A stretch of 64,000 nt of DNA. It comes from Cyanidioschyzon merolae. Its lineage: Eukaryota. The notes beneath the pieces are model-generated. The model saw nothing but the letters and a program-made list of their open reading frames with translations, was not told the DNA's origin and did no database searches. The stretch is taken from assembly GCA_000091205.1 (NCBI GenBank), contig AP006500.2. One strand, given 5' to 3'. The position numbers and the translations under genes are program-made. Positions 1 through 64,000 of the stretch are shown piece after piece (within the stretch, counting starts at the first letter, position 1; the number at the start of each line of letters is the position of its first letter).

Positions 1-3000
1 CGCCCATTCGTTCCAGGACGCATCTGCTGACGCTCGCTCTGCCATGGAACGCATATGCACATCGCTCATCGGCATACTGCGCTGCGAATCAGAGGCACGG
101 CATGTACGCCGCTGCATCGCGCTTGCGCTGCCGATACTGGAATCGCCACGCGCTGAACCGATACCGCGCAGCGCCTGACACAGCGCCCCGTACTCCGGAA
201 GCAACGCGCATCGCAACGGGGCCTGCAACCATCGCAAGCATACCGCATGGCCATACAGGACATGCTCCGGAACAAGCGACCAACCCGAACGAACGTATTG
301 TCGGCAGCGCTTGACAAGCAGGCTCCGGTCCGGGACGCCAGCTGCTCCCGCTTCAACCATGCGAAAGAGTCGTTCCTCCAGAGACGCCCCCAGGGATGCG
401 ACGCTGGAGCAACACCAACGCTCCAGTCGCTGCAAAGGCGTCTGTCTCTGTGCCCTTGGCATCCTAGACGCAGCTGCACCGACCCAATGCTGGAGAAGCA
501 CCAGATCACCCACCCAGAGCGTATGTCGATGTCGATGTCGATGACGCTGGCATGCCGTCTGCAGCACGCTACCCCGACGCACGGCATCCAGCGCATCAAC
601 CAGCAACAGCCACAGCTCCGTGCAATCCGCCTCCAGGCACAGGTCTAGTGCAGCGCGCCAAAAGGCGATCTCCTGATCATCACCAACGACGTTTCCTGCG
701 GTCGATGCCTGCACGCATGGGACACGTGTCCCGAATGGAGGCCATGCGTGCGCCGACGATGCGTGCATCCCCATGCTCGCAGTTCGTGCGCTGGATACCC
801 GCCATGCTTCCTCACCAGTACTTGTTGTGAAAGCGTCTTCCGTCGATGGGGAACGGTGTATGCCTTCTGTGGCGAGGTTAGGCGCGACGGTATCATCAGA
901 CGCAGCGGGTATCGGGTTTGATGCGTTGCTCCAAGGCGAGCCCGGAAACGCAAGGCCGTAACGAAAAAGCGCGGAAAGCACTGGGTCAGTCGCAAACAAC
1001 TGCATCCAGTCGGCGCTGGGGGCCTTAGCAAGGTAGCGCAGCGGTAGCGAACGACATGTGAGGCCCTTCACCCCGTGAGGATCCCGCAGATACGATAAAT
1101 GGCCGGCGTGACGTCGCACGTACACTACGTAGGCCAAATAGGTATTTGCAAGGGGCTCTATTTCTCGCAGAGCTTCCGCGCTCAGCGAAACTGACCAGTA
1201 GCGCGGAGAGCGGATCACGAGCTCGTGCCAGCTATCCAAGGCCGGTAGCAAACACGGCGTCCAGTCTCGATAACGAACCGGGACGGCGTTCGATGTTCCG
1301 GTGCTGGTGCTGGAGACCATCATGACCTCCACCGGCACCGGGCAAGGTGTACGAGTGTCGGCGTCGAGCGTCACAAAGCAGCGCGCTTCTGCTGCCAGCA
1401 CGTACAAGTGACGGAGCGCCTGCAGGTGGTACTGGTTATCGCTAGGCGCGGCTGGATATCGAGGATACAGCGCTGCCAACAGGAGCGCCGTCTGCAGACG
1501 ATGACAACTACTGAGCGCCACTGTTCCACCGCCCAGGAACACAAGACCTAGCGCCAAATGCCGAGCTAGGTGGTTTCCATAGGTTTCACCGCTTGTCGTC
1601 CGAGACAAGGTCGACGGCCGCGTCGCGCCTGCCATTCCACTGGACGTCAACCCAGCGACAATTCCAGTGGCACCTCGTCGACAGAGCAGCCGTCGCAAGC
1701 GCCGATATACAGAGTGCGTTCCGTGACCCGCGCACACCACGGCCATAGCAATGCTCAGGTTATCAATGCAAGCGAGAAGCCACGGCGCTGCGGAACTGTT
1801 GGCACTAGCTGTGTAGCGGAGGTCCACCAGGTCGAGCAGCTTTTCCAGGATGCGTCTCGCTTGCGGATGAGCGGTACCTGCCAGTTTCAGGGCCATCGCC
1901 AATGCCTGTCCCGTCAAGGCCAGAAGCATGTAGAGCCGCACGACAGCAGGGCGCTGAGGCGCTCCGCTGCCCAGCAAATCCGCCGAGCTGCGCGCTGCAG
2001 ACTCGATCTGCTCGGTTTCCGCTGGCACCACAGGATCGTTGGCAACGGCCACATACCACCGGCTGATCCGGCTTGTACCGGCTCCTGTGGCGAGGCCCTG
2101 TGAACGAAGCGTCGAATTCTCCTCCCGAGGCTGATCGCCACGGTGCGCAGCTTCTCGATTTCTGTCCGCTTGCCACTGGGCAGCCAATGGTGCCGGCAAC
2201 TCAGAGAGCATCCAGTCCCAACTGGGACTCATCGCGTCCCAGCGAATGAGTGCTGCTGCAAGCGAGCGCAGCAGCACCAGTTCCGGGCGTAGCAGCCACA
2301 AGGCTCGCTGCCCACTGCGCGGCGGACCCAGTTTTCGGGCCATGGCCTCATCGTTGCTGCGCAGGTACCAGACTGTCAGGGCCATCAGGGCACCCACAGC
2401 AGCAGCAGAAGCATCACTGGGGATACGCTCGGGATCGAGCAGCGCCTGCGGGCCGCTATCCACGGCGGGCATGCTACTCGTTGTGATTCCCGCGCGGAAT
2501 AATGATGATGTGGAAAATGATGATGATATTGATAATGATGGTGATGATGCTCTACCTTGTTCTGTTTCTCCTTCTGCTCCGATGCGCACCGATGACCACG
2601 AGTCGTCCGCTTCAAGACCACTACGGCTTTCTAGACGAGCGCCACGCCCTAGTGTCCCGGTTACCGAATCGTATCCAGCTCGAGTTGGCAACCTCGTGGT
2701 TGCATACGATGCACCATCATCATCACCATTATTATAGTCGTCGTCGTCTTCATTCCCGAGCGCTGTTGGCGCTCCACCTGGAACATTCGCTTGCAACCGC
2801 GTCGTCGTCGCACCCAATGCTCCATCCGTTAGACCACTCGCAAGAACACCAGGAACATCATGTGGAACAGGCGCATTAGCAGTAGCAGCATGCGTACCGG
2901 GAGCAGCGTTCGTTTCCCCATGAACAGTACCAGCAGTACCACTACGCCTTTCACGACGGGCGACAGGACGACGCTCCTCACGAGCGGGCAATTTAGCCGA

Positions 3001-6000
3001 GCTCAAACGCATTGGTGCATCGTCTGCATCACCGGCACCGGTACGCGTCACTAGTGCCACCAGACTGCCAACATAGCGTCGAGCGGCTGTCGCGGGACCT
3101 GTCACCATGTCGCTGACGTTCGCTCCTGTTGCAGCGCTGCGCTGTTCGCTTGCAGCCTCTGGCAAGCCCACCAGTCCGAGTGCCAGTCCAGCGGCCAGCG
3201 CATGCGCCTCACGGTCGCGACGGACACTCCAGGGCCAACCGCTGGTATTGTTGGTGTTGCTGGTGCCGGCTGCCGAGCCTGCGAAACCGCCACTCGCTGC
3301 CATCACTCCGGCACCAAGAGAACCGGTAGCAGGTGCAGCTGCACCTGTCGAAGCCGCAGCAGCAATGGAGGATGCCATCGCCACACCGGCTCCGTCGCAG
3401 AGTTCCACAAACAAACCCTCGAGGATAGCTTTGCGTCCACTGCAGGCAAACACAAGACCCATTGCCAACACTGCAGCGCTCTGAACCGCTGGTGATACAT
3501 CCCAGTCGGGTTGTGCAAATCCGGTAGGATTGAAGGCGCGAATATGCAGACCCGCCAGACGCGCAACCAACGCGTGCGCCGTGCCGCCGTACGAAGCCCC
3601 GAGTCCCAACAACAACGCGATGCTCGTCAGCTCATGTCGAGGTAACAGGTACGCATACCAGTCGGTAACCTGAAGCTGCCGCAAATGCCCGTGCAGACCC
3701 AGAGCCAAAACGAGTCCAGCGTGCGACGCAGTTGGTCGACTCGGCTTCTGTTGACGGATCCAGGCGCGAGTCACAGGGACCTGGGCGGTAAACGCCAGCT
3801 CCTGCTGCGCTGGCACACCACTCCGGGTCGCTGACGAGCCCCCAGATGCCTCGGGCGCGCCAGGGACTAGTCGACCGCGGATCCAGGTCGGAAAGCGAGT
3901 GCTGCTCGGCCGCAACCGCAGACCTGCTGCTACAGCGTTGTGGAACGCGCCCCATTCAAAGTAAGCAGCTGGTAGTACGCTAGCATCCAACTGGATGGGC
4001 GTCGATCGCTGCGGCAGTCGTCCGGAGAGCACCAACGGTGGCACCAGCAGCGTCTTGGTAGAGTCATCCACTGTTCCTGTCCAGGCGGTGAAAGCGCCTC
4101 GACCTATCGGGGCGGCGAGCGTGCGCTGTGCACTGGCAAAGAGCTGTGCTTGCACCTCGGATGGGGACAATAATGGCGACGACGACGACGACCCCAGTGT
4201 TGTTGTTTCGGTTGTTGCTGCAGTCGCTGCTGGATCAGGGTCGGTGAGCAACACGGGCACTGCCGAACGCAGCAGACGCTGGACTTGCCAGAGTCGTCGA
4301 TCAGCGCGAAACCGCAACCAGGGTATGATGCTGGTTAGTTCACAGCCATCGAGGTGATTCGGATGGACGACACCACGACCTCCCTGTTGTCGTCGTCGTC
4401 GTCGTCGACAACGGCGATCGTGATGATGATGGTGATAATCGTAGCGCTGCGGGATGGCATGCGTCGCAGCACTAGTTCCGGCAGCAGACGGGAACGAGCG
4501 TTCACGAGAGGGCCCAGGATCCGCCCTGAACAGCGCTACTGAATTGCCGTCGTCATCGACATCTTCATCATCGATGCCATCGTCATCGTCATCGATGTCG
4601 ATGTCGTCATCGTCGAGGAACAGCGCCCCTTCGACATCATCATCGTCATCATCGTCATCAGTGCCGTGGTGGTGGCGACGGTGGTGGTGTTCCGGATGCT
4701 TCGCTATAGCCAGCGCGGATGCAGAGCTCGACGGCATCCAGGCACGAAGAGGAGCAGCACCATTCGAGCTGCTTTTGGTGAAGGAGGAGGCAGCAACGCG
4801 CCCGGGTCCAGCGCTGGATGCATACAGGTCGCTCGTCACCTGAGCAGCAAAGCGCTCAACGGAAGGATTCAGCCACAGTCGAGAGGTGATGTTTGTTCCG
4901 AGCGCTTCACGGGACGCTGCCCCGCTCGCACGAGTCGCGCTGAACCAGGTAGCTCCCTGGACACTGCCGGAGCCCGCTCCAGTAGGCGAAAGGCCGCTCT
5001 GGAGGCGCAGCATCGCCATCTCTGGTTCGGGGAGCGCTGGGAGCCATCCCGCTACAGCTGCAGCACTAGAAACCACGCCAGCTGCCGCCAGCTCTGAATC
5101 AGCATCCGAATTGCCGGCACCAGGATGCACTTGTGGAGCGGGCTCGGAGCGCAGCCCCGCTAAAGCGTGTTGCAGCGGCAGTGCGATGCCCACTGGTAAG
5201 CGAGCGAGCGTACGCGCGTCAAGACGTATTCCCTCCTGGTGAAGGCTAACCAGTCCAGCGTCACAGGGATGCTGTAGCGGTACGGAAACCTCTGGTATAG
5301 CAGACTGCTCTGCTACAATCGTCTCGGTCGTGGAGTCCAGAGCAGCGGTTCCCACTGGACCAACACCAGCGTGCGCCGGCGACAGCTCAGTTGACGCTCC
5401 TGTGGATTCACCGGATGACGTCGATTGTTGACAGTGCTCTAGACGCTCGAAAAAAGTGACAAGTTGCGCAAGTCGAGCGACTGGATTCGGGAACTCATCT
5501 GGATGCCGGTCGTTCACGAACTCGCGCACCAGCGGTGCATCCAGTGGATGTCGCTCTGCAGAAAGACCAGAGGGAGCAGTGGAAAGCGTAGAAGCAAACG
5601 CGGCGGGAAACTGCGCCAGCATGTCCTTCGCGGGCCTGCAGCACGCTCTATCTGTTTTGTATATGCCCAGTAGTAATGGCAAACGATCCTGCAACCAGTC
5701 AAAGATGTTCAACGGTGCTTCCGAATCATCGGTGAGATATAAAGACGACTCCACGCGCTGCTGATTGCTCTGCTGATCGCTAATGCTGGCTACTTCCGCA
5801 TCCACCGGGAGGTGCAAAGACGTTTCCGCACCTTGTCCATTGTGCTGGTGATCGCATATCCGAGCTTCTTCCGGATCAGCGGTGCTGCTCCTTTCACTAG
5901 CCTTGTCCAGAGAGCGTGAATGTCGAAGCAAACTGGATGCTTCCAAGGACTCATCGCTTGAAGCAGGGTGCAATGTTCCCGAAGAAACACTCGAACGCTC

Positions 6001-8739
6001 ACATGATTCCGGCATATCGCGTTGATAGTACTCCCAGTAACGTAGAGCGTTTGCCGCTAGTGCCACTTTTTTCAGGAAATGATTCACGGACAGCAACGCT
6101 TGCCAATAGATTTGGTCGAGCTTGAATGCTTCGTAGAGGGTATGAAACGCCACCAGCAGCGATTTCCATGGAACTGTTTCAGGGAGCTGCGCACCAGCGT
6201 ACTGTAGCTCACAGCGTAGGCGTAGCAGACACTCGCCCGAAGCAGTACCGCTAGGTTCTGGTCCCGTTTCCCAGCAGAATGGGCAGCCTTTGACGCGCTC
6301 TGCACGTCTTGTCGTAACGACAGATGAGCCTTGCATTGGTGTTCCGCGGTAGCATCGCGAACAAGGTTGTTCCCTTGTCCTTGCATCGCAGGCAGCACGT
6401 CCAGTCGAAGGTGCCTCGGCGGCGGCGGCAGCAGCAGCAGCAGCAGCAGCAGTTGTAGTTGTAGCGGTCTCTGGCGTGCACTTGGCTGCATCGCTTCTAG
6501 TTGCTGTTGATGCTTTTGCTGTTCGTTGTTCTGTACTAACGCGCTCGTCACCGCGGTGACTTGCCGCCGACGAGCACGACCGCTCGCTGCCTCGCGTCCA
6601 GGGCGCCGACTGTGTCGCCAGTCGGAGTGGCGACAATGAAAGTTGACCTTGTGAATCGTGGATCGCTTCAGAGGCGCTCCCCGTGGCTATATGTTCGCGT
6701 TCAGGGACCAGTGACGAGTGCATCTCGTCGAAAGCGCTTGCCGAAATGTCCCAAAGCCAGCCGGGAAGTACGCCAGGCGCTGGTCGCGCGCTTGCCTTTA
6801 AAATACTTGTCTTTGGCGAGGACAAGTCCGGCACGCTTCGCCAGTGACTTGCGTCGGTGGGTGCAGCGCCACCGCTTGCCCGCTGTCCAGCATTACGACA
6901 ACTGCTGCTGCTGCTGCTGCTGCTGCTGCAAAACGTTCCCCGTTCTGGATAGCGCTGATGCATCCACTGGTGTCGATGAGGTTGCTGCAGAGCCCGCCAA
7001 AACGCATCCAATTGTTTTTCAAGTTCGTTTGAAGCGGTGCCTTGCGTCTCGGCAGCTTGGGGCCTCCAGACCTCCTCGATGAACGCCAGATAGATTTGCA
7101 TACTGACTGCCGCAGGCAGCGTTCTTCGACAAGCGCCCCAGAGCTGGTGCATAATCGGAAGCGGCTCACGGAGTAGACGACTCAAACAGACCCGATACTG
7201 TTGGCCATCTGCGAGCGTTAACGTGAAACGACACTTCACTGCATTGGCGAGCCAGACTGGTGCAGCTGTCTTACCGAGCAGCCGCAGATACCCGACGGGT
7301 TCAGCACCGAACTGGAGACGCAGTCGCGGCTTGGGCGTTCCCCCAAGGAGGACGAGCAGATCCAACATGCCGGGTCGCAAAGCCTCGACCGCCGCCATTG
7401 CCTGCACGCCACGTTGAACAAAGACAAGCTCCGCGCTCTTCATCAACCGCGGCTGTGCTGGCGTTGAAAAGAGCTCCAAGCCACGCAGCGTCTCACCAAT
7501 GAGCAGACACAGCAACGGTGAAATGTGCACGCCTCTTCCTCCGGCACCTGACCAGGGATGTGCGAAGCAGGCCGCTCGAAACGTATCGTTGGGGTCCACC
7601 AGACCCTGTTCCCAGACCAAAGCCAGTTGGACCGGCCCGCTATCGAACGTTGTATCGTTCTGCGTATCTCCGGTTGTTCGATCCTGCAGAAGATACACCC
7701 GAATGGTGTGGTGCTCGGTCGGCGACGACCTCGACGTTCCGTGACAGCGTTGCGTTACCAGCACTGGATAGCGAGCGTCCGTGAAAACAATGCGTTCCTG
7801 GATCTCGAGTTCTTCCAGTTCGTACGGCTCATTCAACGGATGCCACAGCACCAGTTTGCGTCCATCGGCGAGGGCAACTACCAGACCTCGCGGTAGCGCA
7901 TGAAGCGCCAGTATGACGGCACGAGCGGTCGGCATTGCTTCCATCATCATGGTCGTCATTGGAGGATACAAGCGACTGGAACTTGAGCCAGTCAACCTTT
8001 GGGTGCTCTCTCGCTGGACCCCGGTGAGCAGCGTTGACGTCTGCTCTGAAACTGCGGACTTGTGCAAGCCGCTCGGCAGACTCGCAACGCCACGTCGTGG
8101 ACCGCCTTGACTGAAGCTGTTCGAACCACCCTTCGCGACAAATGAGACACTATGCATCCTTCCGTCCTGCCAGTTGAATACTTGAAGTAGGCGACCAGCA
8201 TCCTGAACCGAGCACCAGCCGACAAAGGAGCGTGCGCCCTCCGCATCGGCTGCTGGTTGCCAAAGTGACCGCCCCGATCCAGGAGGTAGCTCCTCCGCCG
8301 AGGCGTCGCAAAAGTTCGCAAAAGCAGCCCACGCATGCATAGGTCCGAGCCGATCCCCGGCACTTGTCGGTACGTCGGAGCAGCACACTGCACATGCTGG
8401 GAAGCTTTGGGCTCCTCGCCGTACCGCGAACGCCTCGGCGTCCGTTTCGAACCAGGTATATCGAACGAGATCCGCAGATCGCCACTGTAAAGCCCAGGTC
8501 AAGTCCTTGGAAGCGTCGCCACCTCGGCTACGCTGTTTTGGATGCCAAACAAGCGCCTCTTCCGGTGCGCAGAGGAGGTTCTCCGAGTGGCCGCCTCGCG
8601 AGCTGCAGGAAAAGAACCAGACGCGGTCTGCGATGCCGTGCTGGTCCACCAAACGATAGAGGTAGTCACGATCGCTCCCCTGAGACAGTTCCAGGCAACC
8701 AGAGGCAGTGACGGACACAGGAATAGTCACATTCGCCAT
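1..8739 (-). CDS. Giant protein, partial (C-terminus beyond window start). Continuous minus-strand reading frame from ~9075 down to 1 with no stop (>=3000 codons). First in-frame ATG ~8739. Contains acidic/His/Ser/Ala homopolymer tracts and Gly-rich hydrophobic PC-repeat-like segments (…HLARHLALGLVFLGGGTVAL…, …AAVLAMGLVFACSGRKA…) reminiscent of APC1/Rpn2-type proteins.
   Basis: Manual translation of the minus strand in the frame with codon starts at positions equal to 0 mod 3 gave no stop over ~150 consecutive 60-nt lines. The first in-frame stop upstream (TAA on the minus strand) is at ~9076-9078. The six-frame track has no minus-strand ORF in this frame anywhere below 9075, consistent with an ORF excluded for lacking a stop inside the window. 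A 9-kb stop-free frame is not expected by chance even in GC-rich DNA. The APC1-like assignment rests only on remembered PC-repeat character. Confidence 0.55.
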   Translation of the reverse strand, partial: MANVTIPVSVTASGCLELSQGSDRDYLYRLVDQHGIADRVWFFSCSSRGGHSENLLCAPEEALVWHPKQRSRGGDASKDLTWALQWRSADLVRYTWFETDAEAFAVRRGAQSFPACAVCCSDVPTSAGDRLGPMHAWAAFANFCDASAEELPPGSGRSLWQPAADAEGARSFVGWCSVQDAGRLLQVFNWQDGRMHSVSFVAKGGSNSFSQGGPRRGVASLPSGLHKSAVSEQTSTLLTGVQRESTQRLTGSSSSRLYPPMTTMMMEAMPTARAVILALHALPRGLVVALADGRKLVLWHPLNEPYELEELEIQERIVFTDARYPVLVTQRCHGTSRSSPTEHHTIRVYLLQDRTTGDTQNDTTFDSGPVQLALVWEQGLVDPNDTFRAACFAHPWSGAGGRGVHISPLLCLLIGETLRGLELFSTPAQPRLMKSAELVFVQRGVQAMAAVEALRPGMLDLLVLLGGTPKPRLRLQFGAEPVGYLRLLGKTAAPVWLANAVKCRFTLTLADGQQYRVCLSRLLREPLPIMHQLWGACRRTLPAAVSMQIYLAFIEEVWRPQAAETQGTASNELEKQLDAFWRALQQPHRHQWMHQRYPERGTFCSSSSSSSSSCRNAGQRASGGAAPTDASHWRSVPDLSSPKTSILKASARPAPGVLPGWLWDISASAFDEMHSSLVPEREHIATGSASEAIHDSQGQLSLSPLRLATQSAPWTRGSERSCSSAASHRGDERVSTEQRTAKASTATRSDAAKCTPETATTTTAAAAAAAAAAAEAPSTGRAACDARTREQPCSRCYRGTPMQGSSVVTTRRAERVKGCPFCWETGPEPSGTASGECLLRLRCELQYAGAQLPETVPWKSLLVAFHTLYEAFKLDQIYWQALLSVNHFLKKVALAANALRYWEYYQRDMPESCERSSVSSGTLHPASSDESLEASSLLRHSRSLDKASERSSTADPEEARICDHQHNGQGAETSLHLPVDAEVASISDQQSNQQRVESSLYLTDDSEAPLNIFDWLQDRLPLLLGIYKTDRACCRPAKDMLAQFPAAFASTLSTAPSGLSAERHPLDAPLVREFVNDRHPDEFPNPVARLAQLVTFFERLEHCQQSTSSGESTGASTELSPAHAGVGPVGTAALDSTTETIVAEQSAIPEVSVPLQHPCDAGLVSLHQEGIRLDARTLARLPVGIALPLQHALAGLRSEPAPQVHPGAGNSDADSELAAAGVVSSAAAVAGWLPALPEPEMAMLRLQSGLSPTGAGSGSVQGATWFSATRASGAASREALGTNITSRLWLNPSVERFAAQVTSDLYASSAGPGRVAASSFTKSSSNGAAPLRAWMPSSSASALAIAKHPEHHHRRHHHGTDDDDDDDDVEGALFLDDDDIDIDDDDDGIDDEDVDDDGNSVALFRADPGPSRERSFPSAAGTSAATHAIPQRYDYHHHHHDRRCRRRRRRQQGGRGVVHPNHLDGCELTSIIPWLRFRADRRLWQVQRLLRSAVPVLLTDPDPAATAATTETTTLGSSSSSPLLSPSEVQAQLFASAQRTLAAPIGRGAFTAWTGTVDDSTKTLLVPPLVLSGRLPQRSTPIQLDASVLPAAYFEWGAFHNAVAAGLRLRPSSTRFPTWIRGRLVPGAPEASGGSSATRSGVPAQQELAFTAQVPVTRAWIRQQKPSRPTASHAGLVLALGLHGHLRQLQVTDWYAYLLPRHELTSIALLLGLGASYGGTAHALVARLAGLHIRAFNPTGFAQPDWDVSPAVQSAAVLAMGLVFACSGRKAILEGLFVELCDGAGVAMASSIAAAASTGAAAPATGSLGAGVMAASGGFAGSAAGTSNTNNTSGWPWSVRRDREAHALAAGLALGLVGLPEAASEQRSAATGANVSDMVTGPATAARRYVGSLVALVTRTGAGDADDAPMRLSSAKLPAREERRPVARRERRSGTAGTVHGETNAAPGTHAATANAPVPHDVPGVLASGLTDGALGATTTRLQANVPGGAPTALGNEDDDDYNNGDDDGASYATTRLPTRAGYDSVTGTLGRGARLESRSGLEADDSWSSVRIGAEGETEQGRASSPSLSISSSFSTSSLFRAGITTSSMPAVDSGPQALLDPERIPSDASAAAVGALMALTVWYLRSNDEAMARKLGPPRSGQRALWLLRPELVLLRSLAAALIRWDAMSPSWDWMLSELPAPLAAQWQADRNREAAHRGDQPREENSTLRSQGLATGAGTSRISRWYVAVANDPVVPAETEQIESAARSSADLLGSGAPQRPAVVRLYMLLALTGQALAMALKLAGTAHPQARRILEKLLDLVDLRYTASANSSAAPWLLACIDNLSIAMAVVCAGHGTHSVYRRLRRLLCRRGATGIVAGLTSSGMAGATRPSTLSRTTSGETYGNHLARHLALGLVFLGGGTVALSSCHRLQTALLLAALYPRYPAAPSDNQYHLQALRHLYVLAAEARCFVTLDADTRTPCPVPVEVMMVSSTSTGTSNAVPVRYRDWTPCLLPALDSWHELVIRSPRYWSVSLSAEALREIEPLANTYLAYVVYVRRHAGHLSYLRDPHGVKGLTCRSLPLRYLAKAPSADWMQLFATDPVLSALFRYGLAFPGSPWSNASNPIPAASDDTVAPNLATEGIHRSPSTEDAFTTSTGEEAWRVSSARTASMGMHASSAHAWPPFGTRVPCVQASTAGNVVGDDQEIAFWRAALDLCLEADCTELWLLLVDALDAVRRGSVLQTACQRHRHRHRHTLWVGDLVLLQHWVGAAASRMPRAQRQTPLQRLERWCCSSVASLGASLEERLFRMVEAGAAGVPDRSLLVKRCRQYVRSGWSLVPEHVLYGHAVCLRWLQAPLRCALLPEYGALCQALRGIGSARGDSSIGSASAMQRRTCRASDSQRSMPMSDVHMRSMAERASADASWNEWA
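4380..4700. repeat. Imperfect GAY/CAY/CGN trinucleotide microsatellite block, coding within the giant minus-strand ORF (poly-Asp, poly-His and poly-Arg tracts)
   Basis: tcgtcgtcgtcg…, catcatcgtcatcatcg…, gatgtcgatgtcg… runs. The minus-strand translation gives DDDDIDIDDDDDGIDDED, HHHHHDRRCRRRRRRQQ and HHHRRHHHGTDDDDDDDD. Confidence 0.8.
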
Positions 8740-8984
8740 AAAGGCCGGCAGTGCAAGTCCAGCGCAGCGGTCCACCACGAAGAGCAGTTCTGTAGCAGAC
8801 TGGCGCCGCGCGTTACCGCCGCCAGTGGTGGTGCACGAGTCGCAACGACTCCAACGCGCGGGAAAACGGCTCGGAAGCGCTCGGTCATCAGCACAAAGCT
8901 TGTGTTGTGTGCCTGCGGGACTGGTCACCGATGAGCATGGTGCAGAGAACGAGGCTCCGGGAGCGCCTCCTGAGTGTTCTGTGG

Positions 8985-9998
8985 ATGCAGCGGACGAGCG
9001 CGGCTTGGAACGATCCAGCAGGAGCGCACAGGTCCTCAGGGACGCTCGTTGCGTCCAGTTTTCTACGAAGCGAGTTTAGGCGAAATGCTGGGACAAGCGC
9101 CACGACTTGCAGTGCGGGCAGTACAGTGCACACACAGAGGCACCGCTCTACGGACGGAGACAACCTACGCGTGAACTCCAGGAAACCGGTAGAGGTCACT
9201 GGGGAAGCGCTGCGGCTTGGGGCAGGCACACGCGCTTTCCCGGGAGCGGTTCACGCTTCTCTGCAGCAGGATCGTACTTTTTCTGCAGGCACGCAAGCGT
9301 CTTCCGCTGGTGGCTCGCAGACGCCTCGTGCAGTTGCCGGTGCAGCAGCGCCAACTGCTGCGAGCGACTCCGATGGTGGAGCTGCTGCTTCGGAGACAGC
9401 GCAAGGTACCACACGTGCCAAGTTTGAGCAACAACCGCTTCCGTCGTCAGCGCACAGTGTATCGGGACGAACACTCAGCGGCCTAGCGTATTTGAAAGCC
9501 CTTTGGGCTGAATATCCCAAGCGAGGCTTTTGGGGTACCCTGATGGCGATCCGTACCGGACGGGTGGGCATGTATGACACCTGCCTCGTTGGCATCGATG
9601 AGTTCGGAAACCGCTACTATGAAAATCGTGCAGCCAGCTACATGCGTGATCGCTGGTGTGAGTACAGGGACGGCAAAAACGCAGACCCAGTCTGTATACC
9701 GCCTGAGTGGCACGCGTGGCTCCACCATTTTGTGGATGATCCACCGGTGTCTGCAAACGACAAGTGGGTGCGTCCGTTGTTTGTGAAACCTCCGCATCCG
9801 AACTATTCCGGAACATCGCAGGCGTATGCGCCTCGGAATAGTCCCCGGAGCCCCGCGTACATTGGACATCTGGCGACTTCCGTGGTTGAGTCCTGGCAGG
9901 CGCAGACTACGCTACAGAGGCAGCGCAAGCCGCGGGCCTTAACTCCTGCCCGTGAAAAGACATCCCCAGAACCGGATCAGCGATTGGACTTGCCTTGA
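8985..9998 (+). CDS. NDUFA12: NADH dehydrogenase [ubiquinone] 1 alpha subcomplex subunit 12 (complex I B17.2/NDUFA12 family). Conserved domain in roughly 9480-9998, preceded by a long S/T/A/R-rich N-terminal region. Start codon uncertain.
   Basis: The C-terminal part of track ORF 8907..9998 reads …GTLMAIRTGRVGMYDTCLVGIDEFGNRYYEN…RWCEYRDG…PPEWHAWLHHFVDDPP…, matching the NDUFA12 signature (G.LVG.D.YGN.YYE … PEWH.WLH..D.PP). The ATG at 8985 was verified in the sequence. Upstream Ms of the track ORF overlap the 5' end of the divergent giant gene and are probably not coding. Confidence 0.75.
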   Translation: MQRTSAAWNDPAGAHRSSGTLVASSFLRSEFRRNAGTSATTCSAGSTVHTQRHRSTDGDNLRVNSRKPVEVTGEALRLGAGTRAFPGAVHASLQQDRTFSAGTQASSAGGSQTPRAVAGAAAPTAASDSDGGAAASETAQGTTRAKFEQQPLPSSAHSVSGRTLSGLAYLKALWAEYPKRGFWGTLMAIRTGRVGMYDTCLVGIDEFGNRYYENRAASYMRDRWCEYRDGKNADPVCIPPEWHAWLHHFVDDPPVSANDKWVRPLFVKPPHPNYSGTSQAYAPRNSPRSPAYIGHLATSVVESWQAQTTLQRQRKPRALTPAREKTSPEPDQRLDLP

Positions 9999-10967
9999 GG
10001 TCCAAGAGATTTGTGTCCGGCTCGAAGAAGACTCGAAGAGGATTCGATTCGGGTACCAGAGCCGGATCAGGGAATGCTCTGGTCGACGCCGATTCGAAGG
10101 CGGATGTTTTTCAGCAGGAAAACGGAATCTACGAGCGAGGATGGATTGCGAAAAGTGCAGGATCTTTGCGAGCATACTACTGTAGGTTAGGTCTGGTTTC
10201 GCTTCGCGAGAATTGGAAGCATGTCTTGTTCGTTGAAAGAGGGAAAAGCGATACGACTCAGTACTGCATGTTGGTTTGTGTAGGCGCGCAAGGCATTTTG
10301 ATTTTTTGTGGAAATCATGAGCAGTCATGTGCATCATCCGCGTTGTATATGTTTGTGTGTCGAGGTGTGCGCTTGTTTTTCATGCGTGGCTGGAGCAGTC
10401 GCGTTGCGCACTCTACCATGGGAGCGTACGCTCATTTACGAGCACCGCTCGAGCAGGAGCAAGCACAAGGCTGCACGCCTCGAAAAATGCTTGCTTGCTC
10501 AGTGCGCTACCGGTTCAGCGGCATAACATACTGTATCTTGAGAGCGCTGGCTCTTTTCCGAGCATCACTCAAGCGGGAGCACCAGGATAGCACATGTTCG
10601 GTGAGGCATTGGAATGCGTCCATACTTGGCAGTATAATGAGTGCTACGCTGGTCTTTGGCCGAGACACCAGCTAGTTCGAATACTGTGCGTCGTTTGTGG
10701 GCGCTGCGCAGGCCGGCCCCCGAGCACGCCTTGTGAAGAGGGGCGTCTGCAAACCTGCGATGCGGATGCAATCGTCAAGCCGCTCGTTATCATGCGTTGT
10801 CTAAACGAACACGAGCTTGGACTAGTTGCTTCTGCGCGTAAAATTCCTCTCTCAGTGGAACGCACTGCCGCATAGCTCGCAGCGGCCGATAACGCTTGGT
10901 GTTCAGCTGCAGGGCACTGGAACCCTGAGCATCTGTGACAGATCCGCACCTACACCGCAAATGACGT

Positions 10968-11855
10968 TCAACGTTGTGACGGGACCAGCGATTCCGATAC
11001 CTGGCGAATCGCGGCAGTGAGCTGATCGGCTGTTAATGGTCTCCCGCGGCACTCCAGGAAATACAGCACCGGTTGTGATTTCGGCTCATGGGTGTAGAAT
11101 ATGGCAGTTACTAGGGTACTGGCTGTGTGCTCCTCCAGGGCACTTGGATCTACAACCAGACGCACGCCTGGGGAATCCAGGTCTTGTGGCGCGTCCGGAT
11201 GCACAACCAGAAACGTACGCGAATGGAGCCTGGCGATCATGGAGCATATTCTCTCGTCGGTATGGACACCTGTCGAATCGGGTCCTTCGCGTGCATCATG
11301 GTGCTCTTGACGCGCTTCGATACAGCGCGGTAGTATCTGCTGAATGCTTTCCAGGAACACATCGTGCAAACTTCCGTCTTCGTCGAGCACGCTAAGTTCC
11401 AGTTCCCAGCACCAAACGTCCACATTATACCCGCGAGGCTCAGAGGCGTAGCACTGCTCGATTATCGGATAAACGAGCTTCTCGAGGTATTCAGTTAGTT
11501 CCATAGCCTTGTGTGTGCAGCTTCGGCCGTAACACAAACCGGGAACTTGCACCGTTACTCGCCATGTAGTTGCAGGTCGAGCGCTAACGAGCACCTTAGA
11601 GTTCCCGTGACTCACTTGGACGACAGGGCACGAGCCCCGCTCACGACTACCGAGAAGCCAGCCACAGCCCCGGGTGGGTCGCGGTTCGTCGACCGTGCGA
11701 CCGTCGGGTCGGCGTTCACACGTCCAGAGCTCTCGGGTTCGGAAGCCAACGGGGTCGTGCAGCCGATCCATTTCAGCTGTATCATTTACAAGGGTGTCAA
11801 AGTCCATAGCGCGCAACTCGCTCTGTTCAAGACTGTCAAGACAAAAACGCCCCAT
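10968..11855 (-). CDS. Hypothetical protein (295-aa ORF; true start may be an internal Met such as MELTEYLEKLV…)
   Basis: Long ORF with protein-like composition, placed between convergent and divergent neighbours. No motif I can name. Confidence 0.35.
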   Translation of the reverse strand: MGRFCLDSLEQSELRAMDFDTLVNDTAEMDRLHDPVGFRTRELWTCERRPDGRTVDEPRPTRGCGWLLGSRERGSCPVVQVSHGNSKVLVSARPATTWRVTVQVPGLCYGRSCTHKAMELTEYLEKLVYPIIEQCYASEPRGYNVDVWCWELELSVLDEDGSLHDVFLESIQQILPRCIEARQEHHDAREGPDSTGVHTDERICSMIARLHSRTFLVVHPDAPQDLDSPGVRLVVDPSALEEHTASTLVTAIFYTHEPKSQPVLYFLECRGRPLTADQLTAAIRQVSESLVPSQR

Positions 11856-12130
11856 ACGAAATGTACGCTAGCAGCGCTGTGCACTGCGTACAAACGTCGC
11901 ACGTGGATCACTGCAACTTACGGGGTCTTGCATCTCAGTGGTGTTCGATCCACCAAGAGCGTATCGTGAAATGCCTTGTCGGGATTGATAGCAGATGCGT
12001 TTTGATGTGCATTCATATGAAGAAGTAAAAAATCTATGGGAAAGGTATAGATATGCAAGTCGCGGGTCCCAGTAGCTTATCACAGTCATCTACCTGAAAC
12101 GTATGAAATAATTCCCAGTTTGCCGACGAC

Positions 12131-12540
12131 ACAACGAAGAGGAGCAAGAGGTAAGCGAGAAATGATGTTTGCCAGACGTAAAAATCACGAGATCGTAATG
12201 GCAACGACGATAGAGCGAAGAGGAGCAAGAGATATGCGAGAAATGATGTTTGCCAGACGTAAAACTCACGAGATCGTAATGGCAACGACGATAGAGCGAA
12301 GAGGAGCAAGAGATATGCGAGAAATGATGTTTGCCAGACGTAAAACTCACGAGATCGTAATGGCAACGACGATAGAGCGAAGAGGAGCAAGAGATATGCG
12401 AGAAATGATGTTTGCCAGACGTAAAACTCACGAGATCGTAATGGCAACGACGATAGAGCGAAGAGGAGCAAGAGATATGCGAGAAATGATGTTTGCCAGA
12501 CGTAAAACTCACGAGATCGTAATGGAAAAGAGGACACGAA
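12131..12540. repeat. Tandem repeat, 81-bp unit x ~5 (unit approximately cgatagagcgaagaggagcaagagatatgcgagaaatgatgtttgccagacgtaaaactcacgagatcgtaatggcaacga)
   Basis: Visible directly in the sequence. All frames on both strands are open across it (track ORFs 12034..12558, 12090..12512 and 12120..12602 show 27-aa or 20-aa periodic translations). A single diverged copy of the unit occurs at ~33940-34030. Confidence 0.9.
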
Positions 12541-12820
12541 TTCTAGGAGCGCTTGCACTGGTCAGTACAACAGCAGCGGCAGTAAGCGCATGGAGTTCGT
12601 GAACCGAGACTTTAACGCTGCCATCAGTACCAGACGACATGCGGTGCCGGAGACGAGACCCGAAGAGCTGACGCAATCCAACGTTTTGGGGCAGCCTCTG
12701 ATGCCCGAATTCTCCAAACAGAAACTGAAATCGATAACAGGCGGCCGGTCGAATGTTACCGGGAAGCGCCCGTAAGTAGGTAGATATATTTACCCCACAC
12801 GGTCGTGGGGCATTTTTTGG
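12541..12820 (+). mobile_element. TnpB/Fanzor-like (IS200/IS605 OrfB-type) 3'-terminal remnant, copy A. It carries a RuvC-III-like coding signature (…VNRDFNAAIST…) followed about 185 nt downstream by a hairpin (ccccac-acggtc-gtgggg) and a T-run.
   Basis: Track ORF 12590..12775 reads MEFVNRDFNAAISTRRHAVPETRPEELTQSNVLGQPL…KLKSITGGR. A second copy at 34050-34250 reads …KCTDFVSRDFNAAINISRCAVLETRPEELTQANFVEQPL…KLKTIAAGR. R-D-x-N-A-A-x-N-I is the hallmark RuvC-III motif at the C-terminus of TnpB, Cas12 and Fanzor proteins. Both copies share a downstream hairpin with core acggtcgt followed by T-rich sequence. No intact upstream RuvC-I, RuvC-II or zinc-finger region was found, so this is a remnant or a derived non-autonomous element. 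Confidence 0.4.
12793..12818 (+). terminator. Hairpin (ccccac/gtgggg stem, acggtc loop) followed by a T6 run, downstream of TnpB-like remnant A
   Basis: Seen directly. An equivalent hairpin core acggtcgt plus T-run lies at 34291-34320 after remnant B. It may be a conserved element-end structure rather than a transcription terminator. Confidence 0.4.
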
Positions 12821-13583
12821 TTACCTGAAGACACCTCAGACATGCCGGCATCATTCCCGGAACAATCTGGTCGACCTGTCCCAGTCTTACGTATAATGGA
12901 GCGCCAACTGCGCGGGACTCGGGGAGCGCACCTCTATCAGGTGCCTGCGCAGCGGCAGCGACGTCGACGTCGTCGACCGCTGAGATTTTTTCTCTCTAGA
13001 CAAAATGTTTCCATGGGCCAGCATTCTCCGATCGTGCGCATTGTTCTTTCTTTTTGTGTTTTTCAGTGCGAGGTGAAGTATCCATCAAACGCCCTACCTC
13101 CACGTTACATGACCCATACTTCTTCTCCGATATTCTAGTCGGTTCATACGTCCTATCGTGTGTGCCTAGTAGCTGCTGCAAGCGACAGCAATGGCGCGTA
13201 TCGTGCCGGTGCTTCGACCGCTGAGATCGGGGGTGCAGCGCGCCGCCGCCGCCGCCGTCGACGCCGCTGCTGCTGACAGCACGTCGCTGGTACAGCGCAC
13301 AAGACCCATATTTGTACTTGTTTTGCAGTGCACGACTCTGGAGCGCGTTTCGAGGATCTTATCAACGAAAATATCCCTTTGAAAGATATTCTTGCTGGGA
13401 AGTACAGAGGGCACGGACTTTGACAAGCTCTTCGCCTTTCCATAGAGACTTCGGGGCTGCTTTATTGGTACAGGACTCACGGAAGGGTGTTGGACGCTTG
13501 AGAGCGGCGCGTGCGGCCTCCTTGCTCCAGAACGGTGGAACTGTAGTTGTCCACTCAGCTGAGGTACCCTCCTTCCGATAGGC

Positions 13584-14666
13584 TTGACGGAGATGGCGTC
13601 TGGGTCGAACCTGTTTGCCGTCCTAAGTGACGAGACCGAAGGATCGCAGACAGAGGCTGCCCGCGCCAGCGAATCCAAGGAGAAGCGGCCTGGGGACCCG
13701 CCGAGCAGTGCCCGTGGCTCTGCCCAGAAGCACTTTGGGTTCGATCGACGATCAGGCACTGGACGTGGCCGTGAGGTTGCGAAAAAAGGTGCTGGAGGCA
13801 AGTATACTTTCGGTTCAGTGGAGGAGGACGTGCGTGACGCTCTGAGCGGTGTCAGGATTGCCTCCGAGTCAGATGCTGCTGCAGCGGACGGCACAGAAAA
13901 AGACGACGTGAACCACGTTGGTGAAAGCAAGAGCAGTGAAGGTGCCCTTCTTAGTCTGGAGGAGTATCAGCAGCGTTTAGAGCGGGAGCGAGCAGAGCTC
14001 TCGAACAAATTGATGGCAAGCAAAGGACCCCGTCGTCCAGCAGAGGAGCAGGGCGATGAAGTCTTTCGCAATGCCAAGCGCCTAGATAAGAACGGCGTTG
14101 AAGTGGATGCGGACTCACAGGACGGACTCCTGGGGAGCATAAGCCTCAAGGAGAAGAAAACGCGTGCTGCCAATCGCAGCAGTGGAAAAGGCAAGCGGGA
14201 TACCGGAAAGGAGAATCTTGCAGCGGAGTTCTTCACGGCTCCGCCGCGCGTGAACCGCGGCCATCGAGCGTCCGGTGACGTCGTCGAAGAGGATAATCCC
14301 TTAAGAGCGAAGAGATCTACTGGCACAGAGGCAGCTGGACCCAGTCGCGGTCGTGGACGTGGTCGCGGCGGTGGAAGTCGAGGGTTCCGCGGGGCGGGCG
14401 CCCGACACCCGACAGCGCCACATGCGTCAGAAAGCGCAGTCAGGGACAAACATAATGCATCTGATAACCATGAAACCCAAGAGCCGAATCGAGGTGTGTC
14501 AAGTCGACAACAACGTACGCGTGGCGGTTCTCGCACTGGCGCTGCGCCCGATAGCGGTCGTTTTCGTGGGCGCGGACGAGGTGGGGCTGCTTCTGTAACC
14601 GCACCACGCCCTCGTGCCGCCATTAACACCACAGATGATGCTGCTTTTCCATCGTTGGGAGCTTGA
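13584..14666 (+). CDS. Stm1/HABP4/SERBP1-family RGG-box protein (ribosome-associated or mRNA-binding type). Probable ATG at 13593.
   Basis: N-terminus MASGSNLFAVLSDETEGS… matches the Stm1_N / HABP4 N-terminal motif (NPFalL.DD.E). There are multiple RGG/RGRGRG clusters (…SRGRGRGRGGGSRGFRGAG…, …RFRGRGRGGA…) and an overall charged low-complexity composition. Confidence 0.55.
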   Translation: MTEMASGSNLFAVLSDETEGSQTEAARASESKEKRPGDPPSSARGSAQKHFGFDRRSGTGRGREVAKKGAGGKYTFGSVEEDVRDALSGVRIASESDAAAADGTEKDDVNHVGESKSSEGALLSLEEYQQRLERERAELSNKLMASKGPRRPAEEQGDEVFRNAKRLDKNGVEVDADSQDGLLGSISLKEKKTRAANRSSGKGKRDTGKENLAAEFFTAPPRVNRGHRASGDVVEEDNPLRAKRSTGTEAAGPSRGRGRGRGGGSRGFRGAGARHPTAPHASESAVRDKHNASDNHETQEPNRGVSSRQQRTRGGSRTGAAPDSGRFRGRGRGGAASVTAPRPRAAINTTDDAAFPSLGA

Positions 14667-15706
14667 TCGAACACCTGCATTTGAGGCGAGAGCGGGCTGC
14701 GGGCATCCAGCCGCCTGCTTCGGTCTCACAGCGGGCCTCGCCTGGCGACACAGGCGGTGCTCTGGATGAATCGAAAGCTCTACGGTAGAGCGATGTGAAA
14801 CGCTACGTGCAACCGTGGCTGTTTTATAGGTAAACCGAAGGATATGTGGTGTTGATGCGTTGTGTATGGTGTCCGGTGCGCTGCTGCGGTGCAGGTCTAC
14901 GTCAGCGCAGTCGCCAAAAGGAGCATGCGCAGCGGTTCATAGACGTTGTCTGTGAAGCGCTTCACTAAAGAGCAGGGTTTTTGCGATATAGGCTCTCTTT
15001 ACACGAACCACAAACTAGGCAAGTCGGCCCTGGCTGGCGAGCACTTGCACCGGAGCATGCTCCAATTCAGGCAGTGCCGCAGACAAGGCTTCCAAGCCGA
15101 TCGTGACTTGCTCGCAGCGCTGCATACGACGCGGGATGCACTGCGACCCAGGGCCTCGCGGGAAACCCGATGACCCAGCTCACATCCAGCATCGACGAAA
15201 CGCGCGGAAAACAGAAGCGGTGAACCTGAGGCGCTTTCACACGGGGCGCGTTGCCTCCGCAACGAAATCCTCGATTGGTGCTGTGCTCGTTTCTCCGCTG
15301 ATCTGGTCCGGTGTTTCTCGATAGTCGCCCCAGTCAATACTTTCCCGGAGCATGCAGAGCAGACTAGTGCGGAGATGTCAACTTATTCTGTCATGCGAGC
15401 ATATTCGGGTTGCTGTGAAGCGGCTCGAACGCACATCGCACTGCTCGTGGATTGCGATTTGCTTCGTTTTCTGAAAACACGCGCAAGAGCTAAGCGCTCT
15501 ACACATACGCGTCTGCGATCTAGTAGTTCAAGCGACGGCAATCAGGTACGGTGGATATCTCTATCTCGAGACATCGTTGCAGCTGAGGCCTAGAACAGCT
15601 GACGCAGCTAGGATGCAGATTCCTTCGAGTTGCGCCTCGCTTCAATGTTCTGTATTCGACACAAGCGTTGCAAAGCCATCGGACAACCAGCGCAACGAAC
15701 AAGCAC

Positions 15707-16570
15707 TTATTTCCCAGTGCGACCTCGGGTCTCTGTTGTCTGGTCCGTCTCTGCGGTGGCGGGAGGTGCTTCCTTCGAAGGTTCTCGCTGCTGCTCGCTC
15801 CGCTCAATCAGGTACCGAATCGTGAAAAATGAAACCAGTGGTACCGTAAATACCAAAAAAGCTGTCTCATTATCAGCTTTTAGTAACTTTAATTCATCGA
15901 CTTTCAAAGTGATGGTCGATAACACCGCCGAGATGCCGAGCACAAACAGCAGCGAGCGCGTTAGTGAACGATCCAGGAACAGGAAACCCACGTACCCCAC
16001 GAGAAAGGCAATCGTCGGTGCCGAGTCCAGATAAAACCACTTCGAGTCCGCAAACCCAAGTCCAGTAAGCGGCGGCCCCAGGTACAATGACAAAGGTATT
16101 AACCCCAGGATAAACGTAGTTGAGAAGGACAGGTAGAGTAGAAGCGATCTCACTTTGGAACGCTCTCGACTTTGGTTGCGTTTCGCGGTATCGTGCGGCT
16201 CCGGTGCAACGCCATTGCCCAGGTCGTTTGCTGACTTGAGATGCGCTCTTCGTTCCCGCGATGTCTCGTGTCCTCGTCGCTGATCACCGTGGTCGCTCAT
16301 AGCGCGGAGTTGCGAGCAAGGACGCACGCCGACGCCGTTCTCCCGTTTCCGTGTGCTGTGCGCTCGACTTGCTAGCCAGCGCCGCTTGTGCGCAGGTTGA
16401 CACGCCCTGCACGCACTGGACGACGACCTCGAGACCAAAGCCGCCTGTAAGCGGCCGGAGCAGTTACGTTGCACGAGCGAATTGAGCGTAGGCGCTCCTG
16501 AGCTGCCCTGGAAAAGCACAAGCGGCTTCAAGTGGAGCGCCATGAGCGTGAGAGCGCTTAATTGGTTCAC
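15707..16570 (-). CDS. Hypothetical membrane protein; the C-terminal half has ~4 predicted TM helices. The true start is possibly an internal Met (MSDHGDQRRG…).
   Basis: Hydrophobic segments LLLYLSFSTTFILGLIPLSLYL, TIAFLVGYVGFLFL, LLFVLGISAVLSTITL and FLVFTVPLVSFFTIRYLI. No family recognised. Confidence 0.4.
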   Translation of the reverse strand: MNQLSALTLMALHLKPLVLFQGSSGAPTLNSLVQRNCSGRLQAALVSRSSSSACRACQPAHKRRWLASRAHSTRKRENGVGVRPCSQLRAMSDHGDQRRGHETSRERRAHLKSANDLGNGVAPEPHDTAKRNQSRERSKVRSLLLYLSFSTTFILGLIPLSLYLGPPLTGLGFADSKWFYLDSAPTIAFLVGYVGFLFLDRSLTRSLLFVLGISAVLSTITLKVDELKLLKADNETAFLVFTVPLVSFFTIRYLIERSEQQREPSKEAPPATAETDQTTETRGRTGK

Positions 16571-16776
16571 AGCAAACCAAACGTTCGTTGATATGGGCTA
16601 GCGATGACGCTGTCCTTAACCAGAAAAATAAAGCAAGCTACGAAAAGACTGACGTTCCAACACCAACAACAGCAACAACAACAACAACAACAACGCAACG
16701 GTAGCGAAGCGCTCGTGGCTCGCCTTCGTGGGCATCCCCCGAGTACGCGATCGCAGAGCGCTGCTTCTCATAACCG

Positions 16777-16832
16777 GTGCGCGTGCCGCAGCAGCCGCCC
16801 TTTTGGTGGCTGCTGGGAGCGCCTGTGCGGAG

Positions 16833-16868
<36 letters not shown>

Positions 16869-18162
16869 CGCTGTTGCTGTGTCTATGGCCTCTCAGGGCA
16901 CTGAAACTGCCAATGAAACGCATTTGACGACGCGCCAGACCTCGACAATGCACTGGCACGTCTGGCGAACTGAGGTGGAGCGACTGCGACGACTGGTCAA
17001 GGAGCCGGCGCTCAAGTGGCCGAAGCTGTTGGTGCTCGACCTCAACGGATTGTTGGTTTGGCGGACGCCGTTGCGACCTCGCCCCGGGCAACGCGATGGT
17101 CCCATCGGGGCTTGCTATCAACGGCAGCCGGATGTGGTGACTAAGCGTTTCTGCATTTGGCGCCGACCTGGAGCGGTATCCTTTATGCGGTACGTTTTGG
17201 CTTGGTTCCACGTCGGGATATGGTCGACCGCCCAGCTGCCGAACGTGGAGGATATTTTGGCAACGCTTCTCACAGCAGAGCAAAGACGTGAGCTGGTATT
17301 CGTTATGGACCAAAAAGACTGCACCAAGGTCAGCCGGGCGTATGCCCCGGGCTCTTCCAGCAAACCGCTGATGTTGAAGGACCTGGAACGCCTGTGGAGT
17401 CGATATCAGGGTTTCTACCATATGGATAACACGTTGCTCATCGACGATGATCCCTACAAAGCGAGCGTCAACCCAGTATATACGAGCGTGCACCCGTCTC
17501 CATGGAAAGATCCCGATGTGCAGGGCACGGACACGTTTCTGTGCGAAGGGGGACGCTTTCGTGCGTTTCTGGAAGCGCTGCTCCACCATGACGGCAGCGT
17601 ACGTACGTTCGTCGCCAACCAGCAGATCATACCCGTAGAGCAAACGAGCAACGATGATGAACGAGGCGCTACCAATGATGCCCAGCTGCTGAGCGATACC
17701 GGTGCAGTGAGCACAAGTCTCGGTTCCAGAGCTGGGTTCGATCAGGAGCTGAGCACTGCCGATCCCAACCGATCGACTGGTGCCCAGTCTGTGACGGCAA
17801 AGTGTTTCGTGGGCGCACCAGCATGCGCACATGATGGTGAATCGAAGACCAGTGAGCCAAGCGCTCGGGATGATATCCTTTCAACGTCAACGGGATTGGA
17901 CGGCCCCGAGAAAGACGCACCCGCCAAAACAGCGTCCATGGATGCACTGGTGCCCTCGTTTTCGAATGAGCTTTCACGATTGCGTATCCATGACAAAAAT
18001 GAGGATGTTGGGGATGATACACGAATTCATGCGCAAGCGAATGGGCTAGCGGCATGCTCGTGCTCGATGCCATCGGTCTCGAGTACACCAGCGGATGCCG
18101 ATAAAACCAGCCGGCGTGACTCTGGGGAGACTTCACCAAACGCTGGAGCAGCGTCGCGCTAG
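16777..18162 (+). CDS. NIF/FCP1-homology (CTD-phosphatase-like HAD) domain protein. Probable ATG at 16885 after a poly-Ser tract. The catalytic motif I reads DLNGL instead of DxDx(T/V), so it may be non-catalytic.
   Basis: …WPKLLVLDLNGLLVWRT… aligns with the FCP1/SCP/TIM50 motif I (LVLDLDETLVHS). …FMRYVLAWFHVGIWSTAQ…, …KDLERLWSRY… and …SPWKDPDVQGTDTFLCEGGRFRAFLEALL… resemble the later conserved NIF-domain segments. The C-terminal ~180 aa are S/T/A-rich low complexity. Confidence 0.55.
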
Positions 18163-18455
18163 GCGACGAGCGCGAGTTTGGCGAAACCTGGTGCCGGCAG
18201 GCTTGCACGGAGACCCGCGTCTGCCCAGCGTCCCGGGTCGCAGCACAGCTGGGCAGCGCGGTCCACAAGTTGCGCAACCGAAACGGGTGCGTGTGCCCCA
18301 AGCAGAACGCCGGCATCGGCCGAGGCAAGCGCCGCTTCCCTGACGCGAAGGTCGGCACTTGACGCGCGGCGGAAAAAGGCTTGCGCGGTGACGCCTAGCT
18401 GTCTCTGCATACCCGGTGCCGGGCTCGGAGCATAGCATCCGACTGAGTCTGACTC

Positions 18456-18494
<39 letters not shown>

Positions 18495-19193
18495 TGTGGA
18501 ATGCGCGCTGCAAACGTGTGTTGTTGATCGCTCGGAATCGATGCTGTGCTCGGGAGCTATGCCATTGTCGGACACGGAGCAGGGCACCAGTTTGCCCAGA
18601 GCAGCACGCACGACCTCGTTGCTCCACAACGAGAACAGCACGCTGCGACGAAGCACTCGGAGCGCCACGCGCTGACATCGCTCATGAGCGCTGCCAGAGG
18701 CCGTGAGCGCCTGGCGCAGTGCCCGCATCACCAACGCTACAGCTTCGCAGCGGACTCGGTACCATTGGTACCCAGGAGACGCGCAGAGAACATTGCGCTC
18801 CCACAAAAAGGCGCTCGCTTTCGGAGCCACGCCCCGCAGGCCGAGTCGAACGGCGACGCCTCGCGGCGTCCATCGGCTTTGAAGGCCGAGCCCGGCACCC
18901 GCCAGAGATCAGCGGGGCGTAGAGCGGGGCACCGCGAATCATATGTAAAGGCGTGTGGCGATGCCGTGCACGAGATCGGAACTGTAAATAATGGTCGTTT
19001 TCTGGAATTTATTAGATATTGCGGACAAATCAGGATGAATAATGCCAAGCACATGCGCGCAACCCATCTCACCACTGCATCGTTTTTGACGTAGTCGCGA
19101 AAACGCGTCTTTGCCACCTGAGGGGCCGGTGACGCGCCCTCGTGGACAGGGCGCCGAAGCAAACCCCGTCTGCCCCTGCGTGGGAACGAGTGC

Positions 19194-20249
19194 TTGTGCA
19201 GCGCACTCGTTCCTCGTACACAGATAAGGCTGTTTGTGAGGCCTACCTCAGACCCAGTGCTGTGCGTTGCTGCCAGTGCGTCACGCGCTGTTCACTGTTC
19301 GAAGCGCGCGGGTGCCGTTGCTCACCATAGAAGCGAGACGAGGGCGGGTGCGTGGACTGCACCCAACCACATGTATATAGTCTGCGTGCACCAACGAAGG
19401 ACGCAACCGAGGCGGTGGTTCGTGCTGCGTGCCAGCACGCCTCAGGTTGCAACGGATAACTTGAAGGTTGATACGCAGCCTCGCCGAACGTCAGCCGCCC
19501 GGGCGGTTGCAACGCAGCCGTGTCTGGTTCTGCCTGGTTTGGGAAACGCTGCCAGCGACTACGCGGAACTGCTTGGTCTGTTACCCGCGGGGTCACTGGT
19601 TGTACCAGTTGCTCGCTATGACTGGTTTCGAAACGCCCGGGGCCTGATGTTGCCAGCGTACTGGCGGGGTACGCTCAAGCCTCGGCAAGTTATGGACTGG
19701 TATTTCGAACGACTAGAACGAACGCTATTGCAGTTGAGCTACGCTTTTGGCGACGAGACCGGTGACTGGGGTGTGAATCTGATCGGACACTCTGCCGGTG
19801 GCTGGTTGGCACGACTCTACGTGAGTGAGTTCGCCAGCGACGACCTTCGGAAGCGCGTACGCACTGTCGTCACGTTGGGCACACCAAACCTGGCACCACC
19901 AGCTGGTGTATTCGACCAAACCAGGGGTATTCTTGCGTATTTGGAGACACAGTATTCGTGGAAGCACCGCCAACATTCCGGTGTTCGCTACACGTGTGTT
20001 GGATCCAAAGCGGTCCGCGGGCGGCTCTGGTCGAGCAACCTTGAGGAAATGATCGCTTATGCCTCTTACTGGCCAGTGTGCGGTCGCGGGCGTGTGGCTG
20101 GTGATGGGATTGTGCCAGCGTGTTCCTCGTTTATGCGCGGGGCTCAGGCTATTCTCCTAGCGGATGCGAGGCACTCGCCGTTGACGGACCCTAAAAACTG
20201 GTACGGGTCACCGCATCACTTCGAATGCTGGGCGAGCGCTTTGGTCTGA
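19194..20249 (+). CDS. Alpha/beta-hydrolase fold protein (lipase/esterase-like, GHSAGG nucleophile elbow) with an R/S/A-rich N-terminal extension of ~100 aa
   Basis: …CLVLPGLGNAASDY… (region after strand 1) and …GDWGVNLIGHSAGGWLARLYV… (GxSxG elbow). The spacing is typical of alpha/beta hydrolases. The N-terminal extension could be an organellar presequence. Confidence 0.55.
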   Translation: MCSALVPRTQIRLFVRPTSDPVLCVAASASRAVHCSKRAGAVAHHRSETRAGAWTAPNHMYIVCVHQRRTQPRRWFVLRASTPQVATDNLKVDTQPRRTSAARAVATQPCLVLPGLGNAASDYAELLGLLPAGSLVVPVARYDWFRNARGLMLPAYWRGTLKPRQVMDWYFERLERTLLQLSYAFGDETGDWGVNLIGHSAGGWLARLYVSEFASDDLRKRVRTVVTLGTPNLAPPAGVFDQTRGILAYLETQYSWKHRQHSGVRYTCVGSKAVRGRLWSSNLEEMIAYASYWPVCGRGRVAGDGIVPACSSFMRGAQAILLADARHSPLTDPKNWYGSPHHFECWASALV

Positions 20250-20665
20250 GATCCCTCGGTACGCGCTGATGCTGAGCGCTGTGGTGCATAGCTCGAGGGT
20301 GCTCGGGTGAGAGAAAGCAAAAGCAACCGCGTCTGGGCCTATGGCAGAGCTTCGAATCCCGGTTAGAGACACCGAACCCGCAACGAGGCAGCGGTTCATT
20401 GCCAGCACATGCCGCACGCTCGCGTGGCATGCCCCAAACGAGCAGTCCAAGGCAGCAGCATGCGCCATATCAGGTGCTCAACATTTGCATAAACGATGGT
20501 CACCAACGATGGTGCGGCAAGTGCCCGCACGCTCCTGCAGTGATCTTCCATGCTTCCAGGAGCTGCCAGTGCGTGACGAGTCCGCTCGAAGGCCTGCACG
20601 GCGAACAGCCACGATACACACCTGCCTCTCTCCCGCTCTCTCTGAGCGGAGCGCATTGCCTATCT

Positions 20666-21673
20666 CTATTGAGTACGGCAGCGATTCGGATGCACTGGAG
20701 GATTCTTTTCAAAAGAAGTGCTACTTTTGGCCGCATCAGGATCACTTAGGGACCCGTCCGGACTAGCCGCGGCAGCTTCACCACAAAGAACGTCAAGGAA
20801 ACTTGCTATTTCTTCCGCGCTGGGGCGCTTTTCTGGATCCAGATCCCAGCAGCGTTCAATCAGTGCCACGACAGAGGCCGGCACCTTGTCACTCGTCTTG
20901 ACGAGACGTGGCCGCAAATTTTTCGACACGACTGCCGTCGCAGTCTGCACTGGCGTGAGATAGGTGTCCTCGTATGGCATTATGCCAGTCAGCAGCTCGT
21001 TGAAAAGAATCCCATAACTGTAAATATCTGCGCGACCGTCGTAGCGCTCACCGCGAATCACCTCCGGTGCCATGAAGCGATACGTCCCCGTCAGCGCCGT
21101 CATGACAGCCTCGCTATCGCCCTGCGTTCGGCTTACCCCAAAGTCGGAAAGTTTCGCAACGCGTGCGGGTCGGTCCACGAGCACATTGCTCGACTTGAGG
21201 TCGCGGTGGATGAGATCGTGTGCGTGAATGTACGCCAAGGCTCGGGCGACGTCGCGCATGATTCGATACACAAGTTGGGGTCGTCGTGAAACCCACTTAC
21301 GACGTCTGGAGATGGGCCCTCCTTCAAACAGTTCCATCACGAGAAACTTGCTCCCATCAGACGGGCGTACACCCCAACCGTAGTAGTTGAGAATATTGGG
21401 GTGCCAGTCCAGTTTACCAAGCACAACCTCCAACTCTGTCCGAAACGTATACTGCGTCTCGCGCCTAGCGTCAGCGTTTAACATTTTCACCGCAACCGGC
21501 CGCTTTTCGTAGGTACCCTCGTACACGATGGTCTCCGTGCCGCGACCCAGCTCGTTCCCAAGCGTGATGGCTTCCCACGGAATCTGCTTCTGTTTAAGCC
21601 GCTCCCTCGGAGATAACTGGACTGCTTCAATATCGTCTGTCATGAAATCAAAAGCACACGTCACACAACACAA
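20666..21673 (-). CDS. Protein kinase, TKL/Raf-like serine/threonine(/tyrosine) kinase
   Basis: GxGxxG-like LGRGTETIVYEG, VAVK, HRDLKSSNVLVD (catalytic loop), DFGVSR (DFG), YRFMAPEV (APE) and DIYSYGILFNELLTG all appear in canonical order. Confidence 0.85.
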   Translation of the reverse strand: MCCVTCAFDFMTDDIEAVQLSPRERLKQKQIPWEAITLGNELGRGTETIVYEGTYEKRPVAVKMLNADARRETQYTFRTELEVVLGKLDWHPNILNYYGWGVRPSDGSKFLVMELFEGGPISRRRKWVSRRPQLVYRIMRDVARALAYIHAHDLIHRDLKSSNVLVDRPARVAKLSDFGVSRTQGDSEAVMTALTGTYRFMAPEVIRGERYDGRADIYSYGILFNELLTGIMPYEDTYLTPVQTATAVVSKNLRPRLVKTSDKVPASVVALIERCWDLDPEKRPSAEEIASFLDVLCGEAAAASPDGSLSDPDAAKSSTSFEKNPPVHPNRCRTQ

Positions 21674-23281
21674 GTGATCGATTGCTGGAAACCGCTGGAA
21701 AGAAGCACAACCGCAACCCTAGACATCGACAAACGCTAACGTTGGCGGCTGGCGAAGCGGTGCAGCGCGCAACGGATCGCGCTGCGCTGCATCCAACGTT
21801 GCGCGATAGGCGTGTCGATTGACGGAGAGTTTTTTATTGGACAACATGTGTACAGTCGCGAGCTGCGCCCTCAGACTGCGCGCCTGATCGCAAGCCTCGC
21901 TGGAGCGTCCATCGTTCCACGCCCTACTTCCAAGTTGTATAACCCATGCTTCGTTTCGACTGATGGATGATGACGCGCTACAGCGCTGTCGAGCAGCAGC
22001 TGGGGATAGATTGCAGCAGGCGCAGCACAGCGCCGGACGACGCATAGGCAGGTGCACGTGCGCGACGCGCTTTGGCAAGCCGATCGATGGGCCAGCGGCA
22101 TGATGCGAACCATACCGAGTATGGGTTGTATCAAAAATGAAGGAGCATTGGGGAATCGAACACGAAGTTTGGTGCACCGGTGGGTGCTTTTCCGATCGCT
22201 GATACCCAGCGTGTCTGCATCGTCGCCGTTCAGAAATAAACGTTCTGTGCAAAAAAGGACAGCGCGCGCGTATCTTTCGGCCCGGAGTCGATGGCGCGTT
22301 GAAGCGTTGCTGGATGGACTCGGATATTCTCTCTGCTTGCTGACAGAGATCGCATACCGAGGGGAATCTGTGTAGCGTCACCGATCCCAGAGCAGTGGCG
22401 ATATGGACGATGAACGCTGTTCGGGTATGGGCGAGCCACGTCTATGTCTGCTTTGTCCATATCCAGGCGTGTTGGGCGCATGCACGTGTGGCGACCTGTG
22501 CAACCGAGTCGGGATGAGCGCATCGGAGCTAAGACCGAGGTTTTAGCGAACTGCGTCTTTTGCTCTAACGGGATGAAAATGAAAACTGGGAAAGGTTCAC
22601 GTGTATTTAACTAGAGTTCCTTCGGCACAAACAATCCAGCGGATCGGACGAATCTGCCGTGATTATGCTACGCGCGCATCTGCAGTAGTGCATGCTGCCA
22701 CGATACCTCGTCAGCTCATGCTATCGGAGTATTTCTGGAACTAGGAGTATACAGCCACCGCGTAGACGTCAACCAGGCTATTGTGGTCTGGCAATGGATT
22801 GTTACGCGCCCCGGCCAGCTGCTAGTCTATCTGTGCGGTTCGCTGGATCCCAGAATAACGAAGAGACACGGCCTCGAATCGGATGAACAAGGCCTAGCTT
22901 CCGCGTTCGAAAATGCGGCTCAAAGGTATTCGGGCCTTGTAGGGCAAATGCTGTGCAGGTGCGTCCCGTGTCACGCCGAGCATCAAAAATAAGCGCAGCA
23001 ACCGGCGGGCGGTTCTCCAATCGTTCCAGCTTGTATTCATATCAGGGAAACATCGCTCTGGATACCGAGATATGCAGAAGCTTATGTAGAGTCACTATGT
23101 TTTCTTCTCTGGTCTCTGAGAGCAGTGATGTATTCGGGGAAGGTCTGATTCGAATCGTCGATCTCACTCGCTTAAAACCGGCACGCAGCCCACGTCCGGT
23201 GCTCCGCACAGCGCCCGCCGCCTTGCATCGTGCGCGTTACCCAACAGCGCCCTGCACGACTGCGGGAAAGCGCTGAGCCTC

Positions 23282-24241
23282 GTGCTCGTCGAGTTGTGCT
23301 GCACTGTTCACGCGTCGTCGACTACATCGGTTATATGTGCGCTGATCGTGGTTCCGGTCCACGAAGGCTGGGTTGTTAGCGAAGAACGAACTTGTGATCC
23401 TGGGATGATCCCTGTCCTGCGCGTCGCCACGCTTGCGGCACTCGCCAGGCACCTGCGACCTCGACAACGTCTACTTGGTTTCGACTTTTGTGGGCCCGCT
23501 GTCCTGGTCGCAGCTTCAGATAGAGAACGCACGCAGGCGGCACCGTTTGGTGTGTTTTCACGCTCTACCGATGGAGTCCAGGCGGACGCGACGTTGCTCA
23601 ATCAGGTATTCGAGCAGGCACGCGAGTTTGACGCACACGGGCAAGTGAATATCGGGGCGATTGTCGTGAACGTTGACAGCGCGCCTCAAGACGAAAACGT
23701 TTGCATCGTACCGAGTCCTCCACCGGCGCTTGCTGAATATGTGGAAGCGCTCGCACGGAGCCTGGATAAAGCCGTGGATACCGATGAAGAGCGCGCCCAA
23801 GGACTCGCTATTGTCTACTGGAACCAAGCGCACGTACTGCGAACGGTGCGCGCACAGGTGCAGGACCTCCGAGGTGTCATACACGAGCTCGAATTGTATC
23901 CGGAAAGAGAAAAGATCAGTGCAGCAGAGAATAACATGGAAAAACCGGAACCCTTCCTGCGACTGTCGCTTCTGCGGAGAATGCTGTTTGGGAACGGCGA
24001 AGGCATTCCTTCGAGACGACTGCGCAAAGCGCTTCATCGCAGGGAACGCAGACATCCAGGAAGCTACCATGATCCAAAACGTGAGGAAAAAGAGGCTTTT
24101 GCTCGAACGTTCGGAGAGGAGCATCTCGCCGTCCATGAGATTTTAGTGGATGTAATCGAGGAGCTGCGCCAATTTTCACGTGAAGATTCATCAGAGGGAG
24201 CAAGTGTAGAGAACACAAGGGAGTCGACTATGGTGCCTTAA
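23282..24241 (+). CDS. Hypothetical protein (319 aa)
   Basis: Protein-like ORF located between the kinase upstream region and the 1.38-kb repeat copy 1. No recognisable motif. Confidence 0.3.
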   Translation: MLVELCCTVHASSTTSVICALIVVPVHEGWVVSEERTCDPGMIPVLRVATLAALARHLRPRQRLLGFDFCGPAVLVAASDRERTQAAPFGVFSRSTDGVQADATLLNQVFEQAREFDAHGQVNIGAIVVNVDSAPQDENVCIVPSPPPALAEYVEALARSLDKAVDTDEERAQGLAIVYWNQAHVLRTVRAQVQDLRGVIHELELYPEREKISAAENNMEKPEPFLRLSLLRRMLFGNGEGIPSRRLRKALHRRERRHPGSYHDPKREEKEAFARTFGEEHLAVHEILVDVIEELRQFSREDSSEGASVENTRESTMVP

Positions 24242-24551
24242 GGAGGCGAATTCAGAGCATGAGCAGCGATTACCAGTATTTGCTGTCGTCGAACGCATGT
24301 GAAACGCTGGAAATCGTAGCGCAGTCGGTGTCTGGCACGGGACGGCATTCGGCAATACGGTTTCAGATTCCAGAGCGCACGTCCTCAGGGCCGGTAATGT
24401 ACGCTCGCCCAATATATCAGGCACACGAGCTCGAGTTGAACGCATTCGAGCTCTCGACACGCCTCTCCGTGTCTACGCAAACGTACCCGGAAAGGAGGCA
24501 TACGCAGTACAAGGCATCGTATAGACGAACGCGGCAGTATGGCGTGTACCC

Positions 24552-25929
24552 ATATCAGATGAAAAAGGAGCTCTGGAACTGCACGCCAGCTTCCTACGTC
24601 TCGATTTTATTCCGAAGTTGAGTTTAGATGCACATCCTCGACATTCAACGTGAAGCAATACGCACTTACTAATGCATTCGCAGTCCTAGGATCCTGGGTC
24701 ATCTATTCGGAGCGAATCGTTCGCTTCTGTGCCGTTCCTCATGGTCACGTCACCGGAATCAAGAGGATTCGCAACACCCTCGAAAAAGAACGCCCTATAT
24801 ACCAGATATCGTTGCCCAGTGCACACGTCCAAACCCCGATTCCTATGCTGTCCGTTCGTGTGCAGCATGCTGCAACCGTGCATGCTTCAAGTTTTCTAGC
24901 GTGCGGTTGCAAGGCAACTCGTGGGCCCAGCAAGGCGCCCAGCTGCATGGACGCGGTAAACTGCGCGATGGCGTCCCTCGGGGACTCGTTCACGAGCTCG
25001 TGTCCAAAGTCCACTGAAACTCTCAAGTCAAGTAATCGATGCCTCTCGACAGAGAAACGCTCCTCGCTTTGCGGCCAACGACGAGACCGCGCTCGACAGC
25101 AGCAATCGAGCCATGGCAGGGTATGTTCGTGGCGGCTCCGTTGTGTCCTGTTCGCATGAACAAGTGCCTTGGACTGGGGCTTGCGTCACCGCAGCGATCG
25201 CTTCAGGGGAAGGGCGCGTCACCGCTTTGCTCGAAGCGAGCGTAGACGGATCGAGATGCGTCGACATGATCTCCAGCCTGGCTCTCCCTCGTGTACTTGT
25301 TGCATCATGATCGGCGTAGCGCTGCGAGAATCCTCTACCAAATGGGGCAGCGTGCACCTGCGCATTCACCCGACAGAAGACGCGAGGACGGCATCGCTCA
25401 GAACTCTCCAGGTATCTTGGGGCACGGCAGCGAGCGCGGAAATGGAGCAGGGCATCCAGAGCAGCGCCTCCTGTAACCGGATCATGGGCATCTACCGAGA
25501 TACGAAGCAAACGTTTACGCGCCGCAGGGCGGCGCTCGTCGGAAGACGTATGCTAGGCATCTGGAAACACCTGACCAGAGCCGTTCCACGGCTCTGCGCG
25601 TATCGCACCGAGCCGCCAGAGCGACACGATGGGAGCGGCAAGCGCCATAGAGATCTCAGGTACCAGCTGTGCAAGCGGTACGCGAGTCAGACCACGGAAT
25701 CAGCCTGGTTGGGGCTTGGATGCTATCACCAGCATCCTTCGACTGCTCGTATCGAGATCAGGGGGACAGGAGAGCCTGGCGTATGGAAAGTCAGACACCA
25801 GAGACGGGCAAAGCAAGCGGACTCGGAAAGAGCCCGCCACGACCTATGTCGATTTCAGTGGAAAGAGGCCCAATGCATGGAGTACACGCCCGTGTTCGCT
25901 GACCTATTCCATTGTATTCTTACGCGGGT
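24552..25929. repeat. Dispersed direct repeat R, copy 1 (~1378 bp, ~99% identical to copy 2 at 34333..35710)
   Basis: Track ORFs 24650..25159, 24745..25026(-), 25028..25510(-) and 25169..25936 are duplicated with a constant offset of 9781 nt. The copies differ by ~9 substitutions, giving single amino-acid differences in the track translations. No recognisable protein domain inside. Confidence 0.9.
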
Positions 25930-26828
25930 AAAGTGAGAGCATTGCGTAAGCGCATGCGCACACTTATACACACACAAACGCAAACATACATGCAAAGACT
26001 CCCAGTCGCATGCATACACACAAACCAGCTCATGGCCATTGTTCCGACCTATGCACATGAACTACAGCTGCAACAGCCAACAACTGGAAACCCGGTACAC
26101 AGGTTCACGAGGCGTGCCGCTGGACCAGGTTTTGAAACCGATCGTTAGCGCTTCGTTTTTCGCCGCGCACCTGAACCCGGCTGGTTCGGTGTCCCTGCTT
26201 GATTCTTCGCGGAGGGAACAGTTGCCTGCGCCGTTTTCGCGAGTTTCTGTGCCTTTTGGCCACTTCCGGTTGCAGCTTGCGTGCGCCGCAGTTCCTGCAG
26301 CGCTTTCGCGATCGCACGCAAAACTGCTTTTCGCTTTGCCGTGTGCGTCAAAGCGCCGTCATCGCTAGGCTCCTCTGGAAGCTGAACTTTCACTCTCCCT
26401 GCCACAAAAAAATCACGAGGATGCTTCTTATCAGGCTCCAAGAGAGCTGGGAAACTCAGCTTCTCCTGACACACGCGAAAAACCTCCGCGGCTTCCGGTG
26501 CCGAAACCGCTGAGCGCCTCGACACGCGTCGACCATCGGCCCTGCTCCGTTCTTTCGAGAAATAGATTGGGTACACCAAGATCCACTGACCACTGCCTGG
26601 AGCTGGTGCGGTGTCAACCATGCCGCTGAGGCGTGAACACTTGGCTGTGCAACGCTCTCAAGAACGTGCAGGTGAGCAGGCACCCTCAAGCTGGACATCG
26701 TGCGCTCGGAACGATCAAGAGCGTCGGCCCGCATCCTCCACGCTCATGAACGAGATGCTTTGGGTCAGTTTGAAGCTAGCAACAGCGCATAACGATACGG
26801 TTGAGCTTGTTTTCTTTTAGAACTAGAT

Positions 26829-28046
26829 ATGGCTGCTACGTCAACCTTTCCTGGTACTGGCTGGTGTTTGCAACCAGGTCGCCGTTTGAGCACAGCGTTC
26901 ACGCACGACGGTGGTGTGCTAGTGCAGCTCCGGTCTGTGAGGCGGCAGTGCACGTGCAGCGTTCGTGCGGCTCTCGTGACGCCTCCAGGAGGCACGCCCA
27001 GCTGGAGGCCTGCCATGCTGCGTCTTTCCATGCAAGGCGCACAGGATAGCGGTGCGACAACGTCCGGTTTGTACGGAAACAACGAACAGACGCGTAGTGT
27101 GAGAGCGCCCCTGCGAGACGCTGCGCCCTACAGCGCTGTCTGTGAACTTGCCGCCGAAGCGGGGCAGTTGACGGACGCCGAGCTGCAGAGACGCCTTGAG
27201 AGCATCGCGGGTGTGCCTGCCGTGTTCCCCGAGCCGGAAAAACCGCTCGATATCCCCAATGCGCTGGAGTTTTTCCGGCTGCGCACTGGAGAGTGGCTCT
27301 CCAAACGAGTCACGCAGCACATGGCCTTCCGTCGACAGGAGAGCGGCGAGTCGCGCATTACCGCGCAGTTGCTGGAGGCAAACGACGAACGTGTCAAGCA
27401 ACTGTGCGCCCTACACAACTTTGCGGAAGACGCTGCTATGGGTGGCTGCCTCGTCACCTGGCGAGCGACCCTGCAGTGGGACCAGGAAGGCGACGCCCAT
27501 ACCGGCGAGGCGATATTCGCGCTCGTTGCCCAGCCGGGCTCCAACGGACGGTGCGGTAAGATACTCAGGGACCGTGGTTACGCTGAAGTGGTCCCGATAA
27601 CCGGCGACTTTTACATGGATGAGGAAGATGCGCTGTATTTGGTGACACCGTACGAAGGAGGAGAAGTTTCCGAAAAGTTCGTGTTTGCCGAGCGCGATAT
27701 TTTGTATCGCTTTTCCACAGTCAAACGAATGGGCGGCTTCAGTAACGCCACGTATGCAGTAGAGACACGAATTCCTTACACGGGAAACGGCGAGGTTTTG
27801 GACACGTCATCCATTGAGGACGATGACATTAGTATTTTTGGCCTGTCATCTGTTGATGCGCAGCAATCGCGACAGGAAGAAGACAGTAGACTTCGTCGAT
27901 TTGGCTCGCTGCGAGGTCGAATGGGCGACCGATGGGAGAGTCCTCTCGGTAAGAAAATCGAAATCGATGAGAGCAAGTTACCACCTTCGCTGCGATCGTC
28001 TCCGCAGCCGCCATCGTCCTCATCGCCCAGTACTGACGCGGATTAA
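26829..28046 (+). CDS. cpcS: CpcS/CpeS-family phycobiliprotein chromophore (bilin) lyase domain protein (DUF1001, lipocalin-like), with a ~145-aa N-terminal extension and a ~100-aa C-terminal extension
   Basis: …ALEFFRLRTGEWLSKRVTQHMAFRRQESGESRI…LCALHNF…GGCLVTWRATLQWD…GEAIFALVAQPGSNGRCGKILRDRGYAEVVPITGDFYMDEEDALYLVTPYEGGEVSEKFVFAERDILYRFSTVKRMGGFSNATYAVETRIP matches the cyanobacterial CpcS consensus nearly motif for motif (EFF..S.GKWRSQRT.HHLAFR…GESE; RLLRERGYAE; TEYE…ERFWF…LRFR.SSVKRFGGF..A.F). Confidence 0.75.
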   Translation: MAATSTFPGTGWCLQPGRRLSTAFTHDGGVLVQLRSVRRQCTCSVRAALVTPPGGTPSWRPAMLRLSMQGAQDSGATTSGLYGNNEQTRSVRAPLRDAAPYSAVCELAAEAGQLTDAELQRRLESIAGVPAVFPEPEKPLDIPNALEFFRLRTGEWLSKRVTQHMAFRRQESGESRITAQLLEANDERVKQLCALHNFAEDAAMGGCLVTWRATLQWDQEGDAHTGEAIFALVAQPGSNGRCGKILRDRGYAEVVPITGDFYMDEEDALYLVTPYEGGEVSEKFVFAERDILYRFSTVKRMGGFSNATYAVETRIPYTGNGEVLDTSSIEDDDISIFGLSSVDAQQSRQEEDSRLRRFGSLRGRMGDRWESPLGKKIEIDESKLPPSLRSSPQPPSSSSPSTDAD

Positions 28047-31000
28047 GCGCTGCGCCCTAAAAAGACGATTCTTCCCAACAACGCCAGCTGTGACATCGTT
28101 CGAAGTGATACATAGTTGATATGCGCATCGATGGACATGCATCTGTCCTTCTCCGCATGCTGTTGCTTTGTTTTTTTTTTTGATTCTGGAGCAACTTGCA
28201 GCATCACGCGGTACCGCTGATCGAAAAAGAAACCCATGCTCAGATCATCGATTGATCCGTGGACACCCGACGAGTGGTAGCGTGCGGCAGCACAGGTTTC
28301 CGCCGTTCCACACACCTGGACGGTGGCTGATCTGCTCCGCCTTAAAAACACGAACGCTGATTCCGGGCAAGTCTTTAATTCGCTGCGTTTTTGTGGTGCT
28401 TGTGATAAGACTTGTAACCGCAGACGCTCAGGACGCGGAGTGTGAGCGTGATCATTGTTGCGGTGGGTTCTGTGCTGGATTGCGGGTCGCGCCTTGTCGT
28501 GGCAAGCTACCATAACAGAAAAAAAATGCAAGATAGCGAGCTTCCTAGCATGTTTCGTGCATCATGTACACTGCGCCTCGTAAGCAACATGAAGATGGTA
28601 CCATTTATGTTGTTATACAGGGAGCAGTGAATTCTGGAGCATCTGTTCGAGGACACACCATTTCTTTTTTCTCTTTTTTTGAAGGTATACAGCTCAAGGC
28701 ATGGATCCTGTAGTTTAGAGATAGCTCGCGAAAAACTTGGTGCTGTGACTACCAGCATGCGAAGAACGGCCGTGCTCGTACAAGTCAGGTATTCTCTGGA
28801 TAGCTGGTGGATGAAGTGCCCCTCAAAAAGTCCTCATGCTCTACGTCATGCACCCGAAACAGAACATATGAACCTTTGTCTACATAATTGCCTCCTCGTC
28901 CATCCATACCACTCCATACGTCGTCTAAGATGAATTTGCGAAGAATCCGCATCATACCAAATTTCCGTACCTTGGATACGAACGAGGATGAAGAGGTATC
29001 GATGGCGAAAAACGAAAACGTGTTTCTGCAGGAAACCTCAGCCCATGGAGCTACACGCGATCGATTTGGAACTAGATCGCGAAAGCTTATGATAGGCGGA
29101 ACGGATGCTTGTCTCGATCAATGAGACCTCATTCGCGAAAAATACTAGAACTGGATATGAGCCAGGAAGAAGTGGGAAATTGCTGGTCTCAAAGGAGCGA
29201 TACCCGTTGATTCCAACAGAATCAGCCGTAGCGGCGATTCAATCATGCGGGCGCCAACAAATCGACGAACGGAAAGAGTCGTTCAACACCTCATCCCCTA
29301 TCGATGCAGTTTCTGGTTTCACCTCTCCGTATTCTTGTGTCCGGGTTGTAGGTCACGTCGCATTTTATCATGCGAAAAACCGCTCAGTGGCTACACAGCT
29401 GAGACTGGCCTTGAGCTGTTCTTCGCGCACGACTGTTATCCCAGGTTCAAGCAAACTGAACGTCCTCCATATTGTCATGTGCCGATTTTACGCGCACAGA
29501 TGAGTAGACGAGCTGTTTGCATGCGTGACGCGCAAGTTCTTCGATAAACTGTACTTTGAGAAATCGATGCCCGCGCTACGCAGCTGTAAAGTGCCCTGTT
29601 GCGCCTCTGCTCGTGTGCGGGAGGAAGCGGAAGGCGCTCTTTTGTCCGTGGGCGTGCTCACGAGGGAGAAGGGAACGAAAACGTGCCACGCGAATACGAG
29701 ATACTAGCATTCATAGTACAGGTGAGTTTCAGTCTAAGCGTCGACTGAATTCCTCTGAACCCGATTGACAGAGCGGAAATGGAGAATACAGACGAAATCC
29801 ATGCCATCATCATGCGTAGAGGAGAAAATGACACTTTCGAGAAAACGACTACGCAGGCAAGAAGAGAACGTGTCGAAGCGGAAAAATCGGTCAGAGAGCA
29901 TTGCCAAAGCCTCTCGATTATAACACATCCAGAAGAAGGATCTTCCATAACGTAAGATGCAGGGCGCAACGGGGAATGACGTAGCTTCCTGGTCGAACGA
30001 GCATCGCCTGGCTTTCCTCATCCTGACAAACTTCGTCATGCAATTATTCGTACGAGATACGCACGCTAGGATATCAGGTGTCCATATTCCTCGGAGAGTC
30101 ATCGATCAAGTCGCCGTGCGACAACAGAACTTTTGCTCGGGACAGAATACGGTTGGGAGGCATGCGATATGAGCGCTTCTGTATCGACCTCGACACACTG
30201 AGCAAAGTACGGAGCAGAGATGAATGCTTCGTCCACTTTATTCAGAGAACGAGAGTGCGCGAACGTCCCAATGTCTCTCTGAGACGATTTTTAACCAGAG
30301 TGCATGAGACTGAGCAGGGATCGCAAGCGGTTTCGGGTGTATACAGGCAAGACGCGTTCATTCGCCTGCGACTTCAATGAGTAGGAAAAGGAACTAACAG
30401 ATAGCATGCGTCATTTGGTAGTAGCCTATGGTGCTGGACGCGCTGTCGCACGCAACTGCTGCAACCCTGGCCCGTCAGTGGGCGCATACAACGCGAACGC
30501 GAGTCGATGCTGCACGATCCCCATCGATGCATTGGGCACGATGTACACGAATCACGAGCACGGTTGTGCGCTGAACCAGGCAGAGGAGCAGGAAGGAAAA
30601 CATATCCCGATGCACGAAACGGTGTAGCATACGCTAGTTGAAGGTCGCATGACGAGGCAATGGAATGTGAGAGACTCGTTCTGTTGTGACTTTACCAGCA
30701 ACATTGGCAGCAAGCACGCTCTGCACCGAAACCCGAACGCCTTAATACATATCCGGAAATGGCTCGTACTGCCGCAGCTCTCAGCGACTGTGTTTCCAGC
30801 GAATTTGCGCGGATATCGTTTCGCAACCAGTGTGGATATTGTGCTGAAATGCTGCAGGTTTGGTTTGAAAGTCTCAGTGGCTTGCGAAGGTGGCATTGGA
30901 TCCACGCGGAGAGCCTGAACCTCACACGGTACCATTCATGATTCCAGCATGGCTAGAATATCGCATCTGTACACCAGGGACGTTTTCCTGGGCAACTTAT

Positions 31001-31102
31001 AGACAATCGTGGTGTTTCATTGTTGAACATTACAGACTATCATGAGACGGACCATACGTCAATGGTTTCCTCTGTCATCTTGGTGCCAATGCGTTGACTT
31101 GT

Positions 31103-41163: not shown

Positions 41164-42129
41164 TCAGAATTTTCCAGCTTCGTAGTCAGCGAAAGCCTGG
41201 ATGATCTCTTGACGCGTGTTCATCACGATCGGTCCGTACTGTACGACAGGCTCGTGGAGCGGTTGTCCTGCCAACAAGACGAAACGACAACCATTTTCGC
41301 CGCTCTGCACCTCGACACCGTCATCGTCACCGTCTTTTTCAAAGACACCAACGCTGCCCGCGTCAACCGGCTGCGAGCCAGCAACCAATGATCCAGTCAC
41401 AACGTAGAAGCATGCATTCCAAGAGGACGGCACCTTGTGCTGAAAAAAGGTCCTCGGGCCCAGGGTTACGTCCAGTAACTCAGTTGGCGTCAAGGTGAAC
41501 ACATCGGACTGAACTCCCCTGAAAGAACCGGCGAGAACCTTCACTTGGACATGCTCTGTTGGATCGTTGTACACGGGAATGTCGCTCGAACGCTTCTCCT
41601 GATAGTTCGCAGGGACGAGTTTGTCCTTCGCCGCCAAGTTGACCCAGATTTGAAGACCCTCGTTTTCATCTGGTGTCGCCGGCATCTCGCTGTGCACGAT
41701 GCCTCCACCCGCAGTCATCCACTGCAGGTCCCCGGCTTCAATGACGCCTTCGTGGCCGCGGTTATCCCGGTGGCGAAACTTGCCCTTGAGCATGTAGGTC
41801 ACCGTCTGGAAACCCCGGTGCGGGTGGTCCGGGAATCCTCCTGGAGGCTTCACGTGAAAATGATCTAACAGCAGAAACGGGTCCAAGCGTCCCAGGCTAG
41901 GCGTCCCGATGCTGCGACGTACACGCGCCCCGACACCGTCCTGTTGCTCCCGAGCCGCCACGACGCGCTCCAACACGCGCGGTTTCTCGACGGACGACAT
42001 GCACCTTATCCCAGTTACGGCGCGAAGCAGTGAATGTGCGCGGCTCTGATGACCAGGATGTTGTCGCAGGGTTGCCCAGCTGCGCTTATTGGCAAACAAC
42101 AAGCAAATAAACGCAATCTTCATGAACAC
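41164..42129 (-). CDS. Pirin (cupin superfamily). A conserved pirin start is likely at the internal ATG ~42000. The 43 residues upstream in the ORF (MFMKIAFICLLFANKRSWATL…) look like a signal/targeting peptide if translated.
   Basis: …RVLERVVAAREQQDGVGARVRRSIGTPSLGRLDPFLLLDHF…PPGGFPDHPHRGFQTVTYMLKGKFRHRDNRGHEGVIEAGDLQWMTAGGGIVHSEMP… is the canonical pirin N-terminal cupin motif set (HPHRGFETVTY … GD.QWMTAG.GI.HSE). The C-terminal cupin is also present. Confidence 0.8.
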   Translation of the reverse strand: MFMKIAFICLLFANKRSWATLRQHPGHQSRAHSLLRAVTGIRCMSSVEKPRVLERVVAAREQQDGVGARVRRSIGTPSLGRLDPFLLLDHFHVKPPGGFPDHPHRGFQTVTYMLKGKFRHRDNRGHEGVIEAGDLQWMTAGGGIVHSEMPATPDENEGLQIWVNLAAKDKLVPANYQEKRSSDIPVYNDPTEHVQVKVLAGSFRGVQSDVFTLTPTELLDVTLGPRTFFQHKVPSSWNACFYVVTGSLVAGSQPVDAGSVGVFEKDGDDDGVEVQSGENGCRFVLLAGQPLHEPVVQYGPIVMNTRQEIIQAFADYEAGKF

Positions 42130-43071
42130 GTGGCATACAGCGCTGTCGCCTCCGTCGCTCCGGAGCGCACCGGCACCCGCTCTTCTCGATGCGTCGGCGG
42201 CGTTGCGCTATGCTGCGACGCGCGCCACCTCCGCGAGATGCAACACCGGTGCTGCCTGCAAATGGGTTCCATATGTGTATTGTCTACTTGAAGCGCGCGA
42301 TGGGGAAGCGCGTTCTGCTCTGGTCGAAGCTGGGTTTTGAAGATCCCATTTCATAGCGGCGATGAGGCATCATTTACGGTTCAAAAGTGGACGCCTCGCG
42401 ACTGCCGTCCAGCAAACCGTGATATACCGCAGCGGTCGCTATACCAAAGGAGCTGCGGAATCGATCGTAGGTCGCCTGTGTCTGTGTCCGAGGAACCGGA
42501 CATGAGGCGGTGAGCGTTCCAAGGGCGTTTCGTGGGAATAGGACAGGCGAACGACCCGAACGCATTGCGGTACGAGCTTTGTTTTGCTTCGGGACCTCAC
42601 CGAGACGAATACTCGTAGACGGAGTGTATTTGCATTGGTTATGCGAAAGTGAACAGGTTTACGCAGATCATCGTATCAATCGCTATTGGGAGTCGCCGCG
42701 CAATTCGCTGCCCCGATTTCAAGCAGAGCAAAAGCGTCCTCCAGCGTATGCAGCATCATGTTGCTTCGCGTCTACGCCTCAGACGGGGCCGGCTTTTTCA
42801 AGGTTCATACACACGATGTGTCGCACCGGTATCCGTCGGATGTCAAGACTCTAAAAGCGCCTCATGCGCTAAAGCATCCGCTTTCTACTTTTGATGGCGC
42901 AGGATTGTTTCCGCTACCCAACGGACCCTGGAAAGCGCGATGCATACCGGCATCCGAGCGTGTGTCAGTAATACAGCACCAGGTCCTCCAAGTACATAAA
43001 GGCACAAACACCACCACCCATTCTTCCCATCAGAGAGCAAAGCTCGTTCACATGACGCCTGCAGCGCTATT

Positions 43072-44271
43072 TTGGACACCACTTGGAAAGAAAAGGCTTC
43101 GTCGTGCCCCTGTGGGCGTCGACTGGAGCATCCGCTTTTCAAAGCACCCTGTTCGCAAAGTCGCCGCACCAGCGCCAGTGGCGACGCCAATGTGTTGCGC
43201 TCCAACGCGAACGCCCGATGCTTATCTGGTGCATACGCCCTGTTCACCATCTTTGTACTTATTTCAACACGTGTCGAGACGCTTTTGTTGAAGGGAAACT
43301 TGTTTCCCTCTACTGATGCATACAAGCGCTCAACAGACTTACTCTGCAGAGCTGCTGAGCGTGCAGTTTGCGTCATGGCGTTTATGGCGTTTGGACTCTC
43401 GAGTTGGCAACGTGCTACCGATGCGACACGCGGTGCAGCGGCCGTTTGCTCCAGCGACGCACGTGAACAGCATTCAGCCAAGTTCGTTGTCACCTCGGGA
43501 ACACAATCTTTGAAGAGTGGACCGAAGCTCTTGGGGTCAGCGGGAACGCACGGGCGTCCACCACTGATCGCTGGGCTGGCGGCTGCAGCGCCCCTAGTAC
43601 CACCTTACCACCACCACCAGCAGCAGCAGCAGCAGCAGGTTGTTCGAAGAGCGCTTCCGCTGGGTTTGCTCTCCCAAGTGCTAGGGTGGCTTGTGATCAT
43701 CGGTTCATCGCTATACAAAGTTCCTCAGGTGGTGCGTATTCTTCGCGTGCGATCCGCGAAAGGCATCTCGGTCACAACATACGTCTGTGAAACCGTAAGT
43801 ACGGCGTGCAGCTTCTGCTATGCGCTTCGACAGCGGTTTCCGTTCGATACCTTTGGGGAATCTGGCTTCATTCTTATTCAAAATGTCATGATTCTGGTTT
43901 TGATGAGTCATTTTGATGCGAGACCTCGACGCTGGGCAACCTTGGCAATCTTGGGATCCATCACGCTGCTCATGGGCGTCTTGTTGAGTCCGCGTTTGGC
44001 ACCACCCGTGGTCGTCACGGTTGCTCAGGCCGTTTCCATACCTCTTCTGAATCTGAGTCGCATTCCTCAGATTGTCATGAACGCCCAGTTACGTACAACA
44101 GGGGAGCTGAGCATCACGACGATGCTCCTCCAGCTCCTGGGAAATGCTGCCCGTTTGTTCACAACGCTTGTACGCCTCGATGGGAATCTTCCGTACCTGC
44201 TGAGCGCGATTGTCGCTCTCGCGTTGAACAGTATTTTGGTTTACCAATACTTCAGATTTTACGCGGAATAG
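43072..44271 (+). CDS. MPDU1: PQ-loop repeat protein, MPDU1 (mannose-P-dolichol utilization defect 1/Lec35)-like. The conserved part is approximately 43640-44271. Probable ATG at ~43375 or further downstream; the 5' third of the track ORF is likely non-coding.
   Basis: Two PQ-loop motifs: …LYKVPQVVRILRVRSAKGISVTTYVCETVSTACSFCYALRQRFPFDTFGESGFILIQNVMILVLM… (compare MPDU1 KVPQI.KI..SKSAEGLS…FPFSSWGE.LFL.LQ) and …RIPQIVMNAQLRTTGELSITTMLLQLLGNAARLFT…. There are 7 hydrophobic segments. Confidence 0.7.
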   Translation: MDTTWKEKASSCPCGRRLEHPLFKAPCSQSRRTSASGDANVLRSNANARCLSGAYALFTIFVLISTRVETLLLKGNLFPSTDAYKRSTDLLCRAAERAVCVMAFMAFGLSSWQRATDATRGAAAVCSSDAREQHSAKFVVTSGTQSLKSGPKLLGSAGTHGRPPLIAGLAAAAPLVPPYHHHQQQQQQQVVRRALPLGLLSQVLGWLVIIGSSLYKVPQVVRILRVRSAKGISVTTYVCETVSTACSFCYALRQRFPFDTFGESGFILIQNVMILVLMSHFDARPRRWATLAILGSITLLMGVLLSPRLAPPVVVTVAQAVSIPLLNLSRIPQIVMNAQLRTTGELSITTMLLQLLGNAARLFTTLVRLDGNLPYLLSAIVALALNSILVYQYFRFYAE

Positions 44272-45377
44272 CAGCTGGATGAAGGGAATTTTCGGGTCCA
44301 AAGTCTTCCGCAATGTGACCGCTATCGTGTGCTTTCCGCTGACCTAGTGCTATGGCATCCACTAGAGCAAATGGACCGGAGATCTCGTCCCGCATACAAC
44401 CGCCTGGTGACGTCATCAACGGTGCTATGCAGTGCGCATGGTGACGCTGCCGGAGCTCGAACGGGCAACGCGAACCCTATCCTACGATCGCCTTCGGATG
44501 CGGTGAAACCCCGGAGCCTGAACCCCGAAGCTCACCAGAAAAATGCTGCTGAGCCAGTGCGTCAGCCGTGGAGCACGAAAAACAGGGCTGCGAGCCGCGC
44601 ACCACAGCTCTACCGCTGCTGCACTTCGTGAAGCGTGGACTAGTGTGCTGCTGTATCCCGGGGGAGGGGCCTCCTGCTTGTGCTTGCTGCTTGCAGATGC
44701 GAGGCAGTGCCTGCCGCAGTGTGCCTAGACTGCCAACAATATGTACGGAACTTGATTTCTACCACACCTTGACGCTCTGCATCCAAACATGAACCCAGTT
44801 CAGGGACAGCAGTCTCTAAGTTTGCTTCTGGTGGCCGACTTGCAGCGCGCTTTTCTTCGTGCAAGGTCTGTGCGTTTCACCGGAGTACGCAAACGAGCGC
44901 ACGCTATCGGGCTCCAGCGAAGAGACCACAGTTCCCTCTCTGTACAGCTTTACGGTAAACAAGCTCCGACGCAGTCTTCCCGCTGGGCGCAGAAGTTCGA
45001 TCGACCGAACGGCACTCGTGTACTGCGGGCACTGTGTCGAGCGTGTCGTGAACGCTCACTGCCGCAGAGCGCCTGACAAGCACAGTCGTAGCCAACGTCA
45101 ACAGGTACAAACTCCAAGGCCCGTCCCTCAGTAGCTACGCATCATCGTTTTGCAACAGCGCTTCGAAGCGCTCCCCCTACCATACTCAGCATAAAGCAAA
45201 CACGTAGTTCCAAAGGCGTTTTTTTGAAACGCTATCGTCAAGCGAGCGCAGCAAGCACGCCCGCCAAGCCACAGAAGGATGCCATAGCGCCCTCGGAGCG
45301 CGTCTCCAGGTGTAGACAGTGGAAGCGCAGCGTGTGCACTCATACTCACGATAGTATGCAGGAACGCTCGACGATTC

Positions 45378-48300
45378 ATGGATGAAGCGCTATCAGGTGC
45401 TTTTCTTTGCGTCAAGATAATCAATATCGACTACTACCTCTGGCAGCCGGAACACCTCTCCAGTGATCCAGGCTGGCTCGAGAGGTTTACACCGGCCCAG
45501 CGAGGTCGTTCGCTTCCGGCGGTACGGATCATCGGACGCACTTCAGCGGGTTCTACAGTCTGCCTGCACTTGCACAATACGTTTCCTCGCACGTATGTGC
45601 CATTACCCGAAACCGTCGCACATAATCCTGAGGCTGAACGGCGCTGGACGCAGCGACTCCGGGTTGCGCTGGAACGGGCACTCGAGCAGTTGCACCTGCA
45701 GCAGCGCGACCAGCGACAAGCTCCAGATGCCAACTGGTCTGCAAACCAGCCAGGTTCTGGTGCTGCCACCGAGGCGCCTTCATCAGTCGAGGACGCTGCT
45801 GCTGACCGCTACATTTATGATATCACGATTGAATGGCGTCGCTGCATTTACGGCTTTAAAGCAAACGCACAACGGTTTGCTCGGATTCGGTACATTCATC
45901 CAGCAGAGAGCGCACGTCTCGTGCAGGCACTCGCTAGCGGGATGTTGGCCGCTGTGGACGACGGAACAATGGACCCAGTGTTACCCGCCCGTTTACAGCC
46001 GTACGAGGCACACCTGCCATACGTGCTGCAGGTCATGGCAGACTACGGCCTAGCCGGGTTTGGGTGTATCGGACTTTGCAGTGGTCGTTTTCGTCCACCG
46101 CTGGCTTCGCCGCGCGATGCTGCCAGTGAAGATGCTGATCATGGCATGCAAGCACGACACAGCGCCAGCTTGGTCGACAACCTTCCACCGGACATGGTCT
46201 GGAACGTGCCCGTCAAACGGCAGACCGACTGTCACCTAGAGGTGGATGTGTGGTTACCCAGGGATCTGCATCCAGCACATCTTCACGGTGAGCAGGAACC
46301 AACTGATCTGGAGCGCCACGTTCCGTCGCTTCGGCTCATCTGGGAGAGCGAACGCAGACGTCGATGCCTCTCTTCGTGGCGCCAGATGTGGGTCCCTATT
46401 GCACACTGTCGACTGGAGCGCGAGGTGCAACCCATGGACACTGGTTTGAAGCAGCGCCTTGGGATGGTGGTTTCTCAGGCACTACGCAAACGTGCAGGAG
46501 CAGGGAATCGGCAACATCAAGAACGGAGGAACGCAATCGCCCTGAACGATGAAACGAGCCAAGCTGATGATCTCGCCAGTGCGCTTGCAGCTCAGTTTGG
46601 CTATGCAGTTGAATCCAGCACTGCAGAGCGCCTTCATCCAGAGTCGGATTTGGAGGATGAAGTGCTCTGGAACTGGATGGAGCAGAACTACCGAACTGGA
46701 GTGGGTGCAGCGAACGGTCAGCCGGTGGACACTTCCTTTGCATCAGCGTACGCACTGGACACATCCGTTTACGAAGACGAAGAGCAGCCCGTGGATGAAG
46801 TCGCTACCCAGAAGGAATGCGCAGACATTCTGGAATGTTCGCTGCCTTTGAATGAAACACCAGGGCTAGGGGCGGAGACGGCAAAGGTGGCAACCTCGCC
46901 GGCGTCATTGGTGCATCGTCAAGACACGGAGCTGGGACTCAGCCCGCCTTGTTCCCCGTCGGTCGCCCCAAGTAGGACGCCTGTTCCAGAGTCCGTGTTG
47001 GCTTCTGCATCGGAACTACAGCCTGGTCACGAATCGGAGGCGGTTCAAGCACAGGCGTCGACGACGTCGAGGCCCCGACAGGCGAGCTGGTGTCTGGCGG
47101 CTTTCCATCTCGAGCGATCAAACGTATCGCCAGCGAATTGGTTCATGATTCCAGATCAGCACCCGCCTTTTCCCTTCAAGTCAGAATGGGGCGTTGCTCA
47201 GCAGAAACCCTTTTACAGCGCCATTGAGGACAAAGCTTTCACGACAAGCGGGTCGAGCGTACGCTGGTTTCCGCAGACGCCTCTTTGGCGAGAGGTCGCC
47301 TGTCGGGCTTTCAGTTCCGACTCGGCGGCGGATGCTGCTGGCCTCCAAACCTGGCGGACACCGCTGAGCTTGCCGCCTTTGCCACAGCACATCGAGCGAA
47401 TTGAACGGTTTCGAAAGCGAAGCAGGCTCCTGGGAGCATCAAGAAAGGTCATTGAGGTGCGGATGGATAGTTACGGTCGCGAGGTGCGCACTGTAGCGGT
47501 GCTCGCAGCAGCGAAGCATGCGGTTTCGAATTCAGTAACCGTAACAGAAGATGCACTGGCCAATGCGAGGCCGGCTAGCGTCGGCATCAAGGCGGAAACT
47601 GCACCGCGGTCGTGCCGCTCACCAAGGAGCATTGAGCTTGGAACTAGTCCAAAAGCCTGGCGCTCTCCATGGACCAGGGCGTCCGAGCTTGTCGACGCCC
47701 CGGAGTCCCGAAGCGTGGCGATAGAGACCCCAGCGTCCGTTGATTCCGTGCAACAAGGAGCGCCTCGTGCGCATCGCGAAGAGGAGCTACCCGCTTTGCC
47801 CGCTGATCAAGCGTATGGCGCTGCAAGCGCAGCTGCACCTGGCCCCATGGAGGCAGCGTGCAGTAGCGAGAACGGTAGCGCGTCCAAATGGGTGTCCCCC
47901 GAGTTGTTGTCAGCAAGCAGCTCTGCGGATTCTCAGCACACTGAATGGAAAGCAACGTCGGACGTTGACGCACACCGAACGACCGCCCTACCCACGCAAA
48001 CGGATCGTAACTGGCAACTGCATGGAGTGCAAGCGTCGCTCGATGCCTATGATACGCGGGTGCATTCGAGCTCGGCACATGCATCAGAAGTGCGCTCCAC
48101 ACGTAGCCCAGTACTGGATCCGTCACCGTACCCAAATTCGGACCCGAGTCTAGCACAATCATCAGAGGCGCGCTGCACGAACAGCCAAGTGCTGGATCCG
48201 TTACCACACCCAGACTCGGACCTGACGCTTCGTCGTCCAGCCAGAGAGCCGCTATCGTCGGCGGCAGCGCAACGATGTCGCACGTTCAGCGACGAAACTG

Positions 48301-51300
48301 GTGCCATGGACCCGCTCCCAGACACGGTTGCTGAACTCGAAGACGACGAAGCACAACTGGTGCCGCTCGTTCGACCGGCTTCGCCTCGTTACGACGAGCC
48401 GTCCGAGTTCTGGAGCGACGCTCCGCATGCTGCGCCCGCTTTCTCCAGCGCTGCGATACGATCGTTGAGAACGGATCGCGAGAAACGCTCCCGGGGGCGA
48501 CTCTCGGATATCACGGGCCCATCACAGATATCCAGCGGCAGAGACTCCTCGGGGATTAGTGGAGAGCCCGCACCACTTGAGCCGCTGGCGCTTCACCATC
48601 AGTACGGCACCGAAACCTTTCGAGTACTAGCCATAGAGTCACTCTCGATCAATCGTCGAGAGCAGCGCCCTGACGCTCTTCAGGATCCGCTGGCTGCAAT
48701 CGGACTCGTCTTCCGGGGCGATGACTCCGATGCCGATCGTCATATCATGCTCGTGAACAGCGCTTTACGCACAAACACTGGAGACGATGCGAGTGCTGCG
48801 CTTACCGAGCGGACGGCGCTCGGCCTGGTGCCAACCACGGGATACACGTTGCGGCCTACTCGAGTCGTGGTGCTGGGCTCGGAAGCGGCGCTGCTGCGGC
48901 AACTTGCGCTGCTCTGTCGTCATCTGGACCCGGATATCCTGGTATCGTATTCGTTGCGCGATGGAGGGATCGGTTATCTGCTGCAGCGAGCAGGCGTTCT
49001 GGGTTATGACTTGGCTTCGGGGCTGTCTCGGGTAGCACTCGGCGTTCATGACCCGAAAACCGAGCGGCAGTGGAGCCTGTCGATGCACCCGTGGGAGACG
49101 GATACTGCCTCCGGTGGTATCCGCCTGCTGGGTCGATACGTTCTGGACGTATGGCGGATCATGCAATCGGAGGTCAAGCTGTCGAACTACACGTTCTATC
49201 GTGTTGTGGAGGAGATTCTCGGACGCCGGATGCCCCGCTTACCGTGGTCTACCCAACGAGACTGGTTCACGCGGGGTACCGCCGCCGACTGTCGCCGAGC
49301 CCTCGAACTGGTTTTGTTTCGCGCTGCCTGGACGCTGGACCTCCTTGAAGCGCTGGATATCCTCGGACGCTCGGCCGAGATGGCCACCAGCTACGGCATC
49401 GACCTGTTATCTGTGTTTCTTCGGGGCAGTCAGTATCGAGTGGAGAGTCTGATGGCGCGACTCGCGCACGCCCAGGGGTACGTGCTGGTCTCGCCTACTG
49501 CTGCACAGGTCCGATGTCAACCGGCAACGGCCTTCATTCCGCTCGTTATGGAGCCCGAAGCCCGCTACTACAGCGATCCGGTCCTGGTGCTAGACTTTCA
49601 GTCGCTTTACCCGTCGATGATCATCGCCCACAACATCTGCTTTTCAACCTGTCTGGGGCGCGTCCTGCTCGATAGCGAAAGCGACTGGTGCACTTTTGCA
49701 AGCGGCATTCCGCGCGTGTTCGGTGTGCTGGAAGCGTACAGCCCCGACTGGATCGGTCTCGTAGAGGCGCTCGCAACAGACGCAACACCGGACGTGGAAG
49801 CGTTGCTAACGGTGCTTCCGAACCAGACAGTTTTCGTGAAGCCTCGGGTACGGCATGGCATCTTGCCGCTGATGCTACGAGAGATACTGGAAACGCGGAT
49901 GATGCTCAAAGGCGGCATGGAGGCCATCGAGAAGCAACACCGCACCGCACCGGTACCCGAAGCGGAACGTCTTCGCTTACAGGCCATCTATCGAATGCTG
50001 AATGCTCGTCAGTTTGCGATGAAGTATATCGCCAATGTGACATATGGGTATACATCTGCGTCGTTTTCGGGACGCATGCCCTGTGCAGAGATCGCCGACG
50101 CGATCGTCAGTGCCGGTCGGGAGGCCATGGAGCGCATCGTAGCCACCGTGGAGCGCCTCTGGGGAGCATCGCATGGAGCACGGGTCGTCTATGGCGATAC
50201 GGACTCTATTTTTGTGCTGGTGCCGGGCGCTTCTCGTGAAGTCGCCTTTCAGCTGGGTCGTGCCATGGCGGAGCAGTGCAGTGCGCTATTTCCAGACCCG
50301 GTCCGACTCAAGCTCGAAAAGGTATACAGCCGTTCGTTGCTGCTGGCGAAGAAGCGCTATGTTGGTTGGGCGTACGAGTCAGAGAACCAGCTGATGGGAA
50401 TGCTTGATGCAAAGGGTATCGAGACGGTTCGGCGCGACTCGTGTGGTCTAGTTCAGAAGATTCTCGAGCGCGCGCTGCGCTTACTCTTCACCGGTGATCA
50501 GGATCTATCGCCCATCAGACGCTATGTGCAGCGGCAACTTCAGCGAGTCCTTCAGAATCGCTTCGATTTTCGGGATGCTATCTTTTTCAAAGAGGTTCAA
50601 CTGGGTCGTTACAAACCCGGCTACGAACCGCCTGCAGCGCTCGTTGCCCTGCGACAGCTGGATCAGGATCCAGCAGCAGTGCCGGCGTTTCGGGAACGTG
50701 TCCCTTACGTGGTAATCTATGGAGAGCCCGGAAGTACGCTGCGCGAACTCGTCGTGGACCCGGGGCAGTTTCTAGAAGCGCGGCGACAAGGGCGCATCCT
50801 TCGCTTGAACACGCAATACTATGTGCGAAAGCAGATCTTACCGGCTTTGGAGCGCTGCTTTTCGCTGATGGGTGTGGATGTTTTCAGTTGGTTCCAGCAG
50901 GTGCCTCGAGTTGCGTACCGTGCTCCACACAGTCGGGGCGTTCCGCTTGGAGCGCACCAGAAAAGCCGCATAGAGCACTACCTTCCCGGTTTCTGCGCCG
51001 TATGTGGTGAGAGCTGTGCCCCACAAACAGAGGTTTGTCGTGTCTGCCTCACACGCATTCCTGATAGCCTCGCGATCGTCCAGCGGAAATTGCACACTGC
51101 ACAGCAGCGTCTCTTTCGTCTTCAGGAGCTCTGCCTACGTTGCATTGGCGAAGGTATCACCGCAAGCGAATGCAGGGATCGCCCGGGCGAGCCATTAAGC
51201 GCAGGTGCTTGTTTGGCGCCGGAGCAGCACCATCAGCACCAATCGTGTTGGACGCAATGCTGGTATCCGCCTTGTGCACATATAGAATGTGCGCTGCTTG

Positions 51301-51368
51301 TAGAGCGAGACAAGGCCTCTTTGACGACCGCCACATACATGCATGCTTTGGGGGAACTCTCTGGCTAG
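45378..51368 (+). CDS. REV3: DNA polymerase zeta catalytic subunit (REV3-like), B-family polymerase with a degenerate exonuclease region and a C-terminal Cys-rich metal-binding module
   Basis: Motif A …VLVLDFQSLYPSMIIAHNICFSTC…; motif B …MKYIANVTYGYTSASFSGRMPC… (K…N..YG); motif C …RVVYGDTDSIFVL…; KKRY motif …LLLAKKRYVGW…. The exo-I-like segment reads …VLAIESLSI… (DxE replaced), consistent with the inactive-exonuclease Pol zeta type. C-terminal CysA/CysB …CAVCGESCAPQTEVCRVC…CLRCIGEG…C…C…. Length is 1996 aa with a long, poorly conserved, low-complexity N-terminal/middle region, typical of REV3. Confidence 0.85.
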   Translation: MDEALSGAFLCVKIINIDYYLWQPEHLSSDPGWLERFTPAQRGRSLPAVRIIGRTSAGSTVCLHLHNTFPRTYVPLPETVAHNPEAERRWTQRLRVALERALEQLHLQQRDQRQAPDANWSANQPGSGAATEAPSSVEDAAADRYIYDITIEWRRCIYGFKANAQRFARIRYIHPAESARLVQALASGMLAAVDDGTMDPVLPARLQPYEAHLPYVLQVMADYGLAGFGCIGLCSGRFRPPLASPRDAASEDADHGMQARHSASLVDNLPPDMVWNVPVKRQTDCHLEVDVWLPRDLHPAHLHGEQEPTDLERHVPSLRLIWESERRRRCLSSWRQMWVPIAHCRLEREVQPMDTGLKQRLGMVVSQALRKRAGAGNRQHQERRNAIALNDETSQADDLASALAAQFGYAVESSTAERLHPESDLEDEVLWNWMEQNYRTGVGAANGQPVDTSFASAYALDTSVYEDEEQPVDEVATQKECADILECSLPLNETPGLGAETAKVATSPASLVHRQDTELGLSPPCSPSVAPSRTPVPESVLASASELQPGHESEAVQAQASTTSRPRQASWCLAAFHLERSNVSPANWFMIPDQHPPFPFKSEWGVAQQKPFYSAIEDKAFTTSGSSVRWFPQTPLWREVACRAFSSDSAADAAGLQTWRTPLSLPPLPQHIERIERFRKRSRLLGASRKVIEVRMDSYGREVRTVAVLAAAKHAVSNSVTVTEDALANARPASVGIKAETAPRSCRSPRSIELGTSPKAWRSPWTRASELVDAPESRSVAIETPASVDSVQQGAPRAHREEELPALPADQAYGAASAAAPGPMEAACSSENGSASKWVSPELLSASSSADSQHTEWKATSDVDAHRTTALPTQTDRNWQLHGVQASLDAYDTRVHSSSAHASEVRSTRSPVLDPSPYPNSDPSLAQSSEARCTNSQVLDPLPHPDSDLTLRRPAREPLSSAAAQRCRTFSDETGAMDPLPDTVAELEDDEAQLVPLVRPASPRYDEPSEFWSDAPHAAPAFSSAAIRSLRTDREKRSRGRLSDITGPSQISSGRDSSGISGEPAPLEPLALHHQYGTETFRVLAIESLSINRREQRPDALQDPLAAIGLVFRGDDSDADRHIMLVNSALRTNTGDDASAALTERTALGLVPTTGYTLRPTRVVVLGSEAALLRQLALLCRHLDPDILVSYSLRDGGIGYLLQRAGVLGYDLASGLSRVALGVHDPKTERQWSLSMHPWETDTASGGIRLLGRYVLDVWRIMQSEVKLSNYTFYRVVEEILGRRMPRLPWSTQRDWFTRGTAADCRRALELVLFRAAWTLDLLEALDILGRSAEMATSYGIDLLSVFLRGSQYRVESLMARLAHAQGYVLVSPTAAQVRCQPATAFIPLVMEPEARYYSDPVLVLDFQSLYPSMIIAHNICFSTCLGRVLLDSESDWCTFASGIPRVFGVLEAYSPDWIGLVEALATDATPDVEALLTVLPNQTVFVKPRVRHGILPLMLREILETRMMLKGGMEAIEKQHRTAPVPEAERLRLQAIYRMLNARQFAMKYIANVTYGYTSASFSGRMPCAEIADAIVSAGREAMERIVATVERLWGASHGARVVYGDTDSIFVLVPGASREVAFQLGRAMAEQCSALFPDPVRLKLEKVYSRSLLLAKKRYVGWAYESENQLMGMLDAKGIETVRRDSCGLVQKILERALRLLFTGDQDLSPIRRYVQRQLQRVLQNRFDFRDAIFFKEVQLGRYKPGYEPPAALVALRQLDQDPAAVPAFRERVPYVVIYGEPGSTLRELVVDPGQFLEARRQGRILRLNTQYYVRKQILPALERCFSLMGVDVFSWFQQVPRVAYRAPHSRGVPLGAHQKSRIEHYLPGFCAVCGESCAPQTEVCRVCLTRIPDSLAIVQRKLHTAQQRLFRLQELCLRCIGEGITASECRDRPGEPLSAGACLAPEQHHQHQSCWTQCWYPPCAHIECALLVERDKASLTTATYMHALGELSG

Positions 51369-52477
51369 TGCGTAAGAGGAAACGGGAATAAGCGCACATC
51401 GAGATATCGATCATGTTGGTGGCGCTTCTCCTCAGTCCGATCGAGGTGACAAGACTTTCTGGCTAACGTGTGCGCTTCCGTTGGGGTCATTGCGCTTTCA
51501 GCGTACGAACTTGGTGCAGATGGCGTCGGGTTCCGGGCACACTCCGAGGTATTCCGTCAATGCGCGAGCGCCGGGGCGTCCATCGGCTGCTGGCGAGATA
51601 CGGCGAACGGTCCTCGAATCCGAAAGATAACAGTTACGGGGCTATTGGTATGTGTGTGTATGTGTGTCGCCGCGTATCTTGCTTGCTTGGGCGCGAGACT
51701 TTGGAGGCCACAGCACCACTGCTCGCACATGGGCGACTCTTCACACACGAATGCATTTCGCAGCAGAATCGATCATCGTCGGACGCGTAGCGAGGACTCG
51801 CGCGTACAGCTGCACGTTTTCGCCGACGATAGCGCGCATGAGGCGCCGAATAGGAGCTCGTTACGAACCGTAATACCCGCCACGCCCAGCAACCGCATGC
51901 CAGGGCGATATATCGCTTCCGCTTGTTTAGGCCTGGCACTCATCAGCGTATACGTCCAAAGTGTCATCCGTTGCCAAGGCTGGATACCAGCGTCAGCGAA
52001 GCGCTTGGTCTCGATCAGCGGGCATTGCATAGCGCATGAGCTCTCCGGATGCGGATCCAAGCCTCGCACAACGCCCCGCGACCACTTGTATATAAAGCGT
52101 TTGCTATAGCTCGCGAAAGGAAGCGCTTTTGCTGGTCATCGTGACACTCACGGTAACCACAACAACAGCATAGCGTGCCCGTCAATCAGAGTCTCAGCGC
52201 GTCTGGGAATCATACGCATGAACCGTGGTTCTTCTGGTTCGTCTCGAGTCCATGCGCAGCCCATAGTCGGATGATATTCATGGACAGTCATGCTTTCCAT
52301 GGACACACGAGTGTCGATCATTGGTATCGACACCGTTGCCGACACAACTGGTGCGTCCCCATTTGCATCCATGCTCGCGTTGTATCCGCCGAAAGGCGCC
52401 CTGCGCTCGAGCGCGCTGGACACGTACCCTGTCGCGGGAAACGTCCTAATCTTGAAAGTACTGGCAATGAATGTACT

Positions 52478-52775
52478 ACACTGTATTATTTCGTACTAAA
52501 AGGACATCAGTGTCCATCGCGGGAAAAGTCCTGATCTAGAATGTACGAACATCTAATGGATTAGAATGGATTATTTCGTACTAAAAGGACATCAGTGTCC
52601 ATCGCGGCACACGCCGCAATCTAGAAAGTACGAACATCTAATGGATTAGAATGGATTATTTCGTACTAAAAGGACATCAGTGTCCATCGCGGGAAACGTC
52701 CTGATCTAGAATGTACGAGCATCTAATGAACTAGAATGGATTATTTCGTACTAAAAGGACATCAGTGTCCGTTGT
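52478..52775. repeat. Tandem repeat, ~88-bp unit x ~3.4 (unit approximately attatttcgtactaaaaggacatcagtgtccatcgcgggaaaagtcctgatctagaatgtacgaacatctaatggattagaatgg)
   Basis: Directly visible. Each unit contains a short palindrome ggaca-tcag-tgtcc. Two units contain tcgcgggaaa, which is a TTTCCCGC E2F-like element on the other strand. The array ends at the first codon of track ORF 52765..54273. Confidence 0.85.
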
Positions 52776-54273
52776 TGGCCAACTTCGTGCCTACGTCATC
52801 GTGTGTCGCAATAGCGAGCATACGCATGCGTTTGTTTCTCAGGCCGCTCGGGGACGTTTTCAGGGCCTGCGCTCTTGTCAACCTCTTTATGTTGCTTCAT
52901 ATATGTTTCAAGGACCTGCACGAACATTTATAGGCACGTATGGGTGCACAAGGTATCAAAGGCTCCGAGCGCTCGCCGCATGCCGATCTGAGACTCGAGC
53001 AGAGCGGCGTGCGACGCAGCGGTTCGATGCAGCTGCTTCCGGTGCGCGACGGGCAAGCAAGCTTGGACACCGGCGGCGCCGCCTAGTGAAAACGCATGGC
53101 GCCTTGGCGATCCAGAGCTCACTCATCCAGCCAAATAACTTCTGGGGTGTCTGGAGCTTGCTCATAGGCTCAGCAACAGCTGGCGTCTGGTTCGAGCGTA
53201 CACGCATCGGAGCGGCGCTCTCGGCACCGCTTCTCTCGTCGCTGCTGGGACTGGCGTTGGTCAACTTGGGCATCTTGCCGGCATCTGCGCCCGCATACCA
53301 GACAGTGAGTAAGGTCGTCGTGCCGCTTGCGATTCCGCTCCTGCTCTTCAACGCGGATATGCGTCGCGTCTTTCGAGAGACAGGTCGACTCTTGAAAGCG
53401 TTTTGGATCGGTGCATTGGCGACAGTGATCGGCACCTTCGTGGCGTGTGCCCTTGTTCCACCTGGAGCAATCGGTGCGGATAATCTTTATCGAGCAGCCG
53501 TGGCTCTGAATGCACGCCACATCGGAGGCTCCGTGAACCTCGTCGCTGTCGCGGAAGCCACCCGAATGGAGCCTGCATTGGTCTCCGCCTTGCTTGCCGC
53601 GGATAATATCGTGCTCGCTATTTACTTTCCGCTTATTTTCGCCTTGTCCAGTTCAGCAGCGAGACCAGATGCGGACGCGAAGCAGGCCGTTGACGGAAAC
53701 CGCAGAGAAACCGACCTGGCAATGCTGTCACTTGCACTTGCGGTTGCGTTCGCGCTATGCTTCCTGAGCTTTGGGATCGCATGCTGGCTGCATCTGGAGT
53801 CCTTCGTGCTGCCGCTCCTGACGCTAATGATCGTCTCACTGGCAACGCTTTTTCCGCGACAGTTTCAACCACTCCAGACCGCTGGTACCATTCTGGGTAT
53901 GTTTTTTATGCAAGTTTTCTTTGCGGTGACGGGTGCGTTAGGCTCCATCGGTGCCGTTATACGCACTGCACCTCTCTTGCTCCTTCTGAGTGTGGTTCAA
54001 GTAGGCGTTCATTTAATGGTGATGCTCATTTTAGGTAGAATTTTAGGTATTTCAAGGGACGATCTCATGCTGGCGTCCAACGCGAACATTGGCGGCCCGA
54101 GTACCGCTGCGGGCATGGCCGCATCCAAGCGCTGGACCGCTCTCATCGTACCTGCTATTCTTATCGGTGTCTGTGGTTATGCTATCGCAACTTTCGTTTC
54201 ATTGGGTTGCTTGCCGTTACTCCCATATTTTGTCCGTGTGTTGCCCTGGGCGTCCGCACTCCAACGCCCATAG
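52765..54273 (+). CDS. DUF819-family polytopic membrane protein (plastid/bacterial-type) with an R/S/A-rich N-terminal extension. The track start is GTG; the first in-frame ATG is at ~52903.
   Basis: …LIQPNNFWGVWSLLIGSATAGVWFERTRIGAALSAPLLSSLLGLALVNLGILP… corresponds to the conserved N-terminal block of DUF819 proteins (…W.ER.T..GK.LSGAV.A.L.GM.LSN.GIIP). It is followed by ~10 hydrophobic helices to the C-terminus. Confidence 0.55.
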   Translation: MSVVGQLRAYVIVCRNSEHTHAFVSQAARGRFQGLRSCQPLYVASYMFQGPARTFIGTYGCTRYQRLRALAACRSETRAERRATQRFDAAASGARRASKLGHRRRRLVKTHGALAIQSSLIQPNNFWGVWSLLIGSATAGVWFERTRIGAALSAPLLSSLLGLALVNLGILPASAPAYQTVSKVVVPLAIPLLLFNADMRRVFRETGRLLKAFWIGALATVIGTFVACALVPPGAIGADNLYRAAVALNARHIGGSVNLVAVAEATRMEPALVSALLAADNIVLAIYFPLIFALSSSAARPDADAKQAVDGNRRETDLAMLSLALAVAFALCFLSFGIACWLHLESFVLPLLTLMIVSLATLFPRQFQPLQTAGTILGMFFMQVFFAVTGALGSIGAVIRTAPLLLLLSVVQVGVHLMVMLILGRILGISRDDLMLASNANIGGPSTAAGMAASKRWTALIVPAILIGVCGYAIATFVSLGCLPLLPYFVRVLPWASALQRP

Positions 54274-55074
54274 GGAGAAACGCCTCTACAGCGAAGCGAA
54301 GTTGGATGCTCGCACGCAGCGTTCTGGATCCGTTCTAACGAGACCCGTATGATGAACATGGTGCCCGGCGATTTCATGAACTGGTCCGCAACAATCTGGA
54401 TCCGTTCTTGCGATGCTTCTCAACGCCGCGACTAGGTGGGATGCGTCTGAAAGAAGCCTGCGATATTTGGTTACGATGCTCGGATCGGTAGTGTGCCCTG
54501 CAAACGTTTGGTTCTCGTGTCCGAACAAAGTTCATGGTGTGCGCAGCACTTCAGCTTGCCTCGGGCTTGGAAACAATGCCACTACAAGTTCGAAAACATT
54601 AGTGACGCTGCAGATGCCTTCTAGTCGCATGAAAGCATCACTGATGGAAACGCTCCAAAAGTGGCCAGTATCACGTGTGCGCTTCTGCGGCTATCCTGCG
54701 GTAACGCGTGCTGTGCAGAGCCCCGCCGCTCTCGACTACACGCTCGACGACGGTTGCTCGCATAAACCCCAACAATGCCTCATCGAGTTGCGCCAAGGGC
54801 GCTTCTCGAAGTGCACGGTCGTATCCAGATTCGCATTGGTCAGGATACGACCTCATCGAGATATGCCAGGGTTTCGGTTTCGACCGATTCTGCGCAAATC
54901 GACAACTCCGAAACAGTAAACGCTCTTCGGGGGTGCCATTCAGCCTATCGAAATATCGGAATGTTTCAGTTGCATTGCGCTCTACCCAAGTTGCCAACTC
55001 CGGCAGCGTGAACGCTCTTCCAGCTGACGTTTTACCCTATCGAGATATCCCAAGGGATGCCATTGCGATGCGCT

Positions 55075-57519
55075 CTACCCAAACAGATAGCTTCGGAGCA
55101 GTGAACTCGTCTCATTAAAGTCGTGTTCTCCATCGTCGATGATGCTGGTTGCATCGGTGGGGAACACATCCGGAAACGGGGTCGTCTCCGACGCGGCCTG
55201 CTTCGTTCGAACCAAAGCATCTGGCGTCCGTAGCTCGGCCTCGTGAGCGCGCTCCGGTATCGTCCAGTCGCTGAAACTCGTATCCAGCGCGACTTCGCCG
55301 GTGTCGGTGGTAGCCAGCTTGTGCACCTGCTCCGCAACAGATGTCGCCAATCGCAGGACCTCCGTCGCGCGCTTATCCGATTCGCCAACCGTTGCGATGC
55401 AGGCGGCAAACGGGGCAAAGCGCTGGAGTTCAGCACCAGAATATTGCGGGGTGGCCTCATAGAGAACCGCAGCAAACGGCACAAAAAGTGCATCTCTCGA
55501 TGAAGGCACAGTGGCCGGTGTTACCTGCAGGCACACCGGATCCGAAGCGTGTCGCTCTATATATCGCTCCAGGGCGAAGCAGAGGCTGTTCGGCGTGTGG
55601 TATTCGCGGCCCTCGAAAACGAGTGGAATATAATGCCCGCCCTGGAAATACTCCAGTATCCATCTTTGGAGCATGCCGGGTGCAGTCATCGTCCCCAGAG
55701 CTGTATACATGTTCGCTTCACGGTTGGCGGCCAGAAACAACAACCGTTGCCCTGGCGCCGGTTGCGCCGCCTTCAGTAGTCTCTCGACAACCAGCGCCAC
55801 TTGCGCCTGTGATGACGCTCCGTGAAGCACATAATCGTACTCGAGCTCGGCTTCCTCGGTCAGAAGCATGAGTGAGCCGCGATCCAGAGCGATCGCCACG
55901 CGCCCTCGCTGCTTCAGCACATCATCCGCATCCCTTCGATGAAGCGCAGCGAAAAGGTAGCGACCAGTCGACGGTACAAGCGGATCGAAACGAACGCACG
56001 TGGGCACCAGCCCCAGTCGACAGCGCATCTTAAGTCGGAACGCGTGACGGCGTTCCCGTTCCCGCAGCAACAGACTCCAGGTCCGATTGCATTGTTCCCG
56101 GCATCGAACGAGGTCGCGGAGGAGTTCGCTCTCTACCAGGCAGGACAGGTCCGCTTTCGAGGCCTGCGACTGCTGCTGTCTTCGATACAGGGCTTGCCAG
56201 GCGACTGCCTGCAGGCACAGCGCTGCGAGGTGTCGGCGTACGCGCTGCACGGCTGCGGGCTCGTTCGTCATCGGCAGCGGCTGCCCCAGTGGCGAACGCT
56301 CGGAGATGGTGGCAGCGCTACCGGCACCAGCACCACGATGGCGCTGGTGCTGTACACGGCTTGCCAGCATGCTCCAGTAGAGTAGCATGAAGCGCTGGAG
56401 GCGTTTCTGCTTGCGTTGCAGTTCTGCGATAAGCTGATAGGCGCGAGTGCGTTCACGGCGTAGTGAATCCTCCAAACCGGTGACTCGACCTTGTAAAGTC
56501 GCCAAGAGCTGGGAAGACTCCGAGTCCGTCGACGTTCGCAATGTGTGCGCTTCTAGCTCTGCAGTGTTTTCGGTGTGAAGCGCTTTTTTCTGAACGCTTT
56601 GCAGCCGGTACATCAGCAGCCAGATACGTGCGACAAACAAGGCCGTTGTGGTAGCCTCCGTGGTCTCGAGTGGCGTCGATATGCCTTCGGCGTCCGCGAG
56701 TACACTATGCGTTGTCGTCGGTGAGAAGCTGCCCGGCTTCATGGGTGAGTTCAGCACCGATGACCCGCGTTCCACGGCATGGCGAAGACAGAGCGGTAGG
56801 ATCTTCTCAAGGGCGTTGATGGCTCGCACCAGCGCTGCGTGGTGCTGGATCACCAGGTTCGCAATGGTTTGGCGCATGCTTTCATCGTTTTCGACCTCGA
56901 GCTGCTGTGCATAGCGTCGCAGCTGACTCTCTGCGTCTTCGTAGGCAGCTCTGGCTTCGGCGAGCTCGAAGCGTTCCACCGCACCAGGCTCTTCGTCGAC
57001 GTTCTTCTGATGTGCTTTGAATGTTCGTTTGACGTCCTTGTAGTGGAGCTTTTTCTGACGAAATTCGCCGTAGCAGTAGGATTTGGTGAAATTTCGTCGA
57101 GGTTTGATCATGTTGAGCTCTACGGCTCGGCTGAAGGCCGAGAATGCATCGTGGACATCGCGTTCGGTGCGTCCGACAGTTACGAGGACTTCGCGCAGCT
57201 CCCGCGAGAACAGGTACTTGTCTACAGTCTCCTGACTCAGTTCTTCTTCGGAGATGACTTCACCTCGAGCGCGCAGGAGGCGAGCAACATCGATGAGCGA
57301 CTCGGAGCACTGGCGTCCGTGCTCGACCATGGCCACCAGGTCGCTGTTGTAGCGCGCATAGTTCCGTGCTAATAGGTCGTTGGCCCGACGCACGTCCTTC
57401 AACGTTAGCAGTTCCAGACGAAGTTCGTGGTCATCCTCATAGACGTCCTCGAGATGAAGGCGCTCACGTATACGAATGCCGAGTTTTGCGCTCGAGAACA
57501 GCAGCTTACGAGCCGCCAT
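55075..57519 (-). CDS. Hypothetical protein (814 aa). The N-terminal ~250 aa are predicted coiled-coil/helical (possibly BAR/AH-like). The central region is Q/R/A-rich coiled-coil.
   Basis: ATG verified at 57517-57519 (minus strand). Protein-like composition throughout. No family motif recognised by eye. Confidence 0.5.
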   Translation of the reverse strand: MAARKLLFSSAKLGIRIRERLHLEDVYEDDHELRLELLTLKDVRRANDLLARNYARYNSDLVAMVEHGRQCSESLIDVARLLRARGEVISEEELSQETVDKYLFSRELREVLVTVGRTERDVHDAFSAFSRAVELNMIKPRRNFTKSYCYGEFRQKKLHYKDVKRTFKAHQKNVDEEPGAVERFELAEARAAYEDAESQLRRYAQQLEVENDESMRQTIANLVIQHHAALVRAINALEKILPLCLRHAVERGSSVLNSPMKPGSFSPTTTHSVLADAEGISTPLETTEATTTALFVARIWLLMYRLQSVQKKALHTENTAELEAHTLRTSTDSESSQLLATLQGRVTGLEDSLRRERTRAYQLIAELQRKQKRLQRFMLLYWSMLASRVQHQRHRGAGAGSAATISERSPLGQPLPMTNEPAAVQRVRRHLAALCLQAVAWQALYRRQQQSQASKADLSCLVESELLRDLVRCREQCNRTWSLLLRERERRHAFRLKMRCRLGLVPTCVRFDPLVPSTGRYLFAALHRRDADDVLKQRGRVAIALDRGSLMLLTEEAELEYDYVLHGASSQAQVALVVERLLKAAQPAPGQRLLFLAANREANMYTALGTMTAPGMLQRWILEYFQGGHYIPLVFEGREYHTPNSLCFALERYIERHASDPVCLQVTPATVPSSRDALFVPFAAVLYEATPQYSGAELQRFAPFAACIATVGESDKRATEVLRLATSVAEQVHKLATTDTGEVALDTSFSDWTIPERAHEAELRTPDALVRTKQAASETTPFPDVFPTDATSIIDDGEHDFNETSSLLRSYLFG

Positions 57520-59345
57520 TTCAACGGGCGTATACAGGTGCAGCGCGTCTCTGAGAGGACGCTGAACGTATTTAGAAGCGATCTACGTAAACAAGCGGCT
57601 AGGATACAGCTGATTGTACCAGAACTGGGAAGTGCAGTCCCTGAAGACGATGGTTGAAGCCTCCGGTGCGGCAGTAAAAACTGTTGGTGTCGTTCTCTTC
57701 AGGTCGCTTGAGAGAGGGCGCCTTCTTGAGCCCCACCTAGTAACCTGCCACAGGTACCCGAAGCAGGCTCTACAGCTTGCAAAAGGAAGGACTTGCCCAA
57801 TATCCAAAGTAAACGGCGCCTATCCTGAGAAGCGCTTCGGTCTCTGCGTCGTTTGCGGCTTGGAAATCACGTGGAAGGGTAAAGTATAACGGTGCCGGGC
57901 GAGGCGAGGCCAGGCCAGGTCAGGCCAAGCCATTGTTTGCGTTATCGATGCTTCGCGCTATTGTGCCGGTGCGGAAAACAGGTGACGTGTACTGCAACCT
58001 GGTCAGCATTGGGTGCCTTCATGCCGCGTAACGTTCCCGGCTAGGCTGAGCCTTTCATGAACTGGGAAAAAGTAGCGATTGACTCGCTCGGAGCCGCTGC
58101 CGCTGGCAAGGCCTCCACAGCGGAGTTCTCTGGGAGTTCACCGGACTCGCTGTGTCTGCCGTCGACAACTCGAGACGCTTTGGGGTTGATCAGCCTGACG
58201 TGCGCCTATATTTATGAAGCGTACGCCCCAAGCGAATAGGTGAAGCAACTTGACACGGAGCAGCGGTATGTGCGGTCAACTGCAGCCGGTCGCGTGGGGC
58301 TTTGGTTGGGCGCTCGTTCGCTTAGCGCGTTTCTGCTGGATATTTCGAGAGATCCGCTGCAACCGTTACGTGAAAAGTAATCCAAAGAAATTGAGTCCGA
58401 GTTCTTCGAAGGCAGGAAGCGTCGGTCGGACGTGACCGGTGGCCTCGGTACTCGCCGTCCCATGTGCAAGTGTACGCTCTAGTTTCCTTTCATGAGGGCA
58501 GCATGCGATCCCGACGGTGACCTATAACGCCGTGAAGATACCGTCTGTGTGTGCTGGACCAGATTCCATGCTTCGAGAAAACACTGACTCAGGACCTGCT
58601 GCCTGCCGTGCAGTTACGATAGTCTGACCTGGAGCTTGCCCCGGTTTTGTTATCATGAAGAGAGGTACGCTCTGAAAGTTCCCAACCGCAGCTTCGTGAG
58701 TAGAGGCAGCAACCGGCGACACAGTCTATTGTATCAAAGCACCACAATAGGATCGCGAGCTAAGTTTCTAGGGTAGCCCTTTCGCAGAAACTTTTGTGCA
58801 CGATCTTATGTGCGCCTGTTTGTACGTCAAGCGAGGCATTCGCGCGATGCCCAGTGCCAGCACTGGCGTGTCGCGAAGACACTAGCGCAACGACAAATCA
58901 CGCCGTTGACTCGTTGATCGAGCACGGTTGCTGTGGACAGAGCGCTGATGTGATAATGAAAAGCTCGGAGCGCATACTGCTTCGCGCCCGCTGGAATAGC
59001 AACGAGCGGTGCTTTTGCACTCCAGTCGGAAACCGGGAATCGAAAAAAAGCCTCTTCCCAGCGGTCTCTCCAACGTACAGAGCGCTCCGCAAAGACGCTT
59101 TCGGGGATCCCCGGCCGCCACATAGACAGGAAGGCGCGCTCGCTTCAATGCATCTCATTCTCTGTGATGCGGAATGCGTGCATACAAGTATCTATCGAGC
59201 CGTCGAGGCAAAAGAAAGGGCATGACATGTACAGCGTAACAGATTCATTCTAATAGACAGTAGATCAATATAACCAGCGTTCTGAGATCAGCAGCTTGCC
59301 CCCTGTGACTTTGCACCTCCTATCGAAGCATAAACCGCTCTGTCG

Positions 59346-59405
59346 GTGACGCGATGTCGCTGGTTCGATCACGATGTCGCTGGTTCGATCACGATGTCGC
59401 AACAT
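59346..59405. repeat. Short tandem repeat, 22-bp unit (cgatgtcgctggttcgatcacg) x ~2.5
   Basis: Directly visible in the divergent intergenic region upstream of the 59722..61440 gene. Confidence 0.8.
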
Positions 59406-59721
59406 GCTCCTGGAACAACGCGCAGACGTTCATGGAGATGCTCCATGGAAAGCGGCGGATCCGCGCACGCATCCATCTCTCAGAGAAATGGTACCCAACT
59501 GTACATTTATGTACTTAATAAGAATAATAAGACATTGATGCGGATCCTCGTGCATCGGCATGGATCCTCGCTTGCCGCGAACGTTGATCGCAATGCAACT
59601 CGGATCGTCATCTGGTGCCGCGGCATCGATCGCGCACACGCGCTGCCTTTGATGCTCATACGCAAGCAGGATTCGCACCGTGATAGCGTTGCATTGCGTG
59701 CGAGCATAGGAAACGTTTTCC

Positions 59722-61440
59722 ATGCATATGAGCCAAAGTTTATTGTCCACGATAACTGACCTGGCGTTGAACAAAACAGATACTGGGAAAAAAGGTCAAC
59801 GTGCAACAACGAGCTCGCGGATAAGCGGTGTCGTGCACGACGACCGACGACACGAGTGGGTTGTTCCGCAGCTCCGACGCTACGCTTCTGCCACGCCACA
59901 GCGACTGCGATATATAGAACACGACAAGTCTGAACCCGATATAGGGTTTATTTTGTCACTGAACGCACGCGAGTCGGCGTTCTATTCCGGTACGAGAACA
60001 CGCAAGCGTTGCAGCGTTCTGGTTCGACGACTTCAATTCACTTTGGCGTGTGCCTCGGATGGACGCTCCGATAAGCCACGTCGGTATTTCCGTTCGAAGA
60101 AAGTGTCTCCAGTGAATCCCGCTGCAATACAGCCGCAGACGCCGGGACATGAAACTGGGTCGTCGCGAAAGAACGCTTTTGCGGCACGATCGCAGCCCCG
60201 TGATGCACCGCAAGGTGTCTTCGAGACAATTCGTCGATGGCTTCAGAAGCACGAACTAGAATCCAGCAGTCTCTGCATCCGGCTTCTTGATGACTATCGG
60301 CACGTTGACGAGTTGCTTCAGTGCTTCTGGAATGCCGTCGAGGATGTGGCCGGGGGCTCCTCTGCCGACGTCCTGCTGGCGCTGCCGCCGCTCCCGTCAT
60401 CCCTTGCCAGTGCCTTGATCGGTCACCTTCGAGAGTGCGCTGACGTCGGTGATGTCTTTGGCTCGCACGTGTTTCTCAACGCGTACGGACCCGATGAGGG
60501 AGCACCTCGGTTCTGTTTGCGGTTACGAAAAGGCTCGTCAGCTGCTGGTGGTGTCGGCGCTACGTCCCAGGATGATCCTTTTTGGTCCGATGACGAGGAC
60601 GACTTTTTGGACCCGCGTTTCGCCGAACTTTTGCGCGCATCACGCGAAGAAGATGCGGGAGAAACGTCACCCGTAGCCGTGGGGCAAGATGCTGCCCCGA
60701 CCGGCATCACGACCAATGACGACCTCGATACCAGACAGAAGCTGCAGTCCAGCGAGCTGTCCCTACCGTCGGATGAAGTGATTCTAGCAGAGAGCCGCGC
60801 TTGGGTCCAGCATATGATCGTCGATGCTGCTGTATGTCCTTTCATGATGTCCGCCGTGCGTGGTGGCTTACCAGCGGGCCAGGTACGCTATGCGGTATCG
60901 CACGCGACAACACCTGAGCGAATCTATCGTGAGTTTTGGAACGAAGTCGCCCTGCTTCGACGGACCCCTTCGAAGGACGTCTCCACCACGTTGCTGGTAC
61001 TGCCAGAACTGGTACAGGGCATAGAAGGCTTTGATGCCATTACCACGCCGCTGAGTGCAGCGCTTGAAGCGCTCCAACTCGACGCCTTCATTCAACTGGT
61101 GTTCTTTCATCCAAAGTATGCATTTCGCGACGGTCGGGATCGCATCAATACGCAAGGTTGCACGGGCGGACACGCCGCGAACTACGTGCGCCGCTCACCC
61201 TACCCCATGATCAATATTCTGCGAACAGAGCAAGTACAGCGTGGGCAGCGGGGCATCCCAACGGAACTCGTTTATCGACGGAATGAGTCATTGATGCGCA
61301 CCATTGGAGCCGAACGACTTGAACAAATGCTTCATCGACGATCTTGGGAGGAGCTTCTCCAACTCGTCCAGGACAATCGTCCCTATGCGGATCTCGAGGA
61401 AGCAGTCAAGCGTGTACGCGATCAGTTTGCGAGTTCCTGA
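59722..61440 (+). CDS. Hypothetical protein (572 aa). The C-terminal ~200 aa may form a conserved domain; I tentatively note resemblance to bacterial DUF1415-type proteins.
   Basis: C-terminal segment …ESRAWVQHMIVDAAVCPFMMSAVRGG…VRYAVSHATTPERIYREFWNEVALLRR…LVFFHPKYAFRDG…NYVRRSPYPMINILRTEQVQRG…IGAERLEQML…. I associate motifs such as CPF, FHP.Y.F, RSPYPM..LR and GAERL with DUF1415, from memory only. Confidence 0.45.
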   Translation: MHMSQSLLSTITDLALNKTDTGKKGQRATTSSRISGVVHDDRRHEWVVPQLRRYASATPQRLRYIEHDKSEPDIGFILSLNARESAFYSGTRTRKRCSVLVRRLQFTLACASDGRSDKPRRYFRSKKVSPVNPAAIQPQTPGHETGSSRKNAFAARSQPRDAPQGVFETIRRWLQKHELESSSLCIRLLDDYRHVDELLQCFWNAVEDVAGGSSADVLLALPPLPSSLASALIGHLRECADVGDVFGSHVFLNAYGPDEGAPRFCLRLRKGSSAAGGVGATSQDDPFWSDDEDDFLDPRFAELLRASREEDAGETSPVAVGQDAAPTGITTNDDLDTRQKLQSSELSLPSDEVILAESRAWVQHMIVDAAVCPFMMSAVRGGLPAGQVRYAVSHATTPERIYREFWNEVALLRRTPSKDVSTTLLVLPELVQGIEGFDAITTPLSAALEALQLDAFIQLVFFHPKYAFRDGRDRINTQGCTGGHAANYVRRSPYPMINILRTEQVQRGQRGIPTELVYRRNESLMRTIGAERLEQMLHRRSWEELLQLVQDNRPYADLEEAVKRVRDQFASS

Positions 61441-61479
61441 ATAGCGTCCTAACTCGCGCTGTAGTTGCGGCAATGAGAC

Positions 61480-61640
61480 ATGGCACAAAGACACGTTTCC
61501 GCAGATGCGGTGCCTCGTCTGCGGATACGTAAGGAGGCAATGCTCGGGCATTGGCGATTGTCCAAGGCACCATCGGGCGTTTCCGCGGTTACAGTGCCTC
61601 GTCTGCGGATACGTAAGGAGGCAACGCGCTGTTATCGGCT
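61480..61640. repeat. Two copies of a ~30-bp element (gtgcctcgtctgcggatacgtaaggaggcaa), ~88 bp apart, in the convergent intergenic region between the 59722..61440 and typA genes
   Basis: Directly visible at ~61506-61536 and ~61594-61624. The first copy is preceded by the inverted repeat ccgcaga…tctgcgg (7-bp stem). Confidence 0.7.
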
Positions 61641-61690
61641 GGTGAGCGGGGAATGCCCCGCCAGGTATCAGAGGCAGCTCTGATATCCGC

Positions 61691-63898
61691 CTAGTTTTTC
61701 GCTCCGACGATGCTCCTGCGTTTGCTTAGCACCTTAAACATGCGTATGCTTTGTGGTGTGACTTCGACAAACTCGTTTTCACCGCTGATGTATTCAAGCG
61801 CATCGTCTAGCGTGAGCGTGCGAATCCCCTGCAACGTTTTCACGACCTCTTTGGTTGCGCTGCGATGATTCGTCAGCTGTTTCACCCGACAGACGTTCAC
61901 TCGCAAATCCTCCGGATACTTATTCTCGCCAACAATTTGGTTTTCATAGACTTCAGCACCTGGCGCGACAAACAACTGGCCGCGTTCTTGCGCAGCCTCG
62001 ACGCCATAGGTGGTCACTCGACCAGTCTCGTGGGCGAGCAGTGAGCCAACTTCCCGCAGTCGAACCTGACCCACGTAGGGCCGGTACGCTGCAAACGATG
62101 TATGAATGATTGCGGTGCCCCGAGTCAGGGTCAGGAGAGCATTGTTCAGACCAAATAATCCGCGCGTTGGTACGATATACTCCACAATACTGTACTGCTC
62201 ATTGTCCTGACTGTGCGTGAGGTTCAACATTTCTCCCCGTCGCTTGGCCAGCGCGTCCACCACCGCGCCCAGATACTCCTCGGGAATTTGAACCTCGACG
62301 TGATCAAACGGTTCAAGAGGCGTATTCGTTTCCGGGTCCATTTTAAAGATGACCTCAGGAGCACCCACAATCATTTCGAATCCTTCTCGTCTCATGGATT
62401 CGATGAGGATTGTCAAATGCAGTGCTCCTCGGCCGCAGATGGTAAACGAGTCCGCCTTTTCGCCATCTTGAATCCGTAAGGCTACATTGGTACGCGTCTC
62501 GCGTTCTAGACGCTCGCGAAGTTGCCGGCTGGTGAGGAATCGTCCCTCGCGCCCCGCAAAGGGCGTCGTATTGATCGCCAAGGACATGCGCACTGTGGGC
62601 TCCTCAATCTGCACGGGTGGCAGCAGCCGCGGATCGGCAGCATCACAGATCGTTTCGCCGATGCGGATGTCGTCTACACCAGCAACCATGACAATGTCGC
62701 CAGCGTGCGCGCTCTCCGCGCTCACTCGACCGAGATTCTCGAAAAGGAACACCTCATCCACGCGGGCGGTCCGAAGTTCCGCCTCGTCCTTTGCAGGCGT
62801 GCCAACGCGGACAGTTGCACCTTTGCGCAGTGTTCCCGCGTGAATGCGCCCGATGCCAAGAATACCTTTGTAATCGTCGCTGCTAATGTTGGAGACAAGT
62901 AACTGCAGGGGCGCATCTAGTGCGACTCTCGGGCGCGGCAGTCTAAGGATCTCTTCGAACAGGGGTCCCATGTCGTTCGCCAGCTGGTCCGGTGCATACC
63001 CAGCAACGCGCTTCAGCGCTGACGCATACACCACCGGAAAGTCGGCCTGCTCATCCGACGCACCCAGCTCCACAAACAAATCAAAGGTTTTGTTCACGAC
63101 GAAAACAGGTCGGGCAGCGGGGCGATCGATCTTGTTCACAACGACAAGAACGCGTTGGCCCAGGCGCAACGCCTCCCTTAGAACATAACGGGTCTGCGGG
63201 CGTGGACCCTCGACGGAATCGACCACGAGGAGCATCGCATCCGCCATGGAGAGGACTCGCTGCACCTCACCGCCAAAGTCTGCGTGACCCGGCGTATCGA
63301 TCACGTTGATGCGGACTCCACGGTACACGACTGCAGTATTCTTGGACAAGATGGTGATGCCTCGCTCGCGTTCTAGCTCGTTACTATCCATGACAAGACT
63401 AGAAACAGTCTGGTTTTCGCGGAAGACTTTTGCGTGGTGCAGAATTGCATCGACCAGCGTCGTTTTCCCGTGATCAACGTGGGCACAAATGGCAATGTTA
63501 ATAACGTCGTTGCGGGTTTTCAGTGCAGCTGACGCACGTGCAATAGCCTCTGGTATCGCAGAGGTGGTGCGCTCCGCCTGCGCTCGCAAGGCGCGTACCT
63601 GAAGCGTGTGTCGTGCGCTCCGCGGCAGCTGCCGAAAGCTCACTGGACGCCAACCGGGCCGACCAAACGACGTTGAACGATGCCAGAAAGAAGAATTTGG
63701 GCAGACTATAGTCTTTGGCAAAGAAAGATGACCGCTTGGCACAAAGCCGCTCAGTTTATGGGACATGCTTTTTGTTCTCAGGGCGCTGTTAGGAAACACC
63801 GACCGCGTATCCGGCGACCGCTTGTTCCATGCGATTGCCACGGGTGACGGCGGTTCACCGAGGGCCAGCCAGCGACGCAAACTCTGAATTATGGACAT
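61691..63898 (-). CDS. typA: TypA/BipA-type translational GTPase (EF-G/LepA superfamily) with a ~130-aa N-terminal extension (organellar, likely plastid, targeting)
   Basis: G1 …INIAICAHVDHGKTTLVDAIL…; G2/G3 …RGITILSKNTAVVYRGVRINVIDTPGHADFGGEVQRVLSMADAMLLVVD…; G4 …VVVNKIDRP…. Downstream domains have BipA-like layout, …ICGRGALHLTILIESMRREGFEM… and the C-terminal BipA-specific region. The N-terminal 130 aa are S/R/P-rich and non-conserved. Confidence 0.85.
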   Translation of the reverse strand: MSIIQSLRRWLALGEPPSPVAIAWNKRSPDTRSVFPNSALRTKSMSHKLSGFVPSGHLSLPKTIVCPNSSFWHRSTSFGRPGWRPVSFRQLPRSARHTLQVRALRAQAERTTSAIPEAIARASAALKTRNDVINIAICAHVDHGKTTLVDAILHHAKVFRENQTVSSLVMDSNELERERGITILSKNTAVVYRGVRINVIDTPGHADFGGEVQRVLSMADAMLLVVDSVEGPRPQTRYVLREALRLGQRVLVVVNKIDRPAARPVFVVNKTFDLFVELGASDEQADFPVVYASALKRVAGYAPDQLANDMGPLFEEILRLPRPRVALDAPLQLLVSNISSDDYKGILGIGRIHAGTLRKGATVRVGTPAKDEAELRTARVDEVFLFENLGRVSAESAHAGDIVMVAGVDDIRIGETICDAADPRLLPPVQIEEPTVRMSLAINTTPFAGREGRFLTSRQLRERLERETRTNVALRIQDGEKADSFTICGRGALHLTILIESMRREGFEMIVGAPEVIFKMDPETNTPLEPFDHVEVQIPEEYLGAVVDALAKRRGEMLNLTHSQDNEQYSIVEYIVPTRGLFGLNNALLTLTRGTAIIHTSFAAYRPYVGQVRLREVGSLLAHETGRVTTYGVEAAQERGQLFVAPGAEVYENQIVGENKYPEDLRVNVCRVKQLTNHRSATKEVVKTLQGIRTLTLDDALEYISGENEFVEVTPQSIRMFKVLSKRRSIVGAKN

Positions 63899-64000
63899 AC
63901 TTGTTCAAAATATGATACACTTCTCGGGTGCTGCGCTCTCGTGTAAGACGCGTCGCAGCCAGCCCGTCCTCAATCGTCGTATACTACTACCAGACACAAA

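What the first reader, a model, noticed from the sequence alone, without database searches (positions are those of the whole stretch)
1..9075. A 9-kb stop-free reading frame (>=3000 codons) that the ORF track misses because it runs off the window edge
Reading the minus strand in the frame whose codons start at positions equal to 0 mod 3, I found no stop codon from ~9075 down to position 1. The track lists no minus-strand ORF in that frame anywhere in this interval, which fits an ORF excluded for lacking a terminal stop inside the window. This makes the first 9 kb a single giant gene rather than the patchwork of 60-180-aa ORFs shown. The encoded protein has long Asp, His, Arg, Ser and Ala homopolymer tracts. 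It also has Gly-rich hydrophobic repeats (ALGLVFLGGG, AMGLVFACSG) of the proteasome/cyclosome (PC) kind found in APC1 and Rpn2, followed by a conserved-looking segment (…YHLQALRHLYVLAAEARCFVTLDADTRTPCPVPVEV…). An APC1-like identity is a guess. If correct, the protein is unusually expanded (>2900 aa with the C-terminus still missing).
Basis: seen in the sequence. Interest (0 to 1): 0.6.

Follow-up and report, generated by a model that had tools for sequence, protein, structure and literature searches.

The report
Red alga's oversized APC1 gene
The 9-kb open frame is real, but it is the already annotated, intron-less APC1 gene (the scaffold subunit of the cell-cycle ubiquitin ligase APC/C) of the red alga Cyanidioschyzon merolae, made about 1,000 residues longer than usual by fast-evolving low-complexity insertions.

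Summary
Observation confirmed. The minus-strand frame has no stop from 9075 down to 1 (3,025 codons). About 98 stops are expected by chance (P~1e-43), and the other five frames have 65-106. The ORF tool omits it only because it runs off the window edge.

The window is Cyanidioschyzon merolae 10D chromosome 18. The ORF, from the ATG at 8739, matches all 2,913 in-window residues of GenBank BAM82351.1/XP_005538387.1 (2,928 aa, "similar to meiotic check point regulator"). Only 15 residues and the stop lie beyond position 1.

The APC1 guess is right. phmmer gives E=3.5e-70 against human APC1 (2e-90 with a two-species profile), with matches in the same order through Mid-N, the PC domain and the beta-sandwich. 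hhalign gives 98.6% probability for the N-terminal WD40 domain. Eme et al. 2011 already placed CMR081C in their Apc1 tree.

The protein is long for the family: the median is 1,870 aa, and only 2 of the 150 best representatives are longer. The extra ~980 residues are spread over at least seven places. They are Ala/Ser/Thr/Gly/Asp-rich, poorly conserved, and vary in length among natural alleles.

Verdict: a known gene, correctly guessed; low interest. Side note: a tRNA-Sec gene at 18831-18918 (-).

The parts
1..8739 (-). Coding sequence of C. merolae APC1 (CMR081C; BAM82351.1), residues 1-2913 of 2928. The start codon ATG is at 8739-8737. The last 15 codons and the stop lie beyond window position 1.
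   Evidence: Identical to P0099 over all in-window residues. The start Met aligns with the start of the 45%-identical ortholog P0002. E=3.5e-70 against human APC1.
8740..9078 (-). In-frame, ATG-free leader of 112 codons between the upstream stop (9078-9076) and the start codon. It is probably 5' UTR and promoter shared with the divergent NDUFA12-like gene, not coding sequence.
   Evidence: There is no ATG in this stretch. The public annotation and the P0002 ortholog both start at MANV/MVPF. The neighbouring + strand gene's first ATG is at 8931.
6976..8334 (-). N-terminal APC1-type WD40 propeller plus the start of Mid-N (residues 136-588).
   Evidence: hhalign of the cyanidialean N-terminal profile against 87 APC1 N-termini: probability 98.6%, E=7.2e-16, in the same order as frog APC1 124-675. 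Reversed and shuffled controls give E>=0.085. About 46% identity to P0002.
5137..6160 (-). Mid-N domain blocks (residues 860-910 and 1170-1201), separated by a low-complexity insertion.
   Evidence: BLASTP anchors to frog APC1 763-813 and 937-968, inside its Pfam Apc1_MidN hit at 669-986. The profile hit to human APC1 831-896 has E=7.9e-4.
4315..5134 (-). Largest charged low-complexity insertion (residues 1202-1474), containing the D8, D5, H5 and R6 tracts. It is 211 aa longer than the vertebrate equivalent.
   Evidence: Residues 1401-1450 are entirely absent from P0002. A Q indel next to the R6 tract occurs among natural alleles.
958..4315 (-). PC-repeat (proteasome/cyclosome) domain and beta-sandwich (residues 1475-2594). 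A 304-aa Ala/Gly/Ser/Thr/Asp-rich insertion at residues 1812-2115 (nt 2395-3306) interrupts it.
   Evidence: phmmer domains against human APC1 977-1198, 1273-1343 and 1455-1664. Pfam PF21282 APC1_3rd at 2453-2521, 28.3 bits against a cut-off of 27. Insertion accounting.
1..957 (-). C-terminal region (residues 2595-2913 in the window), probably the APC1_C domain with an insertion, and including an (RH)4 repeat.
   Evidence: hhalign against APC1 C-termini is weak but in the same order (probability 12.7%, E=0.0023). Residues 2690-2850 are conserved with P0002.

Best explanation
Window 1-8739 (minus strand) is the single-exon gene for APC1 of Cyanidioschyzon merolae 10D (CMR081C, BAM82351.1, 2,928 aa). 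[quoted passage not shown] Shown here: the protein keeps the APC1 domain order of N-terminal WD40 propeller, Mid-N, PC-repeat domain and beta-sandwich, followed by a C-terminal region. Inferred from established knowledge of human and yeast APC/C structures: it acts as the platform that holds the cullin-RING module (Apc2/Apc11) and the TPR lobe (Apc8/6/3). Its extra ~980 residues are not a new domain. They are at least seven separate low-complexity, probably disordered, expansions between conserved blocks. They evolve fast, and replication-slippage-type in-frame indels change their length. Because C. merolae genes almost never have introns, the whole protein reads as one 9-kb open frame.
For: Organism: 7 of 9 complete ORFs in the window are exact matches to C. 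merolae 10D proteins on a 1,253,087-bp record. Gene identity: P0099 (BAM82351.1) equals the window translation over 2,913 aa. APC1 homology: E=3.5e-70 against human APC1 in solved APC/C structures, 2e-90 with a profile, as 5-7 pieces in the same order. Pfam APC1_3rd passes its cut-off. hhalign shows the N-terminal WD40 domain at 98.6% probability, E=7e-16, with clean controls. 1,337 representative proteins match at E<=1e-10. Eme et al. 2011 place Cmerolae@CMR081C in their Apc1 tree. Coding constraint: pN/pS=0.30 against a 99.3%-identical natural variant. Seven full-length natural alleles of 2,926-2,931 aa keep the frame, and all five indel sites lie in low-complexity tracts. Nature of the expansion: +97, +136, +211, +54, +247, +92 and +143 aa relative to frog APC1. 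In the insertions, identity to the P0002 ortholog is 19.8% with 403 of 1,068 positions gapped; in the core it is 47.7%. FWYILMV content is 18% in the insertions and 31% in the core.
Against: No expression, splicing or protein data were available, so transcription as one mRNA is inferred, not shown. The C-terminal APC1_C domain was not confirmed (hhalign probability 12.7%). Pfam PC_rep, ANAPC1 and Apc1_MidN models do not reach significance on this protein. The AF2 model of the N-terminus was unusable (pLDDT 28.6). Disorder of the insertions is inferred from composition and poor conservation only. Assignment of the tag CMR081C to this ORF rests on its position just before CMR084C and on the single Apc1 sequence for C. 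merolae in that tree. I did not see a record that links the tag to the accession.
Confidence: 0.95

Rival explanations
1. The inserted ~1,000 residues are functional additions rather than neutral filler. They might be lineage-specific regulatory (phospho-)loops, analogous to the vertebrate Apc1 300s loop. Or they might be surfaces that compensate for the platform subunits Apc4 and Apc5, which were not detected in red algae.
For: Eme et al. 2011 found no Apc4 or Apc5 in red algae. Expansion at the same positions is shared with a second lineage only 45% identical overall (P0002, 2,546 aa). The insertions stay in frame in all natural alleles. At the position of the vertebrate 300s loop, C. merolae has only ~25 residues, but it has its own Ser/Thr-rich insert at residues 216-272.
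Against: The inserted segments are poorly conserved: 19.8% identity, and 38% of positions are gapped in the ortholog. They are compositionally simple and vary in length within populations. S/T-P density is no higher than in the core (0.84 against 0.70 per 100 aa), and there is only one full Cdk consensus site. The absence of Apc4 and Apc5 rests on BLAST-level searches from 2011 and may reflect limited sensitivity.
Confidence: 0.08
2. The long open frame is not one gene. It could be a chance or compositional artefact of GC-rich DNA, or a fusion of adjacent genes created by assembly or annotation.
For: High GC lowers stop frequency. Pfam detects only one small domain. GC3 is not strikingly raised (0.57).
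Against: About 98 stops are expected and none is seen (P~1e-43), while the other five frames have 65-106. Independent metagenome contigs from natural populations carry the same intact frame. A 45%-identical ortholog is aligned in the same order from the first Met to the C-terminus, in conserved synteny. APC1 homology runs in the correct order from residue 136 to beyond 2594.
Confidence: 0.01

Closest known systems
Human ANAPC1 (APC1/TSG24), 1,944 aa, solved within APC/C cryo-EM structures (e.g. PDB 5g04, 4ui9, 5khu, 6q6h)
   Same: Same domain order: WD40 propeller, Mid-N, PC-repeat domain, beta-sandwich and a C-terminal region. About 30% identity over the conserved blocks. Signature stretches are nearly identical, e.g. 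YGNHLARHLALGLVFLGGG / YGFHLAHHMALGLLFLGGG and DNQYHLQALRHLYVLAAE / DNRYHLQALRHLYVLAAE.
   Different: About 980 aa longer, through at least seven low-complexity insertions. There is no long loop at the position of the vertebrate 300s regulatory loop, but there is a different insert at residues 216-272. The Pfam APC1_C, MidN and ANAPC1 models do not score on it.
Uncultured cyanidialean-like ortholog P0002 (2,546 aa; JGI metagenome 3300051397, locus L002)
   Same: 45% identity overall and 48-50% in the core. Same start position. Same synteny: NDUFA12-like gene divergent upstream and a CYP38-like cyclophilin convergent downstream. Also intron-less and also expanded at the same inter-block positions.
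   Different: 382 aa shorter. The inserted tracts differ in sequence and length; for example, the His/Arg/Asp tract region at residues 1401-1450 is absent.
26S proteasome subunits Rpn1 and Rpn2 (PC-repeat toroid proteins)
   Same: This rests on established knowledge of the family; Eme et al. list PC_rep for C. merolae Apc1.
   Different: No Rpn1 or Rpn2 structure appeared among the PDB hits; every significant hit is APC1. The WD40, Mid-N and beta-sandwich domains are specific to APC1.

Membership tests
APC1 (anaphase-promoting complex subunit 1) | Significant full-length sequence homology, in the same order, to experimentally defined APC1 | tested here: met
   phmmer against PDB: human APC1 E=3.5e-70; S. 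cerevisiae Apc1 (8a3t_C) 9.4e-29. A two-sequence profile gives 2e-90 and 1.9e-40. Matched pieces are in the same order in both proteins.
APC1 (anaphase-promoting complex subunit 1) | PC (proteasome/cyclosome) repeat domain | tested here: met
   Residues 1529-1790 and 2112-2450 align to human APC1 977-1198, 1273-1343 and 1455-1520, with conserved GL-x-F/Y-x-G repeat cores. The Pfam PC_rep model itself does not score on this protein, and scores only 22.9 bits on frog APC1.
APC1 (anaphase-promoting complex subunit 1) | APC1 beta-sandwich domain (Pfam PF21282 APC1_3rd) | tested here: met
   28.3 bits against a curated cut-off of 27, residues 2453-2521. The precomputed annotation of the 99% relative also lists PF27562 APC1_4th.
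APC1 (anaphase-promoting complex subunit 1) | N-terminal WD40 beta-propeller domain | tested here: met
   hhalign probability 98.6%, E=7.2e-16, residues 136-588 against frog APC1 124-675. Reversed and shuffled controls give E 0.085-0.82. This shows homology only; the fold was not confirmed because the AF2 model failed (pLDDT 28.6).
APC1 (anaphase-promoting complex subunit 1) | Mid-N domain (Pfam PF20518) | tested here: inconclusive
   Pfam gives no hit on the C. merolae protein, but 26.8 bits (cut-off 24) on its ortholog P0002. BLASTP and profile anchors at residues 860-910 and 1170-1201 match the frog and human Mid-N region, with E=5e-4 to 8e-4.
APC1 (anaphase-promoting complex subunit 1) | C-terminal domain (Pfam PF18122 APC1_C) | tested here: inconclusive
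   No Pfam hit. hhalign against 87 APC1 C-termini is in the same order but weak (probability 12.7%, E=0.0023).
APC1 (anaphase-promoting complex subunit 1) | Physical membership of the APC/C and a requirement for cyclin/securin ubiquitylation | not testable with these tools
   This needs co-purification or genetics in C. merolae. Other APC/C subunits (Apc2, 3, 6, 8, 10, 11, Cdc20, Cdh1) are reported in its genome (Eme et al. 2011).

The most novel reading that the evidence does not exclude
The cyanidialean APC1 expansions, conserved in position but not in sequence, could be functional. They might be disordered regulatory or scaffolding segments that partly replace the platform subunits Apc4 and Apc5, which have not been detected in red algae. 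That would give a structurally distinct, reduced APC/C platform built around an oversized Apc1.
Probability: 0.06. Interest if true: 0.55.

Novelty: already known. Interest (0 to 1): 0.12.

Why it matters
It matters little beyond quality control. The case shows that the first-stage reader can recover a real giant gene that a mechanical ORF list drops at a window edge, and can name it correctly from motifs alone. Biologically, the gene is already in GenBank and in a published Apc1 phylogeny. Two mildly useful points remain. C. merolae APC1 is among the longest in the family because of polymorphic low-complexity insertions. Its GenBank product name ("similar to meiotic check point regulator") is outdated and hides its identity. 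Because C. merolae is a tractable cell-cycle model with apparently few APC/C subunits, deleting the insertions would be an easy test of whether such expansions do anything.

Tried and rejected
(1) My first guess at the organism was a trypanosomatid, based on GC-rich, intron-less DNA. I rejected it once the neighbouring genes proved to be on alternating strands and the exact protein look-ups gave C. merolae 10D. (2) AF2 prediction of the N-terminal 600 aa from a two-sequence alignment gave pLDDT 28.6, so I did not use it and ran no fold search. (3) search for homologous proteins with the N-terminal two-sequence profile returned nothing, not even the two sequences it was built from. Low-complexity words probably filled the candidate list, so that search was wasted. 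(4) Pfam alone would have left the identification marginal, with one domain at 28.3 bits. The PDB sequence search and hhalign were decisive. (5) A literature search for the locus tags CMR080C-083C or for "meiotic check point regulator" in main texts found nothing. The tag CMR081C was found only in the supplementary tree files of Eme et al. 2011. (6) I looked for enrichment of Cdk sites in the insertions as a hint of regulatory loops and found none. (7) I initially counted 17 residues missing beyond the window edge; the correct figure is 15 plus the stop.
Full report
**Observation**

I translated the minus strand of window 1-12000 in all three frames. The frame is then open to position 1, which gives 3,025 codons. 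Over the same 9,075 bases the other five frames hold 65-106 stops each. The strand's base composition predicts about 98 stops, so log10 P(no stop) = -43.3.

The mechanical ORF list shows only 100-177-aa ORFs in other frames across this stretch. By its own definition it omits ORFs that run off the source. The reported homopolymer tracts (S9, A11, D8, D5, H5, R6, S5) and the quoted motifs are all present.

**Organism and gene**

Exact-sequence look-ups of nine complete ORFs elsewhere in the window returned seven exact matches to proteins of Cyanidioschyzon merolae strain 10D. All lie on one 1,253,087-bp record with CMR locus tags, i.e. chromosome 18. Examples are CMR084C, CMR106C, DNA polymerase zeta and Tam41. 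C. merolae is known for having almost no introns (my own knowledge of the genome papers), which explains a 9-kb single-exon gene.

The 90%-identity cluster around the best database hit contains BAM82351.1 / XP_005538387.1, 2,928 aa, named "similar to meiotic check point regulator". It starts MANVTIPVSV, which is the ATG at window 8739. It is identical to the window translation over all 2,913 in-window residues. Only LLVAWLPMLSEPETR and the stop lie beyond position 1. A 99.3%-identical metagenome contig (L001) shows the same end at DNA level.

The 112 in-frame codons upstream of the ATG (8740-9075) contain no ATG. They abut a divergent NDUFA12-like gene whose first ATG is at 8931. They are leader or promoter sequence, not coding.

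"Meiotic checkpoint regulator" (Mcpr) and Tsg24 are, to my knowledge, old names for mouse APC1. The TSG24 synonym is documented in PMC4944252.

**Is it APC1?**

- Pfam alone is marginal: only PF21282 (APC1 beta-sandwich) scores, at 28.3 bits against a cut-off of 27.
- A phmmer search against all PDB chains is decisive. Human APC1 from APC/C cryo-EM structures scores E=3.5e-70 and yeast Apc1 9.4e-29. The matched pieces are in the same order in both proteins and cover Mid-N, both halves of the PC domain and the beta-sandwich.
- A profile of the C. merolae protein and a 45%-identical ortholog (P0002) improves this to 2e-90.
The "conserved-looking segment" is the most conserved stretch of the family: DNQYHLQALRHLYVLAAE against DNRYHLQALRHLYVLAAE.
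- Neither Pfam nor phmmer detected the N-terminal domain, and an AF2 model from two sequences failed (pLDDT 28.6). I therefore compared profiles with hhalign, using the cyanidialean N-terminal alignment against the N-termini of 87 APC1 homologs. This gave 98.6% probability, E=7.2e-16, with residues 136-588 aligned in order to frog APC1 124-675. Reversed and column-shuffled controls gave E 0.085-0.82.
- The same test on the C-terminal domain was in the same order but weak (probability 12.7%, E=0.0023), so that domain is unconfirmed.

Eme et al. 2011 (PMC3195147) already include "Cmerolae@CMR081C" in their Apc1 tree files and list PC_rep as its domain. The tag fits the position just before CMR084C. 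I did not see a record that links CMR081C to BAM82351.1 directly.

**Is it one constrained gene?**

- Between the window and L001 there are 21 synonymous and 18 nonsynonymous codon differences, giving pN/pS = 0.30. There are two in-frame indels, -SSS and +GAAA.
- Seven full-length alleles from the cluster are 2,926-2,931 aa long and all keep the frame. All five indel sites fall in low-complexity tracts: poly-S, R6QQ, the GAAA repeat and Asp-rich runs.
- The distant ortholog P0002 (locus L002, 55.8% GC) aligns in the same order from the first Met to the C-terminus. It sits in the same gene neighbourhood, between an NDUFA12-like gene and a CYP38-like cyclophilin.

**Is it unusually large, and why?**

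An exhaustive HMMER search with the 1,181-aa PC-domain region found 1,337 representative proteins at E<=1e-10. Among the 150 best hits, the 105 proteins of at least 1,400 aa have a median length of 1,870 aa and a 95th percentile of 2,346 aa. Only two (3,508 and 3,652 aa) exceed 2,928 aa.

Relative to frog APC1 (1,948 aa), the surplus of 980 aa is spread as follows:

| C. merolae residues | Location | Surplus over frog (aa) |
|---|---|---|
| 1-859 | before the first Mid-N anchor | +97 |
| 911-1169 | within Mid-N | +136 |
| 1202-1474 | between Mid-N and the PC domain; holds the Asp, His and Arg tracts | +211 |
| 1475-1811 | within the first PC-domain block | +54 |
| 1812-2115 | between the two PC-domain blocks | +247 |
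| 2116-2594 | within the second PC block and beta-sandwich | +92 |
| 2595-2928 | C-terminal tail | +143 |

The core and the insertions also differ in character:

| Property | Insertions (1,068 aa) | Core |
|---|---|---|
| Most common residues | Ala 14.9%, Ser 13.6%, Gly 8.0%, Thr 7.9% | Ala 13.5%, Leu 13.3%, Arg 8.4%, Ser 8.1% |
| FWYILMV content | 18.3% | 31.2% |
| Identity to P0002 | 19.8% | 47.7% |
| Positions gapped in P0002 | 403 of 1,068 | 90 of 1,860 |

P0002 is expanded at the same positions but with different sequence. The expansion is therefore a set of fast-evolving, slippage-prone, probably disordered loops, not a new domain.

S/T-P sites are no denser in the insertions than in the core. 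At the position of the vertebrate 300s regulatory loop, C. merolae has only about 25 residues, but it carries a Ser/Thr-rich insert of its own at residues 216-272.

**Mechanism**

Shown: this is the APC1 ortholog, with the family's domain order.

Inferred from the human and yeast APC/C structures: it is the platform scaffold of the APC/C E3 ligase. It holds the Apc2/Apc11 catalytic module and the TPR lobe, and the complex is activated by Cdc20 or Cdh1 to ubiquitylate securin and cyclins.

Eme et al. report Apc2, 3, 6, 8, 10, 11, Cdc20 and Cdh1 in C. merolae, but no Apc4 or Apc5. This leaves a small chance that the expansions have a scaffolding or regulatory role. The poor conservation of the inserts argues against it.

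**Verdict**

The observation and the interpretation are both right, but the gene is already annotated and was already classified as Apc1. Novelty: already known. Interest: low.

**In passing**

The window carries a tRNA-Sec gene at 18831-18918 (-). ARAGORN calls it, and Rfam RF01852 scores it at 61.1 bits against a gathering threshold of 47. This fits the report that C. merolae retains most of the selenocysteine machinery (PMC6627142).

Noticed in passing
window 18831-18918 (-): A selenocysteine tRNA gene (anticodon TCA). It is the only tRNA ARAGORN finds in the 64 kb. Rfam RF01852 scores it 61.1 bits against a gathering threshold of 47, E=5.9e-10, with a full-length model match. Liang et al. 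2019 (PMC6627142) report that C. merolae keeps the Sec machinery except for one factor, so the gene is plausible. I did not check whether it is annotated in the public record or whether it is still functional.
   Followed up: partly
window 8739-8931; L002 9868-10001: APC1 and an NDUFA12-domain gene are arranged head to head, with only ~190 bp between their ATGs (132 bp between the called genes in the distant relative). The arrangement is conserved between lineages whose APC1 proteins are only 45% identical, with a CYP38-like cyclophilin convergent downstream. This suggests a compact shared bidirectional promoter.
   Followed up: partly
window 8907-9998 (+): The NDUFA12-domain protein is about 355 aa long, and the domain occupies only residues 227-330. 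As I recall, that is much longer than canonical NDUFA12 (~145 aa). I did not examine the ~220-aa N-terminal extension.
   Followed up: no
window ~595-620 (-), APC1 residues ~2731-2739: An (Arg-His)4 dipeptide repeat (QRHRHRHRHT) lies inside the otherwise conserved C-terminal region. It is largely absent from the P0002 ortholog.
   Followed up: no
L001 3266-12244: The metagenome gene callers, which use prokaryotic rules, start this eukaryotic gene at an upstream GTG and so add 63 spurious N-terminal residues (2,989-2,994 aa instead of 2,926-2,931 aa). Database lengths for this cluster are therefore inflated.
   Followed up: yes
window 16768-17832 (-) and 61691-63898 (-): These two long ATG-started ORFs are not exact matches to any protein in the collection, unlike the other seven tested. 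The second is a TypA/BipA-type GTPase by Pfam. The public gene models probably use a different start codon, but I did not check.
   Followed up: no

Follow-up and report, generated by a model that had tools for sequence, protein, structure and literature searches.

Fanzor1 proteins are the eukaryotic homologues of TnpB, and their biochemistry was established in 2023. The alga Cyanidioschyzon merolae, in which the elements discussed here reside, possesses a 100%-complete genome that is poor in transposable elements. Fanzor1 acts as an RNA-guided RuvC endonuclease whose omegaRNA is transcribed from the element's 3′ terminus, where it can overlap the final codons of the gene, and a CCCC zinc finger in the NUC/TNB domain is common to the Spizellomyces punctatus protein SpuFz1 and to ISDra2 TnpB (PMC10432273). 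One Fanzor1 family, CMe-1A, has been described in C. merolae (Bao & Jurka, 2013, Mobile DNA 4:12; PMC3627910). It comprises ~150 copies that are ~80% identical to a ~3-kb consensus, lack terminal inverted repeats (TIRs) and are in some cases intact; its target-site duplications were left undetermined and the family unclassified, and a non-autonomous relative, TE-N2_CMe, shares the 5′ 635 bp of CMe-1A (PMC3627910).

The stretch analysed here (the window) consists of 64,000 nucleotides from chromosome 18 of the nuclear genome of C. merolae 10D, and a first-pass annotation made from the letters alone had rightly guessed that it came from a GC-rich algal nuclear genome. Six of its long ORFs are identical to annotated 10D proteins (BAM82361 to BAM82372). 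Three Fanzor1 copies, designated A (12006–12835), B (core at 33812–34325) and C (29837–30783), are found in it, all of them, like every feature of the window given below, on the plus strand. In our assessment it is highly probable that the three are inert relics of a Fanzor1 transposon lineage, and that A and B stem from one amplified deletion derivative that has since decayed neutrally. They are older, more diverged members of a kind already known, and nothing about them is new in kind; the novelty that the first-pass annotation implied had been pre-empted by the 2013 description of CMe-1A (PMC3627910). Their value as a discovery is small, as C. merolae Fanzor1 has been in print since then and as none of A, B and C can make a nuclease. 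These older Fanzor1 relics, none of which is annotated and all three of which lie within 22 kb, should be accounted for in annotation and repeat masking.

The likeness to CMe-1A extends to the species, the Fanzor1 protein and the C-terminal motifs (DEFRTS ... NRDFNAAINI). A high-copy family recovered from metagenomes fits the published description of CMe-1A, its copies being ~80% alike, ~3 kb long, without reported TIRs and in many cases decayed; compared with these CMe-1A-like younger copies (CMe-1A itself is known here by description), the window copies are only ~45–56% identical in amino acids and 63–66% identical in nucleotides. Their 3′ ends carry a CCCCA..TGGGG hairpin and a T-run, whereas those of the younger copies carry GGGCGGG..CCCGCC and then a terminal GTTCGA..TCGAAC palindrome. 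Also unlike CMe-1A, A and B are ~0.5-kb internal-deletion derivatives, and the B type has a different ~1-kb 5′ unit.

As in the elements that encode SpuFz1 (PDB 8gkh) and the Fanzor1 proteins of Parasitella (9cf0) and Guillardia (9cer), the gene is located at the 3′ end of the mobile element and is followed by a short non-coding tail. Unlike those three, A and B retain only the RuvC-III end, and unlike SpuFz1 and TnpB, the algal clade is without a CCCC zinc finger. MITE-like and IS200/IS605 palindrome-associated derivatives have likewise lost the interior while both ends were kept, and likewise occur as one form at dispersed sites, but in the window elements no TIRs or target-site duplications were identified.

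Homology to Fanzor1

The first-pass annotation had assigned the short ORF at 12590–12775 and a second, diverged copy to the RuvC-III end of a TnpB/Fanzor-type gene at the 3′ end of a mobile element, and both the motif and its second occurrence are borne out, each copy reading RDFNAAI. The ORF in A, a 61-aa relic of the Fanzor1 C-terminal tail (A3 profile, tblastn), translates as MEFVNRDFNAAISTRRHAVPETRPEELTQSN... (also given as MEFVNRDFNAAISTRRHAVPETRPEELTQSNVLGQPL...), with R-D-F-N-A-A-I at 12605–12625 inside NRDFNAAIST at 12602–12631. The corresponding stretch of B lies within a 143-aa ORF at 33821–34252 (ORF translation, protein search) and reads ...KCTDFVSRDFNAAINISRCAVLETRPEELTQAN... (also given as ...KCTDFVSRDFNAAINISRCAVLETRPEELTQANFVEQPL...), with RDFNAAINI at 34106–34132 and, counted from one residue earlier, SRDFNAAINI at 34103–34132. 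The ~40 codons that follow the motif are conserved between the two copies, as had been reported. The cysteine before the motif, which had been taken for a zinc-finger residue, does not have that meaning: it is unique to B among the copies (KCTDF), and the CCCC zinc finger is absent from the clade as a whole, the family consensus reading TSYTHHELGC...VRGLLALVS and the wider clade VDEFRTT....VRGLLWC.ST. A clade that dispenses with the canonical zinc finger may interest those mining compact Fanzor editors.

Pfam returned nothing for the window ORFs. The TnpB profile PF07282, through which recognition had been anticipated, scored below threshold on relatives, at 13–14 bits (13–18 across all of them) against a cut-off of 26.3, whereas a Fanzor1-clade profile (A3, below) matches both A and B. 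The path to that profile led through metagenomic relatives. A search of 5.8 billion proteins with the B ORF recovered only three related clusters, among them P0001, which is 98% identical and comes from syntenic contigs of a close strain, and P0002, part of a more extensive relic that contig L001 carries and that reads ...LIVACGAGRW...LIDEFRTSYTHHELGC...VRGLLALIS...FVNRDFNAAINI. With the extended L001 relic as the query, 253 protein clusters were obtained, ~80% identical and up to 479 aa in length, all from hot-spring metagenomes. The window copies match this family of up to 479-aa ORFs with tblastn E values of 1e-15 to 1e-19, and the tail of A is 56% identical to it (tblastn, E 7e-15). The L-numbered loci cited here and below (L001, L003, L015, L018, L043 and others) are metagenome contigs of close relatives of 10D: they carry proteins that fall into the same 90% clusters as 10D proteins, and over 20 kb the syntenic L005/L006 show 99.35% identity with the window. 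Altogether, the contigs contain 322 tblastn-confirmed stretches of the family, many of them with stops or frameshifts. The longer homologous copies on which the first-pass reading depended do exist, full-length relatives such as that on L015 being present in these contigs; such copies combine a basic N-terminal region with GADPG (RuvC-I), VDEFRTS (RuvC-II) and NRDFNAAINI (RuvC-III).

A family profile search yielded 1472 representatives at E <= 0.001, many of them 600–700 aa long. Profile A3, composed of 70 diverse relatives of the family and containing no window-derived sequence, matches the solved Fanzor1 structures of Parasitella parasitica (9cf0, E 1.1e-21), Spizellomyces punctatus (8gkh, E 5.1e-14) and Guillardia theta (9cer, E 1.3e-6), in alignments spanning the WED/REC region, RuvC-I (DPG), RuvC-II (DEFRTS) and RuvC-III (NRD..A..N). 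The same profile matches all three window copies, A at 12569–12706 (21.4 bits, profile positions 561–605), B at 34073–34207 (30 bits) and C as detailed in the last section. Diversity of the input was decisive, for P0002 (by phmmer) and the shallow family profile A2 found no match in the PDB and only A3 did; an AlphaFold2 model of P0014 from a shallow alignment was unusable (pLDDT 43). The chain of homology from the window to the metagenomic family, from there to A3 and from A3 to solved Fanzor1 identifies A, B and C as Fanzor1 relics. The assignment is solid, and it places the protein in the Fanzor1 clade rather than with bacterial TnpB.

A shared internal deletion at dispersed sites

Homology between A and B extends well beyond the ORF. 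Positions 12553–12699 align with 34056–34200 by blastn (77.6% over 147 nt, E 1e-17), and with relaxed settings 12447–12786 align with 33953–34286 (~70% over 340 nt, E 2e-46). Farther 5′, 12006–12203 corresponds to 33812–34030 with a local alignment score of 71, against a shuffle maximum of 45, and upstream of 12006/33812 the two copies diverge. Their 3′ ends are placed at ~12835 (A) and ~34325 (B), where the alignment of old copies stops, and an nhmmer profile of these old copies matches A at 12500–12845 (E 1e-94) as well as B (E 3e-96). The module originally delimited at 12541–12820 is thus genuinely homologous but was drawn too narrowly, the elements occupying ~12006–12835 and ~33812–34325.

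The nature of the missing interior is revealed by the full-length copy on L015, which matches B as two abutting pieces. The first, L015 2053–2242 (33815–34008 in the window), covers the 5′UTR and ~160 nt beyond the ATG, and the second, L015 4214–4488 (34003–34272), comprises the last ~270 nt of the gene. Between them, ~1.97 kb is absent, including WED, REC, RuvC-I and RuvC-II, so that G-x-D-P-G (RuvC-I) and D-E-F-R-T-S (RuvC-II) are gone from A and B by way of internal deletion. This agrees with the earlier observation that no intact RuvC-I/II is to be found, which holds for C as well, where RuvC-I is missing and RuvC-II is decayed. As only the RuvC-III motif survives in them, A and B encode no nuclease today. 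Because full-length copies match B in two abutting pieces, an alternative description of the short copies as 5′-truncated tails, which would have hinted at a retroelement-like or rolling-circle mode, was rejected.

Copy A (alignment to B, blastn, nhmmer) proceeds from a 5′ start region to the last ~90 codons and on to the 3′ non-coding end, and is disrupted by a frameshift, +2 nt relative to B near 12570, and by a tandem array at 12124–12525 (81 bp x 5.0, 98% matches; TRF, repeat finding, alignment to B). What the array multiplies is the stretch lying immediately 5′ of the deletion junction; with a unit of 27 codons it preserves the frame and yields a spurious 160-aa ORF at 12120–12602.

Copy B is the same mini-Fanzor1 element (two-piece match to L015, nhmmer), in which the 5′UTR and the initial ~160 nt downstream of the ATG are fused to the final ~270 nt of the gene, followed by the 3′ end, and its 143-aa ORF remains open through the deletion junction. 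Directly upstream lies a ~1-kb unit (32829–33811; blastn to L003 and L018), 68–70% identical over ~1 kb to L003 9084–10041 and L018 6096–7104, two unrelated loci at which it also precedes the same kind of relic. The unit displays no preferred reading frame and matches none of the younger copies in their 5′ regions, and it probably represents the 5′ non-coding part of this element lineage; its interpretation as decayed Fanzor coding sequence was rejected, hmmsearch giving no signal in any of three copies. Two other candidate relationships of copy B were weighed. An alignment of its 'MELEVRDPGG' with the internal 'HELGCTLQRV' was rejected, as it matches instead the start region 'ATGAAAAAGCAAGTCGACGATCCTGGAGG' of full-length copies. 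A 1376-bp duplication that starts ~10 nt beyond the copy may be connected with it by 3′ transduction; the other duplicate (24554) is without an element copy.

The junction seen in A and B is common to L018 7089–7425 and to L043 3640–4054 on the minus strand, all four being collinear without gaps. The flanks of L018, L043, L002 and L003 are unrelated to those of the window. L003 bears a different deletion, in which the 5′UTR is joined to YELGCTLQ at about residue 444 and the HELGC region is retained. A and B group with the other old copies and not with the younger family; against nine full-length metagenomic copies, their nucleotide identity is 62–67% and extends only over ~0.45 kb. One junction shared among dispersed sites points to one deleted progenitor that was then amplified. 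We infer that A and B are amplified non-autonomous mini elements, the transposition of the deleted form being deduced from the shared junction only; at their element ends, neither a target-site duplication nor a terminal motif was found. Between the two possibilities initially offered, decayed insertions and non-autonomous derivatives, the latter is the right one by the evidence of the shared junction, which speaks against an independent erosion of A and B.

The history that we favour would begin with a parent element in which an ~800-aa Fanzor1 gene was preceded by a 5′ non-coding region and followed by a short 3′ end. From it, one internally deleted, non-autonomous 'mini' element would have arisen once and later multiplied at several sites, the machinery of the then active full-length elements presumably moving it in trans. 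The mini element may have retained what is needed in cis, namely the 5′ region and the 3′ omegaRNA/end region, and every copy would afterwards have drifted neutrally to ~70% identity. That the junction recurs at several sites suggests that propagation required no more in cis than the 5′ start region and the terminal ~300 nt, a point that bears on how these unclassified elements transpose.

Constraint on protein and RNA

Differences between A and B are spread over codon positions 1, 2 and 3 as 10/14/17 (chi-square p = 0.41) and, as had been noticed at the outset, are not concentrated at third positions. This evenness was initially taken to suggest conservation at the level of RNA or DNA; neutral decay is the simpler explanation. 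Between B and L003, divergence is the same in the Fanzor tail (69.4% identity) as in the neighbouring ~1-kb non-coding unit (68.4%). Against its L005 orthologue, the B ORF shows 3 changes in 432 nt (two non-synonymous and one synonymous), which equals the regional background of 99.35% identity and is a weak test, the strains being only ~0.65% apart. The 143-aa ORF of B is probably open by chance.

Some ~20 nt beyond the stop codon, close to the element's 3′ end, A possesses a 6-bp hairpin, CCCCAC(ACGGTC)GTGGGG, followed by T6 (12793–12818 in all, with the stem at 12793–12810 and T6 at 12813–12818; folding, old-copy alignment). Its counterpart in the 3′ end region of B is a 4-bp hairpin, CTAC(GGTC)GTAG, followed by T-rich sequence (TTT, TTTTT; 34291–34317, with the stem at 34291–34302; folding, alignment). 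Both occur ~185 nt downstream of the RD motif and have the common core ACGGTCGT, so that the arrangement described by the first-pass annotation, including the ensuing T-run, is indeed present in both copies; its thermodynamic stability is modest (A, MFE -17.4 kcal/mol and z -1.9 vs shuffles; B, z -1.2). After the stop codon, old copies read ...ACCCCA(loop)TGGGGAAYGTTTTT..., and the younger family reads GGGCGGGTTTCCCGCC, then ACTACTGTACACC..., ending in the palindrome GTTCGACTTTCGAAC ~55–60 nt past the stop. The hairpins are short and not conserved in register. Several old copies and the younger family have one at the same place with different stem sequences, which hints that the structure once mattered; among the old copies it is present in A, B and L043 and lost in L003, L002 and one L043 copy. 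What the window preserves as hairpin and T-run is the eroding remainder of the element's 3′ terminal structure.

Covariation across copies leads to the same conclusion. Applied to six old copies, RNAalifold produced a weak consensus whose covariation term is +4.36 (positive values penalise) and did not recover the hairpin, and on 65 younger 3′ ends it returned no structure. A manual helix count in these 65 copies found the terminal helices in the consensus, with mostly broken pairs and few compensatory changes, and broken pairs are the pattern expected of dead copies. Rfam gave no match. The proposed RNA-level conservation is not upheld by these results, the covariation being unsupportive in the old copies and weak in the younger ones, and neutral decay explains the pattern; at the level of sequence comparison, no constraint on protein or RNA is detectable in A and B.

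These observations bear directly on the possibility that the mini elements are still working guide-RNA modules, whose 3′ ~300 nt would serve as a transcribed omegaRNA-like scaffold, loaded in trans by an intact Fanzor1 from elsewhere in the genome and aiding persistence or homing. The deletion retained what Fanzor and TnpB need in cis, the omegaRNA coming from the 3′ end and being able to overlap C-terminal codons (PMC10432273); the deleted form is present at several sites, A, B, L043 and the younger-family consensus each have a hairpin immediately beyond the stop codon, and some CMe-1A copies have been reported with an intact Fanzor1 (PMC3627910). Yet the six old copies share neither covariation nor a consensus structure, L003, L002 and one L043 copy have shed the hairpin, the region shows no greater conservation than the non-coding DNA beside it, and Rfam does not recognise it. 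Moreover, nucleotide identity between the old copies and the younger family, whose protein would have to bind them, is only ~63–66%, and the T-run within the element end would stop Pol III before the flanking guide, all of which makes a present-day guide function very unlikely in our estimation. The same sequences can also be read historically: the ~0.5-kb mini elements may have been once-successful, previously undescribed 'guide-only' Fanzor1 derivatives that spread by borrowing Fanzor1 and the transposition machinery in trans, and, in a bolder form of the proposal, some may still express an orphan omegaRNA. We consider this unlikely; were it true, it would reveal the cis sequences needed by an unclassified eukaryotic Fanzor1 transposon.

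Were the short copies instead independent remnants of separate full-length insertions, each having lost its middle alone, internal deletion would have to recur in the family, and C and L003, with junctions of their own, attest that it does. What decides the matter for A, B, L018 and L043 is that they run collinearly and without gaps through one junction and share the old-type 3′ end (CCCCA hairpin and T-run), unlike the younger family; four identical ~2-kb deletions are improbable, and we hold an independent origin to be highly improbable. Scarcely credible, finally, is the domestication of the 143-aa ORF of B as a host gene for a small protein made from the N- and C-terminal ends of Fanzor. 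10D and two strain contigs carry the ORF intact, and it stays in frame across the deletion junction, but its divergence from the strain orthologue matches the neutral background with two of three changes non-synonymous, and the same ORF is broken in A and other copies. In addition, the frame of its 5′ part differs from that containing the conserved Fanzor N-terminal motif of full-length copies, no Pfam family matches it, and its three clusters are all that the search of 5.8 billion proteins recovered. Neutrally decayed relics, those of A and B descending from one amplified deletion derivative, remain the reading that best accommodates the copies.

A third relic

Copy C (29837–30783; tblastn, A3 profile), which the first-pass annotation had missed, is likewise a Fanzor1 relic, more decayed than the other two, and its internal deletion differs from theirs. 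It consists of an N-terminal piece at 29837–30214 and a C-terminal piece at 30250–30783, the latter containing a decayed RuvC-II (IDALGT) and a decayed RuvC-III (HRNPNAL, or HRNPNALIHI in its longer form). Several in-frame stops interrupt the copy, its catalytic residues are gone and RuvC-I is absent. C matches the metagenomic family by tblastn with an E value of 4e-15, and profile A3 detects it through profile positions 9–131 at 18 bits and 459–588 at 37 bits, with 30319–30774 scoring 30 bits.

A third Fanzor1 relic and the clade to which it belongs

In addition to relics A and B, two internally deleted mini-Fanzor1 elements, the window contains a third Fanzor1 relic, copy C, which was overlooked in the first-pass annotation (29837-30783, plus strand). 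It has undergone an internal deletion of its own, retaining the N-terminal ~120 codons and the C-terminal ~130 codons, and is interrupted by in-frame stops, with both its RuvC-II and RuvC-III motifs decayed. Copy C is situated immediately downstream of the 3′ end of a P450 gene encoded on the minus strand (31103-32746).

Full-length Fanzor1 copies were observed in metagenome contigs of close Cyanidioschyzon relatives (L008, L007, and L009-L088). Immediately before RuvC-I, these copies carry an acidic repeat of ~22 aa, KDEDEKEADPATQEVEDNDFVV, that varies in number, and at its 3′ end the family consensus has a palindrome, GTTCGACTTTCGAAC, ~55 nt past the stop codon. One particular codon is a stop (RPPE*TRENF) in many independent full-length copies and specifies W or L in others. 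Whereas SpuFz1 and TnpB possess a conserved four-Cys zinc finger, the Fanzor1 clade of the Cyanidioschyzon elements lacks three or four of these cysteines, as judged from both a shallow family profile (A2) and a profile of 70 diverse relatives (A3). In these alignments, the clade consensus reads VDEFRTT....VRGLLWC.ST, and the Cyanidioschyzon form of the same region is TSYTHHELGC...RGLLALVS.

Repeats within and near relic A

Relic A harbors an in-frame tandem array of five 81-bp units (12124-12525; 98% matches), which on either strand gives rise to spurious ORFs 140-174 aa in length. Elsewhere in the window, an 85-bp unit is repeated four times in tandem (52432-52770; 87% matches).

A segment of ~227 bp located 140 nt downstream of copy A (12987-13213; 12973-13227 with its flanking repeats) lies between two perfect direct repeats of 14 bp, TCGACCGCTGAGAT, and shares 82% identity with sequence just upstream of younger Fanzor copies (contigs L034, L022, and L066). 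It has the appearance of a small inserted repeat whose target was duplicated, and is perhaps related to TE-N2_CMe, a known non-autonomous relative of the C. merolae Fanzor1 family CMe-1A. Two weak nhmmer matches to a 5′-flank profile of the younger copies, at 22572-22909 (minus strand; E = 1.5e-7) and 21898-21960 (plus strand; E = 2e-4), may represent further fragments of associated repeats.

A direct duplication near relic B and inverted pairs of relics

A 1376-bp direct duplication occupies 24554-25929 and 34335-35710 (99.4% identity, spacing 9.8 kb), its second member beginning ~10 nt past the 3′ end of relic B. The syntenic strain contig L005 likewise carries both duplicates, with 98.8% identity to the other window copy.

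Among the relatives, relics additionally occur as inverted pairs. At L002 2823-3476, an old mini copy, that is, a deleted relic of the A/B type, is arranged tail to tail with a younger copy; at L043 3640-4419, both members of the pair are old mini copies, oriented head to head and separated by ~10 nt. These arrangements suggest nested insertion or palindromic rearrangement.

What the first reader, a model, noticed from the sequence alone, without database searches (positions are those of the whole stretch)
26829..28046. Nuclear gene for a CpcS/CpeS-type phycobilin lyase domain with long N- and C-terminal extensions
The central ~170 aa match the cyanobacterial CpcS-I consensus almost motif for motif. 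CpcS/CpeS proteins attach bilins to Cys82-type sites of phycobiliproteins. A nuclear, extension-bearing copy implies a phycobiliprotein-containing plastid (red alga, glaucophyte or cryptophyte type) and a transit peptide. The ~100-aa acidic/Ser-Pro-rich C-terminal tail (…IEDDDISIFGLSSVDAQQSRQEED…SSPQPPSSSSPSTDAD) is not part of the bacterial family and may be a lineage-specific addition. Together with the plastid-type TypA and DUF819 genes in the same window, this constrains the source organism.
Basis: partly seen in the sequence, partly recalled or inferred. Interest (0 to 1): 0.5.

Follow-up and report, generated by a model that had tools for sequence, protein, structure and literature searches.

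The report
Red-algal CpcS bilin lyase gene

Summary
An intact 405-codon ORF lies at 26829-28046 (+). Residues 145-315 match Pfam CpeS (PF09367) end to end (166 bits, E 9e-49). The predicted barrel superposes on the two solved S-type lyases. The protein is 100% identical to C. merolae 10D XP_005538397.1. GenBank calls it "hypothetical protein, conserved", but a 2026 paper lists it as the C. merolae CpcS, and CyanoLyase (2012) very probably lists it as CMR092C ("unsure"). The lyase identification is therefore already known.

Tested bilin-pocket residues are conserved, and the specificity position is Val (the phycocyanobilin type), which fits an alga without phycoerythrin.

Two things are new here. 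First, the tail is not species-specific. All red-algal orthologs carry a terminal block D-x-S-K-[LVI]-P-P-S-[LM]-R. An exhaustive scan of 1.84 billion proteins found that block only on long-form CpcS proteins. Second, red-algal CpcS forms a 100%-supported clade with diagnostic substitutions. An Arg invariant in 82/82 cyanobacterial CpcS is lost, and another Arg is gained elsewhere.

The tail's function is unknown; a docking role is inferred. Interest is low to moderate.

The parts
26829..28046 (+). Complete intron-less CDS (405 aa plus stop) of C. merolae CpcS, identical to XP_005538397.1 / BAM82361.1
   Evidence: ORF list. 405/405 identity to P0028. Accession names. Listed as C. merolae CpcS in Table S2 of PMC13193486.
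26829..27122 (+). Residues 1-98: putative plastid transit peptide plus a disordered linker. The cleavage site is unknown, and some gene callers start at Met63.
   Evidence: Residues 1-62 have 1 D/E, 7 K/R, 13 S/T and Phe7. pLDDT is below 50 for residues 1-98. The only amino-acid variant in the 90% cluster is T10I. The 343-aa Met63 form is seen on 59 contigs.
27129..27203 (+). Residues 101-125: predicted helical pair ahead of the barrel. It is present in Cyanidiales and Porphyridium-type orthologs and absent in florideophyte-type ones.
   Evidence: AF2 helices 101-113 and 116-125, pLDDT about 77-84. Alignment A1.
27261..27773 (+). Residues 145-315: CpeS/CpcS beta-barrel, the bilin-binding lyase domain
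   Evidence: PF09367 at 166 bits. 3BDR E 1.4e-32 and 4TQ2 E 7.7e-19. Model pLDDT above 90. Foldseek finds 3BDR with target TM 0.83 and rmsd 2.2 A. Functional residues mapped.
27774..28043 (+). Residues 316-405: C-terminal tail, mostly disordered, specific to red algae
27813..27845 (+). Residues 329-339, IEDDDISIFGL: acidic patch with a hydrophobic pair. It recurs in all red-algal orthologs (e.g. DELSVLGP, EEIFELMNF).
   Evidence: Tails listed. Predicted as a helix in P0019 (residues 219-230).
27888..27935 (+). Residues 354-369, RLRRFGSLRGRMGDRW: basic R[FW]G-type segment. It recurs as RRFG, RSRWG or KSRWG in orthologs.
   Evidence: Low-confidence helix 342-357.
27957..27995 (+). Residues 377-389, IEIDESKLPPSLR: terminal block D-x-S-K-[LVI]-P-P-S-[LM]-R, private to red-algal long-form CpcS
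   Evidence: D, K, P, P, S and R are invariant in alignment A2. The profile scores family members at 43-70 bits. In the exhaustive scan of 1.84e9 proteins, 15 of 18 hits are CpcS proteins or fragments of them.

Best explanation
The gene encodes the plastid-targeted S-type (CpcS-type) phycocyanobilin lyase of Cyanidioschyzon merolae.

Inferred mechanism. After import and removal of an N-terminal transit peptide, the beta-barrel binds free phycocyanobilin made by haem oxygenase and PcyA. It holds the bilin in an extended conformation and delivers it to the Cys82-type site of the plastid-encoded apo-phycobiliproteins (CpcB and the allophycocyanin subunits), where a thioether bond forms to ring A. 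CpcE/F serves alpha-84 and CpcT serves beta-153.

Because no CpcU has been found in C. merolae, the enzyme most likely works without a CpcU partner, like the stand-alone Thermosynechococcus and Nostoc enzymes.

The 90-aa tail is a red-algal addition: a disordered linker ending in a conserved D-x-SK-[LVI]-PPS-[LM]-R block. I infer that it tethers the lyase to a plastid partner, which has not been identified.

Shown here: ORF, family, fold, residue conservation, orthology, and the distribution of the tail. Inferred: import, substrate sites, independence from a partner, and the tail's role.
For: - Family and fold: PF09367 over its full length, 166 bits. The best solved relatives are the two S-type lyases. 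The predicted barrel matches them, with 3BDR at target TM 0.83 and rmsd 2.2 A, about 10 orders of magnitude in E-value ahead of generic barrel proteins.
- Pocket residues tested in GtCPES (bioRxiv 10.1101/2020.03.31.018853) are conserved: R160, H164, W211, W217, E282, R294, S296 and E312.
- Specificity: the position equivalent to M67 is V209, the residue that paper reports for PCB-specific S-type lyases. It is Val in 21/21 red-algal and 82/82 cyanobacterial CpcS.
- Organism fit: per PMC13193486, C. merolae has only PC and APC, has PCYA, and has CpcE/F, CpcS (this accession) and CpcT but no CpcU.
- Orthology: the 21 red-algal proteins form a clade with 100% bootstrap inside cyanobacterial CpcS. 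Identity is 40-49% to CpcS and 29.5% to GtCPES.
- Targeting: transit-peptide-like composition.
- Tail: conserved across Cyanidiophyceae, Porphyridiophyceae, Bangiophyceae and Florideophyceae. It is present in complete MMETSP transcripts. The block is private to this family. In a florideophyte-type ortholog it is predicted as helix-SKIPPSM-helix with pLDDT 67-82.
Against: - No biochemical data exist for this protein or for any red-algal long-form CpcS that I could find.
- The Arg equivalent to GtCPES R146 is replaced by Leu292 here and by V/L/I/M in all 21 red-algal proteins. It is invariant in 82/82 cyanobacterial CpcS and in both solved structures, and R146A destabilises GtCPES.
- The His equivalent to H21 is Gln163 in C. 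merolae only.
- CyanoLyase tagged CMR092C as an 'unsure' CpcS because identity to the family is below 53%.
- The absence of CpcU rests on one paper's BLAST table, not on a search of my own.
- Nothing here tests what the tail binds.
Confidence: 0.85

Rival explanations
1. It is a heterodimer-dependent CpcS-I-type subunit. It would need a CpcU-like partner that has not yet been recognised in C. merolae.
For: Other red algae do have a CpcU: G. sulphuraria has a plastid-encoded one, YP_009051127.1. The tree does not exclude a CpcS-I affinity. TeCpcS, the stand-alone anchor, is only 36.5% identical, which is less than many other cyanobacterial CpcS.
Against: No CpcU was found in C. merolae by the authors of PMC13193486. 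My searches returned a single C. merolae cluster for this family. The nearest cyanobacterial sequences include many Nostocales, which from my own recollection of the Shen/Schluchter classification are the stand-alone type III.
Confidence: 0.2
2. It has drifted from catalysis into a bilin-carrier or phycobilisome-assembly chaperone role. The barrel would only bind bilin or apoprotein, and the tail would do the important work.
For: An otherwise invariant Arg is lost at position 292 in the whole red-algal clade. Three further positions conserved in at least 93% of the cyanobacterial CpcS (R to K/Q/H at 283, W to a variable residue at 285, C to A at 310) are changed, and C. merolae alone has H to Q at 163. 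A long conserved tail has been added.
Against: All other tested pocket residues are invariant, and the domain is under strong conservation across Rhodophyta: 54 invariant columns in A1. C. merolae needs a Cys82 lyase, and this is the only S/U-family candidate reported. The gain of Arg152 in all red-algal proteins, where cyanobacteria have Ser, may compensate for the lost Arg.
Confidence: 0.08
3. The extensions are annotation artefacts. The real protein would start at Met63 or later, and/or the tail would not be part of the functional protein.
For: Many automatic gene calls use Met63: the 343-aa form appears on 59 contigs. Residues 1-98 and most of the tail are predicted to be disordered.
Against: A nuclear-encoded plastid enzyme needs a presequence, and residues 1-62 have the expected composition. 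The tail is in frame with no stop. It is conserved in motif order in every red-algal ortholog and is present in complete transcripts of other red algae. The block scores 43-70 bits within the family.
Confidence: 0.05
4. It is a phycoerythrobilin-specific CpeS-type lyase.
For: The Pfam family name is CpeS. GtCPES is the second-best solved relative.
Against: The specificity position is Val209, not Met or Ile. Identity is 29.5% to GtCPES against 40-49% to CpcS. C. merolae has PCYA only and no phycoerythrin.
Confidence: 0.02

Closest known systems
CpcS (Ycf58, Tll1699) of Thermosynechococcus elongatus, PDB 3BDR: the stand-alone 'CpcS-III' S-type lyase
   Same: Same Pfam family and same beta-barrel fold. 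It shares the pocket residues R, H, V, W, W, E, R, S and E. It presumably has the same job (PCB to Cys82-type sites) and the same independence from CpcU.
   Different: Only 36.5% identical. It is ~190 aa with no transit peptide, no N-terminal helical pair and no long tail. It keeps the Arg that red algae have replaced at position 292, and it has Ser where red algae have Arg152.
Cyanobacterial ~200-aa CpcS proteins (Nostoc, Calothrix, Chamaesiphon, Pseudanabaena, Pleurocapsales and others)
   Same: These are the closest sequence relatives, at 40-49% identity to C. merolae and 50-54% to other red-algal orthologs. All tested pocket residues are shared.
   Different: Their tail is short (~25-30 aa) and ends in a conserved C-terminal GW in 68 of 75 sequences. 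They lack the PPS[LM]R block. Seven positions differ diagnostically from the red-algal clade.
GtCPES of Guillardia theta, PDB 4TQ2: a cryptophyte PEB-specific S-type lyase, also a eukaryotic nuclear gene
   Same: Same fold and family. It is the source of the mutational map used here.
   Different: 29.5% identity. It has Met at the specificity position where this protein has Val, and it is specific for PEB and CpeB. Nothing resembling the red-algal tail was seen in the crystallised 189-residue chain.
CpcS-I/CpcU heterodimer of Synechococcus sp. PCC 7002 (Saunee et al. 2008, cited)
   Same: Same family and the same target sites (Cys82 of CpcB, Cys81 of ApcA and ApcB).
   Different: It requires two paralogous subunits. 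No CpcU is reported for C. merolae. Membership of the type I sub-clade could not be established.
Red-algal orthologs annotated 'Phycocyanobilin lyase subunit CpcS' (Porphyridium purpureum) and 'Chromophore lyase CpcS/CpeS 2' (Gracilariopsis chorda)
   Same: Same clade (100% bootstrap). Same architecture: transit peptide, barrel and long tail with a PPS[LM]R motif.
   Different: Non-Cyanidiales tails add PSxxSAFxSGF repeats and a second helix (DFxASF) after the block. Porphyridium-type tails keep only GPPSMRSAF. C. merolae alone has Gln163.

Membership tests
S/U-clan phycobilin lyases (Pfam PF09367 CpeS / DUF1001) | Significant full-length match to the family profile, above the curated cut-off | tested here: met
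   166 bits against a cut-off of 23.3. Residues 145-315 cover profile positions 2-170 of 170.
S/U-clan phycobilin lyases | Antiparallel beta-barrel (lipocalin/FABP-like) fold as in 3BDR and 4TQ2 | tested here: met
   The AF2 barrel has pLDDT above 90. Foldseek's top two hits are 3BDR (E 1.5e-15, target TM 0.83) and 4TQ2 (E 2.9e-15). The next hits have E of 4e-05 or worse. This is a prediction, not an experimental structure.
S/U-clan phycobilin lyases | Conserved pocket and rim residues shown by GtCPES mutagenesis to matter (R18, H21, W69, W75, E136, R146, R148, S150) | tested here: inconclusive
   Six of the eight are conserved: R160, W211, W217, E282, R294 and S296. H21 is Q163 (C. merolae only) and R146 is L292 (V/L/I/M in all red algae). 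The red-algal clade has Arg152 where 82/82 cyanobacterial CpcS have Ser. Whether this compensates was not tested.
CpcS (PCB-type) as opposed to CpeS (PEB-type) | Val rather than Met/Ile at the position of GtCPES M67 | tested here: met
   V209, and Val in 21/21 red-algal and 82/82 cyanobacterial CpcS. The rule is taken from bioRxiv 10.1101/2020.03.31.018853.
CpcS (PCB-type) as opposed to CpeS (PEB-type) | Groups with CpcS sequences in a phylogeny | tested here: met
   The red-algal clade nests among cyanobacterial CpcS. It is 40-49% identical to CpcS and 29.5% to GtCPES. No CpeS/CpeU/CpcU/CpcV reference set was available apart from GtCPES.
   The sister group is unresolved, with bootstrap of 0.53 or less. 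No labelled type I anchor sequences were available. No CpcU is reported for C. merolae, which argues against type I behaviour.
S-type lyase (function) | Binds bilin and catalyses thioether attachment at Cys82-type sites of phycobiliproteins | not testable with these tools
   This needs a biochemical assay. No published assay for this protein was found.
Nuclear-encoded plastid protein of a red alga | N-terminal transit peptide and plastid localisation | tested here: inconclusive
   The composition and Phe7 fit, and orthologs begin MAFV. No predictor or localisation data were available.

The most novel reading that the evidence does not exclude
Red-algal CpcS is a distinct, previously undescribed sub-type of S-type lyase with two defining features. 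The first is a relocated arginine: Arg lost at position 292 and gained at position 152. The second is a tethered C-terminal helix-SK[LVI]PPS[LM]R(-helix) module on a long disordered linker. That module would dock the nuclear-encoded enzyme onto a plastid partner such as nascent or apo-phycobiliprotein, the phycobilisome, another lyase, or the thylakoid surface. Chromophore attachment would then be spatially coupled to the assembly of plastid-encoded antenna subunits.
Probability: 0.3. Interest if true: 0.45.

Novelty: already known. Interest (0 to 1): 0.25.

Why it matters
It matters little for the core claim. The gene is in the published C. merolae genome, carries a precomputed CpeS domain, and has been listed as the alga's CpcS.

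It is useful mainly as a correction: the GenBank product name is still "hypothetical protein, conserved". It also pins the window to C. merolae.

The modest added value is the tail. No red-algal bilin lyase has been characterised biochemically in the literature I could search. The tail block is conserved across red algae and private to this family, and it comes with an Arg152/Leu292 swap. Together these give concrete, cheap constructs for testing how a nuclear-encoded lyase is coupled to plastid-encoded phycobiliproteins: with and without the tail, R152S/L292R, and Q163H. C. merolae is genetically tractable, and its thermostable phycocyanin is of biotechnological interest.

Tried and rejected
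1. NCBIfam scan of the protein: no hit, so it gave no subfamily name.
2. Indexed homolog search with the domain alone: only 37 candidates and 8 hits, few of them named. This was not enough for subfamily labels.
3. Indexed search with the tail-block profile A2: three weak hits of 24-25 bits, and it did not even list known family members. It was uninformative. A local test showed that the profile itself is sharp, so I replaced this search with the exhaustive scan.
4. First tree attempt with Biopython timed out. I redid it with my own NJ and bootstrap code.
5. CpcS-I versus CpcS-III: no labelled type I, CpcU or CpcV sequences could be obtained. The scan of species genomes returned only the 80 best CpcS loci, so this remains unresolved.
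6. The idea that red-algal CpcS is one of the 'CaRSP' phycobilisome linkers: rejected as a lead. The two papers that mention CaRSP1 concern phycobilisome scaffolding proteins and light acclimation, and I did not pursue it.
7. The three hits to the tail block outside CpcS: P0056 is a helicase from a bacterial MAG with four copies of DIDWSKIPPSMH, sitting beside T4SS pilin genes. P0057 and P0060 are bacterial repeat proteins. Their scores are summed partial matches, so I judged them coincidental.
8. Synonymous-only variation among metagenomic C. merolae contigs: I discarded this as evidence of selection, because those contigs were retrieved by exact protein identity.
9. Antisense and downstream ORFs: no family match. 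There are no tRNA or Rfam genes and no tandem repeats near the gene.
10. A resemblance of DLSKVPPSMR to the Tic62/TROL FNR-binding motif (..DLKPPSSP..) is recalled from memory only and was not tested. I give it no weight.
Full report
**1. What is there**

The window holds an uninterrupted ATG-initiated ORF at 26829-28046 on the + strand, encoding 405 aa. An in-frame stop lies 12 codons upstream of the ATG. Pfam CpeS (PF09367, formerly DUF1001) matches residues 145-315 across the whole profile (positions 2-170 of 170) at 166 bits against a curated cut-off of 23.3, E 8.7e-49. NCBIfam has no model that matches.

By sequence, the best solved structures are the two S-type phycobilin lyases:
- 3BDR, Thermosynechococcus 'Ycf58'/CpcS, E 1.4e-32
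- 4TQ2, Guillardia theta CPES, E 7.7e-19

An AlphaFold2 model built on 19 homologs gives a beta-barrel at residues 145-315 with pLDDT above 90. Foldseek against the PDB again puts 3BDR first (E 1.5e-15, target TM-score 0.83, rmsd 2.2 A) and 4TQ2 second. Generic barrel proteins such as nitrobindin follow about ten orders of magnitude behind.

**2. Whose gene it is, and whether it is known**

The protein is 405/405 identical to BAM82361.1 / XP_005538397.1 of Cyanidioschyzon merolae 10D, which GenBank names 'hypothetical protein, conserved'. The same gene, with the same neighbours, occurs on hot-spring metagenome contigs.

The window's other genes are eukaryotic:
- SRP19 at 26145-26621 (-), divergent from the lyase gene across 207 bp
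- a cytochrome P450
- Tam41
- a Myb protein
- a PQ-loop protein
- DUF819 at 52765-54273
- DUF1415
- TypA/BipA at 61691-63898

The lyase assignment is not new. Table S2 of a 2026 FEBS J paper lists XP_005538397.1 as the C. merolae CpcS, next to CpcE, CpcF and CpcT. CpcU is listed only for Galdieria (PMC13193486). The CyanoLyase database paper of 2012 already placed a C. merolae gene, CMR092C, in the CpcS family. It flagged the gene 'unsure' because identity to the family is below 53% (PMC3531064). Both sources report a single C. merolae CpcS, so CMR092C is very probably this gene, although I could not map the locus tag directly. No other paper in the library mentions CMR092C.

**3. Is it a working PCB lyase?**

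Ten GtCPES pocket residues were replaced by alanine, and Met67 was changed separately (bioRxiv 10.1101/2020.03.31.018853). I mapped them through an alignment of 21 red-algal proteins, 82 cyanobacterial CpcS, TeCpcS and GtCPES.

- Conserved here and in every CpcS examined: R18 (R160), W69 (W211), W75 (W217), E136 (E282), R148 (R294), S150 (S296) and E168 (E312).
- N22 aligns with H164. That position is His in every CpcS examined, TeCpcS included, so GtCPES is the one that differs there.
- The specificity position, M67, is V209. That paper reports Val for PCB-specific S-type lyases and shows that M67V/A opens GtCPES to PCB. This fits an alga that makes only PCB (it has PCYA) and has only phycocyanin and allophycocyanin.

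There are two departures:
- The His equivalent to H21 is Gln163. This occurs in C. merolae alone; the other 20 red-algal and all 82 cyanobacterial sequences have His.
- The Arg equivalent to R146 is Leu292. This Arg is present in 82/82 cyanobacterial CpcS and in both solved structures, but it is V/L/I/M in all 21 red-algal proteins.

A scan for clade-diagnostic columns found seven:

| C. merolae position | Cyanobacterial CpcS | Red-algal CpcS |
|---|---|---|
| 152 | S | R |
| 278 | M | G |
| 279 | S | E/A |
| 283 | R | K/Q/H |
| 285 | W | variable |
| 292 | R | V/L/I/M |
| 310 | C | A |

The reciprocal loss of Arg at 292 and gain of Arg at 152, each complete in its clade, suggests that the arginine was relocated rather than its function lost. 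I could not measure distances in the model, so this is inference.

**4. Subfamily**

A neighbour-joining tree was built from 172 columns with Kimura distances and 200 bootstraps. It recovers the 21 red-algal proteins as one clade (100%), with the Cyanidiales as a sub-clade (91%), nested among cyanobacterial CpcS. No sister group has support above 0.53.

The C. merolae domain is:
- 40-49% identical to 75 cyanobacterial CpcS from species-representative genomes (Nostoc, Calothrix, Chamaesiphon, Pseudanabaena, Pleurocapsales and others)
- 36.5% identical to TeCpcS
- 29.5% identical to GtCPES

So it is CpcS-type, not CpeS-type. The reported absence of CpcU in C. merolae argues that the enzyme behaves as a stand-alone lyase.

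**5. The extensions**

N-terminus:
- Residues 1-62 have 1 acidic, 7 basic and 13 Ser/Thr residues, with a Phe at position 7.
- Orthologs begin MAFV....
- Residues 1-98 are predicted to be disordered.
- The only amino-acid variant in the 90% cluster is T10I.

All of this fits a red-algal transit peptide, though it is not proof. Residues 101-125 form a moderately confident helical pair (pLDDT ~80). This pair is shared with Cyanidiales and Porphyridium-type orthologs but not with florideophyte-type ones.

C-terminus. The 90-aa tail is not peculiar to C. merolae. Every red-algal ortholog has a tail of 68-223 aa with the same order of elements:
1. An acidic patch with a hydrophobic pair (IEDDDISIFGL here).
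2. A basic R[FW]G segment.
3. PSxxSAFxSGF repeats (outside the Cyanidiales only).
4. A terminal block, IEIDESKLPPSLR here and (A)GIDLSK[VI]PPSMRxDFxASF in most others. Across 16 sequences, D, K, P, P, S and R are invariant.

Porphyridium-type proteins keep only GPPSMRSAF. A few short MMETSP and metagenome forms (P0017, P0018, P0023) keep only PSPRSAF.

Named carriers span four classes:
- Cyanidiophyceae: C. merolae, Cyanidiococcus, Cyanidium
- Porphyridiophyceae: P. purpureum, P. aerugineum
- Bangiophyceae: Pyropia vietnamensis
- Florideophyceae: Gracilariopsis chorda

Complete MMETSP transcripts include the tail. In a florideophyte-type ortholog (P0019), AlphaFold2 predicts a disordered linker of ~120 residues followed by helix-SKIPPSM-helix with pLDDT 67-82. 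In C. merolae the block reaches only pLDDT ~66.

The cyanobacterial relatives are ~200 aa. Of 75 examined, 68 end in a C-terminal GW after a variable linker of ~25 residues.

**6. Is the tail block found anywhere else?**

A profile of the block scores family members at 43-70 bits and unrelated proteins at 25 bits or less. An exhaustive HMMER scan of 1.84 billion representative proteins found 18 hits at E <= 1e-3. Fifteen of them either carry a CpeS domain or are C-terminal fragments of such proteins. The other three are bacterial repeat proteins whose scores are sums of partial matches. One is a helicase from a bacterial MAG with four DIDWSKIPPSMH repeats, which I regard as coincidence.

At this sensitivity the block is therefore private to red-algal long-form CpcS. 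It is not a general plastid sorting or docking signal shared by several families. A shorter motif (PPS[LM]R alone) on other proteins is not excluded.

**7. How it most likely works**

Shown here: the ORF, family, fold, pocket conservation, PCB-type specificity residue, orthology, and the anatomy and distribution of the tail.

Inferred from established knowledge of S-type lyases (Saunee et al. 2008; Kronfel et al. 2013; Overkamp et al. 2014, as cited):
- The imported protein binds PCB in the barrel.
- It transfers PCB to Cys82-type sites of CpcB and the allophycocyanin subunits.
- CpcE/F and CpcT serve the other two phycocyanin sites.

More loosely inferred: the tail acts as a flexible tether whose terminal block docks on a partner. 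The candidates are the plastid-encoded substrates or the phycobilisome, another lyase, or the thylakoid surface. Nothing here discriminates among them.

**8. Verdict**

This analysis adds three things:
- the exact identity of the gene;
- evidence for PCB rather than PEB specificity;
- the observation that red-algal CpcS is a well-defined sub-clade with an arginine swap and a private, conserved C-terminal module. I found no description of this in the searchable literature.

This is a modest, testable lead rather than a surprise.

Noticed in passing
window 18830-18918 (-): A selenocysteine tRNA gene (anticodon TCA) is called by both ARAGORN and Rfam (RF01852, 61.1 bits against a gathering score of 47). 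A 2026 review states that C. merolae retains tRNA-Sec and parts of the Sec pathway but has few, if any, selenoproteins (PMC13578239). The gene is therefore known.
   Followed up: yes
window 24554-25929 and 34335-35710: A 1,376-bp direct repeat at 99.4% identity, 9.8 kb apart, brackets the SRP19, CpcS and P450 genes. The ORFs inside it have no Pfam match. The metagenomic C. merolae contigs show the same duplicated set of gene calls. Its nature (dispersed repeat or segmental duplication) was not determined.
   Followed up: partly
window 26145-26621 (-): An SRP19 gene (PF01922, E 5e-24) lies head to head with the CpcS gene across a 207-bp intergenic region. This is a likely shared bidirectional promoter in a compact genome.
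   Followed up: partly
window 28047-31100: About 3 kb downstream of CpcS has no convincing ORF, and GC is lower there (0.495 for 28001-30000, against 0.55-0.61 for most of the window). No tRNA or Rfam hit was found. Ungapped comparison with the metagenomic contigs breaks down just after the stop codon, which suggests an indel difference there.
   Followed up: partly
loci L005-L084 (cyanobacterial CpcS genes): Of the 75 nearest cyanobacterial CpcS proteins, 68 end in a C-terminal Gly-Trp (LGW, SGW, TGW or FGW) after a variable linker of ~25 residues. I do not know of a described role for this terminal motif. Red-algal tails have an RW[GES] element at a comparable distance from the barrel, but homology between the two was not tested.
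   Followed up: partly
locus L085 4001-6865 (protein P0056, bacterial MAG GCA_964350285.1): A 954-aa ResIII/Helicase_C protein carries four C-terminal repeats of ~85 aa, each ending in DIDWSKIP[PT]SMHEKG. This closely resembles the red-algal GIDLSKIPPSMR block. Its neighbours are T4SS pilin genes. I judged the resemblance coincidental.
   Followed up: partly
window 59722-61440 (+) and 55075-57519 (-): A 572-aa ORF has a C-terminal DUF1415 domain (E 4e-38). An 814-aa ORF has no Pfam match at all. Neither was examined further.
   Followed up: no
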